This document shows positions 1-64,000 of a stretch of 64,000 nt of DNA, one piece after another (the stretch's first letter is position 1; the number at the start of each line of letters is the position of its first letter). Where the stretch lies: the NCBI RefSeq assembly GCF_009914755.1, contig NC_060927.1; one strand, written 5' to 3'. The position numbers were made by a program, and so were the translations under genes. Source of the DNA: the human T2T-CHM13v2.0 reference genome, Homo sapiens. Below the pieces are notes generated by a model. The model did no database searches, was not told the DNA's origin, and saw only the letters and a list, made by a program, of their open reading frames with translations.

Positions 1-592
1 ATTCACCACATTCCAAGTGCCTCAGTGCACGTGTGGCAGCCCTTCACGAGCTGTTCCTGCTCCCTTCTGCAGCCTCATCTATCATGCCCATACTCTACTT
101 TCCAACTATACATTTCAACTCTGCATCACTCTAACCTCTGAACCAAGTGGCTTCTTTCACAACTACCTGGCTTTGCATGTGCTCTGCTGTCTGCTTTCAG
201 TACCTTCCTTCTCCAAAATCAAACTCAAACTCAAGCATTACTGTCCCTCTCCACCCTCAGAAAAGCTAAGTCCACCCTAATATGTTCCAACAGCCCCTCT
301 GGGCTCTTGGCACACTCTGCACAAAGCTGTCTGTGTTCATGCCTTGTCAACTTTGTCTTCTCCACTAGAATGTGTGCTCTTGAAGCTGAGAGGTGTTTTG
401 ATGTCTGTATTCTCCACTGAAGCACAAACCCTACTAGTAATTAAATGCTGAATGAATAAAGTATTTCATTATGCTAAATGAAAAACGAATAGCTGTACGA
501 CCCTTCTAATGATTATATCTACGAGTTCCTTCTGTTTGCTCTAGCCTGTACTTAATCATTTAAATCATATTCACACACAAAAAATATTGGGC

Positions 593-1660
593 TGCCAGGC
601 ACGGCGGCTCACGCCTGTAACTCCAGCACTTTGCTAGGCTGAGGCAGGATTGCCTGAGCCCAGAAGTTCAAAACCAGCCTGGACAACATGATGAGATCCC
701 ATCTCTTCCACACGCAAAAAAGTTGGACTGGTGGAAGAGAGGTCCCATACAAAATGTTCAGTCTCGGCCAGGCATGGTGGCTCATGCCTGTAATCCTTGT
801 TCTTTGGGAGGCTAAGGTGGGAGGATTGCTTAAGGCCAAGAGTTTGAGATCAGCCAGGGCAATATAGTAAGACCCCCATCTCTACCAAAAAAATATTTTG
901 AGTGTAGTGAGTATGGTGAGACTGAGTGTGGTGGCACGTACCTGTACTCCCAGCTACTGGGGAGGCTGAGGTGGGAGGATTTTTTGAGCCCAGGAGGTCA
1001 AGGCTGCAGTGAGCTATGATGGTGCCACTGCCTGGGTGACAGAGCAAGACCATGACTCAAAAAAACTGCACAAAAAAACAAAAAACAAAATGCTCCATCT
1101 AAGGCCCAACCCTTCTAAAGATGATCTGGCCTGCTCACAGTAATAAAGCCCATCTGTAGTCCTCAGCCCTTGAAGTCTTTTGCCTTGGGAACTTCACTGG
1201 GATATCCTGTCTTTGGAGGATTAGACACATATCACTTTGACCCTGTAATCTGTCCACCTCACTCTTCTCATTAGGTTTTGCCTCAGGCTGGCACAAGTCT
1301 CTACTGTATGAACCCGTTGCCAAAGCAATTTTTAAAAAATATTTATTTGGCCAGGTGTAATGGCTCACGCCTGTAATCCTAGCACTTTGGGAGGCCAAAG
1401 CAGGTGGATCACTTGAGGTCAGGAGTTTGAGACCAGACTAGGCAACATGGTGAAAAACTGTTTCTACTAAAAATAGAAAAATTAGCTGGGCGTGGTGGCA
1501 TATGCCTGTAGTCCCAGCTACTCAGTCTCAGATACTCCAGCAAGCCAGGAGAATCACTTGAACCTGGGAGGCAGAGGTTTCAGTGAGTCAAGATCGTGCC
1601 GCTGCACTCTAGCCTGGAAAACAAAGCGAGACTCTTTCTCAAAAAAATTAAAAAAAAAAA
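593..1660 (+). mobile_element. Alu cluster: left monomer ~593-706, AluJ-like ~766-1070, AluS-like ~1349-1660
   Basis: GGCC(A/G)GGC..GGTGGCTCA(C/T)GCCTGTAATCC heads, A-rich linkers and tails. Confidence 0.88.
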
Positions 1661-1746
1661 GTTTGCTTAAAATCCAGATCCTGCACAAGCAATTTTGAAA
1701 TATGAAAATATTTCAAACATAGTGAAAATGAATTCCTCTAGGATGC

Positions 1747-2087
1747 TGTGATGGTTAATATTAGGTGTCAACTTGATTGGCTTGAACGATGCCCAGGTAG
1801 CTGGTAAGGTATTGTTTCTGGGTGTGTCTGTGAGGATGTTACCAGAGGAGTTTGACATTTGAGTCAGTGGACTGGGAGAGGCAGACCCACTCTCAATGTG
1901 GTGGGCACCATCCAATCGGCTGCCAGTGTGGCTAGAACAAAGCAGGCAGAAGAAGATGGGATAAGCTGGCTTGCTAAATCTGCTGGCTTTCATCTTTATC
2001 CCATGCTGGATGTTTCCTTCTGTTCCTCCTGCCCTTGGATGTCAGACTCCAGGTTCTTTGGACTTTGAATTCTGGGACCTGCACCAA
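1747..2087 (+). mobile_element. 5' LTR (MLT2B-like), 3'-truncated by a deletion that joins it directly to RT sequence
   Basis: Collinear with the 3' LTR from its start up to ...GGGACCTGCACCA, then switches to pol-like sequence (GGGATGGGAAATAAATCAACTAA = G-W-E-I-N-x-T-K). Confidence 0.85.
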
Positions 2088-4450
<2,363 letters not shown>

Positions 4451-4453
4451 GGG

Positions 4454-4870
4454 GTGGAAGTGAAAGTGGCACCACTCACCATCACCCCTAGTGACCTGCT
4501 AGCAAAATTTTTGCTTTCTGTTCCCATGACATTTTGTTCTGCTGACCTAGAGGTCTTAGTTCCAGAGGGAGGAATGCTGCCACCAAGAGACACAACAATG
4601 ATTCCATCAAACTGGAAGTTAAGATTGCCACCTGAACACTTTTGGCTCCTCCTTCCTCTAAGTCAACAGGCTAAGAAAGGAGTTACAGTGTTGGCTGGGG
4701 TGATTGACTATCAGGATGAAATCAGACTACTACCCCACAATGGAGGTAAGGAAGAGTATGCGTGGAATACAGGAGATCCCTTAGGGTGTCTCTTAGTATT
4801 ACCATGCCCTGTGATTAAGGTCAACGGGAAAGTACAACAACCCAATCCAGGCAGGACTACAAATGGCTGA
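4454..4870 (+). pseudogene. ERV-L dUTPase-like region downstream of integrase
   Basis: ORF 4454-4870 contains LPPRDTTMIPSNWKLRLPP...GVTVLAGVIDYQDEIRLL, resembling dUTPase motifs. A post-integrase dUTPase is a known ERV-L hallmark. Confidence 0.75.
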
Positions 4871-5333
4871 CCCGTCAGGAATGAAGGTTTGGGTCCACCA
4901 GGCGAAAAAACATGACCAGCCGAGGGGCTTGTTGAAGGCAAAGGGAATACAGAATGGATATTAGAAGAAGGTAGTTATCAAGACCAACTATGATCACGTG
5001 ACTGGTTGCAGAAAAAATGACTAATTGTCATGAATATTTCCTCCTTATTTTGTTAAGAATATGTTTGTGCATGTACACACCTTTACTAAGAAAATCTGTT
5101 TTATTTCCTTTCTTTTTCCTTTGTCATGTAACGTAAGATTTGTTGACTTTATATCAGCATTTAAGTGTTGCTACTTTATGTAATAATATTTAGGTTAAGG
5201 ACGGGTGCGCTTCCGGCTGTACGAAGGATAGTTGCATTATGTTAGGCGTAATTATGACCTTATTGTATTTATTTGTAGATTAAGTATGATTTCAGGAGAT
5301 GTGTGTGAATGCCAAGTTGACAAGCGGTGGGCT

Positions 5334-5912
5334 TGTGTTGGTTAATATTAGGTGTCAACTTGAGTAGATTGAAGGATCCTAGATGGCTGGTAAAGTATTG
5401 TTTCTGGGTTGTCTGTGAGGGTGTTGCCAGAGGAGATTGACATTTGTGTCGGTGGACTGGGAGAGGGAGACCCACCCTCAGTGTCGATGGGCACCATACA
5501 ATCTGCTGCCAGTGTGGCTAGAATGAAGCAGGTGAAGAAGGTGGGATAAGCTTTGTCTGCTGAGTCTTCTGGCTGCCTCCTTTCTCCCATGCTGGATGTT
5601 TGCCTCCACTCCTCCTGCCCTTGGACATCAGACTCCAGGTTCTTTGGACTTTGGACTCTGGGACTTGCACCAGTGGCTTGTAAGGGGCTCTCGGGCCTTC
5701 AGCCACAGGCTGAAGGCTGCACTGTTGGCTTCCCTCATTTTGAGGCTTTTGGACTCAGACTGAGCCACTTACCGGCTTCTCCCCCAGACTGCAGATGTCC
5801 TATTGTGCCCTTCGCCTTGTAATCGTGTGAGCCAATTCTCCCTAATAAACTACTTTTCATATATGCATATATCCTATTAGTTCTGTCCGTCTGGAGAACC
5901 TTGACTAATACA
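5334..5912 (+). mobile_element. 3' LTR (MLT2B-like), complete, 579 bp
   Basis: Preceded by a purine-tract-like CAAGCGGTGGGCT. TG...CA termini, AATAAA near 5844, followed by the TSD. Confidence 0.9.
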
Positions 5913-6286
5913 GATGCTTTATCTGCAAATGTATGTGAATTTGCCTCAGAAGTGATTGCTTAAGCTGCAAAGCACTGACCCTTCTGTGCCCCTCAATACT
6001 GCTAGTACAGTACCTGAAGTGCACTTACAATTAGTCCTCTACCGCCCCACTGGAAAGTAAGCCCCATGGGGCAGGTAGGCTTCTTTTTTCTATAACAGTT
6101 GATACATAGAAAAGAATATGTATAAAACATATGTCAGAGTTATGGAGCATTGCACTATTTCTTGTCCTCCTATCATCAGTGCCTAAAAAATTCATGGTAT
6201 GATAAACATATGTTGAATAAATGAATGATTCTTCTGTGAATAAGTGAACCATAAAGACCAGCATCTGCCAGATAAAATATCCATCA

Positions 6287-8811
<2,525 letters not shown>

Positions 8812-9457
8812 GTGAAAAGGGATTCTGTGTGGGGTGATATCTCACAGTTTATAGTAATGGTCTGCTACAGCTGTGTGTTCTCTTCTGAAGTACCTGCCAT
8901 AGTTCTAGCAGTTCTATTTGGTTCTTTACAAGTAGTCCCCACTTCTGGAATAGCCTATGTATTAAAGAGTGTTTACAAAGCCAGTCATTTGAAACTCCCA
9001 ATGCCAGTTCCCACAGAAATGAGGTTACCACTGGTCATCAGGTTCTCAGGGCAGCCTACGAAAGTCCATCTAATCCAGAATGTTGCCAATCTGCTGCACG
9101 AGGTGTACTGTTGCTACTCCCAGTAACTGCACGAGCTTGATTCTGAAAGGGAGACAGAGAGGGTACTTTGTGTTCCAACTCTGGGTGCCAGGGACACAGC
9201 CCTCCCCTGCTCCCTACTTGGCTGGACGGGCAGCTGGGGTGAGGGGCTGTTCCAGGAAGGGTGCTGGGGAGAAGGGCACATAATGTTTGAGCAGCAGAAC
9301 CAGAAGTTTGATTCTCTGTCTCATGACATCTTTCCAGTCCGTTCACTCTCAGGCATTTTGAATAATAACTAATAGGAATACTAATGACATTCTTATAGTG
9401 TTTTATAGCTTACAAATGACATGTCTTCATGTCTCCTCCCACAGCTAGTTGTCTATA

Positions 9458-10541
9458 CAGTTCTCCCTTAATATCCATGAGGGCTTGGTTCCAGGACTCC
9501 TCTCCCCCTCAGATACCCAAATCCATGATTGCTCAAGTCGCTGATATAAAATGGCGTTGTATTTGCATATATCCTATGCACATCCTCCAATATATTTCAT
9601 TAGATTTTTTTCTTGAGATAGGGTCTCACTATGTTGCCCAGGCTGGTCTTGAACTCCTGAGCTTAAGCGATTCTCCTGCCTCAGCCTCCCAAGTATCTGG
9701 AATTATAGGCCTATGCCACAGTGCCCAACTCTCCAATATACTTTATTTTACATATATATATTAGAGACACTAGAGTACAGTGGCATGATCTCGGCTCACT
9801 GTAGCCTCTACCTCCAGGGCTCAAATGATCCTCCTATCTCAGCCCCCCAATAGCTGGGACCATAGGTGCATGCCACCATGCCTGGCTAATTTTTTTTTTT
9901 TTTGTAGTGACAGGGTTTCACCATGTTGCCCAGGCTGGTCTCAAACTCCTAAGCCCAGACAATCTGCCCGCCTCAAACTCCCAAAGTGCTGTGATTATAG
10001 GCGTGAGCATATCTGGCCTCCCATAGAGTTATTTATTTATTTAGAGACAGAGTCTCACTCTGTTGCCCAGGCTGGAGTGCAGTGATGTGATCTCAGCTCA
10101 CTGCAACCTCCGCCTCCCAGGTTCAAGCGATTCTTGTGCCTCAGCCTTCTGAGTAGCTAGGATTACAGGCACACACCAACACACCCTGGTGATATTTTTA
10201 GTAGAGATGGGGTTTCACCCTGTTGGCCAGGCTCGTCTCGAACTCCTGACCTCAGATGATCTGCCTGCCTTGGCCTCCTAAAGTCCTGGGATTACAGGTG
10301 TGAACCACTGTGCCTGGCCTGGCCTCCCATCTACTTTAAATCATCTCTTGATTACTCATCATATCTAATACAATACAATGTAAATGCTATGTAAATAGTT
10401 GTTATACTGTATTGTTTTAAAAATCTGTATCATTTGTTATTGTTGTATTGTTATTTTTTATCGTTTGGGTTTTTTTTTCAAATACTATATTTTCAATCTG
10501 CAGTTGGTGGAATCTCAGATGCAGATACAGAGGACCAGCTG
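9458..10541 (+). mobile_element. MER2-like Tigger DNA transposon split by three minus-strand Alu/FLAM insertions (~9605-10318)
   Basis: TA|CAGTTCTCCCTT...ATCCATG..GGTTCCAGGAC start and GATACAGAGGACCAGCTG|TA end, with TA target sites. Confidence 0.8.
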
Positions 10542-10717
10542 TATTTTATTTATTTAACAAACACTTCGTAATGCTTAAGAGGTACCAGGCACTCTTTTAA
10601 AAGGGTTACCAATGTCAGCCTGTTTACTATGGCTCATTAATAAGTTTGACTTCTTTTCTTTTTAAATTTTTAAACCTGTGCCTCAATCTCTGTAGAATCA
10701 CTTTAGAAATGGATAGT

Positions 10718-12364
<1,647 letters not shown>

Positions 12365-13876
12365 TCTCCCTCTTTCTATTTTGTGATCTTTAGCTAGTTA
12401 CTTACCCTGTCTATGCCTCAGTTTTCTCATCCGTAAAATGAGGATAGTTATAAAGCAGGCACAGCGTCTTACTGGCATCCATCTCCCCAGCTCTTAGCAC
12501 AGTGCCTGGCCCAAGGTAGGCAGGAAGTATGAGTTGAACTAACTGTCCAGAGTCTTGCCCCTTGAGGATGGACCCTCTATCTTCTGGGTTTCGGCAGCCA
12601 CCTTTGGTTTACAAACCTCCAGTCCTAAATGAGACTTGAGGGGGCTCATGTGTCCAGATGTTAAAACTTTCTATGGATTCCACCCGTATTTCAAGGGCAA
12701 ATTTAGAGTCAGAAAGATACTAATATAGTATGTTGATTTGATTTTACTCAAGTCATTACAATGAAACAACAGCCAGTTTATTCAGACTGCTCTCTTTCCC
12801 TCTGCTATGCCTGCTTACCCTTCCTGCACTCCCAATTACAAGGGCAAATGGATATCTACAGGGTGGAAAATAAAAAGGATTGATGGGTGAGAATTTAGAA
12901 ATAGCATCCTATCTCTGGAACATAATCAGTCTGAGACCATTGATTCTGTTTCATTTTTATTTCCTGATTTAGAGAGTGGTGGAAGTCTGGAGTGTTTATT
13001 GTTCCGAGAGAGTCTGAGTGAAAGGATCCTTTGACTTGGTTTTATATGCAAACTTTGCTGACTTACTTAGGCATAGCCAGGCAGAATGTGCTCTGGAGAC
13101 CTTGCCCTTGAGAGGGTTGTTTTTTGGACTGAAACACAATCTAATATGCATCCCCAGAAGGAGCCACCTTGCGGTTACCATCTTCTTTCAACCTAAGACC
13201 TGGAGCATGAGAGACTGGCTGAATGCTTTTCGATGATGATGAAAGCAGGAGGCTGGAGCAGATAACTTCTTTTTTAAATTTTTATTATTTATTTATTTAT
13301 TTATTTTTATTTTTCCATAAGTTATTGGGGTAGAGATGATATTTGGTTACATGAGTAAGTTCTTTAGTGGTGATTTGTGAGATTTTGGTGCACCCATCAC
13401 CCGAGCAGTGTACACTTCATCATATTTGTTGTGTTTTATTCCTCATCCCCCTGCCGTTCTTCCCTCCAAGTCCCCAAAGTCTATTGTATCATTTTTTTTT
13501 TTGAGACAGAGTCTCACTCTCTTGCCCAGGTTGGAGTACAGTAGTGTGATCTCGGCTCACTGCAACATCTGCCTCCTGGATTCAGACCATTCTCCCTCCT
13601 CCGCCTTCTGAGTAGCTGGGACTATAGAAGCCTGCCACTATGCCCGGCTAATTTTTGTATTTTTAGTAGAGACAAGGTTTCACCATGTTGGCCAGGCTGG
13701 TATTGTATCATTCTTATGCCTTTGCATCCTCATAGCTTAGCTCTCACCTATCAGTGAGAACATATGATGTTTGGTTTTCCATTCCTGAGTTACTTCACTT
13801 AGAATAATAGCCTCCAGTCCCATCCAGGTCACTGCAAATGCTGTTAATTCATTTATGGCTGAGTAGTATTCCATCA

Positions 13877-13916
13877 TATATATATATGTGTGTGTGTGTG
13901 TGTGTATGTGTGTATA

Positions 13917-13958
<42 letters not shown>
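13877..13958. repeat. Compound (TA)/(TG)n-(CA)n microsatellite inside L1
   Basis: A TG run is immediately followed by a CA run. Confidence 0.95.
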
Positions 13959-13959
<1 letters not shown>

Positions 13960-14796
13960 CTCGCAGTTTCTTTAACCGTTCGTTGATTGATGGGCAATTG
14001 GGTTGGTTCCACGATTTTGCAATTGTGAATTGTGCTGCTATAAACATGTGTGTGCAAGTATCTTTTTCGAATAATGACTTCTTTTCCTCTGGGTAGATAC
14101 CCAGTAGTGGCATTGCTGGATCAAATGGTAGTTCTACTTTTAGTTCTTTAAGGAATCTCCACACTGTTTTCCATAGTGGCTGTAATAGTTTATACGCCCA
14201 CCAGCAGTGTGGAAGTGTACACAGATCACTGCATCCACGCCAAGATCTACTGATTTTTGATTTTTTGGTCATGACCAGTCTTGCAGAAGTAAGATGGTAT
14301 CGCATTGTGGTTTTGATTTGCATTTCCCTGATCATTAGTGATGTTGAGCATTTTTTGACATTTGTTGGCCATTTGTATATCTTCTTTTGAGAACTGTCTA
14401 TTCATGTACTTAGCCCACTTTTTGATCGGATTGTTTTTTTTTCTTACTGATTCATTTGAGTTTGTTGTAGATTCTGGATATTACTCCTTTGTCAGATGTA
14501 TAGATCGTGAAGATTTTCTCCCACTCTGTGGGTTGTCTGTTTACTCTGATGACTCTTCCTTTTGCCATGCAAAAGCTCTTTAAGTCCCAAATATTTATCT
14601 TTGTTTTTATTGCACTTGCTTTTGGGTTCTTGATCATGAAATACTTGCCTAAGCCAATGTCTAGAAGAGTTTTCCCAATGTTATCTCCTAGAATTTTTAT
14701 AGTTTCAGGTCTTAGATTTAAGTCCTTAATCCATCTTGAATTGATTTTTGTATAAGGTGGGAGATGAGGATCCAGCTTCATTCTCCTACATGTGGC

Positions 14797-15195
14797 TATT
14801 ACGGCATTTGTATGAGACCACCTGAGCAGGCTTAGTGTGAGCAACAAGGCTGTTTATTCACTGGGTGCAAGTGGGTTGAGTCTGAGAAAGGAGTCAGCAA
14901 AGGTGGTGGGATTATCATTGGTTCTTATAGGTTTGGGATGGGTGGTGGAGTTAGGAGCAATTTTTTGCTGGCAGGGGATGGATGTTACAAAGTACATTCT
15001 CAAGGTTGGGGAGGATGTTACAAAGTACATTCACAAGGGCGGGGAGGATGTATTATCCCAAGAGTCGGGAGGAATATTACAAGGTACATTCACAAGGTGG
15101 GGGGCAGGGGGGAATATCACAAAGTACATTATCACAAGGACGGGGGAATGTCATGATGGCTTGACCATGGTGCGGCCAGTTCAGAGGACCTTACA
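14797..15195 (-). mobile_element. HERV-H-family solo LTR (LTR7C-like) inserted in L1 ORF2
   Basis: Shares GTGTGAGCAACAAGGCTGTTTATT..CTGGGTGCA and GGAGTCAGCAAAGG with the LTR at 28086. The reverse strand starts TGTAAGGTCCTCTG. 5-bp TSD GTGGC at 14792-14796 and 15196-15200. Confidence 0.85.
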
Positions 15196-17544
15196 GTGGC
15201 TAGTCAATTTTCCCAGCACCATTTGTTGAAAAGGGTGTCCTTTCCCACTTCGTTTTCATTTGCTTTGTTGAAGATCAGTTAGCTGTAAGGATTTGGGTTT
15301 ATTTCTGGGTTCTTAATTCTGTTCCATTGGTCTATGTGCCTATTTTTATACCATGCTGTTTTGGTGACTATCCCCTTATAGTATAGTGTGAAATCAGGTA
15401 GTGTGATACTTCCAGATTTGTTCTTTTTGCTTAGTCTTGCTTTGGCTATGCAGGCTCTTTTTTTGGTTCCATATGAATTTTATAATTTTTTTTTCTAATT
15501 CTGTGAAGAATGATGGTATTTTGATGGGGATTGCATTGAATTTGTAGATTACGTTTGGCAGTATAATTATTCTCACAATATTGATTCTACCCATCCATGA
15601 ACATGGGATGTGTTTCCATTTGTTTGTGTCATCTGTGATTGTTTTTTAGCAGTGTTTTGTAGTTTTCCTTGTAGAGGTCTTTTGCCTCCTTGGTTAGGTA
15701 TATTCCTAAGTGTTTTATTTTTTTTTTTTTGCAGCTATTTTAAAAGGGGTTGAGTTTTTTATTTGATTCTCTGCTTGGTCGCTGTTGGTGTATAGATGAC
15801 CTACTGATTTGTGTACATTAATCTTGTATCTAGAAACTTTGCTGAATTCTTTCATCAGTTCTAGGAGCTTTCTGGAGGTGTCCTTAGGGTTTTCAAGGTA
15901 AATTATCATATCATCAGCAAACAGTGACAGTTTGACTTCCTCTTTACCAATTTGGGTGCTCTTTATTTCTTTCTCTTGTCTGATTGCTCTGGCTAGGACT
16001 TCCAGTACTATGTTGAAGAGGAGTGGTAAGAGTGGGCATCCTTGTCTCGTTCCTGTTCCCAAAGGGAATGCTTTCAACTTTTCCTCATTCAGTATTATGT
16101 TGGCTGTGGGTTTGTCATAGATGGCTTTTATTACATTGAGGTATGTCCCTTGTATGCCGATTATTGAGAATTTTAATCATAAAGGATGTTGGATTTTGTT
16201 GAATGCTTTTTCTGCATCTATTGAGATGCTCATGTGATTTTTGTTTTTAATTCTGTTTATGGGGTGTATCACATTTATTGACTTGCATATGTTAAACCAT
16301 CCCTGCATCCCTGGTATAAAACCCACTTGATCATGGAGGGTTTCATACCAGGGATGAATATGATATGTTGTTGAAGTTGATCAGCTAGTATTTTTAAAAT
16401 ATCAATTTAGCTTTGATATGTTCTTGGATTTGGTTAACTAGTATTTTGTTAAGGATTTTAGCATCTATGTTTCCTCAAGGATATCAGTCTGTAGTTTTCT
16501 TTTTTGGTTATGTCCTTTACTGGTTTTGGTATTAGGGTGATGCTGGCTTCATAGAATGAATTAGGGAGGGCTCCTTCTTTCTCTATCTTGTGGAATAGTG
16601 TCAAAGTATTGGTACCAATTCTTTTTTGAATGTCTGGTATAATTCTGCTGTGAATCCATCTGGTCCTGGACTTTTTTTTTGTTGGTAATTTTTAAATGAC
16701 CATTTCAATCTCACTGCTTGTTATTGGTCTGTTCAGGGTTATCTAATTCTTCCTGATTTAAGCTAGGAGGGTTGTATTTTTCCAGAAATTTATGCATCTC
16801 TTCTAGATTTTCTAGTTTATGTGCATAAAGATGTTCATAGTAGCCTTGAATGATCTTTTGTATTTCAGTGGTGTCAGTTGTAATGTCTCCTGTTTTGTTT
16901 CTTAATGAGGTTATTTGGATTTTATCTCTTCTTTTTTTGGTTAATCTTGCTAATGGTCTATCAATTCTATTTATCTTTTCCAATAACCAGCTTTTTGTTT
17001 CATTTATCTTTTGTATTTTTTTGTTTGTTTGTTTCAATTCCATTTAGTTCTGCTCTGCTCTTGCTTATTTACTTTCTTCTGCTAGGTTTGCATTTGGTTT
17101 GCTCTTCTTTCTCTAGTTCCTTGAGGTGTGACCTTAGAATGTCAGTTTGTGTTCTTTCAGTCTTTTTGATGTAGGCGTTTAGGGCTATGCACTCTCCTCT
17201 TAGCACTGCCTTTGCTGTATCCCAGAGGTTTTGATAGGTTGTGTCATTACTGTCATTCAGTTCAAATAATTTTTAAATTTCCACCTTGATTTCGTTTTTG
17301 AGATAACTTCTTGAATCCTCTTTTAGCTCTTAAAAAATTATCGGTCATCTCCTATTAGCCAGGTGCCACGCTAAATGCTTTTATATACATTATCTCATTT
17401 TATTCTCATGCCAGTCTTAGGGAGGAGGTATCATTACCTTATCGCGCACATAAAGAAAGCTTAGACTCCAGAAGGTTAAGTGATTTGACAAGGTCACACA
17501 GGTCCCAAGCAGTTAAATCTCATTCATTTAATAAACATTTATTT

Positions 17545-18845
<1,301 letters not shown>

Positions 18846-19346
18846 CAGCATTGTGAGTGTAGGTCCACGAACAGTCTGGAGTCACTGGAACACAAAATCA
18901 GTATAGGCATGGAGTTGAGGCAGATGTGGTAGTCAGGAGCTAGATTGTGGCAGTCCTTGTGATCATGCTTTTCCTAAGACCCATACTCTTCCCCTTGAAG
19001 CCTGTGCTCTATGAAGAAAAGAATCACTGATGACCATCTAAGGATTACAGGGGACAGTTATCCTTAGGTGAAAGTTAAAAATAGCTAATCTTCTGGGGGT
19101 TGGGAGAGGAAGACATGTTGCAATTCAGAAAATCATTTTTCCTCTGGTAGGCCCCTGGGCCATCTCCTAGTGGACCAAGTATCTACCTAGATAAAGAGTC
19201 GGAACAATATTGACAGTGTGTATTCATTGGTGATTCCTCTGAAGCCCACATCCTCCATGGAATGGCTGCAGTGACCTCTAGAACAGTGTTTCCTAAGTGA
19301 CCATAGTGCCATCGAGTCAGCTGCACTGGACTAACAACTTCAGTTA

Positions 19347-20029
19347 TGAAGCCACCTTTGCAAAGATTATGACCATAGAAGACGCCTAGCATGGCTGACT
19401 CCATCTTGCTTCTAGCCTCACAGGCTGGCTGTCCTCTCTTATTCCTGGGCATAGGCCAAGCTAACCTTTGGAGGAATTTAGTTTACAGTTTAACTTGGAA
19501 GCAAGGACAATAGTAGTCCCTCCTTATAACGGACCCCCTCCTTGTTCAGGGACTGAAACCACCTTTGTGAGACTGAAGAAAGGCTACAAGATTAGGATTA
19601 TGCGAGGGGCCTGAATTCTGCTAAAATGTAGGCATAGTTAACCTATAATCAGCCATTGTTCTCTGGTTTGCCTTTCTATAATGCCTTACTGCTCAAGAGT
19701 TATGTGGCCAGAGGTTACAAGATTTGTTACTTCCCCAATTGCTCCTGTAGATGACACCATGATTGTAGAACCTATGATCAGTCTTTTAAGATGACTTCTG
19801 CTTTCTGGCAACTGACTGACTCCACCCAGCCTCATGACTCCTGACCCTGCTCAGAGGCTGACTCAGCGCAGAAGGACTGCTTTCCACACCCTATGATTTG
19901 ATCCCCAACCAATCAGCAGCACCTCTGCCCCAATTATCCATAAAAGCCCTGACCTCTGAGTTCCTGGGGAGACTGATTTTAGTAATAAACTCCCATTTAC
20001 AACATGGGTAGCCTGTGTTAATTAAACTC

Positions 20030-20030
<1 letters not shown>
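19347..20030 (+). mobile_element. ERV1-class LTR (LTR8A-like), 3' end disrupted by Alu
   Basis: Starts TGAAGCCACCTTTGCAAAGATTATGAC...GCTGACTCCATCTTGCTTCTAGCCTCACAGG, resembling the recalled LTR8A start. AATAAA near 19984. Confidence 0.72.
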
Positions 20031-23247
<3,217 letters not shown>

Positions 23248-23845
23248 TAAGGTTGAATGGAACTCTAGGTTGTAAATAAATTCTTAAAAGTACAGACTGA
23301 GGCTGGGTGTCATGGTTCATGCTGTCTCAAAAAGAAATAAAATGGAAAAGAAAAAATGTGCAGGCTGACTAACCTACAGTGGTGAGGCTTCCAAAACTCT
23401 AAGTTAAAAATGAACTGCAAACTACCTAGTTAAAAATGGGCAAATGTCTTGAATAGATATTTTCTAAAGATGATTAAACAAATGACCAATAAACACATGA
23501 AAAGATGCTCAATTTCATTAGTCATTAGGGAAATACAAACCAAAATCCCAATAATCGCGATGCCAAGGCAAGAGGATTGCTTGAGCCCATGAGTTAGAGA
23601 CCAGCCTGGGCAACATGGCGAGACCCTATCTCTACAAAAAGTTAAAAAATTAGCTGGCATGATGGTGCATGCCTGTGGTCTCAGCTACTCAGGAGGCTGA
23701 TGAGGGAGGATTGCTTGATCCTGGGATGATCCTGGGAGGTCAGTGCTTCAGCAAGCACTGCACTCCAGCCTGGGCAACAGAGTGAGACCTTGTCTCAGAA
23801 AAAAAACAACAGCACACAATTAAGAAATTATTTCACACCTACTAG

Positions 23846-24301
23846 TGCCGAGACCAGCTTGGTCGGGGAGACCCTAACCCAGGGGTGCTAGAGGAATTAA
23901 AGACACACACACAGAAATATAGAGGTGTGAAGTAGGAAATCAGGGGTCTCACAGCCTTAACAGCAAACCAGTCATTAGCATTGTTTCTATAGATATTAAA
24001 TTAACTAAAAGTATCCCTTATGGGAAACAAACGCATGGGCCAAATTAAAGGATAGGTTGGGCTAGTTAACTGCAACAGGAACATGCCCTTAAGGCATAAA
24101 TTGCTCATGCTATTGTTTGTGGCTTAAGAAATCCTTTACGTGGTTTTCCGCCCTGGGCGGGCCTGGTGTTCCTTACCCTCATTCCCCTTCCAGCTTGGGC
24201 ATTAGGGCCATTATGAACATGTCACAGTGCTGCAGAGATTTTGTTTATGGCCAGTTTTGGGGTCAGTTTAAGGCCAGATTTTGGGGGGCTTGCTCCCAAC
24301 A
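23846..24301 (-). mobile_element. MER9-type (HERV-K HML-3/HERVK9) solo LTR
   Basis: Reverse strand starts TGTTGGGAGCAAGCCCCCCAAAATCTGGCC and ends GGTCTCGGCA. 6-bp TSD TACTAG at 23840-23845 and 24302-24307; a 6-bp TSD is typical of ERVK. Confidence 0.88.
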
Positions 24302-24765
24302 TACTAGGATGTTATATTTGAAAAATAAAAATAAGGCCAGGTGCAATGGTTCATGCTTGTGATCCCAGCACTTTGGGAGGCTGAGGCGGGTGTATCACCT
24401 GAGGTAAGGAGTTCAAGACCAGCTTGGCAAACATGACAAAACCCCGTCTCTACTAAAAATACAAAAATTAGCTGGGCGTGTTGGTGCACACCTGTAGTCC
24501 CAGCTACTCAGGAGGCTGAGGCAGGAGAACCGCTTGAACCAGGGAGACGGAGGATGCAGTGAGCCAAGATCACACCAGTGTACTCCAGCTTGAGCAACAG
24601 GGCGAGACTCCATCTCAAAAACAAAAAACAAAGCATAAAAAATAAAAATATGTGTTGGTGAGGATGTGAAGACATTGGAACCCTCGTATATGGTTGGTGG
24701 GAATGTAAAATAGTGCAGTCATTGTGGAAAACAGTTTGGTTGTTTCTCAAAAAGTTAAACATATA

Positions 24766-27750
<2,985 letters not shown>

Positions 27751-28085
27751 AAAAAAAAGTTAAACATAGAGTTATCATATGACCCAGCAATTCCACTCCT
27801 AGGTGTATACCTAAGAGAACTGGAATCAGAGACTCAAACAGATATTTATACACCAGTGTTCACAGCAGCATTATTCACAATAGCCAAAAGGTGGATACAA
27901 CTCATGTGTCCATCAACAGATGAATGTAAATAAAATGTGATATATGCATACAATGGGATATTGTATAGTCATATAATAGAATGCAGTTGTGCCACATGCT
28001 AAGTCAGATGAATCTTGAAAACATTATGCTAAGTGAAAGAAGTCGAACACAAAACAACAAATGCTGTATAATTCCACTTGTGAAA

Positions 28086-28520
28086 TGTCACACGCGTCCG
28101 TGTGAAGAGAGTCCACCAACAGGCTTTGTGTGAGCAACAAGGCTGTTTATTGCACCTGGGTGCAGGTAGGCTGAGTCCAAAAAAGGAGTCAGCAAAGGGT
28201 GGTGGGATTATCATTAGTTCTTATAGGTTTTGGGATAGGCAGTGGAGTTAGGAGCAATGTTTTGTGGGCAGGGGGTGGATCTCACAAAGTACATTCTCAA
28301 TGGTGGGGTGAATTACAAAGAACCTTCTTAAGTGTGGGGGAGATTACAAAGAACCTTCTTAAGGGTGGGGGAGATTACAAAGTACATTGATCAGTTAGGG
28401 TGGGGCAGAAACAAATCACAATGGTGGAATGTCATCAGTTAAGGCTATTTTCACTTCTTTCGTGGATCTTCAATTGCTTCAGGGGATATGATGGCTTAGC
28501 TTGGGCTCAGAGGCCTGACA
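28086..28520 (-). mobile_element. HERV-H solo LTR (LTR7B-like)
   Basis: Reverse strand starts TGTCAGGCCTCTGAGCCCAAGCTAAGCCATC and ends CACACGGACGCGTGTGACA. 5-bp TSD TGAAA at 28081-28085 and 28521-28525. Confidence 0.92.
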
Positions 28521-28719
28521 TGAAATATCTGGAGTATACAAATTTACAGAAACAAAAAGTAGAATAGAGATTACCAAGGCATGCAGAGAAGAGAGAATGG
28601 AGAATTATTGCTTAATGCCTACACAGTTTCTGTCTAGGGTGATGAAAATGTTTGGAAATAGATAGTGGTGATTGTTGCACAACATGGTAAAGGTAATTAA
28701 TGCCACTGAACCAGATGGT

Positions 28720-32215
<3,496 letters not shown>

Positions 32216-33119
32216 AAACATTTATTGAACACCTAATTTGTGGCAGAAAATGATCTTGGCTCTGGGATACATCAATGGACTAAATCATTCTAGCGGGGCC
32301 CCTAAACATAAGTTCTTTGTTTCTGTCTGCCCTGTCCTGTTGTCTCCTCTAGAGGTAGTCTGGGGACAAGCATGAGATGAAGTTATTTTGAGGAACCCTG
32401 GGAAGAAGTTGTATCATGGAGAAGGGCTGTGTGGGTTTGGGGCCACCCACAGGCTTCAGTGGTCTAGCATCTCTTCTGCTTGCTGCTCACACTGCCTGAA
32501 CAGCTCATTTTGACTGATGTGCTTCGGGTTTGGGGTATAAAATGGCCAACATTTCAGAAGCCTATGGGCCAACCAACTCTCCCAGACTTTTGTGATCACA
32601 CACCCTTCATTTGCAAAGCTGAACCAAAAATTTAGTCTGGATGAGTTCTTCCTTTCCACACCCACCAGCCCCCTACTTAAAAGTCTGGCCAATCAGTGAA
32701 GACACAAACCTTAGGGAGAGGGGTGTGGTTAATTTCTAAATTCCTATTTGAACAAATTATTTATTAAGCACTGACTCTGTACCAAACACATTCTAGGTAG
32801 TAGGGATGTAAAAGTGAACATAAAAGAATAAAGGGCCTGTCTTCAGAGAACTGACATGCTATTGAAGGTTGGGGAAGGGAGAAGAATAACAGCGATGCTC
32901 ATCAATGTTGTCTACAAATAGCACTTTTCAAATTCTAATATGCTTATGAAAACAGATTGCTGGGCTCCAGGCCCCAAAATGGATTCAATAGATCTGGGGT
33001 TGACCAGAGAATTTATATTTCTAACAAACTCTCATGGGATGCTACTCAAAGTGTAGTTTGTATAAATCATAGAACTCCAAGGTCACAACTACCTGTAAGA
33101 TGAAAAATTTAGTACCTTG

Positions 33120-33563
33120 TGTCATGGGTGAGTGACAACTATCTGGGCTGGTGGCATGGGGGAAAAATAATTTGCCAAGACAGTTGTAGGAAAAGAAAGG
33201 CAGATTTATTAGAGAAAGTATGAAAATACGTTGCAAGAAAGCAATGGGCAGCCAGGAAGAGAGGAGCTGACTACAAAGAAACAAAGGCTTGCTGGATGTT
33301 TTATAGGATAGTGTTTATGCTGTAGGCTGAAGAGGGCTTTGTGCAATACTGATAATGCCAAGGCTGCAGTGAGCTAACTTGCAATTTTCTATCAGCCAAG
33401 GGTCTGGTGATAGCTGGGCACAGGAAGAGTGTGAGTTATCTGCATAGGAGGGCTATGTGTCCTAGACTGTGAAGAAAGGCAGACTTGTAGCTTATCTGCT
33501 TTCTCTTTTTGCTTTCTCCTGATTCCACCAGCCTGACTCCTTTTCCCTAATTAGGATTCCACA
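33120..33563 (-). mobile_element. ERV1-class solo LTR (subfamily uncertain)
   Basis: TG...CA termini (reverse strand starts TGTGGAATCCTAATTAGGGAAAAGGAGTCAGG). TTTATT (AATAAA on the LTR strand) near 33205. 5-bp TSD CCTTG at 33115-33119 and 33564-33568. Confidence 0.8.
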
Positions 33564-33572
33564 CCTTGATTA

Positions 33573-33884
<312 letters not shown>

Positions 33885-34289
33885 TTAGAAAGAGGTACTT
33901 GCTGATTTGTGTAGTCTGGATGGTAGGAAGCTGGAACAGGAGGCAAGGGAAGCATAACCTTTCAAGTGTGTGTTCAGGCCTGCTAGAACTCACCTTGGGA
34001 GGCTCAGAGATTTTTTGTATACTCTAGCATGCCAGTCAGGATTCACTATGGAAACCGAGTGACTACTTGAGAGAAGGAAATCAAACACAACAAAAGGAAA
34101 CTGTCCAGAAAACAAGGAGCACGAGGCTGGATGTGCTCCACCAGTCAGGTGAGGTTAGGACAAAGCATAGTTCTGAAGACCTGACCTGGAGGCAGAGTGA
34201 AGACATCTCTCCCTTCAGATGTCTATCTGGAGTTCAGGGTTTCCTGGGTTCTGGTCTGCCCTGAATCAAAAGGTAAGGCCTAGAAAACC

Positions 34290-34460
34290 CAGAGAGGAGA
34301 TTTTTGTTTCCTGGTGGCCAGGCTGCAGGGGAGGGATCAAAGGCAAACCCAGGGCAGGTGCTGCAGGCGCACCAGCCTGACTGGTGAGTCAGGCCTCCGG
34401 CATAAGAGTGGCGTCAGGAGGAGGGGGTGGGACCTTACCTGCCTCAGCTTGTTTCGGTTC
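34290..34460. promoter_or_regulatory. Candidate enhancer-like unique segment
   Basis: GC-richer non-repeat sequence with TCF/LEF GATCAAAGG (34335-34343) and AP-1 TGAGTCA (34385-34391). Motif presence only. Confidence 0.3.
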
Positions 34461-35046
34461 CTTGACATTTTCTTCACTGTTGTGCAGAACCACACAGTCT
34501 GGGAGTTGGAGGAGCTGAAAGGAGACGTTAAGAGAAAGGGCTGCAAACATAGGGGTGTTCAAGACATCCCCTTTGGGGGACAATGGGAAGCTCTCCTTTG
34601 TTTCTTCCCAAAAAGCCTAAGAATGTAACCCTGGACCAGGGGACTAGCTACGGAAATGGATAGGAAAGGGCAGGCTCACAAAGTGAGGGGAAAGGGAAAA
34701 AAAATCACAACATTATCAAAAACATCGTAGAGGGTGGACATTAGAAGCTATCCAAGGCCAACTTCTCATCTGAAGGAAGTAATGATTGCTAACATTTTGG
34801 GGGGCTTTCTTCATGCTAGGCTACTCTAATTGCTTTAAATTTATTAAGTCATTTAATCCCTCAAACAGCCACATGAACATTATTGGCCCCAGTTTATAGA
34901 TGAGGCAATAGAGGTTAAGCAATCTGCATTTGCCTGAGGTCCCAGGTCGTGAATTGTGGGATCTGTCTACCCTTCACATTCGCAACTAAGTCAGCTAAGT
35001 CCCTTTGACCCAGTTCTCACATTCTTAAGAGCAGAAGGGCCATTTA

Positions 35047-35235
<189 letters not shown>

Positions 35236-35450
35236 TCAGGAGGCTGAGGTACAAGAATTGCTTGAGCTGAGAGGTAGAAGTAGCAATGAGCCGAGATCGC
35301 ACCATTGCACTCCAGCCTGGGTGACACAGAGAGACTTCATGTCAAAACAAAACAAAACAAAACAAAACAAAAAACAAAAAAATCAAAAGGAATAAAAGAT
35401 AAGGCCTTGGGTAAGCATAGGCATAGATGTAGAATAAAGGTGACCAAAAA

Positions 35451-35485
<35 letters not shown>

Positions 35486-35540
35486 GTAAAAATAAAGAAA
35501 AAGAAAAGATAAGGCTTGGAGACACCTGCATTCTCCTCCA

Positions 35541-35762
35541 GCTGAGATACTGTCCACCCTCCAGGTCTGCTGGATCATGTGGCCACATGATGCCAACGTT
35601 GCTGGCAATGTCCATAAGGAAACCCTTTCTGAATATGATCCAGGAGACAGGCACCATCACCAGCCCCTGGCATGCAATAGCCAGAATGAAGATGCTGCTG
35701 GTCACTCTGGCCTGTGTGAAGCACACCAACTTCCTGTGGCTCATGTACATCAGCGAGGTGGT
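35541..35762 (+). pseudogene. ACOT7: Processed pseudogene fragment of acyl-CoA thioesterase 7 (first hotdog domain N-terminal part)
   Basis: Translations across frameshifts give QVCWIMWPHDANVAGNVH / FLNMIQETGTITS / CNSQN / TLACVKHTNFLWLMYISEV. These align to the recalled ACOT7 sequence QICRIMRPDDANVAGNVHGGTILKMIEEAGAIISTRHCNSQNGERCVAALARVERTDFLSPMCIGEV. No introns are visible and many changes are CpG decay. Confidence 0.88.
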
Positions 35763-36397
35763 TGATGCCTGTCATCCCACACTTTAAGAGGCTAAGATGG
35801 GAGGATGATTTGAAGCCAGGAGTTCAAGACCAGCCTAGGCAATATAGCAAGATCTTATCTGTACAAAAAAAATTAAAAAATTACCTGGGCACTCTGGCAT
35901 GTGCCTGTAGTCCCAGCTGCTTAGGAGGCTGAAGAAGGAGGGTCCCTTGAGCTCAGGAGTTCAAGGCTGCAGTGAGCCCCGATTGTTTCACTGCACTCTG
36001 GCAAGAGTGACAGAACAAAACCCTGTCAAAAAAAAAAAAAAAGACAAAACTCTGTCTTACTAATATTACTCTGCTTTTTTTTGAGACAGAGTCTCATGTT
36101 GTCACCCAGGCTGGAGTGCAGTGGCACAATCTCATCTCACTGCAACCTCTGCCTCCAGGTTCAAGTGATTCTTATGCATCAGCCTGCCAAGTAGCTGAGA
36201 CTACAGGCACGCACTACCACGCCGGGCTAATTTTTGTATTTTAGTAGATACAGGGTTTCACAATGTTGTCCAGGCTGGTCTTGAACTCCTGGCCTCAAGT
36301 GATCTGCCCACCTTTGCCTCCCAAAATGCTGGGATCACAGGCATGACCCACTGCACCCAGCCTAATATGACTTTGGTTAAGAAAGAAAAGAAAGACC

Positions 36398-36712
36398 ATG
36401 GTTATAGACTGAATATTTTTTCCCCTCCCCACAAATTCATGTTTGAAGCTCTAACCTTCAATGTGATGGTATTTGGAGATGGGGCCTTTGGGAGGTGAGC
36501 TTACTCACATATGTGCACTTTCTCTCTCTTTGCCATGTAAGAACACAGGAAAAAAGCAGCTGTTTGCGAGGAAGACAGCCCTCATCAGGAACTAAATCAG
36601 TTGGCACCTTGATCTCAGACTTCCAACCTCCAGAACTGCGAGAAATACATTTCTGTTGTTTAGGCCACCCATTCTGTAGTATTTTGTCATGGCAGCCCAA
36701 GCTGACTAATAT
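36398..36712 (+). mobile_element. MaLR LTR (MLT1A/MST-like)
   Basis: AATGTGATGGTATTTGGAGATGGGGCCTTTGGGAGG and GGCACCTTGATCTCAGACTTCCAACCTCCAGAACTG...GCAGCCCAAGCTGACTAATATA. Confidence 0.8.
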
Positions 36713-37428
36713 AACTACCATTAACAGTCTGAAATTGGGCCAGGGACAGTGGCTCACACATGTAATCCTAGCACTCTGAGAGGTCAAGGTAGGAGGATAC
36801 CTTGAGACCAGGTTCAACACCAGCCTGGGCAACATAGTGAGACCCACATCTCTATTTAAAAAAAACAAATCAAACAAACAAAAAGAATGGTCTGAAACTG
36901 GGGCTATCCAAGCTGAACATTGAAAGCACTATAGCTACAGCAAAGAAGTAGACTATTATTTAAGGCAATATTATGAGTTCAGTCTCTGCTTGGCTCAGAG
37001 AGGAACTGTAAACTCCTCTTTGCCATTGGTGGCCTTTAGGCCACACATCACTGGTGTTGGCAAGATTGCTTTCAAACAGATTCAAAATGGATTGCATATG
37101 ATTCTAGAGGGTCTAGGGTCATTTAATAAAGGTGCTGCTATGCACATGCTTGAAGCTTGGTGAGTTGTTTCTTTAATTCTTATTTATAGCAGATGGTGAA
37201 TAGGTCTTTGCTGAGAGCCTCATACATTTAAATGGGATGAGCAAAGTAGGTGAGGAAGATAGAGACCCTCATGTGATCACACTCGCCTCACTGGCTGGGA
37301 CTCTCATCCTCAACATTTCCTTATGTTGAACAGAAATTCACTTTCTATGGATCAGGTCTGCATTTTGAAGGACACAGAGCAAAGGACCTTCTCTTCCCAC
37401 TGACAAACCTTAGAATTCTGCTCTTAAG

Positions 37429-37461
<33 letters not shown>

Positions 37462-38510
37462 GACCACCAAACTCATTCTCTCATATGCCAGTTTCCAGGC
37501 TCCCATCATCCTGATCAATCTGCTCTGATTTCCAACATTCTTTTAAAAATATGGCACTAGAAATGGAAAGCTCTTTTTTCCAGTGGCTCAGGAAAGACAG
37601 TCATGCTGCATGCATTATGTCTGAGCAAAGCAGAGGGAGAAAGAAATGGAGATGATTTTAAGGAAGTAAGCTGAAAGACTAAAAGACGGCATCAAAGGTG
37701 GCATTGAGAGTACAAAGAACTGGGAATCACGGCTCAGATGTAAGATGATTGGGGGCTTGCTATGTCTCCGAGTGGGAAACAGGAAATACAGACCGGGAGG
37801 AAGAATAAGAATTAGGATGAAAGGTATAATTTAAAGGGTCTTCAGCCTGGATATAGGAGGTGGTGGCGAATCCATTAAGGAATGGGGAAAACTCTTATCT
37901 GTGGAGTGTCTAGGATAGTCAGGCTGTATCAGATGTTTTCTTGGCATTAGCGTAATCTGATCTTCCCTACGATCTCATAAGGTAGGAATTAACTGCCCTC
38001 ATGAGGAGGGTGAGGCTGATGAAAGTTAAGTAACTCACCCAGGGCCATCCAACTACTAAGTGGAAGGGCTGGGATTCCAACTTAAGGGAGTTCTCAGGGA
38101 GCGTAATGAGCACTTCAAGAACTTGTTCCCAAACCAGTGGTGTCAAGTAAAAATTGCAGAGGAGTGGCAATGTGCGAAGGTTTCCCAGGTGGCCTGGAGA
38201 CTGCAGACTTAATGCTTATGAAATGGAAGTCTATAGTTTGTTGGTAGTCTGGATAACACAGTGTACAGTGGTTAGAAATATAGGTTTTAGAGAGACCTGA
38301 CTACAAATCATAGCTCTCCCCCTTGCTTGTACGTTCATGGGCAAATTTTCCCACTTCTCTCTTAGTTCCTTCATCTATAAAATGCTCTTAATAATACCAG
38401 CATTGAAACATTGTTACAACTAAATGAGATCATCTATATAAGCAAAATGTATGTAAAGTGTATTTTATATATGAGAAGTGTTGAATGTATATGCATTCAA
38501 CAAAGGGTAG

Positions 38511-38639
<129 letters not shown>

Positions 38640-38896
38640 TGAGTAGCTGGGATTACAGGTGTGCACCATGCCTGGTTGATTTTGTATTTTTTTTTAGTAG
38701 AGACAGGGTTTCATCATATTGGCCAGGCTGGTCTCGAACTCCTGACCTCGTGATCTGCCCGCCTCGGCCTCCCAAAGTGCTAAGATTACAGGTGTGAGCC
38801 ACTGCGCCTGGCCCAAGTGTAGCTATTTCTTCTGTGCAAATTATTCATTTTTCCCTGGCACTTGACCTCAAGTCTCTTTTTAAAATGAGTAATAGG

Positions 38897-39320
38897 TGTG
38901 GTGACATTATAATGTGTCACCTTGCCTAGATTGAACTACATTTCCCAAAATTCCCTTCCCGGCATGTTTCCAGTTAGGATGGTCTGCAGAGAGATTTTTG
39001 TGGGAGACTTTGAGGGCAGAAGTGAAGCAGCAGTCATTGTGTAGCTCACACACTTTGTCATTGAGTTGCTGGCCTGCTTCACTGGTGTGAGCCAAAGCCA
39101 GGCCTGCAGCTGCCTCTGACTTCTCCTCCAGCATCTCTGACTTCTGGGCTAGGTGTATGTGTTTAGCTCTGTGACGAAAGGTCTCAGCTTCAGCAGGATA
39201 TCCACACCGTCAAGGTCAGAGCCACAAGGATTGACAGGGCTTGCATTCCCTCCCTGTGGTCCATGCTGGTTTTCTTCCATGTCACCTCCAGCTTTCCTCC
39301 AAATGGCCTGCCCTGAGGAC
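38897..39320 (+). mobile_element. Old ERVL-class LTR fragment (LTR40-like, tentative)
   Basis: TGTGGTGAC...ACTACATTTCCCAAAATTCCCTTCC motif typical of the LTR16/33/40/41 group. Confidence 0.5.
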
Positions 39321-39334
39321 TACGTGTCTTAGTG

Positions 39335-39494
39335 AGGGTTGCCAGATTTAGCAACTAAAAATCTGGATGGCCAGGCAAATTTGAATTTCAGTTTAACATG
39401 AAATAATTTTTTAGGGTAAGTATGTTTCTCTGAAATTCAAATTTGACTTGGTATCCTTTTTTTTTTTTCTGTCTTCCCTAAATCTGGCCACCCT
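39335..39494. mobile_element. MER53-like palindromic hAT MITE
   Basis: Inverted termini AGGGTTGCCAGATTTAG / CTAAATCTGGCCACCCT, plus internal inverted AAATTTGAATTTCA / TGAAATTCAAATTT. Confidence 0.82.
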
Positions 39495-40124
39495 AAGAGA
39501 ATAAGAGAATAAGCATCTTGAAAAAGGTAAGCTTGCTGGGCAGAACTTAGTTGAGGCTGGTGACTGAATTTATGATACCAACTAATACCCAGCCAAGTGC
39601 TTTTCTCAAGCAGGGCTTAGCTGCCAAGGTGTAAGTAAGGCAGAGGCAGAGCGCTGGGTTTATCCACAGGTGGGATTTTGCCAGTTAAGACACACAAGAG
39701 AATTTGCGGCAGGGTTTCCAAACTTGAGTTTGCAACTGCATCACCTGGAGGACTCCTTAAAACAGATTTCTTAAAACAGCTAAAATTATTTTTTTTTCAG
39801 ACAGAGTCCCGCTCTGTTGTCCAGTCTGGATTGCAGTGGCGTGATCTCGGCTCACTGCAACCTCCACCTTCTGGGTCCAAGTGAACCTCCTGCTGAAATT
39901 ATAGGCACCCACCACTACGTCTGGATTAGTTTTTCTTGTATTTTTTGTAGAGATGGGGTTTCACCATGTTGGCCAGGCTGATCTCGAACTCCTGACCTCA
40001 AGTGATCTGCCCGCCCCAGCCTCCCAAAGTGCTGGGATTACAGGCATGAGCCACCGCGCCTGGCCTTAAAACAGAAGTTTTGATTCAGTGGGCATAGGGT
40101 GGTGCCCAAGAATTTGCATTTTCA

Positions 40125-41107
<983 letters not shown>

Positions 41108-41599
41108 TCAGGCGCCTGTAATCCCAGGTACTTGGGAGGCTGAGGCAGGAGAACCGCTTGAACCTGGGAGGCAGAGGTTGCAGTAAGCCAAGATTGCACC
41201 ACTACACATGGGCAACAGAGTGAGACTCTGTCTAAAAAAAAAAAAGAAAGGGCAAAGAAGGAAAACAGAGAAAGGAGAAAGGAAGCCAGGCTGTTGTTGC
41301 TAGGTGAAGATCTTCAGAAGCCAAAATATTCCCCTTAGGAATCTTCATTGCCAAGTCCTTTCTAAATCTTTGGTTATTTCATGGAACAACTCATTTTGTC
41401 CAGTTCTCAAAGGAATTTGGCCTTAAGTGCAAAGGACCTAAACTTTATTAAGTATATACTATATGATAGTTGCTGACTGTTACTTTCCATGGGAAATAGA
41501 TGTGCAAAATATGAAAAGTGTTCCATTTAAGTATGTAATTTTTATTTCTTTATGCTTTTATGTATCTTCTAAATTTTCTACAAGTATGATTTTCCTTTA

Positions 41600-41855
41600 C
41601 TTATTTTAAACTTTTATTTTGAAATAACTTCAAATTTACAGAAGAGTTACAAAGGTAGTACTGACAATTCTTGCATATATCCTTTACTTTGACATCTTAC
41701 ATAACCATGGTACATTTATGAAAACCAAGAAATTAACATCTGTACAATACTATTAACTAAACTACAGATCTTGCTTGGATTTCACCAGTTTTTCCACTTA
41801 TATCCTTTTTCTGTTCCAAGATCCATTTCAGGATAGCACATTGTAATTAGTGAAT
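41600..41855 (-). mobile_element. Ancient L1M 3' UTR fragment
   Basis: TTTTATTTTGAAATAACTTCAAATTTACAGAAGAGTT...TTTCTGTTCCAAGATCCATTTCAGGAT. Confidence 0.6.
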
Positions 41856-44800
41856 TTCTTCTATAATTAAAAAAAAAAGGCGTATGTCTTCTCCCTTTCT
41901 ATCAGGGCATTCCTTGCTGTTTTAGCAAAGGAATAAAGAGGAAAGTGTCTTTTATTGACCATGGAGTACAGGGGATACATGGAGATAGACATCTCTTCGG
42001 TAAACCAAAAAGGAAGTAGGAGGAATTTTAAATAAGTATCATGAAAAATCCACATAAAGTCTAATAATATACACACAAAAAATACTTATGGCCCTATGGT
42101 AGGTGGGAAAAAAAGATAAAATACTTGGTTTCAAGATGTAAAACTATGCAGAAACCTTTTTTTGAAATGAATATATATTTTAAATTATGGAATAATTTTG
42201 ACACATATATCTCTATATCAAAAAGTGTTTTCACAGATAGCTTCTTTTTAATTTTTAGGGCTGGTTATTTGTGTTTTCCTAAGAGGTCTCAATGTGCTCA
42301 GAAATGTCACTTTTTAGATTCTACAAAAAGAGTGTTTGGAACCTGGGGAATCAAAATACAGGTTCCAACGTGAGATATTAAATAGCACATCAGAATGCAT
42401 TTTCACAGATAGCTTGTTTCTTGTTTTTGGGGCTGGATATTTGTTTTTTTCCTAATAGGCCCCAATTGGCTTAGTAATGACACTTCATAGAATCTACAAA
42501 AAGAGTGTTTGGAACCTGGTGAATTAAAACACAGGTTCCAATCTGACAAAGCATTTTCACAGAGAGCTTGTTTCTAGTATTTAGGACTGGATATTCATTT
42601 TTTTCTTTGTAGGCTTCAATGGGTTCAGAAATGTCACTTCATAGATTCTACAAAAAGCAGGTTTGGGACCTGGTGAATGAAAACACAAGCTCCATTCTGT
42701 GATATAAAACAGCACATCACAAGCCGTTTTCACAGATAGCTTGTTTCTAGTTTTTAGGGCTGGACATTCGTTTGTTCCTATAAAGCCTCCATGGGCTCAG
42801 AAATGTCACTTCGTAGATTCCACAAAAAGAGTGTTTGGAACCTGTTCAATCAAAGTGTAACCTCCATTCTGTGATATAAAACAGCAAATCACAAAGAGTT
42901 TTCACTGATAGCTTGTTTCCAGTTTTTAGGGCTGGATATTTTTTTTTTCCTAATAGGCCTCAATGGGCTCAGGAATGTCACTTCGTAGATTCTACAAAGG
43001 GATGGAACATGTTGATTCAAAACACGTGTTCCATTCTGTAATATGAAACAGCAAATCACAAAGCATATTCACAGATAGTTTGTATCTGTTTCTTAGACCT
43101 GGATATTCATTTTTTCCCATAAGGCCTCAATGGGCTCAGAAATGTCACTTCACAGATTCTACAAAAAGTGTTCGGAATCTGGTGAATCAAAAACAGGTTT
43201 CATTCTGTGATAGGAAACAGCACATCCAAAAGCATTTTCACAGATAGTTTGTTTCTTGTTTTTAGGGCTGGATATTCATTTTTTCCTAATAGGTCCCATT
43301 CGGCTCAGTAATGTCACTTGGAAGAATCTACAAAAAGAATGTTTGCAACCTGATGAATTTAAACACAGGTTCCAATCTGGGATATGGAACAGCACATCAT
43401 AAAGCATATTTACATATAGCTTGTTTCTAGCTATTAGGGCTGGATATTCATTTTTTCCTAATTGTCCTCAATGGGTTTAGAAATGTCACTTTGTAGATTT
43501 TACAAAAAAATTGTTCGGAACCTGGTGAATCAAAATATAGCTTCCAATCTGGTAATATGAAACAGCAAATTGCAAAGCATTTTCACAGATTGTTTGTGTC
43601 TTGTTTTTAGGGCTGAATATTAGCTTTTTCCTAACAGGCTGCAATCGGCTCAGTAATGTCACTTCATAGAATTTGCAAAAAGAGTTTTTAGTACATGGTG
43701 AATTTAAACACAGGTTCCAATCTTAGATGTGGAACAGCACATCACAAAACATATTCACAGATAGCTTGTTTCTAATTGTTAGGGCTGAATACTCATTTTT
43801 CCCTATGGGCCTCAATGAACTCAGAAATTTCACTTTGTAGATTCTGCTAAAAGAGTGTTTGGAACCGATCTATCAAAACCGATCTATTTTGTGATATGAA
43901 ACAGCACATCACAAAGCGTTTTCACAGATTGCTTTTTTCTAGTTTTTAGGGCTCGATATTTGTATGTTCCCCTGAAGACTCAATGGGTATAAAAATGTCC
44001 CTTCAGGGATTCAAAATCAGTGCTTCAAACCTACTGAATCAAAACCTAGGTTACATTCTGTAATATAAAACAGCACATCACAAAGCACTTTCACAGATAG
44101 CTTGTTTCTAGGGCTGTATATTTGTTTTTTTTTAACAGGCCTCAATGGGGCTCAGAAATATAATTTTGTAGATTCTACAAAAAGAGTGTTTGAAACGTGG
44201 TGAATCAAAATGTAGGTTCCATTCAGTGACATAAAACAGCACATCTCAAAGTGTTTTCACTGACAGCTTGTTTCTAGTTTTTAGGGCTGGATATTCTTAT
44301 GTTCTTATAAGGCCTCAATGGGCTCAGAAATGTCACTTCATAGATTCTATAAAAAGGAAGTGTGGAACATGGTGAATCAAAATACAACATCCATTCTGTG
44401 ATATGAAACAGCACATCATGAAGTGTTTTCACAGAGAGCTTGTTTCTGGTTTTTAGGGCTGGATATTCATTTTTCCTAATAGGCCTCAATGGGCTAAGAA
44501 ATGCCATTTCATATATTCTACAAAAAGAGTGTTTGGAACCTGGTGATTCAAAACACAGGTTCCATTCTGTGATAAGAACAACACATCACAAACCTTTTTC
44601 ACAGATAGCTTGATTCTACTCTTTAGGGCTGGACATTTGCATGTTCCTATAAGACCTCAATGGGCTCAGAGAGGTCACTTCATAGACTCTACAAAAAGAG
44701 TTTTTGGAACCTGGTGAATCAAGATACAGTTTTCCTACTGTGATATGAAACAGAAAATCAAAAAGCATTTTCAGATAGTTTTGTTCTTGTTTTTAGGGCT

Positions 44801-47204
44801 GGATATTTCTTCTTTCCTAATAGGTCTCTGTCAGCTCAAAAATGTCATTTATTAGATTCTGCAAAAAAAGTGGGATCTGGTGAATGAAAACACAGGTTTC
44901 ATTTGTGATATGGAGCAACACATCACAAAGCATTTTCACAGACAGCTTTTTTCTAGTTTTTAGTACTGGATATTTGTTTGTGTAAAGCCTAAATGTGCTC
45001 AGAAATGTCACTTCTTAGATTCCACAAAAAGAGTGTTTGGAACATGGTGAATCAAAACGCATGTTTCATTCTGTGATATGAAATAGCAAATCCAAAAGTG
45101 TTTTCACTGGTAGCTTGCTTCTGGCTTTTAGGATTTTTTGTTTTTTCCTAATAGGCCTCAGTGGGTTCAGAAACATCACTTTGTAGATTCCACCAAAAGA
45201 GTGTTTAGACCCTGGTGACTTAAAACACAGATTCCAATCTGAGATATGGAATAGCACATGACAAAGTGTTTTCACAGAGAGCTTGTTTCTAGTTTTTAGG
45301 ACTCGATATTCATTTTTTCTTTGTAGGCTTGAATGGGCTCAGAAATGTCACTTCATGGAGTCTACAAAAAGCAGGTTTGGAACCTGGTGAATCAAAACAC
45401 ATGTTCTATTCTGTAATATGAAATAGCAAATCACAAAGCATTTTCCCAGATAGCTTGTATCTACTTCTTAGGGCTTAATAAGGACTCAATGGGCTCAGAA
45501 ATGTCACTTGGTAGATTCTACAAAAAGAGTGTTTGGAATCTGGTGAATCAAAACACAGGTTCCATTCTGTAATAGGAAACAGCACATCAGGAAGCATTTT
45601 CACTGATAGCTTGTTTCCACTTTTTAGGACTGGATATTTGTTTTTTCTTAATAGGCCTCAATGGGTTTGGAAATGTCACTCTATCAATTCTACAATAAGA
45701 GTGTTTGGAATCTGGTGAATAAAAACACAGGTTCCATTCTGTGATACTAAGGAGCACATCAGAAAGTGGTTTCACAAATAGCTTGTTTCTTGTTTTTAGG
45801 GCTGGATATTAGTTGTTTCCTAATAGGCCCCAATTGGCTCAGTAATAGCACTTCATAGACTGCAAAAAGAATGTTTGGAACCTGGTGAATTTAAACACAG
45901 GTTTCAATCTTAGATGTGGAACAGCACACCACAAAACATATTCACAGAGAGCTTGTTTCTAGTTATTAGGGCTGGATATTCATTTTTCCTAATAGGACTC
46001 AATGGACTCAGAAATGTCACTTTGTAGATTCTACAAAAGAGTGTTTGGAACCTGGTGAATCAAAACACAGCTTCCATTCTGTGATATGAGACAGGACCTC
46101 ACAAATCATTTTCTCTGCTAGCTTGTTTATGGCTTTTAGGGCTCGATAATCATACGTTCCTGTAAGGCCTCAATGAGCTTAAGAATGTCACTTCATAGAT
46201 TTATCAAAAAGAGTGCACAAACCTGGTAAATTGAAACATAAATTCCATTCTTTGATATTAAACAGCACATCACAAAGCGTTTTGACAGATAGATTGGTTC
46301 TAGTTTTCAGGGCTGGTTATTTCACTGTTCCTATAGAACCTCAATGTGCTCAGAAATGTCACTTTGTAGGTTCTACATAAGGAGTGTTTGGAACTCGACG
46401 AATTGAAAAACAGGTTCCATCTGTGATATGAAACAGCACATCACAACTTATTTTCTTGCCAGCTCTGAGAATGAAAAACAAGCTAGGTGAGAAAACAATC
46501 AGAGCTGGATATTCATTGCTTTTTAATAGGCCTCAAAGAGCTCAGAAATATTACTTTGTAGATTCTACAAAAAAAGTGTGTGGAACCTGGTGAATCAAAA
46601 CAGATGCTCCCTTCAGTGATACAAAACAGCACATCACAAAGTGTTTTCACAGATAGCTTGTTTCTAATTTTTAGGGCTGGATATTCACATGTTCTTTTAA
46701 GGTCTCAATGGGCTTAGAAATGTCACTTCAGAGATTCTTCAAACAGAGTGCTTCAAATCTGGTGAATCAAAACACAGTTTCCATTCAGTAATATAAAACA
46801 GCACATCACAAAAGATTTTCACAGTTAGCTGGTTTCTAGTTTTTAGGACTGGATATTCAATTTTTTCTTTATAGGCCTCAATGGGCTCTGAAATATCACT
46901 TAGTATATTCTACAAAAAGTGAGTTTGGAACCTGGTGAATCAAAACACAGGTTCAACTTTGTGATATAAAACAGCACATTGCAAAGCATTTTCACAGATA
47001 GTTTGTTTCTACTTTTTAGGGCTGAGTATTCACTTTTTCCTATCTAGCCTCAATAAGCTCAGTAATGTTACTTTAGAGATTCTGCAAAAAGCATGTTTGG
47101 AACCTGATGAATCCAAACACAGGTTCCATTCTTTGATATAAATAAGCACATCACAAAGCTTTTTCACAGGTAGCTTGTTTCTAGTTCTTAGGTTGTATAT
47201 TCAT

Positions 47205-47280
47205 ATTATTTTATGTTATTTATTTTTTTATTATACTTTAAGTTCTAGGGTACATGTGCACAACATGCAGGTTTGTTACA
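47205..47280 (-). mobile_element. Very short young L1PA 3' end inside the satellite
   Basis: TTATTATACTTTAAGTTCTAGGGTACATGTGCACAACATGCAGGTTTGTTACA is the reverse complement of the L1PA 3' terminus. Confidence 0.88.
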
Positions 47281-47744
47281 GGCCTTAATGAGATGAAAAA
47301 TGTCACTTCGTAAATTCTACAAAAAGAGCGTTTGGAACTTGGTGAACCAAAACACAGGTTCTATTCTGCAATATGAAACAGCAAATCACAAAGTGTTTTC
47401 ACTGATAGCTTTTTTCTAGTTTTTAGGACTGGATATATATATTTTTAATAGGCCTCAATGGGCTCAGAAATATCACTTTGTATATTCTACAAGAAGAGTG
47501 TTTGTAACCAGGTGTGGTGAATCAAAACACAGGTTCCATTCTGTAATATTGAAAAGCACATCACAAAGCATTTTCACAGATAGCTTGTTTCTACTTTTTA
47601 GGGCTGGATATTCATTTGTTCCTAATAGGTCTCAATTGGCTCAGAAATGTCACTTTGTACATTCCACAAAAAGAGTGTTTGGGACCTGGTGAATCAAAAC
47701 ACAGTTTCCATTCTGTTATAATAGAAAGTGCATCACAAAGGATT

Positions 47745-56216
<8,472 letters not shown>

Positions 56217-56540
56217 CTAGCTTGGATATTAGTATTTTCTTAAATAGGCCTAGAATTCTCTGAAATGTCATTTTTCAGTTTCTACAAAACATGACTTTGG
56301 ATTCTTTGTAATGAAAACACAAGTTCCATTCAGTGATATGAAACACCACATCACAAAGTTTTCTTAAAGATTTCCTGTTTTTAATTTTGATGGCTAGATA
56401 TTTGTATGTTCCTATATTGGCTCGTTGGGCTCAGAAATGTCCTTTCTTAGATTCTATGAAAAGTGTGTTTGGAACCTTTTGAATCAAAATACAGGGCTAT
56501 TTAGTGATATAAAACAGCATATTTCACAGCTGTTTCACAG

Positions 56541-56965
56541 AAACAGGGAAACAGGGAAATAGGGAAAGGATTCCCTGTTCAATAAATTGGGAAAGGACCT
56601 CCTATTCAATAAATTGTGCCAGGGTAGTGGCTTGCGGTACACAGAGGATTGAAATTGCACCCCTTCCTTACACCATGCACAAAAATCAACTCAAGATGGA
56701 TTAAATACCTAAATGCAAAACCTAACACTAAAAAAACACTGGTAGATAACCCAGGAAATACCATTTTGGACATAGAAACTGGCAAAGATCTCATCATGAA
56801 AATGCCAAAAGCAATTGCAACAAAGGCAAAAATTGACAAATGGGACCTAATTAAAGAGATTCTGCACAGCAAAAGAAACTATAATTTTTCAATGGTCTAA
56901 TACCCAGAATTTACAAGGAACTTAAACAAATGGACAAGAAGAAAACAAACAAACAAAATACAAAT
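56541..56965 (+). mobile_element. L1 ORF2 fragment capping the satellite
   Basis: ORF 56649-56900 ([21 protein letters not shown]...[16 protein letters not shown]) is L1 ORF2 C-terminal sequence. Confidence 0.88.
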
Positions 56966-57700
56966 GTTCCTAAATACAAAAATAAAGACAAACAAAACAA
57001 TCTATAGACTCAGTGAAGATTTTGAAATGTTTTGTTTATTATATGGTGAGGTTTTTCAGATCTTTTAGCCAAATCATGTGCCCTCATGTCTCCTACTCTT
57101 TTTGTTTCTGGCATAAAACTTTTTGATTTGAGCCAGAACAGTGAAGATGTCAACACACATCAATCTGATGATAATTGGAGGTGAGGGAAGTTCACAGTCC
57201 ATCATGAAAAACTCTTTTAGATAAGAAGGGAAGACCATATACATAGTTATGTAAAAAAAATCCTTCATGAGGATTCATATACGCAAAAGGGTAAGGGGAA
57301 AGCTTTACTTTGTACAAATGTAGATAGATTAAGTAACAATACACTAATACTTTGTAAAAGTGTGCTATTTACAAACAATGTTAGTGAACACAGTCTGCTA
57401 AGGTTTCATTATCATATATTGTTATGCACAGCTAAATCCTTCAACTATGTGAATGTTAGGACTTTTCACAAAAGCCTGCCTAATTCAAAGGAGCCTTTTC
57501 AAGTCCATTTACAACAAATTTAAAATCATATTTTCCCTGAACAAGTGCTTACCTGATATGACTCTGTTTTCCTTGTTTTTTTTTTAAATGAAGAAATATT
57601 CTGTTTTGCAAATTGGACCCCAGGCTGAAAATTGGCACCTTAAATGTCTGCATTTGGGCTTTGGGGAAAGTGCCACTCAGATAGGTATCTCAGGACATGA

Positions 57701-57958
<258 letters not shown>

Positions 57959-58102
57959 TGAGTAGCTGAGACTACAGGCGTGCACCACTACATCTGGTTA
58001 ATTTTTGTATTTTTAGTAGAGATGGGGTTTCACCATGTTGGCCAGGATGGTCTTGATCTCCTGACCTCATGATCTGTCTGCCTTGGCCTCCCAAAGTGCT
58101 GG

Positions 58103-59552
58103 TGAGAGGTGACAGCATGCTGGCAGCCCTTGCTGGCTCTTGGCACCTCCTCGGCCTCGCTGGCGCCCACTCTGGCCGCACTCGAGGAGCCCCTTGGCCC
58201 GCCACTGCACTGTGGGCGCCCCTCTCTGGGCTGGCCGAGGCCAGAGCCAGCTCCCTCTGCTTTTGGGTAGGTGCGGAGGGAGAGGCGCAGGCCGGAACCA
58301 GGGCTGCGCATGGCGCTCCTGGGCCAGCGCGAGTTCTGAGTGGGCGTGGGCTGGGCCAGCCCGCACTTGGAGCGGCTGGCTGGCACCGCCGGCCCCAGGC
58401 AGTGACGGGCTTAGCACCCGGGCCAGCAGCTGCAGAGGGTGCGTGGGGTCCCCCAGCAGTGCTGGCCTGCCGGCTCTGCGCTGGAATTCTTGCCGGGCTC
58501 AGCTGCCTCCCCGCGGGGCAGGGCTCAGGACCTGCAGCCCGCCATGCCTGAGCCTCCCCACCACCGTGGGCTCCTGCATGGCCCCGGCTTCCCCACTGCC
58601 GTGGGCTCCTGCATGGCCCAAGCCTCCCCACTGCCATGGGCTCCTGCATGGCCCGAGCCTCCCCAATGGGCGCCACCCCCTGCTCTGCGGCGCCGGGTCC
58701 CATCAACTGCCAGGCTGAGGAGTGCCGGCACACAGTGTGGGACTGGTGGGTAGCTCTGCCTACCGCCGCTGTGGGGGATCCACTAGGTGAAGCCAGCTGG
58801 CCTCCTGAGTCTAGTGGGGACTTGGAAAACCTTTAAGTCTAGCTAACGGATTGTAGAGACACCAATCAGCACTCTCTTGTCTAGCTCAAGGTTTGTGAAT
58901 GCACCAATCAGCACTCTGTATCTAGCTAATCTGGTGGTGACTTAGAAAACCTTTATGTCTAGCTAAAGGATTGTAAATACACCAATCAGCACTCTGTGTC
59001 TAGCTCAAGGTTTGTAAATACACCAATCAGTGCTCTGTGTCTAGCTAATCTAGCAGGGACTTGGAGAACTTTGTGTCTAGCTCAGGGATTGTAAACACAC
59101 CAATCAGCACCCTGTCAAAATGGACCAATCAGCTCTCTGTAAAACAGACCAATCAGCTCTCTGAAAAATGGGCCAATCAGCAGGATGTGGGTGGGGTCAG
59201 ATAAGGCAATAAAAGCAGGCTGCCCGAGCCAGCAGCAGCAACCAAGTGGGGGTCCCTTTCTGCGGTGTGGTAAGTTTGTTTTTTCGCTCTTTGCAAGGAC
59301 TCTTGCTGCTGCTTACTGTTTGGGTCCGCACTGCCTTTATGAGCTGTAACAGTAATCACAAAGGTCTGCAGCTTCACTCCTGAGCCAGTGAGACCAGCAA
59401 CCCATCACAAGGAAGAAACTCCAAACATGTCCAAATATCAGAAGGAACAAACTCCTGACACACTGCTTTTAAGAACTGTAACACTCACCGCCAGGGTCTG
59501 AGGCTTCATTCTTGAAGTCAGTGAGACCAAGAACCCACCAATTCTGGACACA
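58103..59552 (+). mobile_element. Full-length ERV9 solo LTR (LTR12C-like), 1450 bp
   Basis: Starts TGAGAGGTGACAGC and ends CAATTCTGGACACA. 4-bp TSD CTGG at 58099-58102 and 59553-59556. GC-rich U3 and tandem CCAATCAG repeats. Confidence 0.95.
58855..59245 (+). promoter_or_regulatory. LTR12 enhancer/promoter: eight CCAAT (NF-Y) boxes, GATA site, AATAAAA TATA-equivalent
   Basis: CCAATCAG near 58862, 58904, 58982, 59023, 59100, 59126, 59149 and 59173. GATAA at 59200 and AATAAAA at 59208-59214. This is the established ERV9 LTR promoter architecture. Confidence 0.75.
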
Positions 59553-60957
59553 CTGGGTTTACAGATGTGAGCCTCGGCGCTTGGCCACCATGCCTTTTTT
59601 AGGGTGGCCTATTTCATATGTGTACACACTTCTCCGTTTTGAAATGAGACGTTCTTACACCCAAACAGATCCTGAAATAAAGCTTCAGGTTTTCTCAGAT
59701 GATGTATGTGTTTTCAGTGTGATCAATAACTGATCATTTCTTCTCTTTTTTCCTTTACCTAATTTAAATATGATTTGTCTGCTGGGACTCTGGATACATT
59801 GTGAAAAGTTTTCGATTATTTTCAGCCCCGGCAATCGGTTTTATTCTCTGTGTTTAGTTCACAAAACAGAGTCTCAGAAGGGCAATGTCTGTAATTTGCC
59901 ACTGGGTGACTGTGCCTAGCACAAAACCTAGCGTGTGGGAAGCTGCATAAATGCCATTTAGACACATAAATAAAAACCGTTTACCTATGACACATTTTAT
60001 TCTTTCTAGGTATAAAAGGCGGGAAACTGGTAATTTGAAATCAAAACAGTACTTTTTAGTTTGAAATCTGTGTGATGACCACCAACATGTTAGCATATAT
60101 CCAATCAATATTTCATTTTGAGTTTTCCATTAATGTGAGAACTCCATGGGAATTAGCATTTATTAGTAGTTCTAAATCTTCTACAATATAAGGGGAGTGG
60201 AAATTTTAACGAGCCAATGCTGTGGCATTTACTTGGGAATAAACTCTCTCTTCCCTCCTTGTGTCTCCTGTGTCCTGCCCCCTGCTGAATTCAGCTGCAG
60301 CATAGACCTCCTATCTTCCAGACCACCAAAGCTTACACAGTCCCAGAGAAGAGACAGGTGTGGGGAGTCATAACTCACAAAGGCTCCCTTGGACTCTAGA
60401 CCACTAAGAAGGTTAGAATTTCAGGAGTAGCCGTGGAAGATGATGAGGGCTTAGAGTCTCAAGAACTACAAATAAATACCTAAAAATAAAATTTGTCAGT
60501 CCAGACTTGGAGAGGTCTAGTATGTGGCTATGAGAAAGATGAAAAGCAACATAGAGACTGGGTAAAAGTGGAAAGGCCCTCCATCACACCATTTGTTGGC
60601 GTCATAAAGTATACTGTGTTTCCACCCACCACAATGGAAACCAGGAGGTAACTGATGTCAGTTGTCCCTTCCTAGGAGGCAATGAAAAGTTCAGTGAATT
60701 AGTTTATCAGAGGAAGACTTTTCATGTTGCCGTAAGTATTATCATTCTAGTCTGAATAGACACATATGGGCCAGTGTAACTTAAGTGCATACAGAATATG
60801 AGCTACTCAGAGGACTTTCAGATGCAGAGGTATAGCAGTGGTTCTCAGCCCTGGTTAAGATCACCCGGGAGCTTTTTACTAGGCACGAGTGTTGCAGTCA
60901 CCCTATATATTCCAACATAATTGTTCTGGGATAGAGACCTGGCATTGGTCTCATGAA

Positions 60958-61062
60958 GATGTGTATGTGTATGTATACACAATATACCTGTATATGTATT
61001 CATATATATGCAATACATATGTATATGTAATTATATATATGTACAGTACATAGGTGTATGTG
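60958..61062. repeat. Degenerate (TA/TG)n low-complexity tract next to a MER5-like fragment
   Basis: Alternating purine-pyrimidine ATGTGTATGT.. tract. Confidence 0.75.
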
Positions 61063-61799
61063 TTCATATTTTTATAAAACATATTATTATCTCATTTCTT
61101 TATATGGTTGTAGCTCTTTCTGTCTTACTAGTATATGTATACATAAATACGTGTATAAAGAGACAACGATGACTACTTATTTGGATGATGACTCCAAACC
61201 ATTTGTGCTTAGATTTTTAATGAGAATTGTTGTTTTAACATTCTACATAAATTTGGTATTTGATAACTTAGCTACTAGATTGCTTAGGTTACAAGGTACA
61301 ATTTACAAAGACTTTCTTCATCTCAGTTTCCATAATGGTAAACAGCAATTTTAAAACTCTCTCAGAAGTATAGCTATTTTGTCTATAATCTAATGACATG
61401 TGTGTTTGCTATGCTATCCAGATTATTAGCTAAATACTCTTTATTTGGACTTTTGGCATAAAGTCAGACACAAAAATATGTGAAAAATTTTAAATCCACA
61501 TGATACCAGTGACTTAATTACTAACTTTAAGTAGACAAAATTGGCAAAAACATTTACAACTCATAATAGGAGCATCACAACCCCTTATAAGATGCCTTTT
61601 AACATACCAACAAGTTTATATTCATAATCTCACTTATTCCTAATTAAATCTTTTGAGGTCTGCCTTATTTTGATTTTACTATTGCAGCAACTCAGGCTAT
61701 GAGAAGCTGTTGGTGACCTGGAGTAACAGGCTGGCAGAGTCAGGACTGGAGTTGAGGGTCTGCTCCAAGCTCAGTACTGGCTCCTTGCATCACCTGTAG

Positions 61800-62146
<347 letters not shown>

Positions 62147-63100
62147 TGTCATGTCTCTAACTGTAGAAGCTCAAGCAAGGCTGTGGCCTCTGCCTCTGGC
62201 TGTGCTCTAAAGAACTGTTTCTTTCTGTTTGTTGTAAGCCATGAACCAAGTTGTTGTGAACATAAAAACCAAATGTGGAGGCCTTTCTCCTCTGCAAGGA
62301 AATAGTACACCTGATATTACTTAAACAAGCAAGTGATAAGGCTTACCTGACATGCTGAAAAATGACATGTTGGGGATTTTACTACAAGAAACAAAATACA
62401 TAATTGGCAGAAATGTGGCATTTGCTAAAAAAAATGGCTTGAATTCTTTCCATCTGCTACACTGATTTTCTTCACACATCACCAAAATCATAAAGCAAAT
62501 CCAGCTCTGAGCAGTTGAAATATAGAAACAAGGGTGACAAGAGAGCAGGCCGAAGGAGCTCAGTGACTCAGAGATTAGCCACTGCCATCTCACTGCTGGG
62601 ACCCTCGGCATCATGGAATGTGGCATGATGGCCATCCTGTGGCAGTTTCTAAGCCACCCAAAGAGGTAATGCCGCCTGTCAACATTCAGAGCATTACCTC
62701 AAGGAGGCTGCACCATGGCTGAGCCTAAAATAAAACACTGCTGTTTGCGACCCTCTGTTGTTGCTTGCTGGGAGACTCAGAGTAAATTTGCATCCAAAGC
62801 CTGCAACAAGCTTGTTTCCTTAATATAATATATACCACATGTTTTCATATCATAATTTTAGTCTTTATCATAAAATAATTTTTAAAAAATATTCTATCTT
62901 CAAAGAAAATTGTAAAGGACCTGTGGGGGAACCTAAAATTTGGGACTTTGAATGTCATTAGAACTTAGACAGATGTACCCTTTGAGCAGATTATGCAATG
63001 ATAACTTACATTTAATTATTTTATGACTGCTTCTATTTGAACAAACATATATCATTTTCTGCTCATGTTTTGAATTTTTAATGCAAAGAACCTGATCTAA

Positions 63101-63439
<339 letters not shown>

Positions 63440-64000
63440 TAACATCTATAAATGTTGTTGGTTTACAAAATAGATAACTGATGGGAAATACATAACCTTA
63501 TAGGAAAGTAATTTGGGGGCAGTGTTAATTATAGATGCGTTGGATAAGAAGATCTGTTAGGTAGTAAAGCCCTTTAAAAAGGATAAATTGGTTAAAAGTC
63601 CCTATCATGGGTTTTTGGGGACTCTTCAGTACTCCTCTGTGGATTCACTCTGGGGCCCACTAGCATTTATAATGCTGGTAGCAGGGAATAAAGCTCAGGA
63701 TATCCACTGTCTTCAAACTCTGTAGAGTCTTCAAGATTGTGTATCTATCTGTGAGTCACAAAGTGTTTGATAAGCTGAGTGTGCAGGACTGATTAGAAGA
63801 GGGACTCTTTGTATTGAGGGTGTTCACAGTATCATATTTCTTAGTAGAAATAGAATCTGAGAAGTCGTTGAGTTCGGGAAAACATGTATGAATCAATAAA
63901 ACCATGAGGATAAACAGGCACAACAAGAAGGTAGAAACTGTTGAATGTTTATATTTTTGTAGTCACAGAAATGAAATGAGCCAAAAACATAGAATTTAAA

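What the first reader, a model, noticed from the sequence alone, without database searches (positions are those of the whole stretch)
42215..56540. Isolated 14-kb alphoid island in Alu-rich, MIR/L2-bearing euchromatin-like DNA: candidate dead-centromere relic
Seen: both flanks are ordinary interspersed-repeat and unique sequence. The left flank holds old elements (MIR, L2, MER2/5/30/53, L1M). The array itself contains only AluS/AluY-like and L1PA inserts, each at a unique site, and I saw no CENP-B box. Inference: the array is younger than the mammalian-wide repeats and stopped homogenising before or during AluS activity. It is either the outermost layer of a pericentromere or an ectopic scar of a repositioned centromere.
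Basis: partly seen in the sequence, partly recalled or inferred. Interest (0 to 1): 0.75.

Follow-up and report, generated by a model that had tools for sequence, protein, structure and literature searches.

The report
Layered fossil centromere fragment at 3q21
A 14-kb patch of very old centromere-type repeat DNA lies far out on the long arm of human chromosome 3, stacked in three distinct layers, and is likely the eroded remnant of a centromere that our monkey-like ancestors abandoned over 40 million years ago, a kind of relic that is already described.

Summary
The array is real: 77 head-to-tail alpha-satellite monomer hits (modal unit 172 bp, 11.9 kb) at 42228-56529, on one strand, with no CENP-B or pJalpha site.

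It has three ordered layers:
- a locus-specific monomeric block;
- five monomers of a family shared with small arrays on chr7 and chr22;
- a decayed trimer.

All lie outside the clade of grey and pericentromeric monomers (100/96 support). No close copy was found (long queries 70-74%, short ones up to 81%), so it is not a recent duplication. All six full-length Alus inside are S/Y type, and deletions cut through Alus, so the array shrank after it died.

The right flank is a mosaic: an old L1 piece, an AUTS2-like 3'UTR copy and a chr4 duplicate (73-88%).

Best reading (0.55): an in-place remnant of a stem-anthropoid centromere. Main rival (0.33): a pericentromeric fragment moved here long ago.

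The class is known: SF13-18 relics, described as far from centromeres and presumably at defunct ones. The locus is probably already catalogued, but I could not read the table. Primate orthologues were not testable.

The parts
42228..48834 (+). Left layer: about 36 monomer hits of a locus-specific, quasi-monomeric ancient alpha family with short local duplications (pairs up to 92%)
   Evidence: 32 of 32 near-full monomers have their nearest neighbour inside this layer
46459..46495 (-). Small inverted piece of a monomer
47205..47282 (-). Short L1PA-type 3' end with poly(T) (subfamily recalled)
   Evidence: sequence
47768..48051 (-). AluS insert with target-site duplication
48157..48429 (-). AluS insert
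48828..48872 (+). Alu fragment cut at both ends exactly at the left/middle layer boundary; inferred deletion junction
   Evidence: sequence
48878..49687 (+). Middle layer: 5 monomer hits of the family that forms the chr7:65.60 and chr22:22.55 Mb arrays
49690..56529 (+). Right layer: decayed Z-X-Y trimer with 11 X monomers; X is about 67% identical to Y/Z
   Evidence: 6 of 10 X-to-X gaps are 3 monomers, permutation p=0.002 (split monomers merged by hand)
50667..50947 (-). AluS insert
51120..51402 (-). AluS insert with target-site duplication
52052..52324 (+). AluS insert
52562..52657 (-). Internally deleted Alu joining one monomer head to an X-monomer tail; inferred deletion
   Evidence: sequence
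55936..56216 (-). AluY/Sc-type insert with target-site duplication, splitting an X monomer
56545..56960 (+). L1 ORF2 fragment at the right border: 27-bp stutter at its 5' junction, 3' end missing; of a different, probably older subfamily than L1PA7
56995..59733 (+). Old copy of the 3'UTR that follows a long ORF at chr7:72.015 Mb (AUTS2, name recalled), split by an Alu that carries a solo LTR (about 57852-59575; LTR12-type recalled); no poly(A) tail
59732..64000 (.). Old duplicate of chr4:123.73 Mb: first 0.8 kb inverted (73%), the rest direct (76-79%)

Best explanation
This 14-kb block is three ordered layers of ancient alpha satellite without CENP-B boxes, likely the eroded in-place remnant of a centromere of an early anthropoid ancestor. 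Shown: three sequence families lie in series in one orientation and in the order of their relatedness; the left and right layers are homogenised among themselves; the right layer keeps a trimer period; AluS/Y copies inserted at single sites, and deletions later cut through them. Inferred: successive families expanded at an active centromere, the centromere was lost or moved before about 40-45 million years ago, homogenisation stopped, and deletions trimmed the array. It would have no kinetochore role today.
For: Layer order follows the tree. Left is 91-92% (consensus) to both grey and chr7/22; the middle layer mixes with chr7/22; the right layer forms its own clade. All 63 window monomers lie outside the grey+pericentromeric clade (73 rows, 100/96; also with an HMM-free alignment). 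Nearest neighbours lie within the same layer for 32 of 32 left and 27 of 27 right monomers. Relatives of the middle and X families include solitary repeats dated by orthology to the Simiformes ancestor: sat_496, sat_685, sat_828 in PMC7719264 (matched to my hits by chromosome, length and offset). The NWM/OWM/ape ancestor already had SF11 centromeres (PMC13041921). The border L1 is 83-86% to its six best relatives but 76% to the copy beside the chr5 array that PMC7719264 calls L1PA7. Human cen3 is evolutionarily new and its ancestral position is uncertain (PMC2646277). SF13-18 are described as such relics (bioRxiv 2021.07.12.452052).
Against: Layering shows pericentromeric origin, not that the centromere stood here. 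The right flank is a chain of pieces captured from elsewhere, and the left junction is abrupt. The tree has no outgroup, so layer polarity and 'older than grey' are not shown; the midpoint root falls in the left layer. Left, Y and Z monomers are LESS diverged from their consensus (0.12-0.15) than grey (0.17-0.18) or chr7/22 (0.19), p about 1e-4 or less, while X is not. That does not fit a simple older-is-more-diverged rule, and local AluS divergence is normal. Absence of AluJ in array plus right flank (0 of 9, against 9 of 35 on the left) is not significant (p=0.17). PMC7719264 dates the chr22 sister array only to Hominidae and the SACS cluster to Hominoidea.
Confidence: 0.55

Rival explanations
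1. A layered piece of an ancestral pericentromere elsewhere was copied or moved to 3q21 some 35-55 million years ago, by an ancient duplication, a capture at a chromosome break or a breakpoint, together with the L1/AUTS2/chr4 mosaic. No centromere ever stood here.
For: Mosaic right flank of similar age. 3q21 is a breakpoint hotspot (PMC1794428; PMC1756914). De novo alpha insertions occur (PMC8662618 abstract). The marmoset supplement warns that distant fragments may come from alpha-containing duplications.
Against: No donor copy and no shared non-repeat flank with 13 of 13 sister loci tested. The left family has no second array among the loci sampled. No target-site duplication is evident at the two ends. 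An old donor could simply have been lost.
Confidence: 0.33
2. A few orphan monomers inserted and were amplified locally into an arm satellite that never served as a centromere.
For: Low divergence and local duplications in the left layer; solitary alpha repeats of these families exist.
Against: It needs three separate families in phylogenetic order and one orientation, with the middle one mixing with arrays on two other chromosomes.
Confidence: 0.08
3. A recent segmental duplication from a present-day pericentromere, or the outer layer of the present cen3.
For: It lies about 30 kb from the OR7E pseudogene cluster (hub annotation).
Against: Best outside matches are 70-74% for long queries and at most 81% for two-monomer queries; both junctions are single-copy. 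The searches score only the top candidates.
Confidence: 0.03

Closest known systems
Ancient alpha satellite SF13-SF18 (Ia, La, Fa, Ea, Qa, Pa/Ta) of the T2T annotation
   Same: Small, far from the centromere, 172-bp, pre-A, outside the grey clade. The two-class right layer fits SF18, the only two-class family among them (inference).
   Different: The monomer classes could not be assigned (no HumAS-HMMER profiles), and Table S5 was not readable. Three ordered layers in 14 kb are not described in the passages I read.
Grey layer H4/Aa/SF12 arrays (Xp; chr 1, 3, 4, 5, 18; PMC2729386)
   Same: 172-bp, arm-located, dead, with retroelement inserts.
   Different: Fails the mixing test. The chr3 array that mixes with grey is the one at 81.0 Mb, not this one.
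2q21 relic centromere (ANKRD30BL cluster; PMC7719264)
   Same: Arm-located alpha remnant read as a dead centromere.
   Different: 2q21 carries SF2/SF5/M1 monomers and its history is documented; this one is far older and has no cytogenetic proof.
Dispersed euchromatic alpha repeats (PMC7719264)
   Same: Same families as sat_685, sat_496, sat_828, the SACS cluster and sat_652/653.
   Different: This array has about 70 monomers, is layered and periodic, and is not among the loci tabulated in that paper.

Membership tests
Alpha satellite | Tandem head-to-tail 171-172-bp unit | tested here: met
Alpha satellite | Homology to recognised alpha monomers | tested here: met
   Left layer 68-72% mean identity to Xp, chr16, chr17 and chr19 pericentromeric monomers, X type 58-60%; hits to loci listed as alpha repeats in PMC7719264. 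No live HOR was compared.
Live HOR centromere | CENP-B boxes and near-identical HOR copies | tested here: not met
   same-type monomers average 76-83%
Live HOR centromere | CENP-A binding, methylation dip | not testable with these tools
   no chromatin data
Ancient pre-A alpha (SF9 and older) | 172-bp monomer, neither pJalpha nor CENP-B site | tested here: met
   definition
Grey layer SF12 (Aa/H4) | Mixes with grey monomers on trees | tested here: not met
   0 of 63 window monomers inside the grey+pericentromeric clade; grey identity of the comparators inferred from chromosome list
SF13-SF18 | Small array far from the centromere | tested here: met
   chr3:128.38 Mb, 11.9 kb of alpha; cen3 position recalled
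SF13-SF18 | Assigned to Ia/La/Fa/Ea/Qa/Pa/Ta by HumAS-HMMER | not testable with these tools
   profiles not available
Dead-centromere relic in situ | Ordered layers of distinct families | tested here: met
Dead-centromere relic in situ | Symmetry about a lost core, or known polarity | tested here: inconclusive
   one-sided, tree unrooted
Dead-centromere relic in situ | Orthologous array and ancestral centromere at this position in other primates | not testable with these tools
   no primate genomes held
Recent segmental duplication | Copy above 90% over more than 1 kb | tested here: not met
   only top candidates scored

The most novel reading that the evidence does not exclude
3q21.2 marks the unresolved ancestral anthropoid centromere of chromosome 3, and it was a chromosome-specific, trimer-bearing centromere that kept homogenising archaic families after others had switched to grey. 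This 14-kb block would then be the one place that records the order of the oldest alpha families, with the L1/AUTS2/chr4 mosaic as its fossil pericentromeric duplication zone or the scar of the break that killed it.
Probability: 0.2. Interest if true: 0.65.

Novelty: new member of a known kind. Interest (0 to 1): 0.36.

Why it matters
The ancestral position of the chromosome 3 centromere is stated to be uncertain (PMC2646277), and the order of the oldest alpha families is hard to fix because they survive as scattered scraps. Three such families in physical series give a direct ordering test and a candidate position that T2T monkey genomes can check at once. The decayed trimer would show multi-monomer repeats in stem anthropoids. 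No present-day function is indicated.

Tried and rejected
Comparators
- No live-HOR comparator was obtained: the chr3:93.0 Mb stretch held no alpha (0 hits), and no further genome stretches were available. Sequence beyond window position 64000 and the chr4 donor were not read.
- Membership of the grey layer was rejected. A recent duplication was rejected.

Tests that gave nothing
- A Pfam scan of the chr7 ORF found 0 families, so the name AUTS2 rests on recall of position and C-terminus.
- The AluJ depletion test was not significant.
- Dating by within-array divergence is unreliable: pericentromeric arrays thought to be younger are more diverged (0.20-0.23) than grey.
- Y and Z1/Z2 subtypes are only weakly separable.

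Literature
- Ten searches and passage searches in the papers opened gave no mention of this locus.
- Unseen and likely to bear on novelty: Altemose Table S5 (published version not held), Shepelev 2009 Table S2/Text S1, Ventura 2004, and a paper on 3p12/3q21 duplications.
- Supplement searches for SF12-SF18 terms in PMC13041921, PMC12058530 and PMC11168930 gave no SF hits (one scanned file unsearched in each of the last two).

Full report
OBSERVATION. Tandem Repeats Finder reports 171-173-bp arrays from 42228 to 55865. A profile built from 31 window monomers finds 77 hits at 42228-56529, all on +, and one 37-bp inverted scrap. They total 11,890 bases with a modal unit of 172 bp (24 of 61 intervals). 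No CENP-B or pJalpha 17-mer is present at up to 3 mismatches. This fits the 'pre-A, 172-bp, ancient' definition in the supplement of PMC9549924. The locus is chr3:128.38 Mb by the hub annotation, about 32 Mb from the active cen3 arrays (their position is recalled).

ANATOMY. Clustering and leave-one-out profile scoring split the array into three blocks. Left (42228-48834) is quasi-monomeric, 79% mean identity, with local pairs up to 92%. Middle (48878-49687) has 5 hits, all scoring best with the family of the chr7:65.60 and chr22:22.55 Mb arrays. Right (49690-56529) is a decayed Z-X-Y repeat. X is about 67% identical to Y/Z and recurs every third monomer in 6 of 10 gaps (permutation p=0.002; split monomers merged by hand). 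An Alu fragment cut on both sides sits at the left/middle boundary, and another deleted Alu joins mismatched monomer halves at 52562-52657. I infer that deletions trimmed the array after Alu insertion. All 6 full-length Alus in the array are S/Y type, 7.9% non-CpG divergence against 8.4% in the left flank. J types are 9 of 35 on the left and 0 of 9 in array plus right flank (p=0.17).

RELATIVES. Own-genome searches score only their top candidates (6-40 of up to 33,778), so they give lower bounds. The best outside matches were 70-74% for a 5-kb left query, 66-72% over long stretches for a 2-kb right query with short orphans at 79%, and at most 80-81% for two-monomer queries. I fetched 20 regions and extracted 660 near-full monomers. 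In FastTree all 63 window monomers group with 41 chr7, 32 chr22, 2 orphan and 1 Xp monomer, apart from the other 521 (support 0.991). IQ-TREE on 154 rows (all 63 window monomers, 3 orphans, 8 random from each of 11 arrays; bootstrap not fully settled) gives grey+pericentromeric 100/96, middle+right+chr7/22 99/93, and X plus the chr3:102.66 orphan 100/99; left is a grade between them. An HMM-free alignment of 220 monomers gives the same identity pattern. PMC2729386 lists grey arrays on chr 1, 3, 4, 5 and 18 (Results read). The chr3 array that mixes with them is the one at 81.0 Mb.

AGE. Solitary relatives match loci in PMC7719264 by chromosome, length and offset (Table 1 and supplement part 2). 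sat_685 and sat_828 (hits of the X query) and sat_496 (middle family) are dated there to the Simiformes ancestor. The same table dates the chr22 sister array to Hominidae and the SACS cluster to Hominoidea, which is against a uniformly old placement. The sat_496 and sat_83 orphans are 7-9% from their nearest family consensus, about 40-45 million years at the 0.2% per million years rate given. The marmoset paper puts SF11 centromeres in the NWM/OWM/ape ancestor (section 14). The border L1 is 83-86% to its six best relatives and 76% to the copy beside the chr5 array labelled L1PA7. Against a simple age order, left, Y and Z are less diverged from their consensus (0.12-0.15) than grey (0.17-0.18) or chr7/22 (0.19), while X (0.19) is not. 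Pericentromeric arrays are more diverged still (0.20-0.23), so divergence may track time spent near a centromere (PMC11062924 reports 1.1-4.1-fold higher rates there, passages). The tree is unrooted, so polarity is open.

FLANKS. Four left probes found only the window itself and interspersed repeats, and MIR-like motifs occur only there. The right side is a mosaic. First comes an L1 ORF2 piece with a 27-bp stutter at its junction with alpha and no 3' end. Next is a copy of a 3'UTR from chr7:72.015 Mb (682 of 831 identical, then 130 of 147; AUTS2 by recall, Pfam blank), split by an Alu that holds a solo LTR and lacking poly(A). A duplicate of chr4:123.73 Mb follows directly, the first 0.8 kb inverted, 73-79%. 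None of 13 sister loci shares non-repeat flank with the window. The hub lists pseudogenes and the OR7E cluster beyond.

MECHANISM. Shown: ordered families, one orientation, local homogeneity, trimer period, single-site inserts, deletions, no close copy. Inferred: layered expansion at an active centromere, death before about 40-45 million years ago, then erosion. In place at 3q21 (0.55) is favoured by the layer order, by locus-specific families, and by human cen3 being evolutionarily new with an uncertain ancestral site (PMC2646277, passages). Ancient relocation (0.33) is favoured by the mosaic flank, by 3q21 being a breakpoint hotspot (passages), by documented alpha insertions (abstract), and by the caution in the marmoset supplement (passages). 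Local amplification of orphans (0.08) and recent duplication (0.03) are weak.

KNOWN OR NEW. [quoted passage not shown] This array works like, and probably is, one of them; class assignment was not testable. The positional numbering in PMC7719264 leaves 17 alpha records between chr3:99.96 and 179.5 Mb, which suggests that RepeatMasker has long annotated it (inference). Ten searches found no text on the locus, but the key supplements were unseen. Also consulted by passages without bearing on the locus: PMC9549924, PMC4496801, PMC3966626, bioRxiv 2024.04.07.588379 (macaque centromeres flanked by SF8-13).

VERDICT. A real, ancient, layered alpha relic of a known kind, probably already catalogued. 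The three-family series, the trimer and the mosaic flank are its added value. Interest 0.36.

Noticed in passing
window 56545-64000: L1 piece, AUTS2-like 3'UTR copy and partly inverted chr4:123.73 Mb duplicate are joined end to end without poly(A); this may be templated capture at a break or an old pericentromeric mosaic.
   Followed up: partly
window 57852-59575: A solo LTR (LTR12-type, recalled) inserted into an Alu that itself sits in the 3'UTR copy; the RefSeq enhancer 57785-58459 lies over it.
   Followed up: no
G000:C13:22628880-22631827: The SACS-intron alpha cluster holds several X-like monomers in a row; it may be a second remnant of the right-layer family.
   Followed up: no
G000:C7:65600068-65607461 and G000:C22:22547523-22553368: Two small arm arrays form one well-mixed family (97% consensus identity) distinct from grey.
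   Followed up: partly
G000:C3:81000939-81022929: A second ancient array on chromosome 3, of grey type, over 20 kb, also far from cen3; a competing candidate for an ancestral centromere site.
   Followed up: partly
G000:C19:30244202-30253966: Ancient-type monomers repeat at about 4.6-kb steps with identical scores, suggesting a recent low-copy amplification of dead alpha.
   Followed up: no
G000:C6:57216791-57217087 and C6:61451019-61451314: The PRIM2-type alpha orphan occurs twice around cen6, in line with the cen6 duplication mentioned.
   Followed up: no
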